Assembly: GCA_017619935.1 (NCBI GenBank) | Contig: JAFZRJ010000020.1 | Coordinates: forward strand, 2,633 to 66,632 | Reading direction: 5' to 3' | From: Muribaculaceae bacterium | GTDB lineage: Bacteria > Bacteroidota > Bacteroidia > Bacteroidales > Muribaculaceae | Length of the DNA: 64,000 nt | Shown: positions 1 to 64,000 of the stretch, piece by piece | Layout: each line of letters starts with the position of its first letter | How positions within the stretch are numbered: the stretch's first letter is position 1 | Notes under the pieces: model-generated | Told to the model about the DNA's origin: nothing | Databases searched by the model: none | Seen by the model: only the letters and a program-made list of their open reading frames with translations | Made by a program: the position numbers and the translations under genes

Positions 1-782
1 TGAAAAAGTTATCTATATTTGCATTGTTGGCATTGTGCTGGAGCGGTGTTGCATTGGCTCAGTCCGACGACTACACTCCGCTGTTGCGTGAGGGCGTGAA
101 GTGGGTATATGCCGAAGAGTATACCGACTATGCCAAAAACGCAACAATGGATGATATGAATACCGAAACAAAAAAACGGTTATACACCATTGAGTTGTAT
201 GGCGACACAATTATTGACAATGTTTCGTACAAGAAGGTTTATCGACATTCTGATGACCTTTGGAACGACACTTGGTTTCAAGGCACTCCCGATTGTAGCC
301 GTATGCTGCCTATAGCATGTCTGCGAGAAGATGGTAGAACGGTTTATGCCCGAGTACTTAATGATCGATGTGGAGAGATAAGCCCTTGGTTCAACCACCT
401 GAAAGATGAAACGGAACAAGGTCATGAAGTGATTCTTTATGACTTCCAAGAGCGTGAAAATGGATTATTCAAACATTATGGCACAGTTGTAGTGGGGGCC
501 AGTATCAAAGAAACCTTTGTCAATCCTGAAACAGGAATCATCATTACAGAAGGCTTAGGTGTTATAGCTCCTGGTGGTGAATTAGTAATGATAGACTATC
601 TAGAGTGCAGAACAGGATACCCCAATGACATCGTCACCCTGCATCACGTGGAGGATGCTGATGGAAACGTCATATATAAAGGACCAGGATGTGATGCTGG
701 CAATTCCTGCGACGTGAACGGCGACGGCAAGGTGGATGTTGAGGACGTGAACATAGTCATCAACACCATCCTGTCGAATTAA
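1..782 (+). CDS. Exported protein with C-terminal dockerin-like (EF-hand) repeat; the A of the ATG lies just outside the window
   Basis: The window starts TG AAA AAG TTA, in frame with ORF 24..782, giving a signal peptide MKKLSIFALLALCWSGVALAQ. The C-terminus DVNGDGKVDVEDVNIVINTIL is one dockerin type I-like Ca-binding repeat. Confidence 0.75.
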   Translation, partial: KKLSIFALLALCWSGVALAQSDDYTPLLREGVKWVYAEEYTDYAKNATMDDMNTETKKRLYTIELYGDTIIDNVSYKKVYRHSDDLWNDTWFQGTPDCSRMLPIACLREDGRTVYARVLNDRCGEISPWFNHLKDETEQGHEVILYDFQERENGLFKHYGTVVVGASIKETFVNPETGIIITEGLGVIAPGGELVMIDYLECRTGYPNDIVTLHHVEDADGNVIYKGPGCDAGNSCDVNGDGKVDVEDVNIVINTILSN

Positions 783-801
783 GTCATCAGCTGTTCGGTG
801 A

Positions 802-904
802 GTGCTGAAGGCACGACGCAATACAGGCCGGGGTGAAGCGAGAGCGGAGCCCCGGTTTTCATTATGCCCCACCCCAAAAAGCAAGCTCTGAAGGAGCGAC
901 ACAA
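802..904. repeat. REP-like palindromic cluster
   Basis: Two direct hairpin units, GTGC-TGAAG-GCAC-GACGCAA (802) and GCTC-TGAAG-GAGC-GACACAA (885), flank the imperfect palindrome CCGGGGTGAAGCG-AGAG-CGGAGCCCCGG (828-855). Confidence 0.55.
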
Positions 905-923
905 CTAGTGCTGATGTGGAGGA

Positions 924-1204
924 GTGTGTCGAAGACGCGCACGGCCTCGTTGAGGCCGCTCATATTAAAGACCATGCAAGCAACATCGAAGATGTGCGCC
1001 GCTTGGTCACAAGCCACGACTCAGGGCGGTGCGTCGAAGACGAACTTCTGCGTCGTCTTTGGCGCTGCAGGCTCCGGTTGAAGTTTCTCTCCGAGGCACC
1101 TGTTTGCTTGTCCGTCATGGACCAAGCAGCGAGGCCCTCCGGCCCTCTCGCATGGTCCTTAACATGATAAGCCCCTCCGGGGCATTTAACGTCTTCGATG
1201 TCGC
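924..1204 (-). repeat. GNA-triloop hairpin doublet element, copy 1 (reverse orientation, diverged)
   Basis: 1000-1068 is the near-exact reverse complement of about 47135-47203. The flanking hairpins and the GACCATGC/GCTTGGTC motifs are conserved. Confidence 0.9.
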
Positions 1205-1237
1205 AAAAGTAGTCGACGGATAGGTGGTGGAAAAGAA

Positions 1238-1266
1238 AAGCAGCGCCAGTTTGTTTGGTGCTGCTT
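1238..1266. terminator. Intrinsic terminator downstream of porW/sprE (probably bidirectional)
   Basis: AAGCAGCGCCA-gtttgtt-TGGTGCTGCTT stem with an A-run on the left, directly after the porW stop codon. Confidence 0.6.
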
Positions 1267-1267
1267 G

Positions 1268-4200
1268 TTATTTGCGGCGGTTTCTGACCGAGCGATTGGG
1301 GTCGTTTTGATTGCCGCTGTTGTTGGAACCGCTGTTGCTGCTGGTGCCGTTGATGTCGTCATCAAGGGGGTTGCCGGTAGTGGTCGGGTTCGTGGTGTTG
1401 CCGGTGGCATTGCTGCCTCCGGGCGAGCTAGGTGTCGTTTCACTGCTTGGAGTGTTGGACTTGTCGCTGTTGGCATCCGGCTTGCCCGGTTTGGTTGACT
1501 TGCTGGAGTTGCCCTTATCCTTGTTTTTGTCCTTGTCTTTGTCTTTTGACGATTTCTGACGGTCTTTTTGCGACTGCTTGCGCTCATCCTGCTTGGCCTT
1601 GCGCTCGGCTTCACGTTCTTTTTGCCGTTGCTTGGTGGCTTCGGCCTTTTCCTTTTGCTGTTGTTTTTTCAGTTTGGCCTTTTCTTTGCGTTCTTTTTCT
1701 TTCTGTTTTTGGCGCTCCTTGCGCTCTTTCTCACGCTGTTTGCGCTCTTGTTGTTTGAGCTTGGCGGCCTCTTTACGCTCTTTCTCTTTGAGTTTGCGTG
1801 CCTCTTCCTGTTCTTGTTGCTTGTCCTTGATGGCTTGCTCACGCGACTTCTGCTCGCGCTTCACCGAGTCGGCACGATGCTTGTAACGGTTCTCGCGAGC
1901 CTTGTCGGCGTCACGCATGGCCCGTTCACGGTCTTTTTCGGCCTGCTTGATGGAGTCTTGGCGCATTTGCTCTTGTTGCTCCTTGAGCCGTTTGGCCTCT
2001 TTTTCTTGTTCGCGACGTTCTTTTTCACGCTGTTTCGCCTCACGTTCACGTTGCTTGGCTTCATAGCGGTCGCGTTGTTTCTCGCTCACGTTGCCCAGGT
2101 GGTCTTCCTTGTTCGGCTTGGTTTGCTTCACCGTCTTGGTGGGTTGATCTTGAGGTTTGGGCTGATCATCCTGTTTCACTTGCGGCTTGGCAGGCTGTTG
2201 CACGGCGGTGGTGTCGGCGACTGGAGCGGTCGGCTTCACAGCCGTGGTATCGGCCTCTGGGGCAGCGGGCTTCACGTCGATGGTGTCGGTCAGGGCTGTC
2301 GGCTTCACGGCTGTGGAGTCGGCCACCGTAGCGGCGGGTTTCACCGCAGTGGTGTCGGTCTGAGCCACAGACTGCTTGTTATCCTCATCCTTCTTCGGCT
2401 TTTCGGCTTTCTTAGCCTCGTCGCGTTTCTTGTCTTTGACCGTTTTCTTAGGCTCGGCGGACTTGTCGTCGGGTTTTTCTTCCGATTTCGCCTCCACTTT
2501 CTCCTCGTTTTTGCCTTCGAGGTAATCGAAGTAGTCTTCAAACGAGCGTCCCTCATTGAGCAGTAACTGGAAGTTGCTCTCGCTGATGAGCACCAAGTGC
2601 ACTTGCGGTGGGATGGCCATGCTCTCGTCTTGCTCAAAGATGGTGCGGTAGTGCTTCACCTCGTCAAAGTTCTGGAAGCCTTTCACCACGAGGAGTCCCA
2701 GTCGTCCGAATGTCATCTGCTCCAGGTCGTAATCCTTCACTTTAAATGAGGTGAAGTTGTGACGTGCCACCTCGTAGAGCAGCATGTTGGTGCTGACCGA
2801 GTCGGTGGGATAGAGCAGGATGAACACCTGCGGCTTGTCGTTGTCCTCGGCAAATGGTGTAAATTTCCGCTCCAGCGCTTCTGGTGTGGTGTCGTTGCTC
2901 AGTCGGGTGGACCAAATCATACCGCGGGCATTGCTGCCACCACCGGCGAGTTTGCGCCCGGCGTTAAGTTGCTTGACAATCGACGACGCGGTGGGCGTGA
3001 TGTCGGTCTCGGGATAGCGCTGCAGCATCTCTTTGAGCACTTCCTTGAACTTGTCGTACTGGTGCTGGGTGACGTAGCTCAACGCGTCGATGAACATGAA
3101 CTTGGGCATGATTTTCGACAACGGATACTTACGCATCATCTCGGCGTAGGCTTCGTGCACAGCGTCGTTGTTGTTGGCAAGGTAATTGGCGTAGGCGGCT
3201 GCGTACATGTTCTCCTGGTCACGATTCATGTTCTTCAGGTTGTCGAAGTAGTTGGGGTCTTGCAGGGCCATGCCATACTTTGAATCGGCGAAATCAGAGA
3301 TGATGAGGTCACGATAAATGTTGGCGCGACTCGTCTGCCCACTACGCATGAACATGAGGTACATGTTATAGTAAACGTCGAGGCGGTAGATGTTGTCGGG
3401 ATAACGGGTGAGCAGTTCGTTGAATTGCGACGCCGAGGCATCGAAATCCTCCAACTTGTCCTTGAGGATGACACCCATGTTGTAAAGTCCCTCTTGAATG
3501 ATGTCGTGAGCCGCTTGAATTTGCTCCTCGGTCTTGGGAATCTGCTTGAGGTAGTATTCTTCGTAATGCGGGTCTTCGGCACGCTTGAGCGCTTCTTGGT
3601 CAACTTTGGTGGAGTCGTTTCCGATGCTGTCGTTCAAGGCCAGTTTTGTGGTATCGCCAGGGGCGGATTCTTCATCGCTGAACGAGAACGTGTTCTTGTT
3701 GCGGCGGCGCCAGTTATCTTCCAGTTTTCGGTTACCCCAAGTCTGTTGGAACGTCGTCTTGCCGGCATTCTTGGTGGCGGTGTTATAGAAGTACCACGAT
3801 TTGTCGTTGTTCATTTGGAACGACTGCGGCGCGTTTTTGTCATTACCTAACTGGTTGCCTTTGGCATTCTGCTGAGCGAGGTATTCCTCTCGGGCGGCGT
3901 TTTCCTTTTCTTCTTTTTCTTTTTTCTTGAGTTCGTCGATGATTTTTTTGATAATCGCTTTCACCTCGGCATCGCTCATCTTCGAGAGTTTGAGCAACGA
4001 GTCTTGCAGCGTGACGTTTTGGGCATACACCGCCAACTCATCGAGCACGTCGCTGCGGTGCTTGAGCATCTTGTAGTTGGGGTAGTCCTCGTTGAGTTGC
4101 GGAATGGCTTCGGCGTAGCAGGGTTGCGCCAGGTCGTACTTGTGCTGGGCGAAATAGACACCGCCCAGTGTGATTTGGCTGATGGCCTTGTCAATGCCGT

Positions 4201-5263
4201 TGCGGGTGCTTTTTTCGGCGGCCTTGACGTAGTTCTCAATGGCGTTGACTGTGTCTTCGCGCATGAGGTAGAGGTTGCCAATGGCATAGTAAATTTGGTC
4301 GAGGTAATCCTTGTTACGGTCGTAGCGAGTCATGTGTTTCAATGCCCTCACTTCGCCTCCGATGTCATAACCCTGGAACACGGCGCTCTGCTTGATGCGC
4401 GCATTGAATTTGGTGCGGTACGACGAACTGCTGCTGCTTCCCGCCCGCTTGTAGGCTTGGTACGCCATCTCTTTGTCGCCAGTCTCTTCGTAGAGTTGTC
4501 CGAGCAAGAAGTTGAGTCGCACTTTCTGGGCTCCATGGGCTTTCTTCACGGCTTCGGCGAGGTAGGGGATGGCTTGTTCGGTGTGTTTCTCCTTGATGTA
4601 GTAATCGGCAAACGCCAGATTGGCAAGACTGCGGATTCGGCTGTTCTCGATTTGGTCCAGATGGACGTGCGTGAGCACGTTGTCGGCTTCCGAGTTCCAC
4701 CCCATGGCGGTGTAGCACAGCGCTTCCCAAATCTGGGCCTCTTGTGCCAGGTCGTTTTTCCAAGTGAAGTGGCGATAGATATACCGGAAAGTGGCCGATG
4801 CCTCGAGGAAGTCACCTTTCATGTATTCGGACTTGGCCAGCAAGTACCAAGCGTTGTGCAGGAAGGGGTTGTACTCTTCACGCGACATCCACTCGCGGTA
4901 TTTGGGGTCGGCCTGCTTGCCATTCTTTTTGTTCGGCTTTTTCTTGATGGAGTGAAGCGCGATGGCCTTCTGCATCTTTTCTATGGTGCGGTCAAAGCTG
5001 CCTTTGGGCTGTGGCGACTTGGGGTTGCTGCGCGCTTCGGCGGGGTGGATGAATACGCGCTGCGAGTAGTCGTCTTCATACTCATTCTCCAGTTCCTTGA
5101 TTTGCTCATCATAGTGTGTCTTGCCGTGGTAGTACACGTTATAGCGCGTGTTCATCGCTTGCCAAAAACGCGAACCGGCCGTGTTCTTCTTGGTGCTGCA
5201 AGCCTGCAGCACAAGCGTGAACACCAGCAACAACAATGGTATGTGGCGAATCAATTTTTTCAT
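1268..5263 (-). CDS. porW: Type IX secretion system TPR lipoprotein PorW/SprE with a long low-complexity C-terminal extension
   Basis: Lipobox LQAC is followed by STKKNTAGSRFWQAMNTRYNVYYHG, multiple TPRs and WYFYN...WGNRKLEDNWRR, motifs typical of SprE/PorW. Likely start MKKLIRH at 5263. Confidence 0.85.
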   Translation of the reverse strand: MKKLIRHIPLLLLVFTLVLQACSTKKNTAGSRFWQAMNTRYNVYYHGKTHYDEQIKELENEYEDDYSQRVFIHPAEARSNPKSPQPKGSFDRTIEKMQKAIALHSIKKKPNKKNGKQADPKYREWMSREEYNPFLHNAWYLLAKSEYMKGDFLEASATFRYIYRHFTWKNDLAQEAQIWEALCYTAMGWNSEADNVLTHVHLDQIENSRIRSLANLAFADYYIKEKHTEQAIPYLAEAVKKAHGAQKVRLNFLLGQLYEETGDKEMAYQAYKRAGSSSSSSYRTKFNARIKQSAVFQGYDIGGEVRALKHMTRYDRNKDYLDQIYYAIGNLYLMREDTVNAIENYVKAAEKSTRNGIDKAISQITLGGVYFAQHKYDLAQPCYAEAIPQLNEDYPNYKMLKHRSDVLDELAVYAQNVTLQDSLLKLSKMSDAEVKAIIKKIIDELKKKEKEEKENAAREEYLAQQNAKGNQLGNDKNAPQSFQMNNDKSWYFYNTATKNAGKTTFQQTWGNRKLEDNWRRRNKNTFSFSDEESAPGDTTKLALNDSIGNDSTKVDQEALKRAEDPHYEEYYLKQIPKTEEQIQAAHDIIQEGLYNMGVILKDKLEDFDASASQFNELLTRYPDNIYRLDVYYNMYLMFMRSGQTSRANIYRDLIISDFADSKYGMALQDPNYFDNLKNMNRDQENMYAAAYANYLANNNDAVHEAYAEMMRKYPLSKIMPKFMFIDALSYVTQHQYDKFKEVLKEMLQRYPETDITPTASSIVKQLNAGRKLAGGGSNARGMIWSTRLSNDTTPEALERKFTPFAEDNDKPQVFILLYPTDSVSTNMLLYEVARHNFTSFKVKDYDLEQMTFGRLGLLVVKGFQNFDEVKHYRTIFEQDESMAIPPQVHLVLISESNFQLLLNEGRSFEDYFDYLEGKNEEKVEAKSEEKPDDKSAEPKKTVKDKKRDEAKKAEKPKKDEDNKQSVAQTDTTAVKPAATVADSTAVKPTALTDTIDVKPAAPEADTTAVKPTAPVADTTAVQQPAKPQVKQDDQPKPQDQPTKTVKQTKPNKEDHLGNVSEKQRDRYEAKQREREAKQREKERREQEKEAKRLKEQQEQMRQDSIKQAEKDRERAMRDADKARENRYKHRADSVKREQKSREQAIKDKQQEQEEARKLKEKERKEAAKLKQQERKQREKERKERQKQKEKERKEKAKLKKQQQKEKAEATKQRQKEREAERKAKQDERKQSQKDRQKSSKDKDKDKNKDKGNSSKSTKPGKPDANSDKSNTPSSETTPSSPGGSNATGNTTNPTTTGNPLDDDINGTSSNSGSNNSGNQNDPNRSVRNRRK

Positions 5264-5353
5264 TATCGTTCGGGTCACATAGTGGCCCTCGTCATACAAA
5301 TAACGCAATACCTATTATTTTATTGCATCGGTAATCCTTCAAACCCGATTCGG

Positions 5354-5776
5354 TCATGACTTGGGCGGGTGCTCGCTGGCAAGCGCGACCACTTCGCGGT
5401 ACAGTTCAGATGGCAGCTTGATGCCACGGCGTGAGATGCTCTGGTACCACGGCATGATTTCATCGTGGCGCAGGGTGTAAATCACGTCTCGGAATTGCTC
5501 CAGTTCCTCATCGGTGTATGATTCGGGGGCTCTGCCTTTGAATGAGTCGAGTTCTTCATCGTCAAAATAAACGATTTTTTCTTCGCACACGCCTTTTAGC
5601 AACTGTTCGCTGGGGCAGGTTTCGCGCAGCACGCAACTGGTGTCGGCGCATCCAGTGGACGACTTTGTGCTGTCGGCCGAAACGGTTTCTTGATGATGAG
5701 AGTTTCGGCGGTCAAGCAAGTAGAGCGCAAGCCCCACCACAACCAGCAATCCTAATAATATTAATGATGGTTTCAT
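5354..5776 (-). CDS. Conserved Bacteroidales membrane-anchored hypothetical protein
   Basis: N-terminal TM, Cys cluster, and a YFDDEELDSFKGR...FRDVIYTL motif. Confidence 0.7.
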   Translation of the reverse strand: MKPSLILLGLLVVVGLALYLLDRRNSHHQETVSADSTKSSTGCADTSCVLRETCPSEQLLKGVCEEKIVYFDDEELDSFKGRAPESYTDEELEQFRDVIYTLRHDEIMPWYQSISRRGIKLPSELYREVVALASEHPPKS

Positions 5777-6411
5777 TCTACTAGATTTGCTGTAATTTTC
5801 CCTTCAAAAAGACTATCGAGAAACAAGGCTATTTTTTTCACCTCCCTACTGTCGCCGTATAATTCCAACTTTTTGTTGGGACGTATAACAAATTCATAGT
5901 TTTTCATAAGTATCTCATTATCTGTTGACTTCACCTCACAAGTGTGCTTGATAACGAATCCGGCAAATTCTGGATAACTATTTCTTATTATAGCAGCATA
6001 ATCATTCACGTCTTTGATTCTCGGATCTATGAAATAATGCCTATCACACTTTGCCAACTCTAAGAATTCTGTTGCATCCTTGCCACCTTTTTTCCACTCG
6101 GCAATATAAAAATGATAATCATAAATATTCTTTTGCAGTTTTTGTGCCGCCACAAAGATATATGGATTATATAATACATCGTTACTAAGTATAGGTGCAA
6201 ATCGAGTTCGTATGGGATGGTAGCTATCAGGATTTTCTAGACGAGATGCCATGAATTTCGCCAAACGCTCATCTATACTATTTACTATCTCATGCTGCAA
6301 TTTATTTTGAGCCTCGGCTATCTTTTGTTCCTTGGTCTTTGAAATGCATGACACAGTGATTAGAAGAACAAATATTAATGTAGTCAATAACTGATATATA
6401 CACTTCTTCAT
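5773..6411 (-). CDS. AT-rich putative lipoprotein (accessory insertion)
   Basis: MKKCIYQLL...LITVSC lipobox. ATGA overlaps with both neighbours. Visibly lower GC than the flanks. Confidence 0.65.
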   Translation of the reverse strand: MKKCIYQLLTTLIFVLLITVSCISKTKEQKIAEAQNKLQHEIVNSIDERLAKFMASRLENPDSYHPIRTRFAPILSNDVLYNPYIFVAAQKLQKNIYDYHFYIAEWKKGGKDATEFLELAKCDRHYFIDPRIKDVNDYAAIIRNSYPEFAGFVIKHTCEVKSTDNEILMKNYEFVIRPNKKLELYGDSREVKKIALFLDSLFEGKITANLVE

Positions 6412-7646
6412 AATATATTCTCTATTAAGAAATTGGCATTTGATAAGTCTTGCCAAAACATAGGGTAACTTTTCTTGACCACTTCGGCATGCTCAATGAT
6501 GATGCCCGGGTGGCGTGTGGCTGCCAACGCTAGCGCCATGGCAATGCGGTGGTCGTTGTGCGGGTTGATGTGTGGCTCGGGTTGCGGGTCGCAGGTCTCG
6601 AAATGCCAGTTGACGGCTTCACGGCCTTCGAGTTGAATCAAGTAGCCCAATTTGGCGATTTCGTCTCGGAGCACTTCCAGCCGGTCGCTCTCCTTGATGG
6701 CGAGTGTTCTTAGTCCGGTCAAGCGGAATGGTCGTCCCAGCAGGCACAGCATCGTGATGAGGGTGGGCGCAAGGTCGGGGGTGCCGTTGAGGTCGGCAAA
6801 GGTCGAGCAGCAACAGCATGCCGTTTGACTCATGTCCAGCGACAATAGACCATCTTCATCCCACTGGGCACGCATGCCCATCTGTTGCATGAACGTCAGC
6901 ATTCGGCTGTCGCCCTGCCAACTGTCGGGTTGCAGCCCCGTCAGACTGATGCGTGAGTGGGGGAGCAGGGCCTGTAGCGCGAGCCAGTAGCTGGCTGCAC
7001 TCCAATCGGTTTCTATATCGAGCCTGCTGGCAATGTATTCTCCAGCGGGAATAGCGATGATGTCGCCTTGCCAACTGGCGCTGATACCGAAGTGGCGCAT
7101 GATGGCGATGGTCATGTCGATGTATGGAGCCGACACCACTTCGCCTTCCAGTCGGATGTCCAAACCGCCGACAGTGGGGGCTATCAGCATCAATGCCGAC
7201 GCGAATTGCGAACTCACGTCGCCACGAATGCTGATGTGCCCGCCTCCTCGCAACGTCTTGCCGACAATGTGGAGCGGCGGGAAGCCTTCGTGGTGGCTAT
7301 ATTCAATGTGAGCGCCAAGTTGCCGCAAGGCATCGACGAGTGGAGCGATGGGCCGCTCGCGCATCCGTTCGCTGCCATCGATCATCACATCGTGTCCTGG
7401 TTGTGCGGCATGAAAGGCCGTGAGGAAACGCATGGCAGTACCGGCGGCGCCCACGTTGGCGGTGCCTTGTTTCATGTCCAATCCCTGCATCAAGGCGTGC
7501 GTGTCGTCGCACATGGCCACATTGGTTAGCGTGCAGGGAGTCTTGCTCAGTGCGTCAATCACCAAAGCGCGCGCCGTGATGCTCTTTGACGCGGGCAACA
7601 CGATGGTGGCTTCGGTGGCGGGCGGTGCTGTAATGCGGTAGTTCAT
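6408..7646 (-). CDS. aroA: 3-phosphoshikimate 1-carboxyvinyltransferase (EPSP synthase)
   Basis: LPASKS, GAAGTAMRF, RMRERPI, SSQFASAL, KESDR and DHRIAMA motifs. Confidence 0.95.
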   Translation of the reverse strand: MNYRITAPPATEATIVLPASKSITARALVIDALSKTPCTLTNVAMCDDTHALMQGLDMKQGTANVGAAGTAMRFLTAFHAAQPGHDVMIDGSERMRERPIAPLVDALRQLGAHIEYSHHEGFPPLHIVGKTLRGGGHISIRGDVSSQFASALMLIAPTVGGLDIRLEGEVVSAPYIDMTIAIMRHFGISASWQGDIIAIPAGEYIASRLDIETDWSAASYWLALQALLPHSRISLTGLQPDSWQGDSRMLTFMQQMGMRAQWDEDGLLSLDMSQTACCCCSTFADLNGTPDLAPTLITMLCLLGRPFRLTGLRTLAIKESDRLEVLRDEIAKLGYLIQLEGREAVNWHFETCDPQPEPHINPHNDHRIAMALALAATRHPGIIIEHAEVVKKSYPMFWQDLSNANFLIENIL

Positions 7647-7789
7647 AGGGTGCAAAATTACTCTTTTCAGAAGATTTCCCCAAGAAAAACCCCATTTTTT
7701 GTATCACAAACATCGGCAGTAAATACTGAATGTCATTTTGGTTGAGAACAAATTCGTGACTTCATTAGGCGTGTGTGGGAGAAAATGCG

Positions 7790-7797
7790 TAATTTTG
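7790..7797 (+). promoter_or_regulatory. Bacteroidetes sigma-A -7 element for cvpA-suf operon
   Basis: TAATTTTG (TAnnTTTG consensus) about 40 bp upstream of the cvpA start. Confidence 0.6.
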
Positions 7798-7838
7798 CAA
7801 ACTTAATGCAGTTTGAAACGAATTATTAGTTAAACGAT

Positions 7839-8411
7839 ATGACTTTTGTTGATACACTCATCTTGCTCATCGCATTGGGGGCGCTGGTCGTCGGTTGGCG
7901 CAAGGGCCTTATCAAGCAGATGGCTTCGCTGATAAGCTGGGCTGTCGGCATCGTCGTGTGCCTCTTCCTGGGCGACGAAGTGACGCAACTGTTCCTTGCC
8001 ATCAATCCCGATGCGGCCAACTGGCCACTGGCGAGCATCACGGTGAAAGCCGTGGCGCTGAGCATATTGTTTCTCGTGGTGACGCTGGTGCTGCGTGTGG
8101 TGAGTTACGTGACGCGCAAGGTGGTGAAGATGGCTCAGTTGGGGTGTCTCGACCGTGTGGGCGGAGCGGCGTTGTTCGCATTCAAGTACTTGTTCTTGCT
8201 GAGCATCGTGCTGAATTTGCTCTATGCCTATAATCCTGATGCCGACACGTTTGGCACTCGCCATGTGTTCAATAACAAGCCCTATGAATTCACGCTCGAC
8301 CTGATGCCGCGTGTGCTCGGTGCCGACGTGATGCCCAGCGACTCGTTGAAACTCTACCGCGAACCTGTTGCTGGTGATTCCATTGCGGCCAAACCACGAA
8401 CCGGAGTATGA
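7839..8411 (+). CDS. CvpA (colicin V production) family membrane protein
   Basis: Hydrophobic 4-TM protein with GWRKGLIKQ and [10 protein letters not shown] motifs. Confidence 0.85.
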
Positions 8412-9874
8412 AGAATCAAGAAGACAACAAAAAAGGCCATCAGCCCAAACAGGACGACATTTTGCATGATGCCGTCAACGAAGAGTATAAGTATGGGTTT
8501 GTGACCGATATTGACACCAATGTCATTCCCAAGGGGCTGAACGAAGACGTGGTGCGCCAAATTTCGGCGCTGAAGGACGAGCCGGAGTGGTTGTTGGAGT
8601 TTCGCCTGAAAGCGTTCCGCCACTGGCAGACGTTGCGTCAGCCCACATGGGGGCACCTGCATCTGCCGGAGATTGACTATCAGGATATCAGTTACTACGC
8701 CGCCCCCCGCAAGAAGAAAGAGGGCGAGATAGACCCCGAACTGGTGGAGACATTCGACAAACTGGGCATTCCCCTGAACGAGCGCAAAGCGCTGAGCGGT
8801 ATGGCGGTGGACGCGATTATGGATAGTGTGAGCGTGCGCACCACCTACAGTGAGCGTCTTGCCGAGTTGGGTGTCATTTTCTGCCCCATCAGCGAGGCTG
8901 TGCGTGACTATCCCGACCTGGTGCGCAAGTATTTGGGCAAAGTGGTGCCTTATACCGACAATTTCTTTGCGGCCTTGAATTCGGCGGTGTTCAGCGACGG
9001 GTCGTTTGTTTATATTCCCAAAGGCGTGCGTTGCCCCATGGAGTTGTCGTCATACTTCCGTATCAATGCGGCACAGACGGGCCAGTTTGAGCGCACACTC
9101 ATCGTGGCCGACGATGATGCCTACGTGAGTTATCTGGAAGGGTGCACTGCCCCGATGCGTGACGAGAACCAACTGCACGCGGCCATTGTCGAAATCATCG
9201 TTGAAGACCGCGCCGAGGTGAAGTACAGCACCGTGCAGAACTGGTATCCGGGCGACAAGGACGGAAGGGGAGGCATCTATAATCTTGTGACCAAACGTGG
9301 CCTGTGTCGTGGCGACCACAGCAAAATTTCGTGGACGCAGGTGGAAACGGGCAGCGCTATCACTTGGAAATACCCAAGTTGCATTCTCAAGGGCGACTAC
9401 TCGGTGGGTGAATTCTACAGTGTGGCGCTCACGCGCAACCGCCAGGAAGCCGACACGGGTACCAAGATGATACATCTGGGCAAGAATTCTCGCTCCACCA
9501 TCGTGAGCAAGGGCATCAGCGCCGGGCATAGCCAGAACAGTTACCGAGGACTGGTGCGCGTCGCCCCTAAGGCCACTGGCTGCCGCAACTATACGCAATG
9601 CGACAGTTTGTTGCTGAGCGACACCAGCGGAGCCCACACGTTCCCTGTGATAGAGGTGGGCAACGATTCGTCGATTGTGGAGCATGAAGCCACCACCAGC
9701 AAGATTAACGAAGACCAAATCTTCTACTGCAACCAACGCGGCATCAAGACCGAAGACGCGGTAGGGCTTATTGTCAATGGTTATGCCGATGAGGTGATGA
9801 CCAAGTTGCCCATGGAATTTGCCGTCGAGGCGCGCCGTCTGCTCTCGGTGTCGCTCGAAGGCTCTATCGGGTAG
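8408..9874 (+). CDS. sufB: Fe-S cluster assembly protein SufB
   Basis: [14 protein letters not shown]...[14 protein letters not shown] and KYSTVQNWY motifs. Confidence 0.97.
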
Positions 9875-9928
9875 TTTGTCCGCTGCGTAGAATGATAATA
9901 TACAGACATAAAAACAACGAAACCAGAT

Positions 9929-10678
9929 ATGTTAGAGATTAAGGATTTATGCGCCTCGGTCGAGGGCAAAGAGATATTGAAAGGGGTCAACCTCACCGTT
10001 CGCCCTGGTGAAGTGCATGCTATCATGGGACCTAACGGGTCGGGCAAGAGCACTTTGAGTGCCGTGCTCACAGGCAATCCGGCTTATATGGTTACTGGTG
10101 GTTCGGTGCAGTTCTACGGCAAAGACCTGCTGGCGCTGTCGCCCGAAGACCGCGCCCACGAGGGGCTGTTCCTCAGTTTTCAGTATCCCGTAGAAATTCC
10201 CGGCGTGAGCATGGTCAACTTCATGAAAGTGGCGGTGAATGAGAAACGTAAATATTTGGGGCTGAAAGAACTGTCGGCCAGCGAATTTCTCAAACTCATG
10301 CGCGAGAAACGTGCAGTGGTGGAGTTGGACAACAAGTTGGCGTCGCGTGCCGTGAATGAGGGCTTCAGCGGCGGAGAGAAGAAGCGCAACGAAATCTTCC
10401 AGATGGCTATGCTTGAGCCGCGGCTGAGCATCCTCGACGAGACCGACAGCGGCCTTGACATCGATGCGCTGCGTGTGGTGGCCAGTGGTGTGAACAAACT
10501 CAAAAGTCAGGACAACGCCACTATCGTCATCACCCATTACCAGCGCTTGCTTGACTATATCAAGCCCGACTTTGTGCACATCCTTTACAAGGGGCGCATC
10601 GTGATGAGCGCCGGTCCTGAACTGGCCCTGGAACTTGAAGAGAAAGGTTACGACTGGATCAAGCAAAACAACGACTGA
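9929..10678 (+). CDS. sufC: Fe-S cluster assembly ATPase SufC
   Basis: Walker [33 protein letters not shown] and [11 protein letters not shown]. Confidence 0.97.
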
Positions 10679-10680
10679 TA

Positions 10681-12024
10681 ATGAGCGCGTTAAAACAGTA
10701 TATAGATTTATATAACGAGCACAGGGAACTGGTGGAGCGTCATGCTCCCGAAGCGCTCAATGCCCTGCGTCCCGCCGCGCTCGCCGCTTTGGAGGGGGCA
10801 CGATTGCCGCGCAAGGGTGAGGAGGATTACGAAGCCATCGACATGGAAGCCATCTTTGCGCCCGATTATGGCGTGAATGTGACCCGCTTGGACTATGCCA
10901 TCGATCCCGCCGAGAGTTTTCGTTGTGATGTACCCAGTTTGAGTACGTGTTTGTTCCACACATATAATGACGTGCCGCACATTTCGGCCGTCTCGCGCCG
11001 CAATTTGGGCGAAGTCGTGGTGGAGACTTTGGCCGAGGCTGCGACAAATAGGCCCGATTTGCTCAAGCAGCACTTGGGACGGCTGGCTCGGCTTGACGAC
11101 CCGACGGTGGCCCTGAATACCCTGCTCGCGCAGGACGGCTTGTTGGTTTACGTCCCCGATGGCGTGACGGCGCCCAAGCCCATCCAGTTGCTGAATATCC
11201 TGTCGGCAGCCCATCCTATGATGGTGGTGCGTCGCCTGCTGGTGGTGGCGGGCGAGAATGCCCATGTCCGCATCTTGGGATGCGACCACACGCAAGGTAG
11301 CGGTACGGCGGTGCTCAACCTGCAGGTGGTCGAAGTGGTGGCCGGTAAGCATTCTAGCGTTGATTTTTATGAGTTGGAGGAGTCGGGAAACGATACCAGC
11401 CGCGTGTCGAGCATTTATGTGGAGCAGCACGAAGGCAGTTCGGTGCTCGTTGACGGCATCACGCTGATGAACGGCATTACCCGTAACAATTATTGTGTGG
11501 AAGTGGTGGGCGAGCATGCCAGCACCGAGTTGCTGGGTATGACCATCGCCAGCGGCAAGCAGCACGTCGATACCCGCTCGTTTGTGAGTCACAATGCGCC
11601 TCGATGCACCAGCAACCAGATGTTTAAGTATGTGCTTGCCGAAGAGGCTGTGGGAGCCTTCGCGGGCAAGGTGCTCATCAAGGAAGGGTGTGAACGGGTG
11701 GAAGCCTATCAGGGCAACCGCAATCTGTGCGCATCGCCCGAAGCGCGGATGTATACCAAACCACAACTGGAAATTTATACCGACGATGTGAAAGCCTCGC
11801 ATGGTACTACCATCGGGCAACTTGATGAAGATGCTTTGTTCTACATGCGTACGCGTGGCGTGAATGTGGATGATGCCCGTCGCTTGCTAATGCAAGCCTT
11901 TATGAGCGATGTGATTGACGGCGTTCGCCTTGACGTGTTGCGCGACCGTCTGCACTATCTGGTGGGGAAACGCTTCGACGGCACATTGGCGGCTTGCACG
12001 GGATGCGCCATCTGCGGCAAGTGA
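10681..12024 (+). CDS. sufD: Fe-S cluster assembly protein SufD
   Basis: KPQLEIYTDDVKASHG and LFYMRTRG motifs; position in the suf operon. Confidence 0.95.
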   Translation: MSALKQYIDLYNEHRELVERHAPEALNALRPAALAALEGARLPRKGEEDYEAIDMEAIFAPDYGVNVTRLDYAIDPAESFRCDVPSLSTCLFHTYNDVPHISAVSRRNLGEVVVETLAEAATNRPDLLKQHLGRLARLDDPTVALNTLLAQDGLLVYVPDGVTAPKPIQLLNILSAAHPMMVVRRLLVVAGENAHVRILGCDHTQGSGTAVLNLQVVEVVAGKHSSVDFYELEESGNDTSRVSSIYVEQHEGSSVLVDGITLMNGITRNNYCVEVVGEHASTELLGMTIASGKQHVDTRSFVSHNAPRCTSNQMFKYVLAEEAVGAFAGKVLIKEGCERVEAYQGNRNLCASPEARMYTKPQLEIYTDDVKASHGTTIGQLDEDALFYMRTRGVNVDDARRLLMQAFMSDVIDGVRLDVLRDRLHYLVGKRFDGTLAACTGCAICGK

Positions 12025-12051
12025 CAAGTTGATAATAACGACAAGAGTACA

Positions 12052-13260
12052 ATGAATATAGACGACATTAGAGCCGAATATCCCATCCTGAGCCGGGAGG
12101 TGGCTGGCAAACCGCTCATTTATCTTGACAGTGCCGCCACTTCGCAGACTCCACGCTGTGTGGTGGAGGCCATTGACCAGATGTATTACCACTACAAGGC
12201 GAATGTGCATCGAGGGGTGCACACACTGTCGCAAGAGGCCACCAACCACGTGGAGGCCACGCGCGAAAAGGTGCGGCAGTTCATCAACGCCGGCAGCACC
12301 GAGGAGGTGATATTCACTCGTGGCACAACCGAGAGCATCAATCTGGTGGCTTCGTCGTTTGGCGAGAAACTGTATAGCGGCGATGAAATCATTCTAACGG
12401 TGATGGAGCATCACAGCAACATCGTGCCGTGGCAACTCATCGGTCACCGCAAGCGCATCCGCATCCGTGCTGTTCCCATCAGCGATGACGGGCAACTGGA
12501 CTTGCAAGCCTACGAGGATATGTTTACCGAAAACACACGTTTTGTGGCATTGGCTCATGTGAGCAATGTGCTGGGCACGGTGAATCCCATCAAGGAGATG
12601 ATAGCCATAGCGCATCGACATGACGTGCCCGTGCTCATTGACGGTGCTCAGGCCGCTCCGCACATCAAAGTGGATGTGCAGGACTTGGATTGCGACTTCT
12701 ATGCCTTGTCTAGCCACAAAATGTATGGCCCCGTCGGGGTGGGTGTCCTTTATGGCAAACGTCGCTGGCTGGAGGCTATGGAGCCGTATCAGGGTGGAGG
12801 TGAGATGATTGGTCGCGTGACCTTTGAACGTACCACCTTTGCCGACCTTCCTTTCAAGTTTGAGGCTGGCACGCCCGATTTCGTGGGCATTTCGGCCTTT
12901 GGTGCCGCTATCGACTATATTCAGCGATTGGGCCTTGACCAAATAGCGGCCCATGAACATGAATTGCTGGAACGCGCCACCTCGCAATTGATGGAGATTG
13001 ACGGTATGCGCATCTTCGGCACCGCTCCAGGCAAGAGTGCGGTGATTTCCTTCCTGGTGCGTGACATCAGTAGTTACGACATGGGGTTATTGCTGGACAA
13101 ACTGGGTGTGGCTGTGCGCACGGGACACCATTGCGCGCAACCGCTCATGGATCGCTATGGCGTGACAGGTACCGTGAGAGCGTCGTTCGCCCTCTACAAC
13201 ACGCTCGACGAAGTCGATAGATTTGTAGCCTCCGTGCGTCGGGTGGCCTCTATGTTCTGA
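12052..13260 (+). CDS. sufS: Cysteine desulfurase SufS
   Basis: YLDSAATSQ, EHHSNIVPWQ, PLP lysine SSHKMYGP and RTGHHCA. Confidence 0.95.
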   Translation: MNIDDIRAEYPILSREVAGKPLIYLDSAATSQTPRCVVEAIDQMYYHYKANVHRGVHTLSQEATNHVEATREKVRQFINAGSTEEVIFTRGTTESINLVASSFGEKLYSGDEIILTVMEHHSNIVPWQLIGHRKRIRIRAVPISDDGQLDLQAYEDMFTENTRFVALAHVSNVLGTVNPIKEMIAIAHRHDVPVLIDGAQAAPHIKVDVQDLDCDFYALSSHKMYGPVGVGVLYGKRRWLEAMEPYQGGGEMIGRVTFERTTFADLPFKFEAGTPDFVGISAFGAAIDYIQRLGLDQIAAHEHELLERATSQLMEIDGMRIFGTAPGKSAVISFLVRDISSYDMGLLLDKLGVAVRTGHHCAQPLMDRYGVTGTVRASFALYNTLDEVDRFVASVRRVASMF

Positions 13261-13267
13261 GACAATT

Positions 13268-13687
13268 CTAAGATTGTGGCTGACTTGGCTGCAGTTGAGT
13301 CTGTTCAGGTTGCTGTGGCTGAGCCGGCTGTTGTGGCTGAGAATCAGCCGAGTGTGGCCTCCCGAGCAACTCAAACGAATCCACATAGATTTCAGTGATG
13401 TACCGCTTGATTTGGTTGCGGTCTTCCCACGTGCGCGTACGCAAACGTCCTTCGATGTAAAGTTGTGTGCCTTTGCGGATATAGCGCTCGGCGACTTCGG
13501 CATTGCGACCCCACATCACGATGTTGTGCCACTCGGTGCGTTCAGGCACTTGAATGCCGTTGGAATTGGTATATGCCCGTTCCGAGGTGGCTAATGTGAA
13601 AGATGCTACGGGTTGATTTTGTGCGACATAGCGCACATCGGGGTCTCTACCCACGTTTCCTAAAAGGATCACTTTGTTGACCGACAT
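13268..13687 (-). CDS. ssb: Single-stranded DNA-binding protein
   Basis: SVNKVILLGNVGRDP, ERTEWHNIV and YIEGRLRTRTW. Confidence 0.95.
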   Translation of the reverse strand: MSVNKVILLGNVGRDPDVRYVAQNQPVASFTLATSERAYTNSNGIQVPERTEWHNIVMWGRNAEVAERYIRKGTQLYIEGRLRTRTWEDRNQIKRYITEIYVDSFELLGRPHSADSQPQQPAQPQQPEQTQLQPSQPQS

Positions 13688-13708
13688 GGTAATGATGTAT
13701 TGAGGTGA

Positions 13709-14575
13709 TTAAAAAGTTTCTAGTCCTACGCGCTCGTGCAATCCGAACATAAGGTTCATGCAGTGCACGGCGGTTCCCACAGCGCCTTTCAGCACCGGGT
13801 CGATGGCTGCCGTCACGACGAGTTCGTCGTTGTCGCGTTGAAGGTGCATGAGACATTTGTTGGTGCCTCTCACGTCTTGTGCTTGCGGAGTGGTGTCGAT
13901 GATGAACGTGAAATTGTGGTCATCAAAATAGTCGTTGTATATCGATTCCACCACGTCCAGCGCTGTGTTGCAGCGCAACCGCACCACTGCGACAATATCG
14001 TGCGACGAGCCGATGCGCTCAATGTGGACATTGTTGTTAAAACTGTTCTGGACCCCTCCGACAAGTCGCTGTATTTCTAACTCAATGCGGGAGGTGTTGA
14101 AGTCCTGACTGCTTGTGGCTGTCGCGGTCACGTTGCTGTTGACCATTAAATTCTTGGCCAAAGGCAGCAAGGCCAGTTCAATGACGTTGGCAACATCGCT
14201 CGGGCAGGCCACTTTGAAGCAGTCGTGTACCATGAACTTGCGGTTGATTTCAGGAAGTCCATAGGTGAACTGCTCGTCAAAACGGTAAATACCTGTCAAA
14301 TCGATGATTTTTACCGTTTCGGGCAACTCATTGACAACAAAAGGCGGCCTCGGCTCGGCTGCGATGAACACGACATCGACCTCATCGAGCGAGGGCAATT
14401 CTTGCGTTGTGATTAATGAAGTGTCGCCGGTGAGGCTGCGGTAAGTCACATTGAGCGGACGCGGTGGGTTCTGATCCATGACCCATGTCAGGTTCACATC
14501 GGGGTGAAACACTAAAGTCTTGATGAGCGCTGCAGCGATGTCGCCTTGCGCCCCGTAAACACCGGCTTTTATCAT
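13709..14575 (-). CDS. ArgC (N-acetyl-gamma-glutamyl-phosphate reductase)-like protein, degenerate active site
   Basis: IIDL...YR, YGLPEINR, VRGTNKC and AAIDPVLKGAVGTAVHCMNLMFGL match ArgC. The catalytic PGC reads PSD. Confidence 0.75.
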   Translation of the reverse strand: MIKAGVYGAQGDIAAALIKTLVFHPDVNLTWVMDQNPPRPLNVTYRSLTGDTSLITTQELPSLDEVDVVFIAAEPRPPFVVNELPETVKIIDLTGIYRFDEQFTYGLPEINRKFMVHDCFKVACPSDVANVIELALLPLAKNLMVNSNVTATATSSQDFNTSRIELEIQRLVGGVQNSFNNNVHIERIGSSHDIVAVVRLRCNTALDVVESIYNDYFDDHNFTFIIDTTPQAQDVRGTNKCLMHLQRDNDELVVTAAIDPVLKGAVGTAVHCMNLMFGLHERVGLETF

Positions 14576-14591
14576 AGACGAGAACAATTAA

Positions 14592-15068
14592 TCAACGATG
14601 GTGAGGAAGTAACTGGTTGAGCACCCGGCGGGCCTGCTCGTGCGTGACACCTTCACGCAAGATGGCAAACACCGTGTCGGCGCCGGCGATGGTGCCCAGA
14701 AATTCGTAGGCATGGCTCATGTCGATGTCGTAGGCCAGACCTGCGGCATAACCGTTGCGCGTTTTCATCACGGCGAAATTGCCAGAGAATTCCAGCGAGG
14801 CATAACCCATGTGCTGTCCGGCTACAGGCATTCCCGACAGCAGTCTTGAGTTCTGCAACTCGGTCGTGCCCGGAAAGATGTACTTGTAGCCACCGTTGTC
14901 GTCGGCCACCTTAGTGATTTTCAGTGCCTTCAGGTCACGCGACAGCGTGGCTTGAGTAACCTCAATACCCAGTTCGGTGAGCCGCTGAGCCAGTTCGCTC
15001 TGACTACCGATGTCATTTCCCTTAATAAGCTCCACGATGAGTTGGAGACGATTTCTTTTATTTTTCAT
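14592..15068 (-). CDS. argR: Arginine repressor
   Basis: SQSEL, VTQATLSRDL wHTH and GTIAGADT arginine-binding motif. Confidence 0.95.
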   Translation of the reverse strand: MKNKRNRLQLIVELIKGNDIGSQSELAQRLTELGIEVTQATLSRDLKALKITKVADDNGGYKYIFPGTTELQNSRLLSGMPVAGQHMGYASLEFSGNFAVMKTRNGYAAGLAYDIDMSHAYEFLGTIAGADTVFAILREGVTHEQARRVLNQLLPHHR

Positions 15069-15230
15069 GATTGTCTAAATTAATAAGTATTCACATCAAT
15101 GAGGTCTCTTATCTGCTGCAAATATAGAAATAAATTTTTAAAAATCGCATAATTCAAACATAAAATTGAATATTATTAAGAAAATTACTTGAAAATGGTG
15201 GTGCATCCCCACCCACCACTATGCAAAAAG

Positions 15231-15261
15231 TTAGGGGCGGCTCACGAGGAACCGCCCCTAA
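15231..15261 (-). terminator. Intrinsic terminator after secDF
   Basis: TTAGGGGCGG...CCGCCCCTAA stem, followed on the minus strand by a T-run. Confidence 0.7.
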
Positions 15262-15283
15262 GAAATATAAATAGTTTGTTTTA

Positions 15284-18223
15284 TTATTTGTTCTTCTTGG
15301 AGAGCTTGCGGGTCACGGCATAAGCCACGGGCGATGCCACGAACAGCGAAGCGCAAGTACCGATGATGACACCAAGAATCATGGCGAAGATGAAGCTGCG
15401 GATGCTCTCACCGCCCAGGAACAACATCACCAACAACACCAGCAAGGTGGTGATTGAGGTCATCAACGTACGCGAGAGCGTGCTGCTCAATGCGTTGTTG
15501 AAGGTGATGAACAGATCCTGTTTGGGGAAGAGTTTGCGGTATTCACGCACACGGTCGAAGACCACCACGGTATCGTTCACCTGGTAACCAATCACCGTCA
15601 GGATAGCGGCGATGAAGGTCTGGTCAATCTCCATGGAGAAGGGCAACATGCCGTGGAATGTGTAGAATCCAATCACCACAAATGCGGTGAACGCCACAGC
15701 GGCGAGTGCGCCCAGCGAGAAGGCCAGGTTGCGGAAACGCAGCAAGATGTAGAGTGCCATGGCAATCAGAGAGAAGAAGACTGCCCAGATGGCCTCACGA
15801 GTCATGTCGCTTGCGATGCTCGGGCCCACAACTTCGCTCGAAACCACACCCTTGTCCTCGTTAGCCACGCTGAAGTCTTCCTTGGACATGCCGCCAAGTT
15901 CGCTCTTCAAACCGGTGTAGAGTTTGTCCATGATTTCGTCGTCGATACCTTCTTCGGTGCTTTCAATCTTGTAGTTGGTTGAAACGCGCACCTTGGTGTC
16001 GTTGTCGATAGTGATAACCGACACGTTGGCACCGTCGAACAGCTTAGCCAATTGTCCTTCCAGGGCGGTTGTCGAAACGGGGTGGTCAAATTGTACCACA
16101 TAGTTGCGACCACCGGAGAAGTCGATACCGCGATTCAAGCCGCGGGTGGCGAGCAGGGCGATGAAGATGAGAATCACGACGCCCAGCACCAGCCAAGTCT
16201 TCTTGGCCATGCCCATGAAGTTGACTTTTACGTTCTCCATGAGGTGTGCGGTCAGCTTGGTGGTGAAGGTCATGTTCTTAAAGGTGCCCTTGTTCAAGAA
16301 GTATTCCATCACGAGGCGGGTAGCGAACACTGCCGTGAAGAACGAGCAGATGATACCCACAACCAACGTAACGGCGAAGCCCTTGATGGGACCGCTACCG
16401 AGCAGGATGAGGATGATACCCGTGATGATGGTCGTCAAGTTAGAGTCGAAGATAGCCGAGAAGGCGTTCTTGTAACCGTCGGCTACAGCGGCCTTGAGGC
16501 CCTTGCCGTTTCGCAACTCTTCTTTACAACGCTCAAAAATCAGCACGTTGGCGTCAACCGCCATACCCAGCGTCAACACGATACCGGCGATACCAGGCAG
16601 GGTGAGCACGCTCTGGAACGAAGCCAGAATACCGATGATGAAGAACAGGTTGAGAATCAGACCCAGGTTGGCAATGTTGCCGGCATATACACCATAGGTG
16701 CACATCATGAAGATGACCAGCAGGATGAGAGCCACGATGAACGAAGTCTTACCTTTGTCGATAGATTCCTGACCCAGCGAAGGACCAATCACACTTTCAC
16801 TTGCCACATTCACACGTGCCACCATCTTACCTGATTCGAGCACGTTGGCAAGGTCGTTTGCCTCTTCCACGGTGAAACGTCCGCTGATTTGGCTGCTACC
16901 GCCGTCAATCTGGCTGTTCACGTTGGGGAACGAATAGACTTGGTCGTCCAGCACGATGGCGATAGCCTTACCGATGTTTTGACCGGTAATGCGCGACCAT
17001 TGGCGAGCGCCCTCACTGTTCATACGCATCGACACCACCTGACCTTGCAGGTTGTCAAACTCGCTGCTGGCGCGTGTCACCACGTCGCCATTGAGGACGG
17101 GCTTGCCCTGAACGGTGCGCAGTGCCACCAACTGGAACACATCCATGCCATTTTGTGACTGAGGCTTCACGGTCCACGCCAGTTTGAGGTCGGCGGGCAG
17201 AGTCACCTTAGCCATAGGCGAATTGATGATGGTGTTCACGGCAGCAGTATCGGCTACTGAAACATAACCCACAACGGGTGATGTAGAGCCTTGTGCTGCC
17301 AATGCTTGGAAGCCGGTGAGTTCGGCCAGAGTTTTGCCTTGCTTAGCAGCAGGCTTCTGGGCGGGCTTTTCGGTTTCGGCCTTAGTGCTGTCGGCAGCCA
17401 CGCTGTCGGTGGGGGCAGGAGCCTCAAGGCCTGTCTGTGCTTGAGTGTTGAGTGCATTGAGCGAACCCGAAATGTCGGCCAAAGTATAGGTCTCGTAGAA
17501 TTCGAGGTTGGCGGCGCCTTGCAACAGTTTGCGCACGCGCTCAGGTTCCTTCACACCAGGAAGCTCCAGCAAGATGCGGCCGGTGCTTTGCAGTTTCTGG
17601 ATGTTTGGAGCCACCACACCGAAACGGTCGATACGGTTACGCAGCACTTTATAAGAATTGTCGACCATAGCCTCCACCTCGTCTTCGAGGTAGCGTTGCA
17701 CTTGTGCATCGCTGGCCGTGGGATTCTCTTTTACTTTCTCAATGTTGCGGAAAATTTGAGCCAGATTGCCTTCGGGAGCCAGTTTCTTGTACTCGTTGCA
17801 GAACGAAGCCACGAAGTTTTCCTGTGCGGCTTGGTTCTTCGAAACATTGGCGATGGCGTCGTTGAATTTCTTGTCGGGGTTGTCGCCTGAAAGCGCGCGC
17901 AAAATGTCGGGCACCGAGATTTGCAGTGTCACATTCATACCACCCTTCAAGTCAAGGCCGAGGCCCAGCTCTTTCTCACGTACCTGCTGGAATGTGTAGT
18001 ATCCGAGGTACACTTTCTCTTTACCGATGGAGTCAAGATAATTGTTCAGCGCGTTGCGGTAGACGTCGTTCGAGGTGTCGGGCGACTTCAGACCGGCCAC
18101 TTTGAGTGCCTTTTGCTCTGCGATTCCCTGATAGTGATTCGACACAAAAGTGAATGACAGATAAAATGCACAGATTAAAATCAGCGCAATTGTAATGACT
18201 CTGATAAAACCTTTAGTTTGCAT
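15284..18223 (-). CDS. secDF: Protein translocase subunit SecDF (fused)
   Basis: LGLDLKGGMNV, GMAVDANVLIFER, GIDFSGG and NDTVVVFDRVRE. Confidence 0.97.
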   Translation of the reverse strand: MQTKGFIRVITIALILICAFYLSFTFVSNHYQGIAEQKALKVAGLKSPDTSNDVYRNALNNYLDSIGKEKVYLGYYTFQQVREKELGLGLDLKGGMNVTLQISVPDILRALSGDNPDKKFNDAIANVSKNQAAQENFVASFCNEYKKLAPEGNLAQIFRNIEKVKENPTASDAQVQRYLEDEVEAMVDNSYKVLRNRIDRFGVVAPNIQKLQSTGRILLELPGVKEPERVRKLLQGAANLEFYETYTLADISGSLNALNTQAQTGLEAPAPTDSVAADSTKAETEKPAQKPAAKQGKTLAELTGFQALAAQGSTSPVVGYVSVADTAAVNTIINSPMAKVTLPADLKLAWTVKPQSQNGMDVFQLVALRTVQGKPVLNGDVVTRASSEFDNLQGQVVSMRMNSEGARQWSRITGQNIGKAIAIVLDDQVYSFPNVNSQIDGGSSQISGRFTVEEANDLANVLESGKMVARVNVASESVIGPSLGQESIDKGKTSFIVALILLVIFMMCTYGVYAGNIANLGLILNLFFIIGILASFQSVLTLPGIAGIVLTLGMAVDANVLIFERCKEELRNGKGLKAAVADGYKNAFSAIFDSNLTTIITGIILILLGSGPIKGFAVTLVVGIICSFFTAVFATRLVMEYFLNKGTFKNMTFTTKLTAHLMENVKVNFMGMAKKTWLVLGVVILIFIALLATRGLNRGIDFSGGRNYVVQFDHPVSTTALEGQLAKLFDGANVSVITIDNDTKVRVSTNYKIESTEEGIDDEIMDKLYTGLKSELGGMSKEDFSVANEDKGVVSSEVVGPSIASDMTREAIWAVFFSLIAMALYILLRFRNLAFSLGALAAVAFTAFVVIGFYTFHGMLPFSMEIDQTFIAAILTVIGYQVNDTVVVFDRVREYRKLFPKQDLFITFNNALSSTLSRTLMTSITTLLVLLVMLFLGGESIRSFIFAMILGVIIGTCASLFVASPVAYAVTRKLSKKNK

Positions 18224-18611
18224 TTGTTAAGTTATTAATTTAATGTTTTAATTGTTTTCTACAACATATAACTACTTGAAAGAGCGCAAATTACCATTAG
18301 CACTCAGGGACTGTTTAGGCCCCAAAATGCGTGGCAACTCGCACGGTCACAAGTTTTCAGCCTGCAAATATACGACAAAATCTTCACGTGAGAAAATAAA
18401 ACTTTAGGTTTTCAACATTTTGTGGTTTTTAGTGTTTTTTTATGACGGGTCATTTTTCGGGTGTCAATTTGTGAAATCGCGTTGTTGAAAGCAATTTTTC
18501 GCGCGGTGCGGCGCAATTTGCAATATTCAATAGAAATGAGTAACTTTGCAAGTTCAAATCGGCTGCACTGCCAGTTGTGAATGGTGGGCGGCATCAATAA
18601 ATTTTTGAGAA

Positions 18612-19568
18612 ATGAAAATAGTTGTTTTAGATGCTTATACAGGCAATCCGGGCGACTTGTCTTGGCAACCGATGCGTGAGTTGGGCGAGTTGATACTTTA
18701 TGACCGCACTCCGGCTGAATTGATTGTGGAGCGTGGCAAGGAAGCCGATGCTATTCTTATTAATAAGGTGGTTCTCACGCGTGAAATGATGGAACAGTGG
18801 CCCAAGTTGCGCTATATAGGTGTGATTGCAACAGGATTCAACATTGTCGATATAGAAGCCGCTCGCGACCACGGCATCGTGGTGACCAATGTGCCCGCTT
18901 ACAGCACGCCGTCGGTGGCTCAGTTGGCCATGGCTCATCTGCTCAACATCTGCTGCCAAGTGCAGCACTACACCGATGAGGTGCGCGAAGGCATGTGGAG
19001 CCGTTGCCCCGACTTCAGTTTTACCGACACCCGTCTGGTGGAGATTGCCGGTAAGCGCATGGGTATCGTGGGATTTGGCCAGATAGGCCAGGCTGTGGCA
19101 AAAATTGCGTTGAGTTTCGGCATGTCGGTGACGGCATTCACTTCGAAGGATTCGTCGGCATTGCCCGAGGGTGTGGAAAAGGCCGAGAGCCTGGATGCGC
19201 TGGTATCGGAGTGCGATGTGGTGAGTCTGCATTGCCCGCTTAATGCCGAGACTCGCGGCATGATTGATAGCCGTCGCTTGTCGCTGATGAAGCCTACCGC
19301 CATCTTGCTTAACACCGCTCGCGGTCCACTAGTGGACGAGCAGGCACTCGCCGAGGCACTGCACGATGGTCGCATCATGGCTGCCGGGCTGGATGTGATG
19401 GCCGTAGAGCCTCCCAAAGCCGACAATCCCTTGTTGGCGGCCCCCAATTGTTACTTCACGCCTCACATCGCCTGGGCAAGTGCCGAAGCCCGCGCACGTC
19501 TGATGGTGGTCATCACCCGCAACTTGAAGACTTTCATGGAAGGACATCCCGAGAATAAGGTGAACTGA
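18612..19568 (+). CDS. D-2-hydroxyacid dehydrogenase (glycerate dehydrogenase-like)
   Basis: GIVGFGQIG, LHCPL, NTARG, GLDV...EPP and TPHIAW. Confidence 0.9.
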   Translation: MKIVVLDAYTGNPGDLSWQPMRELGELILYDRTPAELIVERGKEADAILINKVVLTREMMEQWPKLRYIGVIATGFNIVDIEAARDHGIVVTNVPAYSTPSVAQLAMAHLLNICCQVQHYTDEVREGMWSRCPDFSFTDTRLVEIAGKRMGIVGFGQIGQAVAKIALSFGMSVTAFTSKDSSALPEGVEKAESLDALVSECDVVSLHCPLNAETRGMIDSRRLSLMKPTAILLNTARGPLVDEQALAEALHDGRIMAAGLDVMAVEPPKADNPLLAAPNCYFTPHIAWASAEARARLMVVITRNLKTFMEGHPENKVN

Positions 19569-19569
19569 G

Positions 19570-21678
19570 ATGCGTGAGGTGAGCGGAAAAATACGGCATT
19601 TGTGGCACGTTCATGTGGCGATTCGCGTCGTCGCATCCGTGTTGTTGGCATATGTCTTCTTGCTGTTGCTGCCGTCGTGTGCCAACATCGGTTCGCCCGA
19701 GGGTGGCCCACGCGACTATACCCCGCCCGAGGTGGTGAAAACCTCGCCTGAGATGGGCGCCTTGAATTTCAAAGGCAACAAGGTGGAAATCAATTTTGAT
19801 GAAATTGTCAACATCAAAGACCAACAAAAGAAAGTGGTCGTTTCGCCCGTGCAGCACGACATGCCTATTATCCGTTCATTAGGGAAAAAAATCACGGTGG
19901 AGTTCCGCGACACGATGCGGCCAGAAACCACCTACGTCATTGATTTTTCCAACGCCATTGAGGACAACAATGAGGGGAATCAACTCGACGGTTATGCCTT
20001 CACGTTCTCGACCGGTGATGAAATTGATTCTTTGCGTGTTTCAGGCATTGTGCTCAACGCCCACAATCTTGAACCAGCGCAACATGTCCTGGTGGGTCTG
20101 CACAGCAATCTGAACGATTCGGCTTTCACCAAACTTCCGTTTGAGCGCATCACCAGGACCAACGACCGAGGCCAGTTCGTAATCATGGGGTTGAAACCCG
20201 GGAAATACCATATATTCGCCTTGAATGATGTTGATGGCGACTATCGCATGGCCCGCACCGAGGACGTCGCTTTCTTTGATGGCATTGTCGAGCCTATGGC
20301 CACTACATTCGCGTCGCAGGACACCATTTTCACATTCGACCACCAGGTGGACACTGTCATTGAGGCCGTGCATACCGATTTCTTGCCTAACAACATATTG
20401 TTGTCCATGTTCAACGAGCAGTATAAGTCGCTGTATCTGAAGACAGTGGGTCGTCCATCGGCCAACAAGTTGCATTTCCTCTTCGGTGCTCCTGTCGACA
20501 CATTGCCCCAGTTGGAAATCCTTCGACCTGCGGTGCATGCAAGCGACTGGTATCGACTTGAACGTACCGCGCGCAGCGACTCGCTGACGTACTGGCTCAC
20601 CGATTCGGCGCTAATCAAGAGCGACACCATCACGGTGGCGGCACGCTACCTGCGTGTGGACAGTGCCGACAACGTGAACTGGTACCAAGACACCATTCAC
20701 TTTGGCTACACCAAGCCGCAATACCTCATCAAACGCGAGCAAGACGAGCGCAAGGAGCGAGAGCAGAAAGCCAAACGTCTGGAAGAACTCCGCAACAAGC
20801 AAGCTCAGGGCAAAGAAGTGGACTCGGACGAGATTAAGGACTTGGAAAAAGAGTCGGCCGAACCGGAACCGAGATTAAAGATGGAGTTTGTCAAGAAAGG
20901 GACTTTGGAGGTTTACGACACCGTTAAGGTGAAATTTGATGCTCCAGTAGCCGCATGGGACAGCCATGCGATGAGGCTGGAGATGCAGCGCGATTCCTTG
21001 TGGATTCCGCTCACGGTCCCAGATTTTGTTCCCGACAACGACTATGACCTGATGACTTACCGGCTTCCCTTGACATTTTCACCTGATTCATCCTATCGCC
21101 TCATTGTAGATCCCGGAGCTGTGACCTCAATCTATGGTTTGAAAAACGATTCTACGGGTATGGAGTTCAAGGTGAAAGCCCTGGAGGAATATGCCAATAT
21201 GCTGGTACATGTCAATGTGCCTTACCATGCCTTTATCGAGTTGCTCGACGGCAGCGACAAGGTGGTGCGCACTGTGCCGGTGGTGAATGGCAAGGCAGAT
21301 TTTGTGAACGTGATACCGAACACCTACTATCTGCGCCTCACGCTGGATGCCAACGACAACGGGAAGTGGGACACCGGCAACTATGCCCTTCACCTTCAGC
21401 CCGAAGAAGTGTATTACTACCCCAAGGCTTTGAAATTGAGGCGGAATTGGGACATGGACCAGCAGTGGAACATTTATGAGACAGCATTAGACCTGCAAAA
21501 GCCTCATGCCATCAAAAAGAATAAGCCCGAAGAAAAGAAGAACAAGTTGGAGCAGAAGTCCAAGCAAGGCAAAAACGGAACCGATGAAGAAGAGGAAGAG
21601 GACGAGTTCAACTCCACGGGCTTTGGTAACGCCACTTACAGCGGCAATAGGTATCGTGACTATCAGAACAACCGATGA
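19570..21678 (+). CDS. Ig-like (Big_5) domain lipoprotein conserved in Bacteroidota
   Basis: Lipobox LPSC followed by ANIGSPEGGPRD; IEDNNEGN; DANDNGKWDTGNY...QPEEVYY. Confidence 0.8.
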   Translation: MREVSGKIRHLWHVHVAIRVVASVLLAYVFLLLLPSCANIGSPEGGPRDYTPPEVVKTSPEMGALNFKGNKVEINFDEIVNIKDQQKKVVVSPVQHDMPIIRSLGKKITVEFRDTMRPETTYVIDFSNAIEDNNEGNQLDGYAFTFSTGDEIDSLRVSGIVLNAHNLEPAQHVLVGLHSNLNDSAFTKLPFERITRTNDRGQFVIMGLKPGKYHIFALNDVDGDYRMARTEDVAFFDGIVEPMATTFASQDTIFTFDHQVDTVIEAVHTDFLPNNILLSMFNEQYKSLYLKTVGRPSANKLHFLFGAPVDTLPQLEILRPAVHASDWYRLERTARSDSLTYWLTDSALIKSDTITVAARYLRVDSADNVNWYQDTIHFGYTKPQYLIKREQDERKEREQKAKRLEELRNKQAQGKEVDSDEIKDLEKESAEPEPRLKMEFVKKGTLEVYDTVKVKFDAPVAAWDSHAMRLEMQRDSLWIPLTVPDFVPDNDYDLMTYRLPLTFSPDSSYRLIVDPGAVTSIYGLKNDSTGMEFKVKALEEYANMLVHVNVPYHAFIELLDGSDKVVRTVPVVNGKADFVNVIPNTYYLRLTLDANDNGKWDTGNYALHLQPEEVYYYPKALKLRRNWDMDQQWNIYETALDLQKPHAIKKNKPEEKKNKLEQKSKQGKNGTDEEEEEDEFNSTGFGNATYSGNRYRDYQNNR

Positions 21679-21750
21679 AACGACGAGATGGTGGTTAATG
21701 CTGAGAAACGACTATAAAAAAGAGTAACTTCATAAAAATATCAAACCAAG

Positions 21751-23106
21751 ATGTTAGACCAAATAGGCGAGTGGATTATAACGGTGAGCGATGCCGTGTG
21801 CGGATACCCCGAGTTCCTGCTGCTCATAGGAGGCGGGTTGTTTTTCTTTGTTTACTCAGGAGCCGTTTCCATCCGCCGTTTGCCCTGGGCGATGCGCGCG
21901 TTGCGTGACCGACAGGCCACCGACAGTGGAAAAGCCACAGGACAAATCAGCTCCATTCAGGCGTTGCTCAGCGCCATTGCTGCAACGGTGGGCATGGGCA
22001 ACATTGCCGGTGTGGCCATTGCCTTGACGGTGGGCGGTCCTGGTGTTATCTTCTGGATGTGGGTGAGTGCCTTGGTGGGTATGTCCACCAAGTTTTTTGA
22101 GGGGGCGCTCTCCATTATGTATAAAGGCCGCAACGACCGTGGCGAGGTGCAAGGAGGTCCCATGTACATCATTACCGAGGGACTGGGCAAGAAGTGGCGT
22201 CCATTGGCTGTGGCTTTCTCCATTTTCGGATTGGTGGGCACCTTGTGCTTTATGCAGGCCAATCAACTGGTGGAAAGTGTGACAACGGTGTTCACCACCC
22301 CAATGGGCATTGCCAACACGGTGGGCTTGAGGTTCGCCATGGGTGTGGTGATGGTCGTCATCGTTGGTTCGGTGGTGCTGGGCGGTATCAGTCGCATCGC
22401 CAAGTGGGCGTCACGCATCGTTCCAGTGATGGTGATGCTGTATCTCTTGCTGGTACTGGTGGTGATGGTCGTCTACTACGACCGACTTCCTGCCGCTTTT
22501 GCCTCCATTTTTGAGAACGCGTTCAACTGGCGTGCCGGCTTCGGGGCGTTCACTTTTGTGGCGCTCACGGGAGCACGTCGTGCGGCGATGGTCAATGAGG
22601 CCGGTGTGGGTACCGCATCGATGATGCATGGAGCGTCGAAGAATACCGACCCCATCAAGGAAGGGCTGATAGCCATGTTGGCACCGGCCATCGACTCCGG
22701 TTTTGTATGCACACTGACCTCGATACCCATTCTATTGGCTGGCCAGTTTACGGGTATGGAAGGTGTGAAAGGATTGTATATTGCGCTGAATTCCTTCGGG
22801 ACGCTGTTGCCCGGCGTGGGGCAGTACTTGCTGATGGCTATCGTGTTCTGTTTTGCGTTTTCCACCATGTTCTCCTATTCTTATTATGGCCAAAAATGCA
22901 CCAGTTTCTTGTTCGGAACGCGTCGCATCAAATATTATAACTACTACTACCTGGCTATGATTGTTGTGGCGGCGGTGATTCCCCTTGACGCGCTGGTAGG
23001 TCTTATGGACCTGGCTTTCGCGCTGATGGCCTTGTGCACGATGATAGCGTTGCTGTTGCTGGCTCCACGTGTGAAAGCGCTCATGCGTACGTATTTCGTC
23101 AAATGA
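21751..23106 (+). CDS. Alanine/glycine:cation symporter (AGCS family)
   Basis: VGMGNIAGVAIAL...GGPGVIFWMW, GGPMYII and NEAGVGT. Confidence 0.92.
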   Translation: MLDQIGEWIITVSDAVCGYPEFLLLIGGGLFFFVYSGAVSIRRLPWAMRALRDRQATDSGKATGQISSIQALLSAIAATVGMGNIAGVAIALTVGGPGVIFWMWVSALVGMSTKFFEGALSIMYKGRNDRGEVQGGPMYIITEGLGKKWRPLAVAFSIFGLVGTLCFMQANQLVESVTTVFTTPMGIANTVGLRFAMGVVMVVIVGSVVLGGISRIAKWASRIVPVMVMLYLLLVLVVMVVYYDRLPAAFASIFENAFNWRAGFGAFTFVALTGARRAAMVNEAGVGTASMMHGASKNTDPIKEGLIAMLAPAIDSGFVCTLTSIPILLAGQFTGMEGVKGLYIALNSFGTLLPGVGQYLLMAIVFCFAFSTMFSYSYYGQKCTSFLFGTRRIKYYNYYYLAMIVVAAVIPLDALVGLMDLAFALMALCTMIALLLLAPRVKALMRTYFVK

Positions 23107-23130
23107 TTTGGCGTTTCATTCAAAAAGCGC

Positions 23131-23138
23131 TAATTTTG
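23131..23138 (+). promoter_or_regulatory. Bacteroidetes -7 promoter for psd-pssA and downstream genes
   Basis: TAATTTTG, with TTTG (-33) at 23107-23110. Confidence 0.65.
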
Positions 23139-23160
23139 CAGATTAAACCAATGTAAAGTA

Positions 23161-23844
23161 ATGAAAGTAAAGATACATCATGAGGGGAAAAACATCATAG
23201 CAGTGGTGCTGCTGATACTGGTGATCGTGAATGTGGCTGCGTATATGTTCATTGAGTACAAGCCCATTCCCATTGCTTTTATCATCTTGTCGGTACTGTT
23301 GTTTGCTTTGGTGATGAACTTTTTCCGCCTGCCGCGTCGTCATTTCAAGGGAGAAAACGACGGCACGGTGGTGGTTTCGAGTGTTGATGGCACGGTAGTT
23401 GCACTGGAGGAAGTATATGAAGATGAATATCTGCATCGCAATGTGATTCAACTGTCGGTGTTTATGACTGTGTTTAATGTTCATGCCAATTGGGTGCCTG
23501 TGGCCGGTGATGTAAAATATGTGAAGCACCATTCCGGACGTTTTCTGGCGGCCAACCTGCCCAAGTCAAGTACCGACAACGAGCGCTCGACGGTGGTAAT
23601 TACCACACCTGGCGGCGATGATATCCTCGTGCGGCAGATTGCTGGTGCCATCGCCCGTCGCATCGTGACGTATGTTGAGCCGGGCGACCAAGTGAATATT
23701 GAAGATTTTGTGGGATTCATCAAATTTGGTTCCCGTGTGGATATTTTCTTGCCGCTTGACACTGAGATTTTGGTGAAATTGGGCGACAAGACTTGGGGTG
23801 GCGAGACGCAAGTGGCGCGGCTGGCTCGAGGTGGAAAAGTGTAA
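23161..23844 (+). CDS. psd: Phosphatidylserine decarboxylase proenzyme
   Basis: FMTVFNVHAN, QIAGAIARRIV and the FGS cleavage motif IKFGSRVD. Confidence 0.93.
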   Translation: MKVKIHHEGKNIIAVVLLILVIVNVAAYMFIEYKPIPIAFIILSVLLFALVMNFFRLPRRHFKGENDGTVVVSSVDGTVVALEEVYEDEYLHRNVIQLSVFMTVFNVHANWVPVAGDVKYVKHHSGRFLAANLPKSSTDNERSTVVITTPGGDDILVRQIAGAIARRIVTYVEPGDQVNIEDFVGFIKFGSRVDIFLPLDTEILVKLGDKTWGGETQVARLARGGKV

Positions 23845-23911
23845 TAACTGCAAAACTTAACGATGTTTCATGAGGGGCGGCCCTGGAGACTGACCCATAT
23901 AGTTTTGAACA

Positions 23912-24625
23912 ATGAAAAAGATAAAGAATAATATACCGAATGTGCTCACCAGCCTCAATCTGCTGTGTGGAACTTTGGCTATCATTGCGGCATTCAGATG
24001 TTATGATGTGGTGCTGTGGGGGGTGCAGGGTTATAAGTTAGCCTTCATTCTCATAGCGCTTGGTGCGGTGGCTGACTTTTGCGACGGCCTCGTGGCTCGG
24101 TTGTTGGATGTGGTGAGCGGGATAGGCAAGCAGCTGGATTCGCTCAGCGACTTGGTGACTTTCGGCGTGGCACCGGCAATGATTATCTACAACCTGATGC
24201 ACGTGGGCCACCCCGATAGTTACTGGTGCTTGTCGACGGTGATGTTGCCGGTATTCGGCGCAATTCGTCTTGCTCGCTTTAACATTGACACCGAGCAGAC
24301 CACCACCTTCAAGGGTCTCCCCATTCCGGCCAATGCCCTTTTCTGGCTTGGTGCCGCCGCTTTCATGGCCCAAGTCCCCGAGATGCGTCAAGAGGGCATT
24401 GTGGCCATGATTGTGATATTCTCTTTTTTAATGGTGTGCAATATTCCCATGTTCTCGTTCAAGTTGCATGGTTTCAACCTGCGTGAGAATTGGGCACAGT
24501 TTTTGCTTGTCATCATCACAGTGTGTTTACTGGTCGCTTTCGGTTTGCCGGGCTTGATGTACGTCATTTGGACGTATATTCTGCTCTCGCTACTGAAAGG
24601 TTTGATGAACCGCGCAAAAAAATGA
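23912..24625 (+). CDS. pssA: CDP-diacylglycerol--serine O-phosphatidyltransferase
   Basis: DFCDGLVAR...GKQLDSLSDLVTFGVAP CDP-alcohol phosphotransferase motif; follows psd. Confidence 0.92.
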   Translation: MKKIKNNIPNVLTSLNLLCGTLAIIAAFRCYDVVLWGVQGYKLAFILIALGAVADFCDGLVARLLDVVSGIGKQLDSLSDLVTFGVAPAMIIYNLMHVGHPDSYWCLSTVMLPVFGAIRLARFNIDTEQTTTFKGLPIPANALFWLGAAAFMAQVPEMRQEGIVAMIVIFSFLMVCNIPMFSFKLHGFNLRENWAQFLLVIITVCLLVAFGLPGLMYVIWTYILLSLLKGLMNRAKK

Positions 24626-24632
24626 AGAGAGA

Positions 24633-24911
24633 ATGAAACTGTTGTTGCTTGTCATCTTGTTCATCATCTTCTTTCCTATCGTGAAGATGTGGATGCTCAT
24701 GCGTCGTGCCCGGCGCAACGTGGAAGATATTTTCAACCGCACGCGCCAATACGAACAAGAGGTCGCTGCCGACGAAAAACGCTTCCCAAAAGGGGTGGGC
24801 GAGTATGCCGACTACGAGGAGGTGCGGGGCGTGTCGCGCCCTGAAACGGAGGCATCTGGCCCCATTGAGCATGAAGAACAAGTGGTGGATGCCGATTTTG
24901 AGGAAATATAG
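24633..24911 (+). CDS. DUF4834-like small membrane protein
   Basis: N-terminal TM; GEYADYEEV and DADFEEI motifs; usual position after pssA. Confidence 0.7.
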   Translation: MKLLLLVILFIIFFPIVKMWMLMRRARRNVEDIFNRTRQYEQEVAADEKRFPKGVGEYADYEEVRGVSRPETEASGPIEHEEQVVDADFEEI

Positions 24912-24985
24912 AAGGAAAACTCACACAGAACAGAAAGTTGGGTGATAAGGATGCGTTACTAACCAAAGGAATTAAACTACTGACG

Positions 24986-26425
24986 ATGAAAAGATTTTTA
25001 TATGGTTTGATACTTGCATTTGTGGTGGCAAGTATGTGGTCATGCGGTAGCTCGCCACTGGAGAAAGCGGTGAAGCAGGCGTTGGTGCAGCAAGACACTA
25101 CACAGGCTCGTTTTGATTCCATTTGTTCCATCATAAAAACTTACCCCGAACGCTATAAGGACTATCTCAATGAAGCCGGTGAGGTCGATGTCCCGGCTTT
25201 GGCCAAACTCATTGAGCAGGTTGGAGGCCAGTTGCGGCCCCCCATGTACTGGGATGTGACCCGCTATGGCCTGCAGCAACTGTCGCTCACCATCTATTTC
25301 GAGCGCAGTGGCTCCATGGTGCCTTACGATGCCCCGGGAGGAAGAGGACAACTCAAAAAAGTGGTGAATGACCTCATCAATTATTTCCCATCGACCGGCA
25401 ATGTGACCATCAATATTGTGAACGATGGCATCTATCCCTATCAGGGTACCATTGACCAGTTTCTTCAGGACCGCAACATCTATGCCAGCACGCAAGGTGT
25501 GGGCAATGCAGCCTTCACCGATTTTCAAAAGATTTTCAACGATATTCTCAAAGCGCAGCGGCCGGGCAACGTGAGCGTGCTGGTCACCGACCTGATTTAC
25601 TCGCCGGCCGACACTCGCGACGTGAGCGTGGAGAAAATATTCAATGAGGAAAACAGCTTGGCCACCCGCATTTTTAAGCAATATGAGGGCAAGTCCATCC
25701 TTGTGCATCAGTTCATGGGTGACTATCAAGGCAAGTATTATCCTTACAACAATCACCCGTTTGACTATCGTGGCCAGCGTCCGTTCTATGTGCTGGTGAT
25801 TGCCGACAGCAAAGTGATGGATGCCATGGCGGCCGATGCCGCCTATGCGTCGTTCATGACACCAACGAGTGTGCGTAACAGTTATCGTTTTAACCAAGCC
25901 GAGTCAATGGTTGATTATTGCGTGGTGCCCGACTGGAAGGACAACGCCGGCCGTTTCCGCGTGGATCATCGCGACGCCAGCCGCCTTACCAAGTGTGAAG
26001 GTGACAAGACTACGGGCGTGATGTGTTTCAGTGTAGCCGCCAACCTGAACGGATTGCAGAAACCCGCCGCATTCTTGGCCGAAGCAGCCAACTATCAATT
26101 GCGCAGTATCAGCGACTTCAAGTTGAAGGTGCAGCCCATTGAACAGAGCATGATCACGGGCAATAACCGCGCTTATCTGGAGGGAAAGACCCATCTGCTC
26201 ACCCTCACCGGCAAACTCACTGAACCTCGTGACGAAATTGTGATTTCGCTGGCCAATGAATTCCCAGCTTGGATTGAGCAATCGACGGCGCAATCCGACA
26301 CCAATCCCAATGCATCAGGTTTCTCTACCACCACATTGGGCTTGAAAGAATTTTTGGGTGGCATTGCCAGTGCTTTCGGCACGGGTGGTAGCTACACCAC
26401 CATCAAACTCAAACTTGAACGATAG
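24986..26425 (+). CDS. vWA-like domain lipoprotein (tubulin-like operon gene 1)
   Basis: Lipobox SMWSC. MIDAS-like TIYFERSGSM...FTDF...VLVTD. Beta-rich C-terminal domain. Confidence 0.7.
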   Translation: MKRFLYGLILAFVVASMWSCGSSPLEKAVKQALVQQDTTQARFDSICSIIKTYPERYKDYLNEAGEVDVPALAKLIEQVGGQLRPPMYWDVTRYGLQQLSLTIYFERSGSMVPYDAPGGRGQLKKVVNDLINYFPSTGNVTINIVNDGIYPYQGTIDQFLQDRNIYASTQGVGNAAFTDFQKIFNDILKAQRPGNVSVLVTDLIYSPADTRDVSVEKIFNEENSLATRIFKQYEGKSILVHQFMGDYQGKYYPYNNHPFDYRGQRPFYVLVIADSKVMDAMAADAAYASFMTPTSVRNSYRFNQAESMVDYCVVPDWKDNAGRFRVDHRDASRLTKCEGDKTTGVMCFSVAANLNGLQKPAAFLAEAANYQLRSISDFKLKVQPIEQSMITGNNRAYLEGKTHLLTLTGKLTEPRDEIVISLANEFPAWIEQSTAQSDTNPNASGFSTTTLGLKEFLGGIASAFGTGGSYTTIKLKLER

Positions 26426-26474
26426 GAATTATCCTTGCAAGTAACCAACGTTATCAATTAACAACCTGCTTGAT

Positions 26475-26924
26475 ATGAAAAAACAACATTTAGTCTATCT
26501 GATTATAGGTATCGTGGCCACGGTGCTGTTCTACATCTTCCGTGTGGAGGCCTATGAGAGTATTTACTCGGTGGCTGGTTACAGCGATCAGTTGTATAAT
26601 TTGGGACTGTATGACATCATCCCGCTCATCACCATTGCTGTGGCGTGGGTTATGGCAGGAATTTACTATTATGCCATCAACTCGGTGCGGTTCGACCGTT
26701 GGTACCACTGGCTGGTGATGTTGGCCTTGGTGGTGGTGTTGGCTCCAGTAGTGGGTTATCTGGTGAACAGTCGCATCTTTGATGAGAATGGACTGACCTA
26801 TGTGGCCGAATCACTCACCTTTGAGTTGGTGAACATAATGTGGGCTGCAGTGCTATTTGTTGTGGCGTCATTCTCTATGCGTTGGTGGAGCACCAACTGC
26901 CACCATACTCCCATTCCGCAATAG
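26475..26924 (+). CDS. 4-TM inner membrane protein (operon gene 2)
   Basis: Four hydrophobic segments; C-terminal RWWSTNC. Confidence 0.75.
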   Translation: MKKQHLVYLIIGIVATVLFYIFRVEAYESIYSVAGYSDQLYNLGLYDIIPLITIAVAWVMAGIYYYAINSVRFDRWYHWLVMLALVVVLAPVVGYLVNSRIFDENGLTYVAESLTFELVNIMWAAVLFVVASFSMRWWSTNCHHTPIPQ

Positions 26925-27006
26925 GAGAAGGCCAGTGGTTGATTTTGAAATTTGAATGAAACAATCATGGCGGTTTCGATGAATTCCGCCTCATATAAAG
27001 AATAAT

Positions 27007-28521
27007 ATGCGTTTATTTTTGTTAGCAATAGGAGGTACAGGTTCACGCGTGCTCAAGTCGCTGCTGATGCTCTCGGCGGCGGGTGTGCGTCCTGTGGATG
27101 AGGACGGACGGCCTGTGCCCAACCTCGAAATTGTGCCGGTCATCATTGACCCGCATAAGAGCAACGAAGACCTCAAGCGTACTGAGGCCCTGCTCACCAA
27201 CTACCGTTCGATACGCAATCGCTTGTATGGTAATGAGGTGAATGTGGATGGCTTCTTTGCCAACCGCATCGTCACGTTGCGTGAAATCATGAGCGACAGT
27301 TCCATCCAACTCAATGACACCTTCATTTTCAACTTGAGCGCCGTTGAACGCGAGAAGTTCCGCGATTTCATTGGATATGACACCATGAACGAAGCCAACC
27401 AGGCGCTCACTTCGCTATTGTTTGCCGACTATCAGTTGGAAAACAGGATGAACATCGGCTTCGTGGGGTCGCCCAACATCGGTAGTGTGGCATTGAACGA
27501 AATCAAGGACAGTAACGAGTTCAAGGCGCTTGCCAATGTGTTCAACGCCGGAGACCGCATCTTCTTCATCAGTTCCATTTTCGGTGGTACAGGTGCGGCC
27601 GGATTCCCCATTATGGTGAAAAATTTGCGCCAGGCCAGCAATCTCGACATCAACAACCGCGATGTGTTGCGTCGCGCGCCGATAGGTGGCATCACCGTGC
27701 TTCCTTATTTCAACATTGAGCACAACGATGACCATCGCATCGACAAGGCCGATTTCATCGTCAAAACCCAAAGCGCCCTCTACTATTACAAAGAGACGCT
27801 TACCGGTGCCAACGACAGTGAGTTGAACGCCATCTTCTATGTGGGCGACCAGGAAGTGTCTAAACCATACGTCTATGATCCAGGCGAGTTTGGCCAACGC
27901 AACCGTGCCCACCTCATCGAGATGGTGGCCGCGCTGGCTCCGCTCAAGTTTGCTGGCATTGCCGACAGCCGCCTGACCGACCAGAATGGTTTCCCTATGC
28001 CAACGATGGCATTTGAATTCGGTTTGGAGAAAGACGTGCGCGACGTTGATTTCCTCGCCTTCGGTCCCAGCACCCGTCGCCTCATCTACGAACCGCTGGT
28101 GCGGTTCCACCTGTTGTTCCTTTTCTTGCGTACAGGATTGAGAGGCATGATAGGGCAGGGCTTTACCGAGGACGCGCCCAAACTGAAGAGCGACTTCCTC
28201 ACATCGCAGTTCTATCGCACACTCACCGACCAGTTCATGCGAGGTTATGTGGATTGGTTGAGCGAGATGTATGACAACAACCGCAGTGTGCAGTTGTTTA
28301 ACATGGGCGAGAACGACATGAGCAATGCCATTCACCATGTGCATACGCGCAAGACTTTGTTGGGGCGTAAGACTGTGGACAACAACACGTTCAAGGCTGA
28401 AATGAACAAACTGAGCCGTGATGCCAAGTACAGCACCCACACGGTGGAGTACAAACTGCTCGACCTGTTTAACCGCGCCGCCACCACCATTATCAGCGAC
28501 CGTTACGAGAACATCAACTAA
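27007..28521 (+). CDS. Divergent tubulin/FtsZ-like GTPase (Tubulin_2-like family)
   Basis: T1 loop AIGGTGSRV, T3-like GFVGSPNIG and tubulin signature SSIFGGTGAAG. No signal peptide. Confidence 0.85.
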   Translation: MRLFLLAIGGTGSRVLKSLLMLSAAGVRPVDEDGRPVPNLEIVPVIIDPHKSNEDLKRTEALLTNYRSIRNRLYGNEVNVDGFFANRIVTLREIMSDSSIQLNDTFIFNLSAVEREKFRDFIGYDTMNEANQALTSLLFADYQLENRMNIGFVGSPNIGSVALNEIKDSNEFKALANVFNAGDRIFFISSIFGGTGAAGFPIMVKNLRQASNLDINNRDVLRRAPIGGITVLPYFNIEHNDDHRIDKADFIVKTQSALYYYKETLTGANDSELNAIFYVGDQEVSKPYVYDPGEFGQRNRAHLIEMVAALAPLKFAGIADSRLTDQNGFPMPTMAFEFGLEKDVRDVDFLAFGPSTRRLIYEPLVRFHLLFLFLRTGLRGMIGQGFTEDAPKLKSDFLTSQFYRTLTDQFMRGYVDWLSEMYDNNRSVQLFNMGENDMSNAIHHVHTRKTLLGRKTVDNNTFKAEMNKLSRDAKYSTHTVEYKLLDLFNRAATTIISDRYENIN

Positions 28522-28533
28522 CAAGAGATAATA

Positions 28534-29802
28534 ATGAGCAACATACTTTCATATAGCAATAACCAACTTGCGATTAATTATGAAAGCCTGGTTAATCAGA
28601 TTCGTAATGTAGGCAAAGCGTTACGACAAGATGCTCATTTGATTATTAATAGGAATATTACAGTTCGGGCATGGTTGACAGGTTGCTATATCGTAGAATA
28701 TGAGCAACGAGGAAACGACAGGGCTAAGTATGGCGATAATTTGCTTCAAAATTTGTCAAAGAGTTTGGGGGGCAAGAATTATAGTGCCACCAATCTGCGC
28801 AGTTTCCGGTTGTTTTATGCTTATTACCCAGAGCTGTTTCCCATTATTGGTAACTATTTGTTTGAGCGGTTTGGTCATGGCGAAATCACAGAAAAAATGT
28901 CGGATTTCCTTCCTGCCGATATTCAGCAGTCACTGACTGCTAAATTACAGGAAAACTCAAATCAGCAGTCAGTGGCTGCTAAATTTGAATTAGAAACCAA
29001 ACTGCCACAAGGGGCAACCATTTCTTCGGATGGTTTTGCCATGATGTTGCCTGATGGAAGCGTGAAGGCTGTTCCGCAAATGTTATTTGACAGGCTCTCA
29101 TTCACGCATTTTGTTCAATTAATACACATTGAGGACCCATTGCAACGAGCCTTTTATGCTATTGAGGCGATGCGTGGTCCTTGGAGTGTGAGAGAGTTGC
29201 AACGGCAGATTGACACTAATTATTTTACGCGGAGTGGCTGGAGTAAAAAGCCCGAATTGTTGAGCAAGCAAGTTAATGCGATTGCAGAACGACCTACATT
29301 TGAACAAGATATCAAGTCACCGTATTTTTTCGAATTTTTGGGATTGTCATCCAAAGATGTCATTGATGAAAACGACTTGCAAGCAGCGATTGTTTCTCAT
29401 CTAAAAGAATTTATCTTGGAACTTGGCATGGGCTTTTGCCTTGAAGAAGAGCAAAAGAAACTATTGATTGATGACAGATATTATAAAGCCGATTTGGTTT
29501 TTTACCATCGTATTCTGAAATGTCATTGCATAGTGGAATTAAAGGCTCATAGACTGTGCCATGCCGACATTGCCCAACTTAACTTATACATTAATTATTA
29601 TCGCAAACACTATATGCAACCAGATGACAATCCTCCAGTGGGTTTGTTACTTTGCACAGAATATGGACAAGAGATGGTTAAATATCTTGCGCCCTTTGTT
29701 GACCCGCAACTATTTGTCGCAAGATATGAATTGCAGCTTCCTGATAAGGACAAAATTCGAGATTTCTTGTTGCAAGAAAATGGGAATTATCGTGGATGCT
29801 GA
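28534..29802 (+). CDS. YhcG/DUF1016 family PD-(D/E)XK nuclease-domain protein
   Basis: GCYIVEYEQRGNDRAKYG, WSVRELQRQI, KSPYFFEFLGL, FILELGMGF, DLVFYHRILKCHCIVELK and QLNLY. AT-rich. Confidence 0.9.
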   Translation: MSNILSYSNNQLAINYESLVNQIRNVGKALRQDAHLIINRNITVRAWLTGCYIVEYEQRGNDRAKYGDNLLQNLSKSLGGKNYSATNLRSFRLFYAYYPELFPIIGNYLFERFGHGEITEKMSDFLPADIQQSLTAKLQENSNQQSVAAKFELETKLPQGATISSDGFAMMLPDGSVKAVPQMLFDRLSFTHFVQLIHIEDPLQRAFYAIEAMRGPWSVRELQRQIDTNYFTRSGWSKKPELLSKQVNAIAERPTFEQDIKSPYFFEFLGLSSKDVIDENDLQAAIVSHLKEFILELGMGFCLEEEQKKLLIDDRYYKADLVFYHRILKCHCIVELKAHRLCHADIAQLNLYINYYRKHYMQPDDNPPVGLLLCTEYGQEMVKYLAPFVDPQLFVARYELQLPDKDKIRDFLLQENGNYRGC

Positions 29803-29908
29803 TGCGATATGTATGTAATTCTGATGATTTAAATAAAGTGCTTTAATGCTTCAATTATAAATCGTTTATACTAACTGTTATGAGCAACATACTTTCATAT
29901 AGCAATAA
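28534..29908 (+). mobile_element. Putative inserted cassette bounded by exact 29-bp direct repeats (28534-28562 and 29880-29908)
   Basis: ATGAGCAACATACTTTCATATAGCAATAA occurs at both positions; the intervening DNA is AT-rich. Confidence 0.65.
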
Positions 29909-32900
29909 GACGGCCCACACGGGCGACGAGGACTGGATTGCCGTTGAGCCTTATACCGACGATGACATCCAGCGCATCAAGGACCCCGATGGAGGTCTGT
30001 CACGCAACCCCCGCACGGCGATTCCCAGTCCGTTTGCACAACTGGACTTGGTCAAAAACGCTTTTACGGCACTGAGCAACCCCTATTTGCGTGGTGCCGC
30101 CATGAATGAGCGTCTGGTGTCGAACGCGCTAGACGTGGCGCAGTTGTTGTTTGACTTCGAAAACCACAAGGATTACTTGCGGTTGGTGAGGTGGAACCGC
30201 GACGAGCAGTTGGCTCAACTCAAGGCCAGCGATCAGCACCGCCTTTACGGCGAGACGTTGGAACTGTTCCTCACCGCCGACAAAGTGTATAACTTTGATG
30301 ACCTGCACGACTGGTACATTCTGCTGTGGGACAGTCTGGTGATAGGCGGCACATCGCCGGCCTCGCTGGTGATGGCGGCTCCTGTGAGCGTACCCATTGA
30401 GGCCATCAAAGTGGAGCAGGGGGTGCCTTTGTTCTCGACCGACCGGCCGCTGTGGCAACGTGATGAGGAGTTTGTCTATTATATGTATCTATTGTTCAAT
30501 GCCTATCCCGTGTTGCGCGAGAAGGTGGGCATGGTCTATAGCTACATGCTGCACAACTTGGAATACCTGCGCCGAGAGCGGCCCGATTTGTACCGTCGCA
30601 TCACTGAGGTAATACCCAATCCTTCGGCGCTCGACCGCGAACGTGCCGCTACCGTCCTGGAAACGCTGGAGCATACCTACGACCGCTTTACCGGCACTGC
30701 CGATGTGAGCGTTTTGGGCGCGCGTTTCTACCACAAGCGCGTGTCGGACATCCGCACCAGCGCCGGCGAGAGCGACTTCGTCATTCAACCCACCATGCCG
30801 CAGCCTGCGGGCAAGACCTTGCCACTGGTGTTGCGGTCGGGGTTCAATGGCAGCGTGGAGCACTACCGCTATATCGACAAGGAGTGGGACAGCGCCACCG
30901 AAGTGCTGGCAGGGACGGTGCCCATGGACCAACGCAAGTTGCCCGACACTAGCATCCAGTATCCATTCCTCACCACCGCCGACCTGCTTGCCGAAACACT
31001 GTTGCGTGTGAGCAACGCCATCGACAGCAACCACTTCTTCAACGGCAATCTCAAGAGCAAGGACTTGGAGCCTAGCCGTGGTTATTTGTTGCCACTCAAG
31101 CCCGAGTTTTTCCGTTGGTTCACCGCCGATGATCTTAAAGGCCATGTGGTGGGTCGCAATATGCTCGACATAGAAGAAAATAGCGACGGCAGTGTGCTTG
31201 TCACCTTGCGCATCCCCGTTAAGAAGCGCTATATAGAACTTACACGTCGTTATTTCCCGACATCGGACCACACCTGGACCTTCGACGAGCGTCGTGGCAC
31301 GGGTCGTGTGATAGACGTGATCATGAACACGGCGGTGTTCCCGTTTGTGCGTACCGAGCGCAATGACGACTACACGGTGCAACTGTTCTCCATGTTGGGC
31401 GACGGCACCGCTTCGTTGCGATTCTTGCGTAACGGTGGTGATACCAGCACCATTCAGGTGACGCAGAAACAGCGCGCCCACACGGTCTATACCACTGAAT
31501 ACTACGATGTGAACGGCACATGGGACTATGCTGAGGCTACCGTGCACAACGACTTGGGTACGTTCACCGGGATTATACTTCCCATGTGGAAGCATTACGC
31601 CCCATCGTCCAAAGAGTTGATTTTCGCCGTTGACTTCGGAACGACCAACACCCATGTAGAGTGGGCCGAACGTGGCCAAATGAGCGAAACACTCACATTC
31701 ACCGACGGCAGCGAACAGGTGCTTGTGGCATCCCTGCTCAAGCAGGGCGGGTTGGACATTGCCGAGCAGTTGCAACGCATTGAGTTCCTTCCGCACGACA
31801 TCGACAAGGTGTATGGTTTCCCCTTGCGCTCGGCGTTGGCTAACAATACGGGCAGCGACGGTGGCCGCCGCTTGTTCCATGATGTGAACATCCCCTTCCT
31901 TTATGAACGCAAGTTCTTTGATGGTTACGATGTGACCACCGGACTGAAGTGGATGGGCGACACCACGCTGGCAAAGGAATTCCTGCGCGAACTCACGCTG
32001 CTCATCAAGGCGAAGGCGTTGCTGGAGAATGTGGACTTGCGTAATGTGCAGGTCGTCTATTTCTATCCTGTGAGTATGGGTGGCAGTGACCGTCGCAAGT
32101 TGCAGGACACTTGGGAGGAACTGTATCGCACCTACATTGGTGACGATGTGGACCGCTTGCAGGCTTATCCCGAATCGGTGGCTCCCGCTTATTACTACAA
32201 GAGCGCCGACGTCACGGGCAGCAGTTATGTGTCCATCGACATCGGCGGTGGTACCAGCGATACGGTCATCTATCAGCCCACGGCCGACGGCATGCGCAGT
32301 GAGCCGGTGGCGATTTCCTCGTTCCGTTTCGCCGGCAATGCCATTTTCGGTGATGGTTTCGGCGACCGTGATGCCGACAACAACCCCTTGTTGCAGCACT
32401 ATATGCGCTATTTCCAGCAGATCATTGAGAATGACCGTTCCACGGGCATTTCCTATCTCACCAGCATCATGCAGGACATCCAGCGCGGCAAGCGCAGTGA
32501 GGACATCAACGCTTTCTTGTTCTCGATTGAGAATGTGGAGGAATTGCGCGATTTGCGCGAGATAGACCGCAACCTGTATAGCTACAACGTGCTGCTGCGC
32601 AATGACGGACAACGCAAGTTGGTGTTCATGTACTTCTATGCCGCCATTATCTATTACATCGCACGCGCCATGCAGGCCAAGGGCTATGTGATGCCCAAGC
32701 AGATTTACTTCAGCGGCACGGGTTCGAAAATACTGAACATTCTGGGTTCGCTCAGCCAGGTTACCGAGTTCACTCAGATTATCATTGAAAAAGTCTTCGG
32801 CAAACCCTATAGTGAGCGCTTCGAAATAAAGATTGAGACCGAATGTCCAAAGCAGATTACTTGTCGTGGTGGCATCAAGCTCGAGAACCAACGCCTTGAT

Positions 32901-33329
32901 GGCCGTGCCGACACCAGCCTGTACACTGCTCGCAATGTGAACGCGTTGAAATATTGCTACTCTATGTTGGGTCCCGACCAACTCACTTACGGCGATATGA
33001 ACGATGCGGCCAAGCGTGACGCACTGGTGGAACAGGTCAACCAGTTTAACCAGTTCTTCATCGGCTTGTGTGACAAGGTAATCAAGGATGAATTCGGTAT
33101 TGAAAACGGTGTGTTCCAACTCTTCTGCGATGTGTTGGGCGATGATGTCGCCAACTACCTCACCGCCGGTATCAATGCCTTCCTGCAAGGTCGTTACGAG
33201 GCGAACGATGTGGTTGAAGACGTGCCCTTCTTCTATCCCGTGGTGGGTGTTATCCGCTACAATTTGCTCAAGAATCTCACCAACGAGGTCATCAGCAAGT
33301 ACAAGTCAAGAGAAGGTTTCATCAATTAA
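29880..33329 (+). CDS. Large actin/Hsp70/FtsA-fold ATPase-like protein (1149 aa)
   Basis: Phosphate-1 FAVDFGTTNT, connect-1 PESVAP, phosphate-2 SIDIGGGTSD and adenosine-like FSGTGSK. About 580-aa N-terminal region of unknown fold. Confidence 0.8.
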   Translation: MSNILSYSNKTAHTGDEDWIAVEPYTDDDIQRIKDPDGGLSRNPRTAIPSPFAQLDLVKNAFTALSNPYLRGAAMNERLVSNALDVAQLLFDFENHKDYLRLVRWNRDEQLAQLKASDQHRLYGETLELFLTADKVYNFDDLHDWYILLWDSLVIGGTSPASLVMAAPVSVPIEAIKVEQGVPLFSTDRPLWQRDEEFVYYMYLLFNAYPVLREKVGMVYSYMLHNLEYLRRERPDLYRRITEVIPNPSALDRERAATVLETLEHTYDRFTGTADVSVLGARFYHKRVSDIRTSAGESDFVIQPTMPQPAGKTLPLVLRSGFNGSVEHYRYIDKEWDSATEVLAGTVPMDQRKLPDTSIQYPFLTTADLLAETLLRVSNAIDSNHFFNGNLKSKDLEPSRGYLLPLKPEFFRWFTADDLKGHVVGRNMLDIEENSDGSVLVTLRIPVKKRYIELTRRYFPTSDHTWTFDERRGTGRVIDVIMNTAVFPFVRTERNDDYTVQLFSMLGDGTASLRFLRNGGDTSTIQVTQKQRAHTVYTTEYYDVNGTWDYAEATVHNDLGTFTGIILPMWKHYAPSSKELIFAVDFGTTNTHVEWAERGQMSETLTFTDGSEQVLVASLLKQGGLDIAEQLQRIEFLPHDIDKVYGFPLRSALANNTGSDGGRRLFHDVNIPFLYERKFFDGYDVTTGLKWMGDTTLAKEFLRELTLLIKAKALLENVDLRNVQVVYFYPVSMGGSDRRKLQDTWEELYRTYIGDDVDRLQAYPESVAPAYYYKSADVTGSSYVSIDIGGGTSDTVIYQPTADGMRSEPVAISSFRFAGNAIFGDGFGDRDADNNPLLQHYMRYFQQIIENDRSTGISYLTSIMQDIQRGKRSEDINAFLFSIENVEELRDLREIDRNLYSYNVLLRNDGQRKLVFMYFYAAIIYYIARAMQAKGYVMPKQIYFSGTGSKILNILGSLSQVTEFTQIIIEKVFGKPYSERFEIKIETECPKQITCRGGIKLENQRLDGRADTSLYTARNVNALKYCYSMLGPDQLTYGDMNDAAKRDALVEQVNQFNQFFIGLCDKVIKDEFGIENGVFQLFCDVLGDDVANYLTAGINAFLQGRYEANDVVEDVPFFYPVVGVIRYNLLKNLTNEVISKYKSREGFIN

Positions 33330-33341
33330 TCAATAGTTGAG

Positions 33342-34145
33342 ATGAAAAAGACTGCATTATTGGGAATGTGCGTCGCCGTGGCCATGTGCGCCGCAGCGCA
33401 AGACAGTATCCAGTGGGTGAGCGACACCATGTCGATGGCCGACAGCGTGACAGTGGAAGAAATTCCCAGTGTGACGGCTACCGCTCCCCAGGAACCGGTG
33501 ATGGAACAGGCTCCGGAAAAATCATCGAGCGGACTCGGATGGCTGGTCATGGCGTGTGGCTTGACGGCGTTGCTGGCTGTGGGCGCCGGGGTGATGGCGT
33601 TTATGGCTCGTCGCGAGGTGGCCGAACTGCATGAGGCGATGCGGGCGGCTCTGGAGCAAACCAACGACAACATGCGTAAGTTGGCCATGGATGGAGCTCG
33701 TGAAATGAATGCCTTGAAGTCCCGTCAGTCCCGAACGCAATACGAACCGGCGCGTCGCTCGACCATAGGCGTTGATGCTGGCGAAACTCGCGTCAAGAGG
33801 CAAGAGACTAAGGCCAAGCCGGCAGGACCACACATCGTTTATCTGGCCAAACCCGATACGCAGGACTGCTTCACTCGGCCCAGCGAACATTTTGAACTGG
33901 GTAATTCGCTTTTCGAACTGACCACGGCCGATGAAGTGCGCGGAACGTTTGTGGTGATTGACAATGCCGATGTGCATCGGTTTGCACTGATGATGCCCAC
34001 TGACAATCTCACACGGGCTTGTACGGGCGAGAACATCCAACTCTCCACCGGCAAGACGCGCATTGTGACCGACCAGCCCGGTGAAGCCGTCTTTGAGCAA
34101 GGTGTGTGGCGCATCACCCGCAAGGCGGTGATTCACTATGTGTAG
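33342..34145 (+). CDS. Signal peptide + single-pass TM + coiled-coil protein with beta-rich C-terminal domain
   Basis: MKKTALLG...AAAQ signal, TM GLGWLVMACGLTALLAVGAGVMAFMA, helical linker, and C-terminal IVTDQPGEAVFEQGVWRITRKAVIHY. Confidence 0.75.
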   Translation: MKKTALLGMCVAVAMCAAAQDSIQWVSDTMSMADSVTVEEIPSVTATAPQEPVMEQAPEKSSSGLGWLVMACGLTALLAVGAGVMAFMARREVAELHEAMRAALEQTNDNMRKLAMDGAREMNALKSRQSRTQYEPARRSTIGVDAGETRVKRQETKAKPAGPHIVYLAKPDTQDCFTRPSEHFELGNSLFELTTADEVRGTFVVIDNADVHRFALMMPTDNLTRACTGENIQLSTGKTRIVTDQPGEAVFEQGVWRITRKAVIHYV

Positions 34146-34178
34146 AGCCGTTGGTTATATCCTCATGATGGATGGAAT

Positions 34179-34649
34179 ATGAAATGGACTTGTGGTCATT
34201 GTGGCAAGGCGCTCGATGTTTCCGATGAGCAACTCTATGAAACGCGAGGTGTAATTGTGTGTCCGCAATGCTTGTCCAGTGACACGGTGCCAGGCTATCA
34301 GCGCCGGAAGCGGACCGCCGCTGCCGATACACCTTCATCAGCCAAGCAAGTCACCACTCCACCCGTTGCCGAGCAGGAAAGAGAGCGCGTGACACCCCCG
34401 CCAAAGAGAAAACCATCAACACCGCCCCCATATCGAAAAAAAATCAGTTTCGTGGAAGATTCTACCTCTCGCGGCTCTACTGAGAACCGCACGAAGCCGT
34501 CAGTCGGCAAGAAAAAGAGAAAAAAGAAGAAAAACAGTGGGCTGCTGGTCCCCCAAACCCCATTGGGCTGCTTGTGGCGCACTCTGGTGTTCACGGCCAT
34601 TCTTCTGGCTGTGGTCACTTTTGTGGGTTATGTGCTCGATGTGGTGTAA
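34179..34649 (+). CDS. Zinc-ribbon protein with Pro/Lys-rich linker and C-terminal TM anchor
   Basis: CGHC...CPQC, PPPK repeats, KKKRKKKK and a terminal hydrophobic helix. Confidence 0.75.
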   Translation: MKWTCGHCGKALDVSDEQLYETRGVIVCPQCLSSDTVPGYQRRKRTAAADTPSSAKQVTTPPVAEQERERVTPPPKRKPSTPPPYRKKISFVEDSTSRGSTENRTKPSVGKKKRKKKKNSGLLVPQTPLGCLWRTLVFTAILLAVVTFVGYVLDVV

Positions 34650-34832
34650 AACAACATTCTCCTAATTTTTGGTGTGAAATTTGTTCCTTGATGGCTCCAT
34701 CAAGCCAAAAAAGTAGGAAAAACCCGTTAAGAACCCTAAATTTTACTGCTTAACACAAAATGAATGTTAAAAAAATGCGATTTCGTGCTCAAAAATTATG
34801 TTGTATAACATATCGGCACTAATTTTGCATCG

Positions 34833-34984
34833 GTTTTTCATGGTATTAGTTTTTAAGGTTGTGAAAATCCAGTCGTCGTGATGACGATTGCGTATTTTCA
34901 AGTTTGTATTAAGGTTTATGTTAATGGTATTAGAAGGTTAATTAGTTAAGCAATCCCCGACGTTGATGTCGAGGATTTTTTTTG
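34833..34984 (+). ncRNA. Candidate small RNA(s), two tandem units
   Basis: Promoter TAATTTTG at 34820 with no ORF downstream. Two ATGGTATTAG...AAGGTT units, each followed by a hairpin; the second is a T-tailed terminator. Confidence 0.5.
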
Positions 34985-35016
34985 CCCCTACCTGAATGGT
35001 AAGGTGTGGATAAAAA

Positions 35017-35053
35017 AACAAGCAATACGGGGGTGAGCCCTGTATTGCTTGTT
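35017..35053 (-). terminator. Intrinsic terminator of the ECF sigma operon
   Basis: AACAAGCAATACGGG...CCCTGTATTGCTTGTT stem with an A-run on the left. Confidence 0.7.
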
Positions 35054-35088
35054 GTGTTTGGTTGATTTATGGTTGTATTATGGCTGTC

Positions 35089-35712
35089 TTAGTGTTGGTC
35101 GTCGTCGATGGTGATGGCGTTGATTTGTGCGATGACGTCGTCGTTGGTGCGCTGCATCTTGTGGAAGATGATGAAGGCGATGACGATGCCGATAATGCCT
35201 CCTACAATGCCTCCGAAGAATCCGCCGGTAGCGAAGCCATTCAGAAAGTCGTGTTCGAATGAGCCTGCCACCCGTTTTAGGTCAATCAGGAACAGGATCA
35301 CCCACACAATGACCGCGATGAGCGACAGGAAGAATGACCAAGCACGTAGTTTCTTCATACGCACCAGTTTGCGACTGGCTTCGACCAGGTTGCCGCTCAG
35401 CAGCTCGTTCTTGTCCACGTGGTTGATATAGTAGTCGGCAGTGACATCCACAACCAGCATCACAGCCAAGTAGGCAAAGACAAACCATGACAGGCCCAGC
35501 ATGTGGGTCATGGCGCCAAAGAGCAGGAGCAGGAACGGCACTAGGCAGATTTCGAACCAGATGTAGTTCTTGATCCACGACATTCGTTTGTTCATGGCCT
35601 GCCGCATGAGCCGCTCGTTGATAATCTCTTGCTTGTCGAGTTTTTCTTTGAGCAGAGACATTTGGCTGCGCATCTGCTCAAGTTCGATAGTATTGATATT
35701 CAAATCTTCCAT
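35089..35712 (-). CDS. Membrane protein co-transcribed with ECF sigma (putative anti-sigma)
   Basis: N-terminal helix ELEQMRSQMSLLKEKL plus 4 TM; immediately downstream of the sigma gene. Confidence 0.65.
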   Translation of the reverse strand: MEDLNINTIELEQMRSQMSLLKEKLDKQEIINERLMRQAMNKRMSWIKNYIWFEICLVPFLLLLFGAMTHMLGLSWFVFAYLAVMLVVDVTADYYINHVDKNELLSGNLVEASRKLVRMKKLRAWSFFLSLIAVIVWVILFLIDLKRVAGSFEHDFLNGFATGGFFGGIVGGIIGIVIAFIIFHKMQRTNDDVIAQINAITIDDDQH

Positions 35713-35725
35713 GGTTATTTCGTGT

Positions 35726-36205
35726 TTATGAGTTGGACATGTTTTTGAGTTGTTCTTTAATTCGGTAGAGGCGTACGCCCACATTCTTGGTAGTGATGCC
35801 GACGATGGCTGCTATTTCGTCGTAGCTCATGTTCTCGAGCCAAAGCAGCACGATGGCACGGTCGAAAGGCTGTAGCCGTCCGATGCGCTCACGCAGCATC
35901 TGCACTTGTCTGGAATCGTTGTCCTGGTCATCGAAGAGGTCGATATCCATGGTGAGAGGCACCGACGCCGATTTCTTTTTCTTCCGTTCGCTGGTGATGC
36001 AGGTGTTCAGTGCCACCCGCCAGATCCAAGTACGCAATTCGCTGCGTCCTTTGAATGAGCTCATTCCGCGCCACAAGTTCACAAGTGTTTCTTGAAAAAG
36101 GTCGTTGACCTCATCGCTGTCGTTGGAGAACATATAGCACACGCTGTAGATGGTGCTTTTGTGCTCCTTGACCATTCGTTCAAATTCTTGTTCGTTGGCT
36201 TCCAT
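35726..36205 (-). CDS. ECF sigma-70 factor
   Basis: DLFQE, TWIWRVALNTCI (region 2) and LENMSYDEIAAIVGI (region 4). Confidence 0.92.
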   Translation of the reverse strand: MEANEQEFERMVKEHKSTIYSVCYMFSNDSDEVNDLFQETLVNLWRGMSSFKGRSELRTWIWRVALNTCITSERKKKKSASVPLTMDIDLFDDQDNDSRQVQMLRERIGRLQPFDRAIVLLWLENMSYDEIAAIVGITTKNVGVRLYRIKEQLKNMSNS

Positions 36206-36362
36206 ATAATAGATGTCGATTTGTTTTTTTGTTGGTTAGACGTGAAAAAGCCGTGTTTTATTACAATAAAAAGTAAAAAAATGTGTCTTTGTGGTGAAAA
36301 TTGGCTTTGAGTGACAGGAATTTTCATTAATTTTACCCGCCCAAAGCAAAAAACTAAGAGTC

Positions 36363-37064
36363 ATGAAACGAATTTTGTTTAGTGCCTTCATGATAGTGTC
36401 GGTCACCTTGATGATGTGGGGCCAGTCCGACACGCCATATTTCCAGACAGCCGACCTTGCCGATGCCACCCTGTATCTGCCTGCGCCGCCCGACACGTTG
36501 AGCGCGCAGTTTCAGTACGACAAGAGCCAGTATGAGTGGGGCAAGGCGCTGCGCACTACCGACCGCGGCAAGTTGGCGGTGAAGGAGGTGAACGGTTTGT
36601 ACCCGTTCGTGTGCAAGGTGTTTTCGGAGGCTTTCGGGATGAGCATCACGCCCGAAGACACACCCGCTATATATAAGGTGTTGGCCAATTCCCTCAAGTC
36701 GGTGGCCAATGCGACCGAAAGGTGTAAGAAGTATTATCAGCGCCAGCGTCCGTTCCAGTACTATGGCGAGCCGATGTATACGGGTGAGAGCCTGGGCGCT
36801 TCGTCCTATCCCTCGACCCATGCCGCCAAGGGTTGGATCATAGCGTTGTTGCTCACCGAAATTAACAAGGCTGCCGAGGTGGAATTGCTTAAAAAGGGGT
36901 ATGAGTACGGGCAGAACCGCGTTATTGTGGGCGCGCACTGGCAGAGCGACGTGGATGCGGCGCGCATGGTGGCCAGTTACTGCTACGCCCGTTTGCAGTC
37001 GGACCCCGTCTTCCGTACCGACATGGAAGAGGCTAAACAAGAATTCATCGAACTGACCAAATAG
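36363..37064 (+). CDS. Class A non-specific acid phosphatase (PAP2)
   Basis: Signal peptide; KKYYQRQRP, SYPSTH and RVIVGAHWQSDV. Confidence 0.9.
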   Translation: MKRILFSAFMIVSVTLMMWGQSDTPYFQTADLADATLYLPAPPDTLSAQFQYDKSQYEWGKALRTTDRGKLAVKEVNGLYPFVCKVFSEAFGMSITPEDTPAIYKVLANSLKSVANATERCKKYYQRQRPFQYYGEPMYTGESLGASSYPSTHAAKGWIIALLLTEINKAAEVELLKKGYEYGQNRVIVGAHWQSDVDAARMVASYCYARLQSDPVFRTDMEEAKQEFIELTK

Positions 37065-37094
37065 GCAATTCTGTTGTAGAGTCAGTGCCGACAA

Positions 37095-37141
37095 ATACCG
37101 CCGATGGTGACACAGTGATACACCATCGGCGGTATGTTTTT
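37095..37141. terminator. Bidirectional terminator between convergent genes
   Basis: ATACCGCCGATGGT...ACCATCGGCGGTAT stem followed by a T-run. Confidence 0.65.
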
Positions 37142-37197
37142 CACCAACCTTGCTCGCGGCGTTGCCTTGAGGGGGTGTGGTGAGTGTCGGCCGGCTT

Positions 37198-38391
37198 TTA
37201 GCGGGCGTTATAGGCTTCGAGCGCTTTTCCCAGCACAATGAGCGCGCGCTTGAGGTCGTCAATTTTGAGCACGTAGGCCATACGCACCTCGTTCTTGCCG
37301 GCACCTGGTGTGGCATAGAAACCAGTAGCGGGAGCCATCATCACCGTTTCGCCCTCGTAGTTGAACTCCTCCAGACACCAGCGGCAGAAGTCGTCGCTGT
37401 CTTGCACGGGCAGTTTCACCACGGTGTAGAAAGCACCCATGGGCATCGGTGAGAACACACCGGGAATTTTGTTGAGGCCTTCCACCAGACAGTTGCGACG
37501 GGCGATGTACTCGTCATAGACATCCTGGTGATACTTCTGAGGCGCAGCCAGCGATGCTTCGGCCACCACTTGACCAATCAGCGGGGGGCTGAGACGTGCC
37601 TGGGCAAACTTCATGACTGCTGTGCGAAGTTCGTCGTTGCGAGTGATGAAGGCACCAATGCGGATGCCGCACTCGCTGTAGCGCTTCGAAACCGAGTCGA
37701 TGAGCACCACGTTCTGCTCGATGCCTTCGAGGTGCAGCGCGCTCAGGTAAGGTTCATCGCTATAGACATACTCACGATAAACCTCATCGGCAATCAGGTA
37801 AAGGTCGTATTTCTTGACGAGGTCACGCAGCTGCATGAGCTCTTCTTTGGTGTAGAGTGTGCCGGTGGGGTTGTTGGGGTTGCAAATCATGATGGCACGT
37901 GTGCGTGCATTGATTAGTTTCTCAAACTCTTCGATGGCGGGCAGGGCGAAGCCATTTTCAATCTTGGTGGTGATGGTGCGCACTTTCACGCCCATTTCAC
38001 AAGCGAATCCCATATAGTTGGCATACACCGGTTCGGGCACAATCAGTTCATCGCCCGGGTTGAAGCAAGCCAGGAAGGCGAATTGCAGCGCTTCGCTGCC
38101 ACCGCAGGTGACAATGATATCGGTGGGCTTGAGGTTGATGTTGTATTTGGCGTAGTAACCCACCAGTCCGTCGATGTAGGACTGGTAACCCTGTGAGGGC
38201 GAGTACTCCAGCACCTTGCGGTCGATGGTCTTGAGTGCGTCAAGGCCTTCTTGCGGGGTGGGGAGGTCGGGCTGGCCGATGTTAAGGTGATACACTTTGA
38301 TACCCTTCTGCTTCGCTGCTACCGCAAAAGGAGCGAGCTTACGGATGGGAGATGCCGGCATGTCGTTGCCGCGTTGCGAAATTCTTGGCAT
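37198..38391 (-). CDS. Class I PLP-dependent (aspartate) aminotransferase
   Basis: HLNIGQPD, CNPNNPTG, DEVYRE and SVSKRYSECGIRIG. Confidence 0.9.
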   Translation of the reverse strand: MPRISQRGNDMPASPIRKLAPFAVAAKQKGIKVYHLNIGQPDLPTPQEGLDALKTIDRKVLEYSPSQGYQSYIDGLVGYYAKYNINLKPTDIIVTCGGSEALQFAFLACFNPGDELIVPEPVYANYMGFACEMGVKVRTITTKIENGFALPAIEEFEKLINARTRAIMICNPNNPTGTLYTKEELMQLRDLVKKYDLYLIADEVYREYVYSDEPYLSALHLEGIEQNVVLIDSVSKRYSECGIRIGAFITRNDELRTAVMKFAQARLSPPLIGQVVAEASLAAPQKYHQDVYDEYIARRNCLVEGLNKIPGVFSPMPMGAFYTVVKLPVQDSDDFCRWCLEEFNYEGETVMMAPATGFYATPGAGKNEVRMAYVLKIDDLKRALIVLGKALEAYNAR

Positions 38392-38699
38392 AATGCTCTA
38401 GTTTTTTGTTAAAGATTTATGAAGTTCGATTTCAATCGGTAAAGGTACGAATTAATTCACAATACATCATTATGAATTCCAAAAAAATTATATCCCTCGT
38501 ATGAATTGAAAAAAAGTGGAGGGTCACAGCGACCGATGAGTGGCGAAATGCAAATTTGGAAGACGCACCTACCGAAAACAATAGTATTGAATATCAAAAT
38601 TCAAGAAAAAAACAATTTTTGCTGACAAAATGAGCCGTTTTACTGAAAATTTATGGCAAAAGTTTGGAGATATCAAAAATGTGATATAATTTTGTCGGT

Positions 38700-38792
38700 G
38701 TACAAAAGAAGACGTAAAAGATCGTAGCATAAATAGTAATAGTTTAAGAATGAAACAATGACCAGGCTGTGAAGCTAGGTCATTGTTTTTTT
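38700..38792 (+). ncRNA. Candidate small RNA
   Basis: TTTG (38663) and TAATTTTG (38687) promoter elements, no ORF, then a terminator AAACAATGACC-aggctgtgaagcta-GGTCATTGTTT-TTTT. Confidence 0.45.
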
Positions 38793-38976
38793 GGATTGGT
38801 GGCAGCCGTTTTGATTGGTGATGCATGGTGTGAGTTGCGTCGGGATTGAAATGTTAATGGAATTAACACTGAGATGGGTAAAAACTCGCAAAAAATGAAA
38901 AATCAGGCTAAAAACGTTGATAATTAGCTAGAATGTTTATAACTTTGCGCCGATTTAACGCAAAAAATCAGCAAAA

Positions 38977-39507
38977 GTGGCTTCATTCAAGTGGAACTTA
39001 AAGACATTACCGTTTGGTACTCAGTCAATTAATTATCACTTGGACGGCGATTTTTTTCGGGATAAGGAGCCGGTCGAAGTACTGTCGGCCAGCGTGGAAG
39101 TCGAAGTGACGATGACCCGCAAGACCGAGGTTGACTATGAAATGTCGATGTCGTGCCGAGGTTCGCTCACCATCCCGTGTGACCGTTGTCTGGAAGCGAT
39201 GACCCATGCGGTGGATGTCACCTACCAACTGAGCGTTAGACAAGAGGGCGATGAGCTTGACGACAGCAACGAGAAGGTGCTGATAGTGCCGGCGAGTTGG
39301 CGTGAACTGGACGTGGAGCCGCTCGTGCGCGACACGGTATTACTGACGGTGCCCATCATGCACACGCATGAAGAGGGCGAGTGCGACCAGTCGATGCTGT
39401 CGGCGCTGCAAGCCCATGAGGCCCTTGAAGAGCGTGAGAGAGACAATGCCGAAGCGGCGACCGACCCTCGTTGGGAAGCGCTGCGCAAGCTGAAGAATAA
39501 TAATTAA
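38977..39507 (+). CDS. YceD/DUF177 family protein
   Basis: CDRCL and DPRWEALRKL; lies upstream of rpmF. Confidence 0.88.
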   Translation: MASFKWNLKTLPFGTQSINYHLDGDFFRDKEPVEVLSASVEVEVTMTRKTEVDYEMSMSCRGSLTIPCDRCLEAMTHAVDVTYQLSVRQEGDELDDSNEKVLIVPASWRELDVEPLVRDTVLLTVPIMHTHEEGECDQSMLSALQAHEALEERERDNAEAATDPRWEALRKLKNNN

Positions 39508-39528
39508 CAAACATATAATTAAGAAGAA

Positions 39529-39714
39529 ATGGCACATCCTAAACGTAGACAATCAAAGACTCGCACAGCCAAGCGTCGTACTCATGACGTGGCTGTAGCT
39601 CCTACCATTGCTCAGTGCTCCAACTGTGGTGCATGGCATGTTTATCACACCGTATGCCCCGAGTGCGGGTACTACCGTGGCAAGAACGTGATGGGCGAGG
39701 AAGCAGCTGTTTAA
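39529..39714 (+). CDS. rpmF: 50S ribosomal protein L32
   Basis: MAHPKRRQSKTRTAKRRTH and CxxC...CxxCGYYRG. Confidence 0.97.
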   Translation: MAHPKRRQSKTRTAKRRTHDVAVAPTIAQCSNCGAWHVYHTVCPECGYYRGKNVMGEEAAV

Positions 39715-39864
39715 TGTATTTCCAACGCGCGGTGTGACTGCCGCCCGATAACGCATTAAATCAAACGCGAAAACAGAAAAGCGTATCCTAAATCAAGTTG
39801 CATTATGACACCTTAATTTAGGATATTCGCTTTTTATTACCGACCTAAAATCTATTAAATCAAT

Positions 39865-40848
39865 ATGCTGAACGCAAAGATTACGGGCATTGCTTCTTAT
39901 GTACCCGATTACATACTTGATAACGACGAGCTTTCGCAAATGGTGGACACCACCGACGAATGGATTACCACGCGAGTGGGCATCAAGGAGCGTCGCATTC
40001 TGAAGAAGAACGTGGGCTCCAGCTATATGGGTATTAAAGCCGTTAACAAACTGCTTGAGGAGACGGGCACCAATCCCGATGACGTGGATTTGCTCATCTG
40101 CCCCACCAGTAATCCCGACTATCGCTTCCCGTCGACCGCTTCAATCATCTCCCACGCTTGTGGACTGGAGAAGAAGTGTTATGCTTTCGACATTCAGGCC
40201 GCCTGTGCCGGATTCCTTGTGGGTCTTTACAACGGCAGCGCCTATATCAAGGCAGGCCTGTACAAGAAGGTCATCGTGGTCACCGCCGAGAAGATGTCGA
40301 GCATGACCAACTATCAGGACCGCGCCACTTGTCCACTCTTCGGTGACGGTGCGGGCGCCGTGCTTCTGGAACCTACCGAGGAACATGAGGGAATTATCGA
40401 CGGAATTTTTCACATCAACGGTGAAGGCTTTGAGTTCCTGCACTACAAGGCTGGTGGCTCGGCTCATCCGGCAAGTCACGCTACTGTGGACGCAGGCGAG
40501 CACTTCTTGTATCAGGAGGGCCGTTCGGTGTACCGCCACGCTGTGATTGATATGGTTACTTCGTCGCAGGACGTGATCAGGCGTAACGGCCTGTCGGTAA
40601 AAGACATTGACTGGTTTGTGCCACATCAGGCCAACCTGCGCATCATCGAGGCCGTGGGCGCGCGCTTGGGTCTTCCCGAGGAGAAAGTGCTGGTCAATAT
40701 CCAGCACCGCGGTAATACCAGTGCCGCCACCATCCCCATCTGCATCGATGAGTACAAGCACCTTATCAAGAAAGGCGACAAGTTGATTCTCACCGCTTTC
40801 GGTGCTGGATTCACGTGGGGAGCCATCTATCTGATTTGGTCGATCTGA
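39865..40848 (+). CDS. fabH: Beta-ketoacyl-ACP synthase III
   Basis: DTTDEWITTRVGIKERR, AACAGF, LFGDGAGA, PHQANLRII, GNTS and FGAGFTWG. Confidence 0.95.
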   Translation: MLNAKITGIASYVPDYILDNDELSQMVDTTDEWITTRVGIKERRILKKNVGSSYMGIKAVNKLLEETGTNPDDVDLLICPTSNPDYRFPSTASIISHACGLEKKCYAFDIQAACAGFLVGLYNGSAYIKAGLYKKVIVVTAEKMSSMTNYQDRATCPLFGDGAGAVLLEPTEEHEGIIDGIFHINGEGFEFLHYKAGGSAHPASHATVDAGEHFLYQEGRSVYRHAVIDMVTSSQDVIRRNGLSVKDIDWFVPHQANLRIIEAVGARLGLPEEKVLVNIQHRGNTSAATIPICIDEYKHLIKKGDKLILTAFGAGFTWGAIYLIWSI

Positions 40849-40990
40849 TGCGGCATTGCCGGAAACGTATATGTTGGGCGTCATCTTTCATGGATGATGC
40901 CCATTTCTTTTAAAATGAATTTTGGATTCTTGTGGATTTTGTTTAATTTTGCAGTCTATTGAAATGCGAATCATCTAAAAAATCAGAGAT

Positions 40991-41860
40991 ATGAATCTAG
41001 AAGGAAGACGCGAGAGTAGTAATGTGGAGGATCGCCGCGGTTTGTCGGGCGGTGCAAAAGCAGGTATTGGTGGCATCGGTGCCATCATCATTGCATTGAT
41101 TTTGTCGTTCTTCACCGGCGGCGACTTGAGCAGCGTGCTGCAGAACGTGGGTGAAATGGGCACGATGGGCGGCGAAGAAACCACCCAGCAGGAATTTACC
41201 CAGGAAGAACAGGAACTGGCCGCTTTCAGCAAGAAGATTCTGGCAGGCACCGAGGATGTGTGGAGCCAAATCTTCCAGGAGAATGGCTGGGGCGAGTACA
41301 AGAATCCCACCATGGTGCTTTACACCGGCTCGACAAGCACTGGTTGCGGAACCGGCAGCGCCCAGATGGGCCCGTTCTATTGTTCGGCCGACCAATGTTT
41401 GTATATCGACTTGTCATTCTTCTCCAACATGCGCCAGCAGTTGGGCGCCGACGGTGACTTCGCTTATGCTTACGTGATTGCCCACGAGGTGGGACATCAT
41501 GTGGAATACCTCACCGGAACTCTTGAAAAAGCGCACTCACAGATGTCGCGCACCGACAAAACGACCGCCAACCGTATCAGCGTACGACTGGAGTTGTTGG
41601 CCGATTTCTATGCCGGTGTGTGGGCTAACCGCGACAACCGCATGTTCAATTCGCTTGAAGAGGGCGACCTGGCGAAGGCCATTAATTGCGCCCAGAAGAT
41701 TGGCGACGACTACTTGCAGAAGAAAGCGCAGGGCTACGACATCCCCGAAAGCTTTACCCATGGTACCAGCGCACAGCGCATGAAGTGGCTCAAGCTGGGT
41801 TTGCAGACGGGTGATGTGCGTTACGGGACCACGTTCCAGCAGAGCGACTCGCAGCTCTGA
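40991..41860 (+). CDS. YpfJ-like neutral zinc metallopeptidase
   Basis: SSNVEDRRG, GPFYC, AHEVGHH, ELLADFYAG and FTHGTSAQR. Confidence 0.9.
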   Translation: MNLEGRRESSNVEDRRGLSGGAKAGIGGIGAIIIALILSFFTGGDLSSVLQNVGEMGTMGGEETTQQEFTQEEQELAAFSKKILAGTEDVWSQIFQENGWGEYKNPTMVLYTGSTSTGCGTGSAQMGPFYCSADQCLYIDLSFFSNMRQQLGADGDFAYAYVIAHEVGHHVEYLTGTLEKAHSQMSRTDKTTANRISVRLELLADFYAGVWANRDNRMFNSLEEGDLAKAINCAQKIGDDYLQKKAQGYDIPESFTHGTSAQRMKWLKLGLQTGDVRYGTTFQQSDSQL

Positions 41861-41961
41861 TGCTCAAGCCCGAAAAAGAAATCAAGAAATAAAAACTTCT
41901 AGCCACCATCACAGGTGTCTAGCGCCGTTGTGCGTGTGGTGGCCTCAAATATATTGATTGT

Positions 41962-42753
41962 ATGAGACTGATTATTGAACCTGATTATGAACAAGTGTCG
42001 CGGTGGGCAGCGCACTATGTGGCCGACCGCATCAATGCGGCACAACTCACTCCCGAACATCCGTTTGTATTGGGATGTCCCACCGGTAGCTCGCCGCTGG
42101 GTATGTATAAAGAATTGATCAAGTTGAACAAGGCCGGCAAGGTGAGTTTCCAGAATGTGGTGACGTTCAACATGGACGAGTACTGCGGCATTCCCGAGTC
42201 GCATCCCGAGAGTTACCACTCTTTCATGTGGAATAATTTCTTTGACCACATCGACATCAGGCCCGAGAATGTGAATATTCTCAACGGCAACGCTTCCGAC
42301 TTGGAGAAAGAATGCGCCGACTATGAGGCCCGCATTGAGGCCGTGGGCGGCATCGATCTCTTCATGGGTGGTGTTGGTCCCGACGGCCATATCGCTTTTA
42401 ACGAGCCGGGTTCGTCGCTCACATCACGCACTCGTCAGAAAACACTCACGCAGGACACCATCATCGCCAACAGCCGTTTCTTTGACGACGACATCAATCA
42501 GGTGCCCAAGACTGCGCTGACTGTTGGGGTGGGGACCATTATGGCCGCTCGCAGCGTGATGATCATTGTCAATGGTTACAAGAAAGCGCGCGCTTTGCAG
42601 CAGGCCGTTGAGGGCGCCGTGAGCCACATGTGCACGCTGAGCGCTTTGCAAATGCACCCCAAGGCCATCATCGTGGCCGATGAAGATGCTTGCATGGAAC
42701 TCAAGGTGGGCACTTACCGTTATTTCAAAGACATCGAACGCAACAACTTATAG
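41962..42753 (+). CDS. nagB: Glucosamine-6-phosphate deaminase
   Basis: [15 protein letters not shown] and [16 protein letters not shown]. Confidence 0.96.
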
Positions 42754-42771
42754 CATTCGCATTTCATCAAG

Positions 42772-42805
42772 CAGGGACGGACCCGAAAGGACCGTCCCTG
42801 TTTTG
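42772..42805 (+). terminator. Intrinsic terminator after nagB
   Basis: CAGGGACGG...CCGTCCCTG-TTTT. Confidence 0.7.
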
Positions 42806-42907
42806 TTATGGTATGGGCACAAAAAAAGCTGTTCGACTCTCTTCGAGGGGAACAGCTTCAAACTCCTGTTTAACTTACGTTATTCGGAAATTTTCGGTTG
42901 GCGAGTA

Positions 42908-43126
42908 TTACTCCTTAACTTCTTCAGCAACCTTCTCAGCGGCAGCAGCCACGGTGTCGGCAGCAGCAGCAACAGTGCTATCAACAGCAGCAGCAGCGCT
43001 ATCAACAACCTCAGTTACCTCGGCAGCAACGCTGTCAACTGCATCCTGAGCCTGCTCAGCAGTACCAGTGCAAGAAACCATCGACATTCCGAAAACAACA
43101 GCAAGTAACAAAACTAACTTTTTCAT
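42908..43126 (-). CDS. Small Ala/Val-rich lipoprotein
   Basis: MKKLVLLLAVVFGMSMVSC lipobox; repeated D-S/T-x motifs. Confidence 0.8.
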   Translation of the reverse strand: MKKLVLLLAVVFGMSMVSCTGTAEQAQDAVDSVAAEVTEVVDSAAAAVDSTVAAAADTVAAAAEKVAEEVKE

Positions 43127-43377
43127 TTCTCTTTTAATTTAATAATAAAACAATAATTAATTTCTGCTTTGAAAAACGGTGCAAATTTATATCAAATATT
43201 TTACATGCAAGAGTTTTTCTGAAAAATTTTCTTCTTTTTTTGCCTGATATCGTTTGCATACCCGTACGGGTTATAGCTCGAATACCACCTAAGGTGTTAA
43301 TAATCAACAAATAAGCCCCTAAATCGGGGCTTTATAACGGATTTGTTAAATAATGTTATCAATTAGATACCTTTTTT

Positions 43378-45039
43378 TTAGTGACTATATAAATATCGTT
43401 TGATACTGCGCTTGGGCGTCTTCTCAAACTCGTTGGCAATGAGCTGGATTTTGGCGATGCGCTCGTAGGGAGCTACCAGTTTGTTAAGCTCGTTGCGGAC
43501 GTTTTCCATGAGCTCGGGCAACTGTTCGGGTGTCACGCCCAGCTGGTCCATGACCTCGTAGTCGGGATAGACGAGTGCCACAAGTTTGCCCTCGCGTTCC
43601 ACCACCAAGCTCTCGCTCACATAGAGCATATTGTTGAGTTTGGCCTCGATTTCTTCGGGATAAATGTTCTGTCCACTGCTGCCAAGCAGCATGGTCTTGA
43701 GTCGGCCGCGGATGAAGATGGTGCCGTCGGGGCTCATCGTGCCCATGTCGCCGGTGTGTAGCCATCCCTCTTCATCAATCACTTTCTTGGTGGCATCTTC
43801 GTTGTGGTAGTAGCCAATCATGGCGTTCTCGCCGCGTACGCAGATTTCGCCCGGGGTGTTCTCGGGGTCTTCGCTCAGAATCTTGCATTTCATGATTCCC
43901 GGCAGAATGCGGCCAGAACTGCGGGGAACGAACTCGCGCCAGGGAGCATAAGACACCAGTGGCGCGCACTCGGTCATGCCGTAGCCCACGGTGAACGGGA
44001 ACTTGATTTTATGGAGGAACGCCTCCACCTCGTCGTTGAGCGCCGCTCCACCGATAATCACTTCTTCGAACTCGCCGCCAAAAGCCTCAACAAGTTTCTT
44101 GCGGATGCGTGAATAAATCTGACTGTCAAGGAAGGGAACGGCAAGCGCCCATCGCAACATGCCCTGACTGATCAGTGGCACAATCATCTTGTTGTAGATT
44201 TTCTCCAAAATCAGTGGCACGCACAGCACGAGGTTGGGCTTGACGTCGGCCAAAGCCTGAAGCAGGATTTTGGGCGAGGGCATACGTCCCAGCAGCGTGA
44301 TGTGTGATCCGGCTGCCAGCGGTGTGAGCATGTCGAACATGCAGCCATAAGTATGAGCGAGCGGCAGGAACGAGAGTGAGCGCGATTGGCGGTAAAAGAT
44401 TCCGCTGTTGATGGCAAAGACGATGTTGCCCGCCAGGTTGTTGTTGGTAATCATCACGCCCTTACTGAACCCCGTGGTGCCGCTGGTGTAGTTGATGACC
44501 AGCATGGCGTCGTTGGGCACGTCGGCGAAGCGGACGTCGTTGCGGTAGAAACCGTCCTTGTATCGCTCGTTGAAAGATGCCTCCAAGTGGGAGATTTCCA
44601 GACTCACGCTGTCGGGTTGTTTCTCAGCCACCACTTTTGACTCGTCGGTCAGCAGCACGGCGCGCACGTTGAATAATTGCTCGAAATCGAGCGTGTCCCA
44701 AATCGACCTGGTTGTGAACAGCATGATGCTCTCGCTGTGGTTGACGATGTGCTGCACGTCGGCGGGATTGAAATCTTGCAGGATGGGCACAATCACCGCA
44801 CCGTAGGTGATGGTGGCGATGAACACGGTGACCCATTCGTGCGTGTTCTTGCCGATGAGGGCGATGTGGTCGCCGGGCTTGATGCCGCAACGCTCATACA
44901 GCAGGTGCAGGCGGGCAATGTTTTCGGCAAATGCGCCATAAGTGAGCGTTTCCTTGGTCCCGTAGTCACTCAAGGCGGGCAAGTCCCAGTTATCAATGAA
45001 GCTCTTCTCGAGCATCTTGATAGTATTTTCTTTCATCAT
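43378..45039 (-). CDS. Long-chain fatty acid--CoA ligase (paralog 2)
   Basis: YTSGTTGFSKG, GYGMTE, WLHTGD and GQNIYPEEIE. Confidence 0.92.
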   Translation of the reverse strand: MMKENTIKMLEKSFIDNWDLPALSDYGTKETLTYGAFAENIARLHLLYERCGIKPGDHIALIGKNTHEWVTVFIATITYGAVIVPILQDFNPADVQHIVNHSESIMLFTTRSIWDTLDFEQLFNVRAVLLTDESKVVAEKQPDSVSLEISHLEASFNERYKDGFYRNDVRFADVPNDAMLVINYTSGTTGFSKGVMITNNNLAGNIVFAINSGIFYRQSRSLSFLPLAHTYGCMFDMLTPLAAGSHITLLGRMPSPKILLQALADVKPNLVLCVPLILEKIYNKMIVPLISQGMLRWALAVPFLDSQIYSRIRKKLVEAFGGEFEEVIIGGAALNDEVEAFLHKIKFPFTVGYGMTECAPLVSYAPWREFVPRSSGRILPGIMKCKILSEDPENTPGEICVRGENAMIGYYHNEDATKKVIDEEGWLHTGDMGTMSPDGTIFIRGRLKTMLLGSSGQNIYPEEIEAKLNNMLYVSESLVVEREGKLVALVYPDYEVMDQLGVTPEQLPELMENVRNELNKLVAPYERIAKIQLIANEFEKTPKRSIKRYLYSH

Positions 45040-45094
45040 GATGTCAGCAGTCGTTAAATTCTCGGGGTGTCAATGAAGTTGATGTTGCAATGTG

Positions 45095-46756
45095 TCAGTT
45101 GCTGTACAGATATCGCTTGATGCTACGCTTGGGCGTCTTCTCAAACTCGGTGGCGATGAGCTGGATTTTGGCGATACGCTCGTAGGGGGCTACCAGTTTG
45201 TTAAGCTCAACGCGGATGTTCTCCATAAGTTCGGGGAGTTGTTCGCGTGTTACGCCCAACTGGTCCATGGCCTCGTAGTCGGGATAGACGAGTCCCACTA
45301 GTTTGCCGTCCCGTTCCACAACCAGGCTCTCGCTCACGAAGAGCATATTGTTAAGTTTGGCTTCAATTTCTTCGGGGTAGATATTCTGGCCACTGCTGCC
45401 CAGCAGCATGGTCTTGAGTCGGCCACGGATGAAGATGGTGCCGTCGGCACTCAGGGTACCCATGTCGCCAGTGTGCAACCATCCGTCTTCGTGCAGCACC
45501 TTGTCGGTAGCCTCGCTATTGTGGAAGTAGCCGCTCATCACGTTTTCGCCGCGCACGCAGATTTCACCCGGGACATTCTCGGGGTCATCGCTCAGAATCT
45601 TACATTCCATGATGCCCGGCAAGATACGGCCCGAACTGTGTGGCACGAACTCGCGCCAGGGTGTGTGCGAAACCAGTGGCGCGCACTCGGTCATGCCATA
45701 GCCCACGGTGAACGGGAATTTGATTTTGTATAGGAAATCTTCCACCTCGGAGTTGAGCGCGGCTCCACCCACAATCACCTCCTCAAACTCGCCGCCGAAG
45801 GCCTCGATGAGTCTCTGTCGGATGCGGGCGTAGATGCGGTTGTCGAGGTAGGGTACGGCAAGCGCCCATCGCAACATGCCCTGACTGATCATGGGCACAA
45901 TCATCTTGCTGTAGATTTTTTCCAGAATGAGCGGCACGCAGATGACCAGGTTGGGCTTGATTTCGGCCAAGGCTTTGATGAGAATCTTGGGCGAAGGGAT
46001 GCGTCCCAGCAACGTGAGGTGTGCTCCCACGGCCAGCGGCGTGAGCATGTCAAACGCGCAGCCATAGGCGTGTGCCAGCGGAAGGAACGACAGCACCCGC
46101 GTGCCCTGGCTGTGCAATCCGGAGTTGATACCATAGACGATGTTGCCCGCCAGGTTGTTGCCGGTAATCATCACGCCCTTGCTGAATCCCGTGGTGCCGC
46201 TGGTGTAGTTGATGACCATCAAGGCTTCGTTGGGCACGTTGGGATAATGAATCTCGTTGCGGTAGAATCCGCTCTTGTATCGCTCGGCGAAGGCCGCTGG
46301 TAAGTCATAGAGCACCTTGCTCACCTCGCCCGCCACCTTCTCGGCAACGACTTGGCGCTCCTCGGTGAGCATCACCGCGCGCAGGCGGTGCAACTGGTCG
46401 AAATCGAGGGTGTCCCAGATGGCTTTGCCGGCAAAGAGCATGACGCTCTCGCTGTGGTTGATGATGTGCTGTACGTCGGTGGGGTTGAACTCTTGCAGGA
46501 TAGGCACAATCACGGCACCATAGGTGATGGTGCCCATGAAAATGGTGACCCATGAAGGCGTGTTCTTGCCGATGAGGGCGATATGGTCGCCGGGCTTGAT
46601 GCCGCAGCGCTCATAGAACAAGTGCAGACGAGCAATGTTTTCAGCAAATTCGCCATAGGTGAGTGTCTGGTTCGTGTTGTAGTCACTCAGGGCTGGCAAC
46701 TCCCAATTATCGATGAAACTCTTTTCAAAGATCTTGATTGTATTCTCTTTCATCAT
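45095..46756 (-). CDS. Long-chain fatty acid--CoA ligase (paralog 1)
   Basis: Same AMP-binding motifs and same 553-aa length as its neighbour. Confidence 0.92.
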   Translation of the reverse strand: MMKENTIKIFEKSFIDNWELPALSDYNTNQTLTYGEFAENIARLHLFYERCGIKPGDHIALIGKNTPSWVTIFMGTITYGAVIVPILQEFNPTDVQHIINHSESVMLFAGKAIWDTLDFDQLHRLRAVMLTEERQVVAEKVAGEVSKVLYDLPAAFAERYKSGFYRNEIHYPNVPNEALMVINYTSGTTGFSKGVMITGNNLAGNIVYGINSGLHSQGTRVLSFLPLAHAYGCAFDMLTPLAVGAHLTLLGRIPSPKILIKALAEIKPNLVICVPLILEKIYSKMIVPMISQGMLRWALAVPYLDNRIYARIRQRLIEAFGGEFEEVIVGGAALNSEVEDFLYKIKFPFTVGYGMTECAPLVSHTPWREFVPHSSGRILPGIMECKILSDDPENVPGEICVRGENVMSGYFHNSEATDKVLHEDGWLHTGDMGTLSADGTIFIRGRLKTMLLGSSGQNIYPEEIEAKLNNMLFVSESLVVERDGKLVGLVYPDYEAMDQLGVTREQLPELMENIRVELNKLVAPYERIAKIQLIATEFEKTPKRSIKRYLYSN

Positions 46757-46777
46757 AACCTTAAGACCATTTTTTCA

Positions 46778-46930
46778 GTGCAAAATTACTGCAAGCCGAG
46801 CGAAATACAAAATGAAAGCCGAAGTTTTTCATTTTTATTTCAGAGGCGCAGCGTAATTTGGCGACTTTGTCGCAACATTACTGCAGAACGAGCGAAATAC
46901 AAAATGAAAGCCGAAGTTTTTCATTTTTAT
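46778..46930 (-). repeat. Promoter-bearing palindromic repeat (family 2)
   Basis: 42-bp direct repeats at 46797-46838 and 46889-46930, plus a partial third at 47320-47350. Homologous to the reverse complement of 55324-55487. Ends in CAAAATTA, a -7 element pointing at the fadD gene. Confidence 0.8.
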
Positions 46931-46999
46931 GTTTTTCGTAACGATAATAATTTCGCAATAAAGCAGCTTGATTTCTATGACATAATTGTTTTGGTGTGT

Positions 47000-47278
47000 T
47001 GCGTCGAAGACGCAGAATGCTTCGGAGAAGCTATTTGTCGGAAAGACCATGCAAGAGGGTCGAAGACTCTCGCAGCTTGGTCCTTGCCCTATCTAATGAA
47101 AATGTGCCTCGGAGAGGAACTTCAACCAGTACACGCAGCGCCAAAGACAACGCAGAAGTTCGTCTTCGACGCACCGCCCTGAGTCGTGGCTTGTGACCAA
47201 GCGTCGCACCCTTACTGGGTGCTCGCATGGTTTTTAACACGATGTCGGGCCTTCGACCCGCCCAGCATCTTCGATGCT
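47000..47278 (+). repeat. GNA-triloop hairpin doublet element, copy 2 (complete)
   Basis: Near-identical to 55123-55317 and to the reverse complement of 924-1204; consists of two inverted units. Confidence 0.9.
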
Positions 47279-47492
47279 TCACCACCTAATACTTTTGCGT
47301 GTCCCATTGTGGAAATAGGAATGAAAGCCGAAGTTTTTCATTTTTATTTCCTTATGTATTTATTATTAAGTAGGAACGCGTGCGCGCGTAGTGGCTACGG
47401 TCGCAAGTGGCGTGTACGGCCGAAAAAGGGCTGGGAAAAGAAGAAAAATAATTTTTTTTCCGCTTTTCTCTTGTCAGTTCAAAAATTAGTAG

Positions 47493-47500
47493 TAACTTTG
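47493..47500 (+). promoter_or_regulatory. -7 promoter of the tRNA operon
   Basis: TAACTTTG, with TTG at 47471. Confidence 0.7.
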
Positions 47501-47527
47501 CAGCCGCAAATGAGGCGAACGCCTGAA

Positions 47528-47603
47528 GACTCCGTAGCTCAGCTGGTAGAGCAATTGACTCTTAATCAATGGGTCGTGGGTTCGAGTCCCACCGGGGTCA
47601 CCA
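47528..47603 (+). tRNA. tRNA-Lys (CTT)
   Basis: Acceptor GACTCCG/CGGGGTC, D-arm AGCTCAGCTGGTAGAGC, anticodon arm TTGA-CTCTTAA-TCAA, TTCGAG T-loop and encoded CCA. Confidence 0.96.
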
Positions 47604-47610
47604 CCTATTT

Positions 47611-47692
47611 GCCCAGGTGGCGGAATTGGTAGACGCGCACGTTTCAGGTGCGTGTGCCGCAAGGTGTGAAGGTTCGAGTCCTTTCCTGGGCA
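47611..47692 (+). tRNA. tRNA-Leu (CAG)
   Basis: Acceptor GCCCAGG/CCTGGGC, GGCGGAATTGGTAGAC D-arm, anticodon CACGT-TTCAGGT-GCGTG and a long variable arm. CCA is not encoded. Confidence 0.95.
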
Positions 47693-47697
47693 CTAAG

Positions 47698-47736
47698 ATA
47701 GGCTGTAAATCAACGATTTACAGCCTATTTGTTTTT
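47698..47736. terminator. Terminator between the tRNAs and the convergent GH3 gene
   Basis: ATAGGCTGTAAATC-aac-GATTTACAGCCTAT-TTGTTTTT. Confidence 0.7.
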
Positions 47737-47764
47737 CGTTCAGAATTGGTGGTTAGGATTTATT

Positions 47765-48898
47765 CTAGTGCAGCGTGCTCAATTTCGCTTGTAGGCGTGC
47801 GATTCGCTCGTTGCTCTCCACGATGCGCGAAAGAGGTATCTTTCCGTCTTTCACCGCTTGCACGATCAGTTCTACCAGCCGTTGCGGCCGGTTGGCTTCA
47901 AATCCGGTGCTAATGTTGTTGCCTACGCACAGCATGTCGGCGCCGGCATTGATCGCCATGATGATGGCGTTTTCCACGCTGTAGTTGTCAATGATGCCCT
48001 GCATATACATGTCGTCGGTCACCAGCACACCCTTGAATCCCAGGCTGTCACGCAGCAGTTCGGTGAGCACTTTGTGCGACAGGGTCGCGGGCAGTTCGGG
48101 GTCGAGTTGACGGTTCACGATGTGCGCCGTCATGATAAGGTCGGCACACCCGTTGTCGATGAGCGCCTTGAACGGCTCCAGTTCGCTGCTGTGCCATGTG
48201 TTGGTGACATCAACAAACCCCCAGTGCGAATCGTTCACGGCGCTGCCGTGACCCGGGAAGTGCTTGAGTGTGCACAGCACTCCTTGATTGTGGTGCTCAT
48301 CGATGAACCAAGTGGCATGCCTGACGATTGCGGCCGGGTCGTCGGAAAAACACCGGTCGATTTTTCCCAGCCCGGGACCCTCGGGGTTCAGGATGTCAAC
48401 CACTGGCGCCAAATTGACGTTCACCCCGCTCTGTGCCACTTCCTCGGCGATGAGGCGCGCGTAATGGCGCGTGGTGTCTTCGCTGTCAATCAGCCCCAGT
48501 CGTTTCGCGCTCACGGTGGGCCGATAGCCATACTGCGGCTTGAGCCGTGCCACGCGACCGCCTTCCTGGTCGAGGGCTATCAGCAGTGGATAGTCGGCCC
48601 AGTCATGCAGTTGTTTGGTCATGCGCATGAGCCGCTCCTTGCTCGTTACGTTGCGGCTTCCGATGGTTGCCGACCCGGTCAGGTCGATGTCAAATAGGAT
48701 GATGGCACCCACTTTCAGGTCGCGCACATAGCGGGCGGCGTCGCTGTCGTCGTCCACCTGGTCGCCTTTGAATCCCACCATCAGCATGCGTGCGGCATAG
48801 CGCCGCAGCACCGAATCGTTGGGCAGTGCCTCGGTGGCATTAACAATCATGGCCATGACTGACGCCACGGCCATGAAGAGATATTTCGTGCGTTTCAT
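47765..48898 (-). CDS. GH3 beta-N-acetylhexosaminidase (NagZ-like)
   Basis: DQEGGRVARL, NLAPVVD, KHFPGHGS...DSH, IMTAH and VTDDMYM. Confidence 0.9.
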   Translation of the reverse strand: MKRTKYLFMAVASVMAMIVNATEALPNDSVLRRYAARMLMVGFKGDQVDDDSDAARYVRDLKVGAIILFDIDLTGSATIGSRNVTSKERLMRMTKQLHDWADYPLLIALDQEGGRVARLKPQYGYRPTVSAKRLGLIDSEDTTRHYARLIAEEVAQSGVNVNLAPVVDILNPEGPGLGKIDRCFSDDPAAIVRHATWFIDEHHNQGVLCTLKHFPGHGSAVNDSHWGFVDVTNTWHSSELEPFKALIDNGCADLIMTAHIVNRQLDPELPATLSHKVLTELLRDSLGFKGVLVTDDMYMQGIIDNYSVENAIIMAINAGADMLCVGNNISTGFEANRPQRLVELIVQAVKDGKIPLSRIVESNERIARLQAKLSTLH

Positions 48899-49320
48899 TT
48901 CTTAAAAAAGTCGAAGAAGAAATAGCAGGCAATCCAATCGACGCGGATGCCCCGGGCATAACCCAGCACATGATGCTCGGCATCGGTGACCTTGCCGTCG
49001 CTCAGGTTGATGTTGCCCAGCACTTCGCTGTTGCCGTTACGCACCGTTCCGTTGGTGTTGATATAACCGATGCGGTTACCCTCGTTGTCGAAGATTTCCA
49101 GGCGGTTGATGCGCCCCAGCACATTTCCGGCTTTGTCTTTGATGGTGCCGTCGGCGTCGAAGAATCCCATCGACATCGAGTCGGTCCCGCGCACCGTGCC
49201 ATTGGGCGCAATGCGTCCGAAGGCTTCATAATTGGCGTCGCGCAGCACTTGTGCCTGTGCGCCAAGGGCGAAGGCTAGAGCCAGGCCCATCACGGCGAGG
49301 AGTATATTCAAGCGTTTCAT
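48895..49320 (-). CDS. Exported protein with short G-x-I-x-x-D/N-G-T-V/I repeats (beta-flower-like)
   Basis: Signal peptide and repeats GRIAPNGTVR, GFFDADGTIK, GYINTNGTVR. Confidence 0.65.
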   Translation of the reverse strand: MKRLNILLAVMGLALAFALGAQAQVLRDANYEAFGRIAPNGTVRGTDSMSMGFFDADGTIKDKAGNVLGRINRLEIFDNEGNRIGYINTNGTVRNGNSEVLGNINLSDGKVTDAEHHVLGYARGIRVDWIACYFFFDFFKK

Positions 49321-49366
49321 TGTTCTCTAATTTTTTGTTGTTTAGACTGCGTGGGTCTTCAAAGGT

Positions 49367-50128
49367 TTATTCAACCCCGTAGAGCATGTTCAGCACCTTG
49401 TCGTACTGGGTCTGGCTGTTGAACCCTTGGCGCTCGAGCAGCAGCACCTCTTCAATCACCTTGTCAAGGTAGGGAATCGATGGGTTCTTGACGTTTTTGA
49501 CCCCTTTTTCGTAAATCTTATAATAACTCAGCTTTTTGAGCCCCTTGTGGAAGTTCTTGTAAACCTCGCTGTCAAGGCCCTGTGTGGCCCATCTCAGCTT
49601 GACAAATGTACCGCGCTGCTTGTCCAAGAAGTCGCGCAAGTCCTTGGTGTGGCGGCCATAGTCCTTGACCAGTTCCATCTTGTTGAGCACTTCCTTGGTT
49701 TCCATGCCTTCGGCCTCGCGCAAGGCAGCTTCCACCGCCAGTTTGTTGTAGGGTTTCATGAGCACATCCAGCACTTCTTGGTCAAAGACCAGGTTGTCGC
49801 GGCTGGCAAAGGTTTCCTGACGCGCTTTGTTGGCGGCTTTGATGTCGTTTTGATATCCCTTTTTCACTTTTTCCAAGGCGGAGATTTGGCTCTTGACGTC
49901 CTTGACCACTTTGTTCAGGCTGTCGAGGCGCTGCTTGAGGAGGTCGATGTTTTGTTCCACAACGGCGATGCTGTCTTGACGGTCAATCACCACTTCCTCG
50001 TGATATTTGATATCGTCTTCCAGTTGCAAGACGGTATTGTTAGTCGTGTTGTCATCGTCATCGGCCATGACCGTAAAATTAGCCAAAGCGAGCAGCGCGA
50101 AAGCTGCGAGAGTCATCAGTTTTTTCAT
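49367..50128 (-). CDS. Exported coiled-coil hypothetical protein
   Basis: MKKLMTLAAFALLALANFTVMA signal peptide; heptad-rich N-terminal half. Confidence 0.7.
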   Translation of the reverse strand: MKKLMTLAAFALLALANFTVMADDDDNTTNNTVLQLEDDIKYHEEVVIDRQDSIAVVEQNIDLLKQRLDSLNKVVKDVKSQISALEKVKKGYQNDIKAANKARQETFASRDNLVFDQEVLDVLMKPYNKLAVEAALREAEGMETKEVLNKMELVKDYGRHTKDLRDFLDKQRGTFVKLRWATQGLDSEVYKNFHKGLKKLSYYKIYEKGVKNVKNPSIPYLDKVIEEVLLLERQGFNSQTQYDKVLNMLYGVE

Positions 50129-50530
50129 TTTAAGAATATCTAATGGATTTATAGGCGCAAAGTTAAGAAAAAAAATCCAAGGGTCGTGTTGTTGAGTCAC
50201 AAAATTCATCATCATTAGGCCAAAATTACGTAAAAATGTGCCAAAAGTCATAATTGAAAGGATTGAAAACCAAGATTGACAAAATTTAAAAGAGTGGAAT
50301 TTGTTTATTTGGTCAAAACCTCTTTATTTTGCACACCAGTTGAAAAGGCGTTGTGAAACGCTGGGACAACAACAATTCAGCGCAGATAGGTGACTATGAT
50401 ATAGATAGTATATCTAAAAGCCTGAAGAGTAAATATAGTTTTCAAGTATTAGTAATTATTAGATTAAGGTCTTGGCATTGGATATGTCGAGACCTTTGTT
50501 TTTATTGTCTGGCATGGTGGGGTAACGTCG

Positions 50531-52294
50531 TCAGAACGAGACGCACAGCGCTCCACCCAGCACCCACTGGTGCAGCGACTTGCGAACCGACGACGAGGCG
50601 GGTTGTAAAATGTCGGTATCGGCTAACTGCAGCAATAGGGCCATATCTGGCGACAGTGCTTCGATCAGTCCCATCGGGTGATAGGTGGCCGTGAATGTCT
50701 TGCGCGAGTAATCGTAGTCGCAGAACAAGCGCCACGAGAAGGCGTTTTTGTGGCCGTAGGTCAGCGAGAGGCCTGTGCCGAATTTCATGGAGTTGGTGGC
50801 CCCCACGTTGATGTAGTCCCAACTGTGGTCCACCACTTTGTCCGATGGCATGAAATTGAGGTTCCCCGAGGCGTCTTCGGCGAGTTCCAGCTGTTGGCCG
50901 GTGTATCGTGCATTGATGTCGATGTCGTCCATCACGCTGCGTCCCAGCAGCAGTTTTGTGCCTATGGCGAAGCGTGACGACAGCGGCAGACTGAAGTACA
51001 CACCGGCGTCGAAAGCAAACTCGGTGATGTGGTCACTCTCAATGGTGAGGGCGACGTTCTGGAGCGAGTTCGCCAGGTCGGGGTCATCAAGCACTGTTTT
51101 CATCTCCTTCTCTTCGCTGATGGCAAACTGGCTCCAGCCATTGATGGGCGTGGCCTTGACGCGCAGTCGTGCGCCCACACCCACGTAGGGGTTGAAGAAA
51201 TAGGCGCCTTCGGCTCCCACCGCCGTGGCGGCACGGAACTTAAGGTGAAGTGGTTCACTGGACTCGTCGGAATTGTCGCTTTCGATAAATTCTTCCAAAT
51301 TCTCGAAATTGAATGGTGGAAGCACGAGGTTGCGGTTGCCCAGTCCCACACCCATGGAGATGGAGAAGAACGACGGGTTCTTTCGCAAATCGGGGTAGTA
51401 CTCTATGTCGTTTCGCAGCAAGCCCTTGCCCTTGAACAGCAAGTCCATCAGGCCATATCCCAGTTCGGTGGAGAGGATGCCGATACCCGCCCCCGACAGC
51501 ACGTCGCTGATCCAGTGGCGGTTGTTGAGCACGCGCATCACACCGGTGGCGGTGGCGAGTGAGTAGGCGCCCACCGAGAACCAGGGCGAGCGTGTCAGTC
51601 CGTATTCCTTGTGCAGGATGGTGGCGGCCATGAATGCCGTGGCGGTGTGCCCGCTGGGCCAGGAGTTGCGCGTCGACCCGTCGGGGCGCATTTCGCTGGC
51701 CGTGTATTTGATGCCATTGACAAATCCCGCCATGATGGCTGCCGACATGGCCGACGAGGCCCAGAACCGGGGCCAGTCGGAACGGCTCTCGTAACTGCCC
51801 ATTTTCAGCCCGATGGTCAGCGCCAACGGCACATACTGGGTGTAGTTGTCTATCTCGTTGTGGAAATTATACTTGATGAGCCTGATTTTGGTGTTGGGGT
51901 TTTTATAGTTTTGACGGAAGGCCTCCTTTTCGCCTTTGGCAATCCAGCCGGCGGCAAACACGGGCAGTCCCACCCACGTCTGGTCTTGCCAGAAGGTGTA
52001 GGGCTTCGTGTTGGGGTTGGTGCGGCTCTTGAAGAAATTGATGTCGAAGCCGTGGGGCGGCTCGTACAGGGGGATGTTCGACGGGGTGTCGCTGGTCGAA
52101 ACGCGAGTGCTGTCGGCACTTGTCGGGTCGTCGGATGTTTCGGCGTTGGACAAGTCTTCAACGGCGGCAATGGGGGCATCTGTCGCTTCGATGCTTTGGG
52201 CCATGGCGAGCGAATCGGTCGTTTCATCGGCTTGTGCCGCAAGCGATGCCATCAGTGCAGCCACTGTCACGAGCAGGGATAAACCAATTTTCAT
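50531..52294 (-). CDS. PAP2 phosphatase fused to a putative outer-membrane beta-barrel
   Basis: KYTASEMRPD, SWPSGHT and RVLNNRHWISDV; amphipathic beta-strands ending in terminal F. Confidence 0.8.
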   Translation of the reverse strand: MKIGLSLLVTVAALMASLAAQADETTDSLAMAQSIEATDAPIAAVEDLSNAETSDDPTSADSTRVSTSDTPSNIPLYEPPHGFDINFFKSRTNPNTKPYTFWQDQTWVGLPVFAAGWIAKGEKEAFRQNYKNPNTKIRLIKYNFHNEIDNYTQYVPLALTIGLKMGSYESRSDWPRFWASSAMSAAIMAGFVNGIKYTASEMRPDGSTRNSWPSGHTATAFMAATILHKEYGLTRSPWFSVGAYSLATATGVMRVLNNRHWISDVLSGAGIGILSTELGYGLMDLLFKGKGLLRNDIEYYPDLRKNPSFFSISMGVGLGNRNLVLPPFNFENLEEFIESDNSDESSEPLHLKFRAATAVGAEGAYFFNPYVGVGARLRVKATPINGWSQFAISEEKEMKTVLDDPDLANSLQNVALTIESDHITEFAFDAGVYFSLPLSSRFAIGTKLLLGRSVMDDIDINARYTGQQLELAEDASGNLNFMPSDKVVDHSWDYINVGATNSMKFGTGLSLTYGHKNAFSWRLFCDYDYSRKTFTATYHPMGLIEALSPDMALLLQLADTDILQPASSSVRKSLHQWVLGGALCVSF

Positions 52295-52493
52295 AGTTCA
52301 ATATTTTTTTTCTAATGACGTGCAAAGTTAGTAATAATATATGAGAGCGACATCTGTTAGGCCTGATTTTTATGAGCCCCGGTTATTCAGCAACCACAAA
52401 AAGGTGGCGCGACCCTCGCCCGAGAGCCGCGCCAACATTTGCTAATTTTTCTTGAATCTCTTGCCTATATAGAACTCCTAGACCATCCAGTGC

Positions 52494-54890
52494 CTATTGG
52501 GTGAGGATGATGTTGATGATGGCGTTCACGTCTTCGATGTCCACCTTGTTGTCGCCAGTGAGGTCGGCATTGCCGGGATAGTCGGTGCGCTGCTTCATAT
52601 CGAGGATGATGTTGATGGTGGCGTTCACGTCCTCGATGTCCACCTTGCTGTCACCGGTCACGTCGCCACGTATTGCGCTGGGGTTGAGTTCCTCCCATCC
52701 ACCGTTATAGTACTTGTATAGATGCCAGTTCTTGCCTTGCGCAAGGCGGATTTGCTCGTCGGTGATAGCGTTGCCCTCGTTAGTGTTGTCCTGGTTGAAC
52801 ACCTGGAATTTAGCCGTGACACCCGACGGGACTCTGTACATGCTATTGATGAGCGAGGTCAGCGCCTCACCCTTGATTTGGTTGGTAGTGATGTTAAACT
52901 GGGTGCTTAATGCGGTGCACCCTTGAACCGAAAGCGAGGTCAGTTTGTTGTTTGCGCAAGTGAAATTCTTTAACTTCGTGAGGCCTTGCACATTGAGCGA
53001 GACCAACTCATTGCTTGGGCACTTCAGCTCTTCCAGATTGCTGTTGGCCGACACGTCGAGCGAGGTCAGCTGGTTGGAGGAGCAGTCAAGGCTGGTCAGC
53101 GCCGTACAACCCGAGATGCCGAGGCTTATCAAGGCGTTGCTGCTGCAATGGAGCGTAGTCATGCTGGTGTTGTTTCTCACATTGAGCGACTTGAGCGCGC
53201 TGCGGCCGGTAATGGTTAACGATGTGAACTTGTTACTCGAACAGTCGATGGTCTGCAGCTGCGATGCGGGCAGTGCCAGCGAGGTCAACTGGTTACTGTG
53301 GCAATCGAGTGTGGTCAGGGCCGAGCAACTATTCATGTTGAGCGAGGTCAGCGCATTGCTGTAGCAGTAGAGTTGGGTCAGACTGGCGTTGTTGCTCACA
53401 TTGAGCGACTTGAGTGCGCTGCGGCCGGTGAGGCTCAACATGCCGCTGAGCTTGTTGCTCGAGCAGTCAATGGTCTGCAGCGATGTGGGCAGTGTGCCGA
53501 GCGAGGTCAACTGGTTGGACTTGCAATCGAGCGTAGTCAGAGCCGAGCAGCCAGTGACGTTGAGCGTGGTCAGGGCATTGCCGCTGCAAGTGAGCGAGGT
53601 GAGCAAATTGCTGCTGTTCACGTCGAGTAGCTGCAGATTGCTACGGCCGGTGATGCTCAGTGTGGTGAACTTGTTGGCGCCTATGGCCAGCGACTTCACC
53701 GAGGTGGGCAGCGACGGCAGCGAGGTGAGCTGGTTGCCGTAACAGTTGAGTGTGGTCAAGGCTGTGCAGCCGCTCACGTCAAGCGAGGTCAGAGCGTTAC
53801 TGGTGCAGTAGAGCGTGGTCAGGCCGGTGTTGTTGCTCACATTGAGCGACTTGAGTGCGCTGCGGTTATTCAGGACCAGTGTGCCGCTGAACTTATTGCT
53901 TGAGCAGTTGATGGTCTGCAGCGTACTGGGCAGGTCGCGCAGCGTGGTGAGGTTGTTGTTATGGCAATACAGCTCGATGAGCTTATTGAAGTACTCCACA
54001 CCCGTGAGACTGGAGATGCTGTTGCCGTTGCAGTAGAGTGCGGTGCGGCTGTCCACATCGCTTTGGGTGATGTAGCCCTTGGAGTAGGAATTGAGCATCC
54101 ATTGGCGGAAGTTGGCATCGGGGAAGTTGGTGGAGTTGATCATCGCCACATAGTTGTCGCTGATGTAGATGTCCTTGTCCTTAATGACGGAGCCCGAAGA
54201 ATTATAAATGGTGTTGTTGCTGTAATAGGCTCCGTAGGGCGAAAGGATGGCCTCTTTGCCAGAGAATGACATCGACACGTCGCTCACGTTGGGATCCGAC
54301 CCGTTGCTTCTGATTGTCAGGTCGCCACCTTGAAAATAGGCTGAAAACGAACTCAAAGCAGACCTGCTGGGGCTAATGGCCCACACTTTCGGTCCCCGGA
54401 AATACACTTTGGTGGAACTTATACCGTTACCCTTGATGGCTTCGTAGGCATCTTTATAAGTTTGAATTACTAGTTCACCATCGCCCTCGAAATAGTAATT
54501 GTAGCTTTTCAGATTGACAGCAATTCTGGCAGCTGAAATTAAATCTACAGATCCTGAGGTCACCTTGATTGTTGTGCTTCGCATAAGCTTCAGCGCATTG
54601 TCTGAAGCTGCAATTGTACCGCCCCCACTGAAAACTATCGTCAGGTTGTCACATCCCCTGTTGTGGATGCCATAGTTGTCTTGGCCACTTCGTCTAATGG
54701 AAATGTTGTAGAGGGTCAAGGTGTTGGTGCTTTCGTTGTACACGCCATAGCCGCTCGTGATGTCGCCGCCGGTGATATGGCTGGCGTTGCTGCTGGTGAC
54801 TTCCACACCTCCGACGTTGATTTCGGGGTCGGCCTGGGAACTGAGTGCCGCCATGGCAACCATCAGCATGAGTAGTAATGATTTTTTCAT
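52494..54890 (-). CDS. Leucine-rich repeat surface protein with C-terminal dockerin
   Basis: Signal peptide, FPDANFR cap, many LxxLxCxxNxLTSL repeats, and duplicated GDVTGDSKVDIEDVN / ADLTGDNKVDIEDVN. Confidence 0.9.
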   Translation of the reverse strand: MKKSLLLMLMVAMAALSSQADPEINVGGVEVTSSNASHITGGDITSGYGVYNESTNTLTLYNISIRRSGQDNYGIHNRGCDNLTIVFSGGGTIAASDNALKLMRSTTIKVTSGSVDLISAARIAVNLKSYNYYFEGDGELVIQTYKDAYEAIKGNGISSTKVYFRGPKVWAISPSRSALSSFSAYFQGGDLTIRSNGSDPNVSDVSMSFSGKEAILSPYGAYYSNNTIYNSSGSVIKDKDIYISDNYVAMINSTNFPDANFRQWMLNSYSKGYITQSDVDSRTALYCNGNSISSLTGVEYFNKLIELYCHNNNLTTLRDLPSTLQTINCSSNKFSGTLVLNNRSALKSLNVSNNTGLTTLYCTSNALTSLDVSGCTALTTLNCYGNQLTSLPSLPTSVKSLAIGANKFTTLSITGRSNLQLLDVNSSNLLTSLTCSGNALTTLNVTGCSALTTLDCKSNQLTSLGTLPTSLQTIDCSSNKLSGMLSLTGRSALKSLNVSNNASLTQLYCYSNALTSLNMNSCSALTTLDCHSNQLTSLALPASQLQTIDCSSNKFTSLTITGRSALKSLNVRNNTSMTTLHCSSNALISLGISGCTALTSLDCSSNQLTSLDVSANSNLEELKCPSNELVSLNVQGLTKLKNFTCANNKLTSLSVQGCTALSTQFNITTNQIKGEALTSLINSMYRVPSGVTAKFQVFNQDNTNEGNAITDEQIRLAQGKNWHLYKYYNGGWEELNPSAIRGDVTGDSKVDIEDVNATINIILDMKQRTDYPGNADLTGDNKVDIEDVNAIINIILTQ

Positions 54891-55122
54891 AGTGATTCTA
54901 TTTTAATTTATATTATAATTCAGGTTGATAATGATTCGATGGGGATACCTTAAAACACCGGAAAGGCGTCGAAACGGCAAACAATTCCCCATCTTGCTGC
55001 AAAGGTAAACAAAATTTTACAATTTACCTCATAATTTTCGCAAAAATTTTCAATTGAAAGTTCGATTTTTAATAGGGAGGTGTCTGTCTGCGACTAACAG
55101 AAGGAGAATTGTTTTGGCGTGT

Positions 55123-55317
55123 TGCGTCGAAGACGCAGAATGCTTCGGAGAAGCTAATTGTCGGAAAGACCATGCAAGAGGGTCGAAGACTCTCGCAGCT
55201 TGGTCCTTGCGCTATCTAATGAAAATGTGCCTCGGAGAGGAACTTCAACCAGTACACGCAGCGCCAAAGACAACGTGGAAGTTCGTCTTCGACGCACCGC
55301 CCAGCATCTTCGATGCT
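55123..55317 (+). repeat. GNA-triloop hairpin doublet element, copy 3 (84-bp internal deletion)
   Basis: Matches copy 2 except for loss of the segment between the CCGCCC microhomologies (47174 and 47258 in copy 2). Confidence 0.9.
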
Positions 55318-55323
55318 TCGCCT

Positions 55324-55487
55324 CCAAATTAGGTTTCGGCTCGGAAAAATTCAAACAAGTTTGGTTTTTCGCTCGCCTTGCACTAATTTTGAGGTTTAAA
55401 CCTCGAAATTAGGCTGCGTCTCGGCAATAAAAGAGAAAAACTTCGTCTTTCTCTTTGTATTGCACTCAACTTAAACTAATTTTGCAC
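55324..55487 (+). repeat. Promoter-bearing palindromic repeat (family 2), second locus
   Basis: Its reverse complement aligns with 46778-46930. TAATTTTG at 55477 points at the L,D-transpeptidase gene. Confidence 0.75.
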
Positions 55488-55511
55488 TGGAAATAAAAAC
55501 GAAAAGAGAAT

Positions 55512-56159
55512 ATGATGAAAAAAATCTTTGTTATGTTGCTGGTGTGCTTGTTGCCACTGGCAGTGTGCGCCACCTCGGCCAATCAGAAAAAGAACTCGAA
55601 AAAGAAAGCCAAGACCACCGCCGTGGCCAAGAAACAGCAGGCTACCTCATCGGCCACATCTTCGGCAAAGGGCACTTTTATCGTGATATCGAAGAAGGAC
55701 CTTAACTTGCGTGTCTATGGCAAGCAAGGCAACGATACGGTGTTGCTGGCGGAATATCCCGCCTGCTTGAGCAAGAACAAGGGCGACAAGCAGCGCCGTG
55801 GCGACATGAAAACGCCTGAATCACCTGCCGGCAAACCATTCCAAATTACCGCCATACAGGACGCAAGCACATGGAAACACGACTTTAAGGACGGCCGCGG
55901 CAGCATCAAGGCCTACGGACATTGGTTCCTGCGCCTGCTCACACCAGGCCACAGCGGCATTGGCATCCATGGCAGCACCAACAATGAGAGTTCGGTGCCT
56001 GGTCGTGCCAGCGAAGGCTGCATCCGTCTGCGTGACGCCGACATCATCACCCTCAAGCAAAAATATGCCTATGTGGGCATGCCGGTCTATATCAAGGCCG
56101 AGGACCAAGGCCTTTATCCCTGGGAGAAAAGGGTGAAAAACAACATTACAAATCATTGA
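55512..56159 (+). CDS. L,D-transpeptidase (YkuD) family protein
   Basis: GDMKTPE, YGHWFLRL and IGIHG...RASEGCIRL. Confidence 0.9.
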   Translation: MMKKIFVMLLVCLLPLAVCATSANQKKNSKKKAKTTAVAKKQQATSSATSSAKGTFIVISKKDLNLRVYGKQGNDTVLLAEYPACLSKNKGDKQRRGDMKTPESPAGKPFQITAIQDASTWKHDFKDGRGSIKAYGHWFLRLLTPGHSGIGIHGSTNNESSVPGRASEGCIRLRDADIITLKQKYAYVGMPVYIKAEDQGLYPWEKRVKNNITNH

Positions 56160-56184
56160 TAACTGATAGATTCATCACTGAATA

Positions 56185-58668
56185 ATGGACAAAAAGATTT
56201 TAGGTCTTGTCACATTGCGCAGCGTGCTTCATTTCGCTGCTGCAATCGTGGCTTTTGCAGCGATTTCTTGGGCTTTTTTCTACCCCAATGATGTGAATGG
56301 CGACGTGCTTCATCAGCACGATGTGTTGCAAGGAACAGCCAACGGCCAGGAGGGGTCGGTATATGAGAAGCAGTCGGGCGAAATTACCCGCTGGACCGAT
56401 GCCCTGTTTGGCGGTATGCCCACGTTCCAGATACGTCCCACTTACAGCAACTCGCCTTACCTGTCGTGGGTGGGCAAGATTTATTCGCTGGGATTCCCCT
56501 CGCCAGTGAGTTGGGTGTTCATCCTCATGCTGGGCTTCTTCTTGCTGTTGCTGGCATTCAAAGTGCGCTGGTACCTCGCGGTGCTGGGCGCTATCGGGTA
56601 TGCCTTCTCGTCCTATTTCATCATTTTGATCGGGGCGGGCCACATCTGGAAATTGCTCACGTTGGCCTATGTGCCGCCGACGATTGCCGGCATCGTGTGG
56701 TGCTATCGCGGCAAGTATCTGGGCGGCGCGGCACTGGCTGCTCTGTTCGCCTCGCTCCAATTACTGTCGAACCATGTGCAGATGACCTATTACTTTGTGT
56801 TTGTCATTGTGGCTTTGGTCATTTCCTATTTGGTAGTGGCCATCAAGGAGAAGAAAATGGGCAGTTGGCTCATCGCCACCGGCGCCCTGATGGTGGCCGC
56901 CGTGCTGGCTCTGGCCGCCAACGCCCCCAACCTCTACCTGACCTACAAGTATTCGAAGGAAACCATTCGTGGCGGCCACAGCGAACTCACACCCCTTCCC
57001 GGCGATGACCAGCAGTTGAAAGCCACCGACGGCGGCCTCGACAAGGACTATATCACGCAGTGGAGTTACGGCAAGGATGAGACGTTCACCTTGATGATTC
57101 CTAATGTGAAAGGTGGCGCCACCATTCGTCCCGAGCGCGGAGAGAACCACTTCTTGTCACTGGCCGAGACCAGCAAGGCCCAGCGAATGACGGAACAGGG
57201 TGCCCTCGATGCTCAGGACTACCAGGTGCTCCAGCAATTCCCGCAGTACTTTGGCGACCAACCCATGACCAATGGCCCCGTGTATGTGGGTATCATCATT
57301 TTCGCACTGTTCCTGCTGGGCTGTGCGGTGGTGAAAGGCCCCGTGAAGTGGGGCTTGGTGGTGGTGACCATTTTGTCGATATTTCTGTCGTGGGGTCACA
57401 ACATGATGTGGCTCACCGACCTGTTTATCGACTATTTCCCCATGTATAACAAATTCCGCACCCCCGCGAGCATCCTGGTTATCGCCGAGTTCACGATGCC
57501 CCTGCTGGCCGTGCTGGCACTACAGCAGTTGCTCGACGACCCCAAGGCTTTCGTGCGCGACAACAAGTGGGCCATGGTGGGCGCCGGCGGTTTCTGCGCG
57601 TTGGTGTGCTTGCTGACTTGGGTGGCTCCGGGCATCTTCGGGGCTTATTCGGCCCAGGAGACCGAACAGGTGATGGGGCAGTTGCAGCAATATCCCACAG
57701 TGGATGCCGCTATCCGCACCGTGCGTGGCGCGCTGGTCAGTGCCGATGCCGTGCGCTCGCTGGTGTTCCTGTTGCTGGGGGCTGGCGCCCTGCTGCTGTT
57801 CATCAAGGGCAAGCTCAACAAGGTGGTGACGGCATCGGTGGTAACGGTGCTGGTGCTGGTTGACCTGTTTGTGGTCAACAAGCGCTATGTGAACGAAGAC
57901 ACCTTCGTGCCTAAGATGGAAGACCAAGCATTCACCCCTCGCCCTGTCGATGAACAAATCATGCAGGACAAGAGCCATTACCGCGTGCTGGATGTGCAGC
58001 ACTTTACCGAGGCAATGCCCAGTTACTACCACAAGACGGTGGGCGGTTATCATGCCGCCAAGCTCACCCGCTACAACGACCTGATTGAGCGCCAAATCGT
58101 GAAAAACAATGTGCAGGTGCTGAATATGCTCAACACCAAGTATATCATCGTCAACGACACGCAGGCGCAGCAGAATCCCGACGCGCTGGGCAATGCCTGG
58201 TGGATCGATTCGATAGCTTACGTCGAGAATGCCGACGCCGAAATGGCGTTCCTCGACAGCATCGATGCCCGTCATGTGGCCGTCGCCGACAAGCAGTTCG
58301 CCCAGACGCTGGGACAAGCCAAGCCCTCGCAGCCAGGCGACACCATCCAACTCGCAGAGTACAAGCCCAACAAGTTGACTTTCAAGTCACACAGCGCACA
58401 AGGCGGCCTCGCCGTGTTCAGTGAGGTTTACTTCCCGTGGGGCTGGACGGCGACTATCGACGGCAAGGAAGCGCCGCTGGGCCGCGCCAACTATGTGCTG
58501 CGTGCCTTGCAGGTGCCGGCAGGCGACCATACTATCGTGATGACGTTTGACCCGAAAGAGGTCCATCTGACCGAAACGGCGGCCACCGCATCTACTATAC
58601 TCATCTTCTTGGGTCTGCTGCTGGCGCTGAATGTGGCTGTGTTCCGCGCGATGAGGAAAAAAGAATGA
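56185..58668 (+). CDS. YfhO family membrane protein (GT-C glycosyltransferase-like)
   Basis: WTDALFGGMP, NHVQMTYY, YNKFR, GGYHAAKL, LNMLNTKY and FSEVYFPWGW. Confidence 0.88.
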   Translation: MDKKILGLVTLRSVLHFAAAIVAFAAISWAFFYPNDVNGDVLHQHDVLQGTANGQEGSVYEKQSGEITRWTDALFGGMPTFQIRPTYSNSPYLSWVGKIYSLGFPSPVSWVFILMLGFFLLLLAFKVRWYLAVLGAIGYAFSSYFIILIGAGHIWKLLTLAYVPPTIAGIVWCYRGKYLGGAALAALFASLQLLSNHVQMTYYFVFVIVALVISYLVVAIKEKKMGSWLIATGALMVAAVLALAANAPNLYLTYKYSKETIRGGHSELTPLPGDDQQLKATDGGLDKDYITQWSYGKDETFTLMIPNVKGGATIRPERGENHFLSLAETSKAQRMTEQGALDAQDYQVLQQFPQYFGDQPMTNGPVYVGIIIFALFLLGCAVVKGPVKWGLVVVTILSIFLSWGHNMMWLTDLFIDYFPMYNKFRTPASILVIAEFTMPLLAVLALQQLLDDPKAFVRDNKWAMVGAGGFCALVCLLTWVAPGIFGAYSAQETEQVMGQLQQYPTVDAAIRTVRGALVSADAVRSLVFLLLGAGALLLFIKGKLNKVVTASVVTVLVLVDLFVVNKRYVNEDTFVPKMEDQAFTPRPVDEQIMQDKSHYRVLDVQHFTEAMPSYYHKTVGGYHAAKLTRYNDLIERQIVKNNVQVLNMLNTKYIIVNDTQAQQNPDALGNAWWIDSIAYVENADAEMAFLDSIDARHVAVADKQFAQTLGQAKPSQPGDTIQLAEYKPNKLTFKSHSAQGGLAVFSEVYFPWGWTATIDGKEAPLGRANYVLRALQVPAGDHTIVMTFDPKEVHLTETAATASTILIFLGLLLALNVAVFRAMRKKE

Positions 58669-58702
58669 CGCGCATGGGGTAGTACGTAGATATCGCACCG
58701 CC

Positions 58703-59389
58703 TTGAGCCGGCATCACCGCAGTGCTGGCTTTGGCATTCACTCGCCGCATGCATATCGCTTTGTGACCAATGTGCTGCGAGGCCGACTGCCTTACTATGC
58801 TTACGACGATATCGCCACTTTGCGGCAGGCTGTCATCAAAGCCTCGAGCAGCAAATGGCCGCATCCACGCATCATCTCGTACAAGAATGCGAAACTCTTG
58901 TTTCGGATTGTCAATAATTTCAATCCGCGGCTCATCATGCAGGTGGGCACTTGCTATGGCGTGTCGAGCGCGAGCATGCTGGCGGTGTCCAGTCGCAGCC
59001 ACATCGTCTTGTATGAGCCGGAACTCGACAAGTATCCTGCCACTCGCGAAGTGATGGAGATGCTGGGCGAACGCGTGGAATGCCACGACGCGCTTGAATC
59101 CACGATGGACTCCTACACGCATCAGTTGGGAAGCGACAAACCATTCCTGTTGATTAATCAAGTCAACACGAAAGCCGAGGCCGACGCCTTGTCGCAATAC
59201 GTGAAATCACTGCTCGGCGGCGAGTGCGTGATTGTGATGCGAAATTTGGCGCGGAGCAAGCGGATGAAGGGATTGTGGCAGGAGTGGCACGGATGGGCGC
59301 AACACGGGCAGACGTTCACCAATGAGAAGATTGCTGTCATCGTGGCGTCGCCCAAACTGCAACGTGAAGATTTTTTCCTTTGGTTCTAA
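58703..59389 (+). CDS. Conserved Bacteroidales SAM-methyltransferase-like protein (start uncertain)
   Basis: GFGIHSPHAYRFV, LLFRIVN and QVGTCYGVS. In-frame coding extends upstream of the TTG. Confidence 0.7.
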   Translation: MSRHHRSAGFGIHSPHAYRFVTNVLRGRLPYYAYDDIATLRQAVIKASSSKWPHPRIISYKNAKLLFRIVNNFNPRLIMQVGTCYGVSSASMLAVSSRSHIVLYEPELDKYPATREVMEMLGERVECHDALESTMDSYTHQLGSDKPFLLINQVNTKAEADALSQYVKSLLGGECVIVMRNLARSKRMKGLWQEWHGWAQHGQTFTNEKIAVIVASPKLQREDFFLWF

Positions 59390-59408
59390 TTTTACGAAAC
59401 AAATAGTT

Positions 59409-61355
59409 ATGAAACGATTACAAACATTGATGTTCTGCTTGCTCGCATGGACAGTGACGGTCGTGGGGCAGGTGGGTGCTATCCCGCGGTCCACACCAGC
59501 CGAGCAGGGGGTGGACCCCCAAGCCGTGCTTGATTTCATGCAGGCGTTGAATGCTGTTCCCGAGACCGAACTGCATCATGTGATGATTGCGCGTCACGGC
59601 CATGTGATAGCCGAACTGCATCCTGCGCCTTTCACCGCCACCGACGGTCACACCCTGTATAGCGAGAGCAAGACCTACACGTCGATGGCTGTGGGCATCG
59701 CGGTAGCAGAAAACCGTCTGCGCCTTACCGACCGTGTGGCTGCGTTCTTTCCCGAGAAGTTGCCCGACACCATCAGCGACAATCTGTCGAAGATGACCGT
59801 GCGTGACTTGCTGCTGATGACCAGTGGAATCACGCCCGATTGGGACATGCGCAACTTTCAGTCCGACTGGCTGAGCGGCTGGCTGGGCAAGCCTGTCGTC
59901 AAAGCGCCTGGAGAGAGTTTCCAGTACGATTCCATGTGCACTTTTCTGCTCTCGGCCATCGTGCAGCGAGTTACAGGCCGCACGCTTCTTGATTATCTGA
60001 AGGAAAAATTTTTCGGCCCCATGCACATCACCGATGTTGATTGGGAAACCAGTGTGGACGGCATCAACACGGGAGGTTGGGGGTTGCGGTTGCAGGCCGA
60101 GTCACAACTCAAGTTGGGTTTGCTCCTCCTGGCCAAGGGAAACTGGAACGGCCTTCAGTTGGTGCCTGCACAGTGGATTGAGGAGGCGATAAAACCACAC
60201 GTCCGTTACGACAACTACCAGCCCACCGACGCTCCCACCGATGGCAACCAAGGCTATGGCTATCAGATATGGAACTGCAAGTGGCCGGGTGCTTTCCGTG
60301 CCGATGGCGCCTATGGGCAATTTGTGGTGTGTGTGCCCGATGCCGACCTGGTGGTCGTAATCAACGAGATGACCTATAAAGGGCATGATGTGCTCGGGTG
60401 CATTTGGGACAAACTCATGCCGGGCATCAAGGATCAACCATTGCGACAAAATAAGAAGTTACAAAACGCCCTCACCACGTTGACGGCAGAAACCACGTTA
60501 CAGCCCCATGGCCTGAAGGAGAACCGCAATTTCACTTATCCCGTCACGTTGTCGCTGGAGGAGAACAAACATGGCTTGACCGCCATCACTCTCGACAAAA
60601 ATAACAAAGTGGTGCTGACTTATGCCGACGCTCCCGCAGAAACGCTCACTTATGGTGTGCCGAAAAAGAAAAATAAAACTGTCGATTGGGTGCGAAGTCC
60701 GTTGAGCGGTGTGCCGCCTTACTCGGTGGGTGCGTTGAACAAGCAGCGTGGCTTGCAACGTAATTTTGAAGCGGCGACCATGATGGGTTGGGACGATGCC
60801 GGTCGTGCCGTGCTCGATGTGTATTATGTGAACTGGATCAGCGCCACCACCTACACGATCGATTTCAATCAGCACACCGTACTGATTTGCGACAACTTCA
60901 ACAAAGCCAACCCCGAAACCGTCCACTTCATCAAGCAACAAGGCATAAATCAAAGGGTGGACCAAAATGAATCGTTTTTAATACCCAAGCACGAATCGCC
61001 CATGAAGGAGAAGCCCATGAACGACCACGTGAAAGACGCCTTTGGTAAGAGAGACAGTCGCAGTGCCAATCAAGGAGCCTTGAACGGAAAGCCCGGCATT
61101 GGCGGACTCGTGGGTTACACCCTGGAATACTGGGGACGGCCCCACAGCCGCTGGACCGGCTCGGTCACCGTGCGTGTGCGTGTCAATGCACGCGGAAAAG
61201 TCATTGAGGCCCACGCCGTGAGCGGAGAGGGAGAAGCATGGAGCCATCCCGAAGTGCGACGCAGTTGCGAACAAGAGTCGCTCAAGAGTTCATTCTCGCT
61301 GCCTAAGAATACCGAGACTGAAGGTGTTGGAAACATCACATGGACTTTTATCTAG
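59409..61355 (+). CDS. Serine hydrolase (beta-lactamase class C-like) with C-terminal TonB-C-like domain
   Basis: SESK (SxxK), LLLMTSG, FQYDS, GYGYQIW and ADGAYGQ; tail GSVTVRVRVNARGKV...GNITWTF. Confidence 0.8.
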   Translation: MKRLQTLMFCLLAWTVTVVGQVGAIPRSTPAEQGVDPQAVLDFMQALNAVPETELHHVMIARHGHVIAELHPAPFTATDGHTLYSESKTYTSMAVGIAVAENRLRLTDRVAAFFPEKLPDTISDNLSKMTVRDLLLMTSGITPDWDMRNFQSDWLSGWLGKPVVKAPGESFQYDSMCTFLLSAIVQRVTGRTLLDYLKEKFFGPMHITDVDWETSVDGINTGGWGLRLQAESQLKLGLLLLAKGNWNGLQLVPAQWIEEAIKPHVRYDNYQPTDAPTDGNQGYGYQIWNCKWPGAFRADGAYGQFVVCVPDADLVVVINEMTYKGHDVLGCIWDKLMPGIKDQPLRQNKKLQNALTTLTAETTLQPHGLKENRNFTYPVTLSLEENKHGLTAITLDKNNKVVLTYADAPAETLTYGVPKKKNKTVDWVRSPLSGVPPYSVGALNKQRGLQRNFEAATMMGWDDAGRAVLDVYYVNWISATTYTIDFNQHTVLICDNFNKANPETVHFIKQQGINQRVDQNESFLIPKHESPMKEKPMNDHVKDAFGKRDSRSANQGALNGKPGIGGLVGYTLEYWGRPHSRWTGSVTVRVRVNARGKVIEAHAVSGEGEAWSHPEVRRSCEQESLKSSFSLPKNTETEGVGNITWTFI

Positions 61356-61357
61356 CT

Positions 61358-62266
61358 ATGGCGGTGATACGGGATTTGGGAAAGCTCAAGCAGCGGTATT
61401 TGGCGTATTTGAAAGTGGAAAAAGGACTTTCGGGCAATACCGCCAAAGCCTATGCCGACGATTTGGACAAACTCACGCGTTACTTGGCCGATGTGGGACT
61501 TGCTGTCGATGGCGTGACTCACGACGACCTTGAACAGTTTGTGTGCGCGTTGCGTGATTTGGGCATCGGTGCTCGGTCGCAAGCCCGTATCATCAGCGGT
61601 GTGAAGAGCTTCTACAAGTTTCTGAAACTGGAGGGGTATATCGACAAGAATCCCACCCGGCTTTTGGTTTCGCCTCGCATGGGGCGCCACTTGCCCGAGG
61701 TGCTTACCGTGGAAGAAATCGACCGCATGGTCGCGTGCATAGACATGAGCAAACCCGAAGGTCAGCGTAACCGTGCCATCATTGAGACGCTTTATGGTTG
61801 TGGCTTGCGGGTGAGTGAACTGGTGGGGCTGAAAATGTCGCAAATCTATGCCGAAGATGAGTATGTGGTCGTGCAAGGTAAGGGCAACAAGCAGCGCGCG
61901 GTCCCCATTTCCCAAATGGCGCTGGAGCAGATTGAAAACTATGTGCAGCAAACGCGGTCGTCACAGACGGTGAAGCGTGGCAGCGAGGATATCCTGTTTC
62001 TGAACCGCCGTGGAGGGCAACTCACACGCGTGATGGTGTTCTACATCGTAAAAGAACTGTGCGAGTTAGCCGGCATTCGCAAGGTGGTGAGCCCGCACAC
62101 GTTGCGACATTCCTTTGCCACCCATCTGCTTGAAGGGGGCGCCAACTTGCGTGCCATCCAACAGATGCTGGGGCATGAAAGCATTACCACCACCGAGATT
62201 TATGTGCACATTGACCGCAGTCGCCTGCGCGACGAAATCTTGTTGCACCACCCCCGCAACAAGTAA
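61358..62266 (+). CDS. xerD: Site-specific tyrosine recombinase XerD
   Basis: EKGLSGNTAKAY, SQARIISG, LYGCGLRVSEL, GKGNKQR, HTLRHSFATHLLEGGA and LGHESITTTEIY. Confidence 0.88.
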   Translation: MAVIRDLGKLKQRYLAYLKVEKGLSGNTAKAYADDLDKLTRYLADVGLAVDGVTHDDLEQFVCALRDLGIGARSQARIISGVKSFYKFLKLEGYIDKNPTRLLVSPRMGRHLPEVLTVEEIDRMVACIDMSKPEGQRNRAIIETLYGCGLRVSELVGLKMSQIYAEDEYVVVQGKGNKQRAVPISQMALEQIENYVQQTRSSQTVKRGSEDILFLNRRGGQLTRVMVFYIVKELCELAGIRKVVSPHTLRHSFATHLLEGGANLRAIQQMLGHESITTTEIYVHIDRSRLRDEILLHHPRNK

Positions 62267-62276
62267 TCCCCATCCT

Positions 62277-63575
62277 TTAGATAAACATGGCCATATAAAG
62301 CGGCAGATAAGTGATTTTGTTGTCTTGTTGCACATTGCAGGGGGCAAGAACATAAGCGTGGAATTGGGCGGAAGACAAATCATTAATTGCTGTGTCTAGC
62401 GAAGTGTGCCGTTGATAATCTTTTCCCGATTTTACCTCAATAATACCGATTCCCGTGGGAGTGTCGAAGACAAAATCAAGTTCTTGCCGGCTTTTGCGGT
62501 CGTAGTAATAAGGGTGATGGCCATGCTTGACCAGTTCCGCTGCGACATAGTTCTCGGCAATAGATCCTTCATTGACCGATAGCTCATGATGAAGAATTGC
62601 TTCTTGAATGCCGTTCATGAACATATTGCACAACAACCCGGTATCGTGCAAATATATTTTGAACATATTTGGTTTGGCAAATGCTGCCAACGGTTGTTCT
62701 AATGCACTGACATTGTTGATGAGGTACGCGATTCCAGCATCTGCCAACCATTGTGTGGGAGATGAATACTTGCGCATAGAAGCATTTTTCTCAATTTGAG
62801 CAAGGATATAGCGTTTGTTTTGTTTGCTCAATTGCTGAGGAATTGTGTCAAATACACTTTTGGCGGAGAGTTTGTCGCGCCCAGCGTATTTTGAAATGTC
62901 ATCGCGATAACTGGTGATGATATCACGTTGCGTTTGTAATGTGAAATGAAAATCGGGAGACTCTTTGAATGTAGATACCACTGCTGGCATTCCACCAACA
63001 ATCATGAATTGGGCGAAACGTTCCATTACTTGTTGGTGCAGAAATTCTGGCACAGGATGATGACCGATAAAAGCATCACGAAGTGTGCCTATAACATCTT
63101 CTTCAATGCCAAACGCCCACAAAAATTCCTCGAAATCAAGTGGGTACATATTGATTTGGTGCTCAAATCCCACAGGATATGACGACACTTCACGATAGTT
63201 GATTCCTAATAGTGACCCAGATTCGATGTAATCCATTTTACCATCTTCTACTAGAAATTTTATGGCCGTACGTGCTTGTGGACAACTTTGGATTTCATCA
63301 AAGAAAACGAGTGTTTTTCCAGGGATAAATGGCCCAAACCCCATAATAGACAAGTTGGAAATAAGCGTGCGAGCATCGAGATTGCCCTCAAATGCTCGGC
63401 GTGCTGCAGGGGTCTGCTCAAAATTGATTTCAACAAAATGCTGATAGTGTTTTCTTGCAAAATGCCGAATGGATGTAGTCTTTCCCACTTGTCTGGCTCC
63501 TCGCAGTAAAAGGGCTTTTTTGTTGTGAGTTTTGTGCCATTTTTCTAACTCACTGTAAATCTTTCGTTTAAGCAT
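62277..63575 (-). CDS. AAA+ ATPase with DUF4143 and C-terminal PD-(D/E)XK-like domain (COG1373-type)
   Basis: GARQVGKT, FFDEIQ, SGSLL, VGGMP, KIYLHDTGLL, ENYV and ELDFV...IEVKS. AT-rich. Confidence 0.9.
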   Translation of the reverse strand: MLKRKIYSELEKWHKTHNKKALLLRGARQVGKTTSIRHFARKHYQHFVEINFEQTPAARRAFEGNLDARTLISNLSIMGFGPFIPGKTLVFFDEIQSCPQARTAIKFLVEDGKMDYIESGSLLGINYREVSSYPVGFEHQINMYPLDFEEFLWAFGIEEDVIGTLRDAFIGHHPVPEFLHQQVMERFAQFMIVGGMPAVVSTFKESPDFHFTLQTQRDIITSYRDDISKYAGRDKLSAKSVFDTIPQQLSKQNKRYILAQIEKNASMRKYSSPTQWLADAGIAYLINNVSALEQPLAAFAKPNMFKIYLHDTGLLCNMFMNGIQEAILHHELSVNEGSIAENYVAAELVKHGHHPYYYDRKSRQELDFVFDTPTGIGIIEVKSGKDYQRHTSLDTAINDLSSAQFHAYVLAPCNVQQDNKITYLPLYMAMFI

Positions 63576-63576
63576 A

Positions 63577-63694
63577 ATATTGCAACTTTTTGCGCGTTTT
63601 TATGTGGCAAAATTACAACTTTTTGCAAGAAATTCCAAGCGAAATTGCAACTTTTTGCAAGGTTTTAGGGGTCGAAATTACAACTTTTTGCAAG
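63577..63694. repeat. Four 20-bp direct repeats at 32-33 bp period
   Basis: AAATT(A/G)CAACTTTTTGCAAG at 63610, 63642 and 63675, plus a degenerate copy at 63577. Confidence 0.85.
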
Positions 63695-64000
63695 TTAGCC
63701 TGAACAAGCCCGGATGAAAATGAGGACAAGTGTCGCCACCAAGAACAATGAGAGGCAACTGCTGCAAGTGAAGGTGTAGGTCTTGTTGTCGGGCGTGTTG
63801 GTTGGTGCCTGATCTTGGCCCGCCTGATTTGGGACAGGGGTGCCGACGATGTAGGGGTTGGGAACCCCCATGTTGTGCGGGATGAGAATCTGCCGTGGAC
63901 CGCCACCATTGTAAGGCCCTACGATTCCGGCTTGCTCCAGTTGCATGAGAAGTGCCTGGGCGCGTTCGAGTGTGATGTTGAACCTGTCGCGCAGCATCAT
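63695..64000 (-). CDS. Partial protein with FtsK-gamma-like wHTH and C-terminal TM
   Basis: LRDRFNITLERAQALLMQLEQAGIVGPYNGGGPRQIL, then a hydrophobic tail. The 5' end lies outside the window. Confidence 0.65.
   Translation of the reverse strand: MMLRDRFNITLERAQALLMQLEQAGIVGPYNGGGPRQILIPHNMGVPNPYIVGTPVPNQAGQDQAPTNTPDNKTYTFTCSSCLSLFLVATLVLIFIRACSG

Follow-up and report, generated by a model that had tools for sequence, protein, structure and literature searches.

Among the described systems closest to the locus analysed here are the FtsZl1/Tubulin_2 (PF13809) operons, which, in the available text of Makarova and Koonin (2010; PMC2875224), encode proteins of ~900-1400 aa with a divergent N-terminal tubulin GTPase domain, an unclear T6-T7 region and an extended coiled coil, next to a vWA neighbour, membrane proteins and sometimes OmpA-family and GTPase neighbours, with a canonical FtsZ besides, and for which membrane remodelling was proposed. 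The DO-GTPase/GAP1-N2 conflict systems, as set out in the available part of Kaur et al. (2020; PMC7159879), also bring tubulin-domain, vWA and HSP70-fold proteins into membrane-near operons with a proposed role in biological conflict; however, tubulin and HSP70 belong there to non-overlapping themes, in firmicutes and actinobacteria, and the systems rely on DO-GTPase, GAP1 and FNIII components. The present locus is a six-gene cassette in a window of 64,000 nucleotides from a Muribaculaceae bacterium (GCA_017619935.1, contig JAFZRJ010000020.1). Like the FtsZl1 operons, it places a protein whose N-terminus is an FtsZ-like domain within an operon that includes a vWA domain, the latter being recognised by motif only. 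Unlike FtsZl1, its tubulin-fold protein has 504 aa and no extended coiled coil (the longest helix in the model has 23 residues), and, in contrast to the operons as described in the available text (PMC2875224), its constant partner is an actin-fold ATPase of 1100-1300 aa. None of 62 long homologues is of the FtsZl1 type, all being ATPase fusions. Against the Pfam Tubulin_2 profile the window protein scores 13.2 bits (cut-off 27), while some homologues pass, among them one from Gloeothece (40.8 bits) and 17-25% of the members of near Atlas clusters. The features of FtsZl2 (an intact T7, proteobacterial hosts, no conserved gene neighbours) are not those of the window tubulin, and a Pfam scan of the window genes finds no DO-GTPase, GAP1 or FNIII; nor is the window ATPase a DnaK-type chaperone. 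One distant cassette, L163, has a DO-GTPase gene downstream. The earlier note on this DNA had given FtsA/Hsp70-like neighbours of FtsZ-like families as established by the 2010 paper, a claim that its text does not bear out: the terms 'FtsA', 'Hsp70' and 'MreB' are absent from the main text, and the supplements hold one DnaK row (PMC2875224). A search of the full-text literature, with subscription papers and the source-data supplements of PMC7159879 outside its scope, found no paper describing the cassette.

Gene content and the YhcG insert

The cassette occupies positions 24986-34649 of the + strand, with all six genes in the same direction, split by a YhcG insert and otherwise separated by gaps of 49, 82 and 12 nt before the insert and 12 and 33 nt after it; the open reading frames lie where the earlier note had placed them, and the translations contain the motifs that it named. 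The first gene (24986..26425, +) encodes a lipoprotein of 479 aa, counted from the ATG, with a lipobox; among 45 homologues, 96% retain its Cys20. A putative vWA-like domain is suggested by the MIDAS-like pattern ExSxS...T...D, in which E106 is conserved in 87%, S108 in 100%, S110 in 98% and D202 in 100%; the MIDAS of a vWA domain, a Rossmann fold, reads DxSxS-T-D. Pfam VWA_2 is matched by 1 of the 45 homologues (E 0.0038, short of cut-off significance), the fold otherwise being tentatively assigned from motifs, and a profile search of the PDB gave no sequence match up to E 10. The second gene (26475..26924, +; 149 aa) encodes a protein with four TM segments and a conserved C-terminal RWWS.NC..TP motif; it is present at 65 of the 76 non-redundant loci whose sequence reaches far enough upstream and matches no known family, and a MotA/ZorA-like identity was rejected after comparison. 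The fifth gene (33342..34145, +) encodes a type I membrane adaptor of 267 aa, comprising a signal, a variable outer part, a single TM segment at 68-86, a helical stalk and a conserved beta-type C-terminal domain in which C227, G247 and W256 are invariant. Its homologues range from 159 to 1049 aa, with Ig-like and WG repeats among their outer domains, and its profile retrieves only coiled-coil/TM noise from the PDB. The last gene (34179..34649, +) encodes a lineage-specific Zn-ribbon protein of 156 aa with one C-terminal TM segment (Pfam Zn_ribbon_4 at E 0.00025, below the cut-off), and it occupies the slot held by ZorAB-like genes in other lineages. Hydropathy agrees with the membrane topologies claimed earlier for the 4-TM, adaptor and Zn-ribbon proteins, and the lipoprotein and TM partners are in keeping with envelope anchoring. 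None of the six genes reaches the cut-off for any PADLOC, NCBIfam or Pfam family. A promoter/terminator scan stayed at chance level (18 against 13.9; 18 against 12.9), and a look for RNA data sets containing the locus listed none.

The two NTPase genes are separated by an insert of 1346 nt with 39% GC (28534..29879, +), which carries a YhcG/PDDEXK gene (28534-29802, +; 422 aa; PADLOC PDC-S02). A perfect 29-nt direct repeat bounds it, the left copy (28534..28562, +) having the same sequence as the opening 29 nt of the actin-fold gene and the right copy (29880..29908, +) forming the start of that gene, with just these two copies genome-wide; the repeat restores the ATPase gene start after insertion, and both NTPase frames stay whole. 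An empty allele, joining 28533 to 29880, is present in contigs from two of four sequencing runs, and YhcG occurs at 1 of 80 close loci. The insert is a polymorphic low-GC element and no member of the cassette.

The tubulin-fold protein and its actin-fold partner

The third gene (27007..28521, +) encodes a putative GTP-binding protein of 504 aa, with the tubulin motifs GGTG at 9-12 and GGTGAAG at 193-199, conserved T1, T3 (GFxGxPNxG), T4 and T5 loops, and a helical C-terminal part of its own (~340-504). Its AF2 model (pLDDT 94.6) has CetZ as the best VIA match for residues 1-339 (Z 16.1, rmsd 3.1, 202 aligned); tubulin-family proteins fill the first 17 VIA rows (Z 16.1-10.1), with SDRs below them (9.3), and Foldseek returns tubulin/FtsZ throughout among the matches listed. 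With a Rossmann-like GTPase domain and the glycine loops T1 and T4, the protein belongs to the Tubulin/FtsZ superfamily, as a distant relative. A profile search of the PDB gives at best E 0.034, and hhalign of the family alignment against the FtsZ of the same genome covers T4-T5 only (prob 0.4%). The family comprises 1074 sequence clusters at E 1e-10. The defining features of the canonical polymerising GTPases FtsZ, tubulin, CetZ and TubZ (a T7 NxDxxD/E motif and the C-terminal activation domain) are lacking. The T7 pattern N.D..[DE] was found within 300-365 in just 1 of 147 alignment rows, the T7 position being inferred from ranges rather than model coordinates, and the stretch that follows H7 varies (11-30 aa); the CetZ alignment stops at CetZ residue 236 of 342, leaving the canonical C-terminal domain absent. 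Because of these two absences FtsZ-type polymerisation is unlikely, and, as far as the tubulin is concerned, the cytoskeleton-like machine of the earlier note is not supported. The canonical ftsA-ftsZ genes sit elsewhere in the genome, the cassette lying, as had been observed, outside a dcw cluster.

The fourth gene (29880..33329, +) encodes a giant predicted ATPase of 1149 aa, composed of an N-terminal region (~10-570) and an actin/Hsp70-fold domain (577-1017). It carries DFGTTNT at 585-591, ES at 765-766 and DIGGGTSD at 787-794, and D585, G587, E765, D787, G789, G790, D794 and G946 are invariant over 71 rows. A fold search with the whole AF2 model (pLDDT 88.5) gave matches covering 577-1017 only, where the fold is two-lobed; together with the phosphate-1, connect-1, phosphate-2 and adenosine motifs this places the protein in the Actin/Hsp70 (ASKHA) superfamily, and both folds named in the earlier note are borne out. 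The filament formers ParM (Z 12.0, rmsd 4.1, 270 aligned), MreB (Z 11.7) and BeeR (Z 11.1) are tied with the non-filament Hsp70-type proteins Ssz1 (Z 11.4) and BiP (11.2), and PilM (Z 10.9) and FtsA (Z 10.8) are also among the tied matches. By hydropathy neither NTPase has a TM segment.

The tubulin-fold protein and the ATPase belong together, a view supported by a predicted complex and by fusions. Residues 13-169 of the ATPase, in its N-terminal region, are predicted to bind the tubulin, and the complex of the tubulin with the ATPase N-terminal domain scores 0.83 (runs 0.83, 0.85 and 0.79), the best of three controls reaching 0.01; the mark applied to such scores is reached by 116 of 157 solved pairs and 2 of 215 mismatched pairs, rough counts obtained with the analysis' own alignments. 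The model has ~240 contacts, at least 85% contact agreement between runs and a partner pLDDT of at least 82. Its interface columns are better conserved than the remainder (0.60 against 0.43 and 0.50 against 0.41, the tubulin set overlapping the nucleotide loops). All 62 long homologues found carry both profiles, 60 of them covering more than 800 positions of the ATPase profile; on a FastTree of 45 rows the fused and split states require seven changes, whether gains or losses, and one further fusion occurs at L144 in genome G926. Given the predicted complex, the fusions and the lack of a conserved T7, the pair is likely a two-NTPase heterodimer and not a microtubule-like filament.

Conservation, neighbours and spread

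Across 80 loci with the actin-fold protein, where many missing genes reflect contig ends, the tubulin gene is found at 74, the 4-TM gene at 73, the lipoprotein and adaptor genes at 72 each and the Zn-ribbon gene at 62; conversely, the ATPase gene accompanies the tubulin gene at 77 of 79 non-redundant loci having at least 1 kb downstream. Co-occurrence of the cassette genes is far beyond chance. The psd-pssA context is not conserved, since psd occurs at just 3 of the 80 loci, and a link with the cassette was rejected. By approximate counting against L001, dN/dS is ~0.02 for the tubulin and ~0.04 for the ATPase; it is ~0.04 for the lipoprotein against L001 and ~0.19 for the adaptor. The spread is patchy (7 of 400 phylum, 29 of 400 order and 35 of 150 family genomes), yet the cassette is present in 7/7 genomes of the window's genus and 6/6 of another, amid housekeeping neighbours. 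Most defence systems are less stable than this. Certain copies have integrase, relaxase or Toprim genes next to them, and the cassette occurs on 12 IMG/VR contigs and on cyanobacterial plasmids, with no match in 50,697 annotated phage records.

In relatives, a ZorA-like gene is found at 26 and a ZorB-like gene at 25 of 64 loci having at least 7.5 kb downstream, with profiles built from these same loci. The best full-length PDB matches of the ZorB-like protein are the ZorB chains 8vvn (E 6.5e-13) and 8qyd (E 3.8e-9), with MotB behind, and the TM part of the ZorA-like protein matches ZorA of 8vvn/8qyk. The invariant Asp14 of the ZorB-like protein aligns to ZorB Asp26, and the available text on Zorya reports that a ZorB D26N mutant has a non-functional motor (PMC11946911). 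Neither the window nor its 66%-complete genome contains a ZorA/ZorB-like gene of this subfamily, and the one genome of five from the same genus that does has it unlinked to the cassette within 20 kb. Genome-level overlap of the ZorB-like protein with the tubulin (12 of 17) is partly circular, as 9 of those 12 went into the profile; among the remaining 8 ZorB-like genomes the tubulin is present in 3 and absent in 5, 3 of the latter at contig ends. ZorAB-like pairs also occur without the cassette, at L266, L267, L268 and L269. Proteases or nucleases often accompany the ZorAB-like genes; the further downstream genes in relatives encode trypsin and Asp proteases, SNase, a non-specific endonuclease, TerD, PP2C and DO-GTPase, with no effector common to all loci examined. 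The proteases and nucleases mostly start with signal- or lipoprotein-like N-termini and would therefore act outside the cytoplasm.

A proposed mechanism and its relation to known systems

Taken together, these data allow a model, to which we assign a probability of roughly 0.45, in which the cassette is a membrane-anchored machine that senses and answers envelope damage such as phage attack, with a predicted stable tubulin/actin-fold heterodimer as its core. In both NTPases the fold and the nucleotide-binding motifs are whole, and purifying selection on them is strong. An N-terminal arm and the first domain of the ATPase are predicted, with support from the fusions, to clamp the tubulin over its insert helices, T3/H3 switch region, H4, H5 and H7. 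Without T7, the tubulin would not be self-activating in a filament and may instead act as a GTP/GDP switch subunit gating the ATPase. Tethering of the pair to the inner membrane could fall to the 4-TM protein together with the type I adaptor; the MIDAS lipoprotein and the variable outer domain of the adaptor may read the envelope's state. In the widespread form, by analogy with Zorya, the ZorAB-like proton motor and the proteases or nucleases would serve as trigger and effectors. In the window's lineage the Zn-ribbon membrane protein probably replaces the ZorAB-like module, and the output may therefore be local membrane or envelope repair and not DNA destruction. Against the model stand the lack of a PADLOC hit for the six genes, the lack of ZorA/ZorB-like genes in the window's incomplete genome, the genus-wide presence of the cassette, the ZorAB-like pairs found apart from it, the want of an effector shared by all loci and the negative search of phage records. 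It is possible, and we offer this tentatively, that the cassette represents a new class of bacterial machine for immunity or envelope repair. A tubulin devoid of T7 would here be combined with a giant actin-fold ATPase into a single obligate switch using two nucleotides, often as one fused protein; a signal from the MIDAS lipoprotein and, in many lineages, from a Zorya-type proton motor would bring about its assembly at the inner membrane, and the two folds would together serve defence rather than shape or division.

A second cytoskeleton for membrane remodelling, put forward in the earlier note and proposed by Makarova and Koonin for FtsZl1 operons, could instead be envisaged. Polymers of the actin-fold domain would form on the inner membrane under regulation by the bound tubulin, giving shape to vesicles, protrusions or cell contacts during normal growth. 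The matches to ParM, MreB and BeeR, the genus-wide stability under strong purifying selection, and the membrane and lipoprotein partners would suit such a role. However, Ssz1 and BiP tie with these filament formers in Z, the tubulin has neither a conserved T7 nor the canonical C-terminal domain, canonical ftsA-ftsZ are present elsewhere in the genome, just 7 of 400 phylum genomes have the cassette, and protease, nuclease and ZorAB-like neighbours are unexpected for a shape system; we regard this alternative as somewhat unlikely. The tied matches to PilM and FtsA, the signal- or lipoprotein-like N-termini of most downstream proteases and nucleases, and the Ig-like and WG repeats of the adaptor could also fit a Tol/Ton- or PilM-like platform that spans the envelope, is energised and serves assembly or export. 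Its cytoplasmic base would be the non-polymerising ATPase-GTPase pair, its force would come from the MotA/MotB-type pair, and it would assemble or position the lipoprotein, adaptor and proteases in the envelope, for adhesion or maintenance. Such a platform is improbable, as the motor pair is nearer ZorAB than MotAB and is missing at 38-39 of 64 loci with room, the window's included, and the conserved genes of the cassette include neither an outer-membrane channel nor a pilin. That the window copy is a relic of a decaying or chance cluster, broken by the 1346-nt YhcG insert and devoid of motor genes, is highly improbable, this reading being largely refuted by gene order maintained at ~72 of 80 close loci and dN/dS of 0.02-0.19, with both NTPase frames whole and the ATPase start restored by the repeat.

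Among the functions proposed earlier, defence or envelope sensing gains most, owing to the ZorAB-like neighbours in relatives. As a whole, the earlier interpretation is supported for one conserved unit with real folds, envelope anchoring and paired NTPases, and is not supported in its appeal to established literature or in calling the machine cytoskeleton-like. Like Zorya as described in the available text of Hu et al. (2024; PMC11946911), cassette relatives have a TM protein resembling ZorA, whose helical tail is long, and an OmpA-domain protein resembling ZorB that has the conserved Asp; Zorya differs in having soluble effectors where the cassette has the tubulin-actin pair as soluble partners, and the window locus has no ZorAB. 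PADLOC found no ZorC, ZorD or ZorE among 19 downstream proteins scanned, a subset of the flanking genes. A link between Tubulin_2-like proteins and Zorya-type motors may lead towards a new kind of output for envelope sensing. SrfB (PF07520), of the srfABC operons, is likewise a large protein with a C-terminal actin-like domain, and its Atlas feature score of 0.89 is a lead only; orthology was rejected, the likeness being limited to ~88 columns round phosphate-2 (hhalign prob 92%) without a PF07520 match, and no SrfA/SrfC genes were noted with the cassette. Judged by their defining features, the cassette is not FtsZl1, FtsZl2, SrfABC or Zorya. FtsZ, a GTPase of tubulin fold, and FtsA, an ATPase of actin fold, are encoded by adjacent genes and act jointly at the membrane; the two folds are known to meet in bacteria via the FtsZ C-terminal tail, FtsZ itself polymerising via T7. 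In contrast, the contact predicted for the cassette is one of the GTPase domain with an additional domain at the N-terminus of the ATPase, with T7 not conserved and the genes outside a dcw cluster. Tubulin and actin folds thus appear here as a direct domain-to-domain pair, fused several times in evolution, in a family that numbers over 1000 sequence clusters and extends from rumen and gut Bacteroidales to cyanobacteria, and the predicted pair offers a concrete soluble complex for the Tubulin_2-like proteins.

The cassette and its neighbourhood

The window carries seven ORFs of one orientation at 24986..34649, six of which form a cassette that is real, conserved and uncharacterised, encoding a lipoprotein, a 4-TM protein, a tubulin-like protein (504 aa, 27007..28521), a giant ATPase (1149 aa, 29880..33329), an adaptor and a Zn-ribbon protein. 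None of the six matched a family above cut-off in Pfam, NCBIfam or PADLOC. As the earlier note had proposed, the seventh ORF, a YhcG/PDDEXK gene (Pfam 143 bits; PADLOC PDC-S02), is an insert. Its 1346-nt segment (28534-29879; GC 39% vs 53-54% for the genes on either side) is bounded by a perfect direct repeat of 29 nt, identical to the start of the next gene, and is a polymorphic passenger: in contigs from 2 of the 4 DNA runs compared with the stretch, 28533 is joined straight to 29880. No integrase was seen on it. The junction between the tubulin and ATPase genes is a hotspot of insertion, where 7/74 close loci have unrelated, mostly low-GC inserts; beyond the window, inserts are recorded in homologous loci L002 (8739-10000), L003 (6566-10000), L010, L030, L031, L076, L051 and L061. 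L002 and L003 hold a different gene there, again flanked by the duplicated ATPase gene start. Upstream, between pssA and the cassette, sits a 92-aa ORF with weak DUF4834 likeness (24633-24911) that accompanies the cassette in only 3/80 loci. Downstream, a strong hairpin flanked on each side by T/A runs (35012-35058), likely a terminator, separates the cassette from a convergent ECF sigma/anti-sigma-like pair (35089-36205, - strand).

Close relatives of the 1149-aa protein, the largest of the set, were found in rumen Muribaculaceae-type genome records, and 80 loci bearing it keep the partners in the same order (tubulin-like 74, 4-TM 73, lipoprotein 72, adaptor 72, Zn-ribbon 62). The tubulin-like protein retrieved 1643 clusters at E 0.001 (phmmer), and its 147-row profile matched 7/400 phylum, 29/400 order and 35/150 family genomes and 7/7 genomes of the same genus. 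A pooled set (12 of the 80 close loci, the window, 47 genome stretches and 92 metagenome/viral loci) was thinned to 86 loci with tubulins <80% identical, fusion locus L144 being set aside. This neighbourhood survey bore out the co-occurrence of the cassette genes, the ATPase gene being present in 77/79 thinned loci with room downstream (missing from L147 and L152) and the adaptor gene in 45/64 with room; the lipoprotein and 4-TM genes were counted in 65/76 with room upstream, by profiles that partly missed the divergent versions of a distant subfamily. Comparison with L001 showed purifying selection on each of the five genes measured (dN/dS about 0.02-0.19, tubulin lowest). On cyanobacterial plasmids, homologues of the lipoprotein, tubulin and ATPase stand in unchanged arrangement, unannotated except for one 'tubulin-like domain' label; next to the cassette on a Picosynechococcus plasmid (L260, 1-6414) lie phosphonate transporter genes and an operon for an alternate F1F0 ATPase. 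One genome of the window's genus has a second cassette (L164, G881:C14, 11496-18119), with two tandem ATPase-family ORFs (1223 and 909 aa), then the adaptor, then an Asp protease.

The tubulin-like protein and the giant ATPase

Both fold identities proposed in the earlier note held. The AlphaFold2 model of the tubulin-like protein (pLDDT 94.6) best matched CetZ (Z 16.1, rmsd 3.1, 202 aligned), followed by OdinTubulin, FtsZ and PhuZ (Z 15.5-15.1), with unrelated Rossmann folds well below at Z 9.3; Foldseek agreed on the tubulin family. T1 (GGTG), T3 (GFxGxPNxG) and T4 (GGTGAAG) are near-invariant, as are PY after strand 5 and QxNxAHxxE at the H7 start. Past H7 the chain is variable, with an NxDxxD/E motif in 1/147 rows; the alignment ends at CetZ residue 236 and the C-terminal third of the model is helical. 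Since the nucleotide loops are kept, GTP binding is likely, and the missing conserved motif and the early end of the CetZ match make FtsZ-type self-activated polymerisation unlikely, given established tubulin biochemistry. At G000:C3 14600-17300 (L165, L166), two tandem ftsZ-like genes (468 and 383 aa) follow ftsA, the second with a variant T7-region sequence.

The ATPase model (pLDDT 88.5) has an actin/Hsp70 fold at 577-1017, with all catalytic motifs invariant across 71 rows. ParM, MreB, Ssz1, BiP, Hsp110 and BeeR match about equally well (Z 12.0-11.1), and the subfamily therefore cannot be named; identity with SrfB was rejected on sequence comparison. The first 50 residues are poorly ordered when modelled alone and P49 is invariant, which suggests a partner-binding arm.

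An ESMFold2 prediction of the tubulin with ATPase residues 10-470 scored 0.83 (best of 3 controls, 0.01), with runs sharing 85% or more of about 240 contacts and partner pLDDT of at least 82; the mark for such scores was reached by 116/157 solved and 2/215 mismatched pairs, counts that are only rough with the alignments used here. The model supports, but does not show, binding of the tubulin to the ATPase N-terminal region. The predicted interface, at ATPase 13-60 and 103-169 and tubulin 122-143, 154-168 (T3/H3), H4, H5, H7 and 333-356, is more conserved than the remaining columns. PDB searches by sequence and fold returned no solved complex of this kind. Independently of the prediction, all 62 of 62 long homologues (1013-2890 aa) from the tubulin profile search are fusions, tubulin then ATPase, and split loci mostly have gaps <30 nt. 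Ten fusion representatives among 35 split rows require 7 changes on a FastTree tree with some long branches, and fusion or fission has thus happened repeatedly. From the predicted complex and the repeated fusions, the two proteins very probably form a heterodimer.

A ZorAB-like motor in relatives

Two further genes come after the adaptor gene in many lineages, one for a TM protein that has a long helical tail (26/64 loci with room) and one for an OmpA-domain protein (25/64). The pair weakly matches the PADLOC ZorA/ZorB models, and solved ZorA/ZorB chains match better than MotA/MotB, the coiled-coil matches of the tail being uninformative; the ZorB-like protein retains the Asp equivalent to ZorB D26. 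Further downstream lie genes for proteases, nucleases, TerD, PP2C and a DO-GTPase. The cassette is followed by PP2C in L145 and by a DO-GTPase in L163; in the distant subfamily (L123, L124, L153, L154) TerD genes and one for an OmpA-domain protein come next. By gene content, these TerD neighbours appear to link the cassette to Ter-type stress systems. ZorAB-bearing cassettes L248-L251, L256, L257, L141 and L162, some filed as viral contigs, adjoin integrase, relaxase or Toprim genes and lie on putative integrative mobile elements of gut Bacteroidales.

A quick IQ-TREE analysis of 87 tubulins placed the window in a clade of 18 rows (SH-aLRT 99) with 13 Zn-ribbon and 0 ZorAB loci, nested among ZorAB-bearing branches under midpoint rooting and read without a clade test; the simplest reading is thus that this lineage lost or replaced the motor. 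Pairs of the same subfamily stand without the cassette in L266, L267, L268 and L269, and none was found in the window's genome (66% complete), which weakens a tight cassette-ZorAB link.

Proposed working and known systems

In the most likely model, an inner-membrane complex of the 4-TM protein, the type I adaptor and the Zn-ribbon protein would tether the heterodimer, acting as an ATPase gated by GTP. The state of the envelope would be read by the MIDAS-type lipoprotein together with the variable outer domain of the adaptor, upon which the ATPase would locally power an assembly or remodelling step. Where lineages carry the motor, this may serve defence against phage or envelope damage; in the window's genus the cassette is fixed and conserved, and its role there may be envelope repair. 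We give this envelope-damage or defence function a probability of about 0.45. That the cassette has a constitutive cytoskeletal role, in a genome with its own ftsA-ftsZ elsewhere, is unlikely, and an assembly or export platform is somewhat less likely still.

A literature search found no description of this cassette. The closest comparisons are predicted membrane-near NTPase systems. FtsZl1 neighbours include vWA, GTPase and OmpA proteins (Makarova and Koonin, 2010; PMC2875224); the earlier note had overstated this work as establishing FtsA/Hsp70-like neighbours, as the parts of the paper drawn upon describe FtsZl1 as 900-1400-aa coiled-coil proteins without actin/Hsp70 partners, whereas the cassette tubulin has 504 aa and an ATPase partner. 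In the available portion of Kaur et al. (2020; PMC7159879), tubulin and HSP70 belong to separate themes of DO-GTPase systems. The cassette resembles both, although it lacks defining features of each. In Zorya, the ZorAB motor is proposed as an envelope-perturbation sensor that recruits effectors (PMC11946911, in part), and although the cassette lacks defining features of Zorya too, it is this sensor that it resembles in relatives.

What the first reader, a model, noticed from the sequence alone, without database searches (positions are those of the whole stretch)
47000..47278. Dispersed ~280-bp element of two inverted multi-hairpin units with C-GNA-G triloops, probably a ssDNA-structured mobile element
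Seen: each ~125-nt half, read inward from its own end, has the same order: hairpin 1 (GCGTC-GAA-GACGC / GCATC-GAA-GATGC), hairpin 2 (GCTTC-GGA-GAAGC / GGGTC-GAA-GGCCC), AA(G/A)ACCATGC-[hairpin 3]-GCTTGGTC (a stem with a fixed T.T mismatch), a ~20-nt spacer, then GTGC(C/G)TC-GNA-GA(G/C)GAACTTC. The halves differ in stem sequence but share motifs. There are three intergenic copies in 64 kb (924, 47000, 55123). Established: d(C-GNA-G) triloops are exceptionally stable in DNA rather than RNA, and inverted REP doublets (REPINs) are mobilised by HUH/RAYT enzymes. Inference: a non-autonomous element recognised as folded ssDNA on both strands, more elaborate than the REPINs I know. The partner enzyme is not in this window.
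Basis: partly seen in the sequence, partly recalled or inferred. Interest (0 to 1): 0.8.

Follow-up and report, generated by a model that had tools for sequence, protein, structure and literature searches.

The report
Gene-less DNA arms of a transposase
This 280-base repeat is a head-to-head pair of the same hairpin-rich DNA arms that enclose a small single-strand-DNA transposase gene elsewhere in this gut bacterium's genome; the enzyme likely recognises the arms as folded DNA, and in related species the pairs sit inside small elements likely moved by unrelated transposases, so an enzyme group published as having no partner repeats has elaborate ones.

Summary
The element is real. Each ~123-nt half is an arm of four hairpins. 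The same arms, inverted, directly enclose a 147-aa Y1 HUH transposase gene with the marks of TnpA-Y1 subclass 1.2, present twice elsewhere in this genome. The window element is the gene-less doublet; the genome holds 12. Arms flank 77 of 82 sides of 41 cognate genes in the genus, covary in 18 of 30 pairs and track the protein's sequence. Their loops read G..A in 362 of 424 cases on each arm's own strand, which points to folded single-stranded DNA. Quentin 2018 lists subclass 1.2 as having no REP. The window copies have no such pair and have ragged ends; Y1-driven movement is likely for them but not shown. One of the three window copies is deleted. The scan reported this system before on another genome (e1-5225596). 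Verdict: new variant of REPtron/TIRtron-REPIN systems; interest 0.5.

The parts
47001..47013 (+). Left arm hairpin 1 (GNA triloop); outer limit of arm conservation
   Evidence: conservation between distant cassettes ends at the foot of hp1
47019..47031 (+). Left arm hairpin 2 (GGA triloop)
   Evidence: 5 of 5 pairs covary
47045..47082 (+). Left arm long stem with T.T mismatch, 2x3 internal loop and hairpin 3
47104..47123 (+). Left arm inner hairpin with G.A mismatch, about 20 nt after the long stem; most conserved part
47124..47154 (.). 31-nt linker standing where the autonomous cassette has promoter and tnpA
47155..47277 (-). Right arm (inner hairpin 47155-47174, long stem 47195-47232, hp2 47247-47259, hp1 47265-47277); 103 of 115 nt identical to the upstream arm of the genome's own tnpA at C30
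47278..47315 (.). Tail shared by five copies in the genome; holds one degenerate terminal-repeat-like motif (TIR2) at 47293-47305 with no partner on the left
47320..47347 (+). 28-bp direct repeat also at 46903-46930 and 46811-46838, found nowhere else in the genome at up to 2 mismatches; local duplication across the element
926..1203 (.). Second full doublet, opposite orientation, different subfamily, next to another Y1-type repeat at ~800-905
55124..55319 (+). Third copy, 97% identical to the 47000 copy over 196 nt, right arm internally deleted

Best explanation
The element is a gene-less doublet of the two inverted arms that enclose a Y1 HUH transposase gene (TnpA-Y1 subclass 1.2 type) in the same genome, and each arm likely folds as single-stranded DNA on its own strand into the site that this enzyme would bind and nick. 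Shown: arms enclose the gene, arms and enzyme vary together, the stems covary, loops and wobbles favour each arm's inward strand, and doublet linkers in one relative keep the last codons of tnpA, so doublets arise by internal deletion of the cassette. Shown for relatives: many doublets, and some whole cassettes, lie between terminal inverted repeats of DDE insertion sequences, often with 8-9-bp duplications. Inferred: doublets spread by two routes, (1) Y1 nicking and strand transfer at variable positions outside the arms, as for BIME/REPIN, which would explain the ragged, chimeric, duplication-free junctions of this genome's copies, and (2) hitch-hiking inside DDE MITE shells. For the window copies route 1 is the likelier last step, from an ancestor that once sat in a TIR2 shell.
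For: Arms enclose tnpA at G000 C30:106894 and C24:125143. Inner motif on 77 of 82 flanks of 41 cognate loci; the 5 misses are 4 contig ends and one 5'-broken gene. Inverted arms at 53 of 54 Y1 loci with full flanks, down to 35% protein identity; protein versus cross-arm similarity Spearman 0.83 (kin are not independent). Three or more arms in 21 of 23 genomes with the cognate gene versus 12 of 57 without, own genome left out. HUH and Y---Q--HH intact in 33 of 33; median dN/dS 0.05 over 32 pairs. 18 of 30 pairs change on both sides, 96.5% of cells paired, 0 of 500 shuffles. Loops G..A 362 versus T..C 3 of 424; G.T 58 versus A.C 9 on the inward strand; inward strand folds better in 66 of 73 arms. 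d(GNA) loops with a C:G closing pair are very stable in DNA (PMC3201870, abstract). G005 linkers retain both inner flanks and the tnpA 3' end. Own-genome copies: no paired TIR in 9 classed doublets, left junctions differ and fuse to other repeat units; the 47000 copy is a chimera, left arm 113/123 to another clade's arm, right arm 103/115 to the local one. TIR shells.
Against: No binding or cleavage was tested. No empty site with Y1-type junctions was obtained: the only clean empty sites (2 of 8 comparisons) show DDE signatures. 30 of 81 doublets have both TIRs and a further 33 single-TIR matches were counted (loose patterns, selected genomes), so DDE hitch-hiking may explain most spread. 12 of 57 genomes without a detected cognate gene still hold 3 or more arms (assemblies incomplete). 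No conserved guide or target tetranucleotide was identified. P0001 falls just under the IS200 cut-off and subclass 1.2 was assigned by motifs, not by the authors' profile.
Confidence: 0.62

Rival explanations
1. The arms are Y1 sites, but doublets are passive deletion relics: they are copied only as cargo of DDE MITEs and by recombination among repeats, and the Y1 enzyme does not mobilise them.
For: Both clean empty sites show 381-382-bp inserts with TIRs and 9-10-bp duplications. The same TIR ends autonomous 1.39-1.40-kb elements with DDE_Tnp_1 + DUF4372 transposases. Duplications of 8 bp or more at 12 of 30 TIR-bounded doublets versus 7 of 1203 controls. The shells also carry unrelated cargo. 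The 47000 copy keeps a TIR2 relic.
Against: Own-genome copies lack paired TIRs and share 10 nt beyond the relic, so they spread after a shell was broken. TIR1 has 0 exact hits and DDE_Tnp_1 was not found in this genome (66% complete). In two shells hp1 starts within a few bases of the TIR, and capture by three different shells is easier if doublets also move by themselves (inference).
Confidence: 0.28
2. The cassette is an ordinary IS200-type element with left and right ends read on one strand (peel and paste), and doublets are its MITE-like derivatives.
For: Closest solved relatives are IS200-type transposases; whole cassettes occur at two loci within a genome (99.8% over 617 bp, G064) and 98.6% identical in two species.
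Against: The two arms are mirror images, and G..A loops and G.T wobbles fall on opposite strands, whereas IS200 ends work on one strand (PMC8266576, introduction). Arms are ~123 nt, not 20-25 nt. Sixteen genomes keep the gene at one syntenic site. Some cassette moves are explained by a TIR2 shell with 8-bp duplication.
Confidence: 0.05
3. The arms are a structured RNA (sRNA, leader or terminator).
For: The RNA fold is also significant; covariation and G.T wobbles cannot tell RNA from DNA.
Against: No Rfam match at E up to 1. One transcript would read only one arm in the conserved sense. The variable middle base of G-N-A fits the DNA triloop rule. The upstream arm ends about 66-74 nt before the start codon with a Bacteroidota-type promoter motif in between (motif recalled), so it is probably not in the tnpA message.
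Confidence: 0.05

Closest known systems
TnpA-Y1 subclass 1.2 (Quentin, Siguier, Chandler, Fichant 2018, PMC6006769)
   Same: 147 aa (median 148), H-I-H, conserved W, Y---Q--HH, short C-terminal tail, low copy number, Bacteroidota-type host.
   Different: [quoted passage not shown] Residues differ from the consensus (NHIH for DH[IV]H, WG for WQ).
REPtron / BIME / REPIN with TnpA-REP (RAYT) (PMC3333891, PMC8266576, bioRxiv 10.1101/2021.07.10.451892)
   Same: Y1 gene flanked by its cognate palindromes; dispersed inverted doublets in intergenic space; chimeric and tandem units; a conserved stem mismatch; one clade inherited at a fixed locus.
   Different: Arm is ~123 nt with four hairpins, not a 20-50-nt hairpin; no GTAG foot; enzyme is class 1 (IS200-near), not class 2; tens of copies, not hundreds; the whole cassette also moves.
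TIRtrons / TIRYT (Di Nocera, De Gregorio, Rocco 2013, PMC3733652)
   Same: Y1 gene flanked by long inverted repeats, partly self-complementary, which form dimers or clusters elsewhere in the genome.
   Different: TIRYTs map to class 2 (20 of 26 to subclass 2.1 per PMC6006769); the GGGGWSAS motif is not part of the arm; no covarying four-hairpin fold described in the passages seen.
IS200/IS605 TnpA ends (IS608, ISDra2)
   Same: Enzyme core; subterminal imperfect hairpins as likely recognition sites; non-autonomous deletion derivatives.
   Different: Ends are mirror-symmetric and on opposite strands; no fixed target tetranucleotide found; no tnpB.
MITEs of DDE insertion sequences (IS4-type and IS66-type ends)
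   Same: In relatives the doublets are bounded by such TIRs with 8-9-bp duplications.
   Different: The TIRs are an outer shell with varied cargo; the arms themselves are not TIRs of a DDE enzyme, and the window copies lack a TIR pair.

Membership tests
TnpA-Y1 subclass 1.2 (partner enzyme) | Y---Q--HH motif | tested here: met
   YINNQRIHH in P0001; 33 of 33 cognate proteins
TnpA-Y1 subclass 1.2 (partner enzyme) | DH[IV]H and WQ consensus | tested here: inconclusive
   NH[IV]H in 33 of 33; W93 is followed by G
TnpA-Y1 subclass 1.2 (partner enzyme) | About 148 aa, low copy number | tested here: met
   147 aa; 2 copies here; 1-2 in each of 36 of 133 genomes
TnpA-Y1 subclass 1.2 (partner enzyme) | Clusters with the authors' subclass 1.2 sequences or C-terminal HMM | not tested
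   Their sequences and profile were not obtained; supplements were only searched for terms
TnpA-Y1 subclass 1.2 (partner enzyme) | No REP or terminal structure (as published) | tested here: not met
   Inverted arms at 53 of 54 loci
REP/REPIN with RAYT | 5' GTAG/GT[AG]G foot on a 20-50-nt hairpin | tested here: not met
   No such foot in alignment A1 or in the arms listed
REP/REPIN with RAYT | Class 2 enzyme (Y---NP; RAYT model) | tested here: not met
   NF047646 23 bits against cut-off 80
REP/REPIN with RAYT | Inverted doublets dispersed between genes, cognate units flanking the gene | tested here: met
   12 doublets in G000; no long ORF spans any of 17 loci
REP/REPIN with RAYT | Strand-specific ssDNA cleavage by the enzyme | not testable with these tools
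   Needs biochemistry
IS200/IS605 (subclass 1.1) | Distinct left and right ends read on one strand | tested here: not met
   Mirror arms; loop and wobble asymmetry on opposite strands
IS200/IS605 (subclass 1.1) | NCBIfam IS200 model above cut-off | tested here: not met
   51.2 bits against 55
DDE MITE (window copies) | Paired TIRs and fixed short target duplication | tested here: not met
   One degenerate TIR2 only; variable left junctions
DDE MITE (doublets of relatives) | Paired TIRs and fixed short target duplication | tested here: met
   30 of 81 with both TIRs, 12 of 30 with 8 bp or more; two empty sites
Rfam RNA family | Covariance-model match | tested here: not met
   None over the three copies at E up to 1

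The most novel reading that the evidence does not exclude
Subclass 1.2 transposases as a whole are a REPtron-like system on the IS200 side of the family tree: they read a ~123-nt, four-hairpin folded DNA with a ruler-like 20-nt spacer, the most elaborate ssDNA recognition site known to me for a Y1 enzyme, and this genus shows every step of the proposed IS200-to-REPIN path at once (mobile cassette, fixed locus, self-moving doublets), while three unrelated DDE families have repeatedly captured the doublets.
Probability: 0.35. Interest if true: 0.72.

Novelty: new variant of a known kind. Interest (0 to 1): 0.5.

Why it matters
It gives an uncharacterised branch of Y1 HUH enzymes a concrete, covariation-defined DNA substrate, so the enzyme can be assayed directly. 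It contradicts the published 'no REP' entry for subclass 1.2. It offers a natural test of the idea that REPINs arose by fusion of the palindromic ends of an IS200-like element. It also warns that dispersal of REP-like doublets need not be the work of the cognate Y1 enzyme, because here the cleanest insertions carry DDE signatures. The general logic (Y1 gene, flanking palindromes, dispersed doublets) is known, which caps the surprise.

Tried and rejected
1. Long flanking direct repeats as the general insertion signature: rejected. They mark one syntenic cassette site (16-50 bp in the 13 filled alleles measured) and the 47000 copy, but only 5 of 78 doublets have 16 bp or more (control 6 of 6006). 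2. Empty orthologous sites for the window copies in other species: relatives are about 80% identical, too far. 3. Logan contigs: no RNA holder listed. One search gave no clean joint. One search gave one contig (depth 4.2, 38 letters on the short side) joining 55076 to 55320, which skips the third copy and ends at the foot of hp1; it may come from the paralogous locus, so it is a weak hint only. 4. Six of 8 filled/empty comparisons were not clean. 5. No autonomous element found for TIR2 in 133 genus genomes, 401 order genomes or 33 metagenome hits. 6. A guide-target pairing between the AA before the long stem and the TT after the inner hairpin: not supported, the one variant seen (L090) changes TT without changing AA; the TT was also required by my pattern. 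7. A recalled 'STIR / subclass 1.3' label: the term does not occur in the paper. 8. Inner motif in viral contigs: 0; in other genera of the family: 1 of 191 genomes. 9. No structure or complex prediction was run.

Full report
OBSERVATION. The 291-nt stretch folds better than all 200 shuffles on both strands, as DNA (z -3.2 and -3.7) and as RNA (z -5.8 and -4.4). Rfam has no match to any copy at E up to 1. The copy at 926-1203 is inverted and about 79% identical; the copy at 55124-55319 has lost hp2 and the long stem of its right arm. In the own genome (1.86 Mb, 66% complete) the inner motif occurs 31 times: 12 doublets, 2 gene-enclosing pairs and 3 single arms. No long ORF spans any of the 17 loci checked. 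The host is a gut bacterium by the run records and Bacteroidota-like by its genes and promoter motifs (my inference).

THE PARTNER. Two pairs of arms, 550 bp apart, enclose a 147-aa ORF (G000 C30:106894 and C24:125143, 96% identical). It matches Y1_Tnp, has H53-I-H55, W93 and Y113---Q117--HH, and its nearest solved relatives are IS200-type transposases. NCBIfam gives 51 bits for IS200 (cut-off 55) and 23 for RAYT (cut-off 80). These marks fit subclass 1.2 of Quentin et al. 2018 (PMC6006769; I read parts 1-5 of 10 and searched its two supplements for four terms), which the paper lists as having no REP; my term search found no subclass 1.2 row in the REP table. The cognate gene (E up to 1e-54) is in 36 of 133 genus genomes. 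The inner motif lies on 77 of 82 flanks of 41 cognate loci; 4 misses are contig ends and one is a 5'-broken gene. HUH and Y motifs are intact in 33 of 33, and median dN/dS is 0.05 over the 32 unsaturated pairs. Genomes with the gene hold three or more arms in 21 of 23 cases, those without in 12 of 57 (own genome left out; kin are not independent and assemblies are incomplete). More distant Y1 clades have arms of the same plan in other sequences: 53 of 54 loci with full flanks have inverted arms beating 60 shuffles (11 loci with short or masked flanks were left out; two scores are borderline), and protein similarity tracks cross-arm similarity (Spearman 0.83).

DNA FOLD, ONE ARM PER STRAND. On alignment A1 (21 rows, two of them mis-referenced and mostly gaps), 18 of 30 pairs change on both sides, 96.5% of cells pair, and none of 500 shuffles reach this; slid controls pair 36-45%. 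Among 110 distinct arms picked by a motif pattern, the outer stem switches G-C to C-G in 38, the T.T mismatch is kept in 106, the spacer is 18-22 nt, 362 of 424 loops begin with G and end with A against 3 that read T..C, and stems hold 58 G.T against 9 A.C on the inward strand (part of the stem and the terminal bases were fixed by the pattern, the loops were not). The inward strand folds better with DNA parameters in 66 of 73 arms. d(GNA) loops with a C:G closing pair are very stable in DNA (PMC3201870, abstract). Since the two arms face each other, they are structured on opposite strands, as REP and iREP are (PMC8266576, abstract and introduction), not on one strand as IS200 ends are.

ORIGIN OF DOUBLETS. 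In G005 the 82-nt linker starts like the upstream inner flank and ends with the last codons of tnpA, so doublets are internal deletions of the cassette. The 47000 copy is a chimera: left arm 113/123 identical to an arm of another tnpA clade, right arm 103/115 to the local upstream arm.

HOW THE CASSETTE BEHAVES. Sixteen genomes keep it at one syntenic site; elsewhere it is scattered, with near-identical copies at two loci of one genome (99.8% over 617 bp) and in two species (98.6% over 929 bp). At the syntenic site 18 filled and 17 empty alleles are interspersed on a tree of the flanking DNA. Thirteen filled alleles measured carry 16-50-bp duplications of the target (control 0 of 353). This is not general: 5 of 78 doublets have such repeats.

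HOW DOUBLETS MOVE. Six doublets unique to one of three close genomes were compared with the other genomes. Two of 8 comparisons were clean, and both show a 381-382-bp insert bounded by a terminal inverted repeat (TIR1) with a 9-10-bp duplication. The same TIR ends 1.39-1.40-kb elements with DDE_Tnp_1 + DUF4372 transposases (the IS4 label is recalled). A second repeat (TIR2, enzyme not found) bounds doublets and whole cassettes, some with 8-bp duplications, and a third abuts an IS66 transposase at one locus. Of 81 distinct doublets with full flanks, 30 have both TIRs (21, 5, 4), 33 single-TIR matches were counted and 20 have none; 12 of the 30 have duplications of 8 bp or more against 7 of 1203 controls (genomes were chosen for high copy number and the patterns are loose). 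The shells also carry other cargo. The own genome differs: 9 of the 20 TIR-less doublets are its own, TIR1 has 0 exact hits, DDE_Tnp_1 was not found, the 47000 subfamily keeps one degenerate TIR2 plus 10 shared bases beyond it, and left junctions vary and fuse to other repeat units over short shared sequence. That pattern fits cleavage and strand transfer at variable sites, as modelled for BIMEs (PMC3333891, passages), but recombination among repeats would also give it. Contigs of other strains gave one weak joint skipping the third copy.

MECHANISM. Shown: arm-gene association, co-variation, strand asymmetry, deletion origin, DDE shells in relatives. Inferred: the enzyme binds a folded arm on transiently single-stranded DNA, nicks outside it through Y113 and transfers the strand; doublets are kept as pairs because either strand then carries a site; some were later amplified inside DDE MITEs. 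I put the whole at 0.62, passive cargo at 0.28, IS200-type single-strand ends and structured RNA at 0.05 each.

WHAT IS KNOWN. It works like a REPtron with REPINs, or a TIRtron with TIR dimers (PMC3733652, passages), but fails membership of REP/RAYT (no GTAG foot, class 1 enzyme) and of IS200 proper. Bertels and Rainey propose that REPINs arose by fusion of IS200-like ends and state that only RAYT groups 2 and 3 have REPINs (bioRxiv 10.1101/2021.07.10.451892, passages). Eight full-text searches listed no paper describing repeats for subclass 1.2; the library lacks most subscription papers, ISfinder was not searchable, and figures and most supplements were not seen. The scan itself reported this system on another genome (e1-5225596), which I looked up after reaching the same reading; it is an AI note, not independent support. 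Another note describes REP doublets inside a MITE for subclass 2.8 (e1-9957039), seen after my own result and not checked.

VERDICT. Real feature; new variant of a known kind; interest 0.5.

Noticed in passing
G000 C7:90564, C17:23075, C24:128773, C17:67003 (L001, L004, L005, L006): Four more Y1 genes in this genome, the first three with their own inverted arms; the C17:23075 arms have the same hairpin / long stem / spacer / inner hairpin plan in a different sequence; C17:67003 is a longer protein with TIRYT-like flanks.
   Followed up: partly
window ~800-905: A copy of the repeat that flanks the C24:128773 Y1 gene sits directly beside the 926 doublet; the two repeat families are joined or nested at C10, C36, C9 and C24 too.
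   Followed up: partly
G000 C36:41770-41860; L066; L086: Another ~90-nt repeat has inserted at the same point at the base of hairpin 3 in three species, which suggests site-specific targeting of the arm.
   Followed up: no
L010, L067-L083 and empty alleles L111-L152: At one site upstream of a likely sigma-factor gene, 18 filled and 17 empty alleles are interspersed on the host tree. Filled alleles duplicate 16-50 bp of the promoter region, and in 5 of 13 the two copies match each other better than any other genome's: repeated re-insertion or conversion, unexplained.
   Followed up: partly
L485, L499, L072, G005:C73:103785-104606: Whole Y1 cassettes of 850-855 bp lie inside TIR2 shells, two with 8-bp duplications: a transposase gene carried as cargo of another, unidentified transposase's ends.
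   Followed up: partly
window 46780-46930, 47289-47347, 55326-55493: A separate dispersed AT-rich repeat family with a promoter-like motif borders two of the three copies.
   Followed up: no
window 43378-46756: Tandem pair of 553-aa genes, 80-86% identical; the one scanned is an AMP-binding enzyme.
   Followed up: no
window 34831-34901: Sub-threshold match to Bacteroidetes FopS sRNA (39 bits, cut-off 56).
   Followed up: no
window 47528-47692: Two tRNA genes 250 bp right of the element.
   Followed up: no
window 52494-54890: Leucine-rich-repeat protein with a C-terminal dockerin; its upstream region and the third copy have a paralogous locus at C17:20933-21650.
   Followed up: partly
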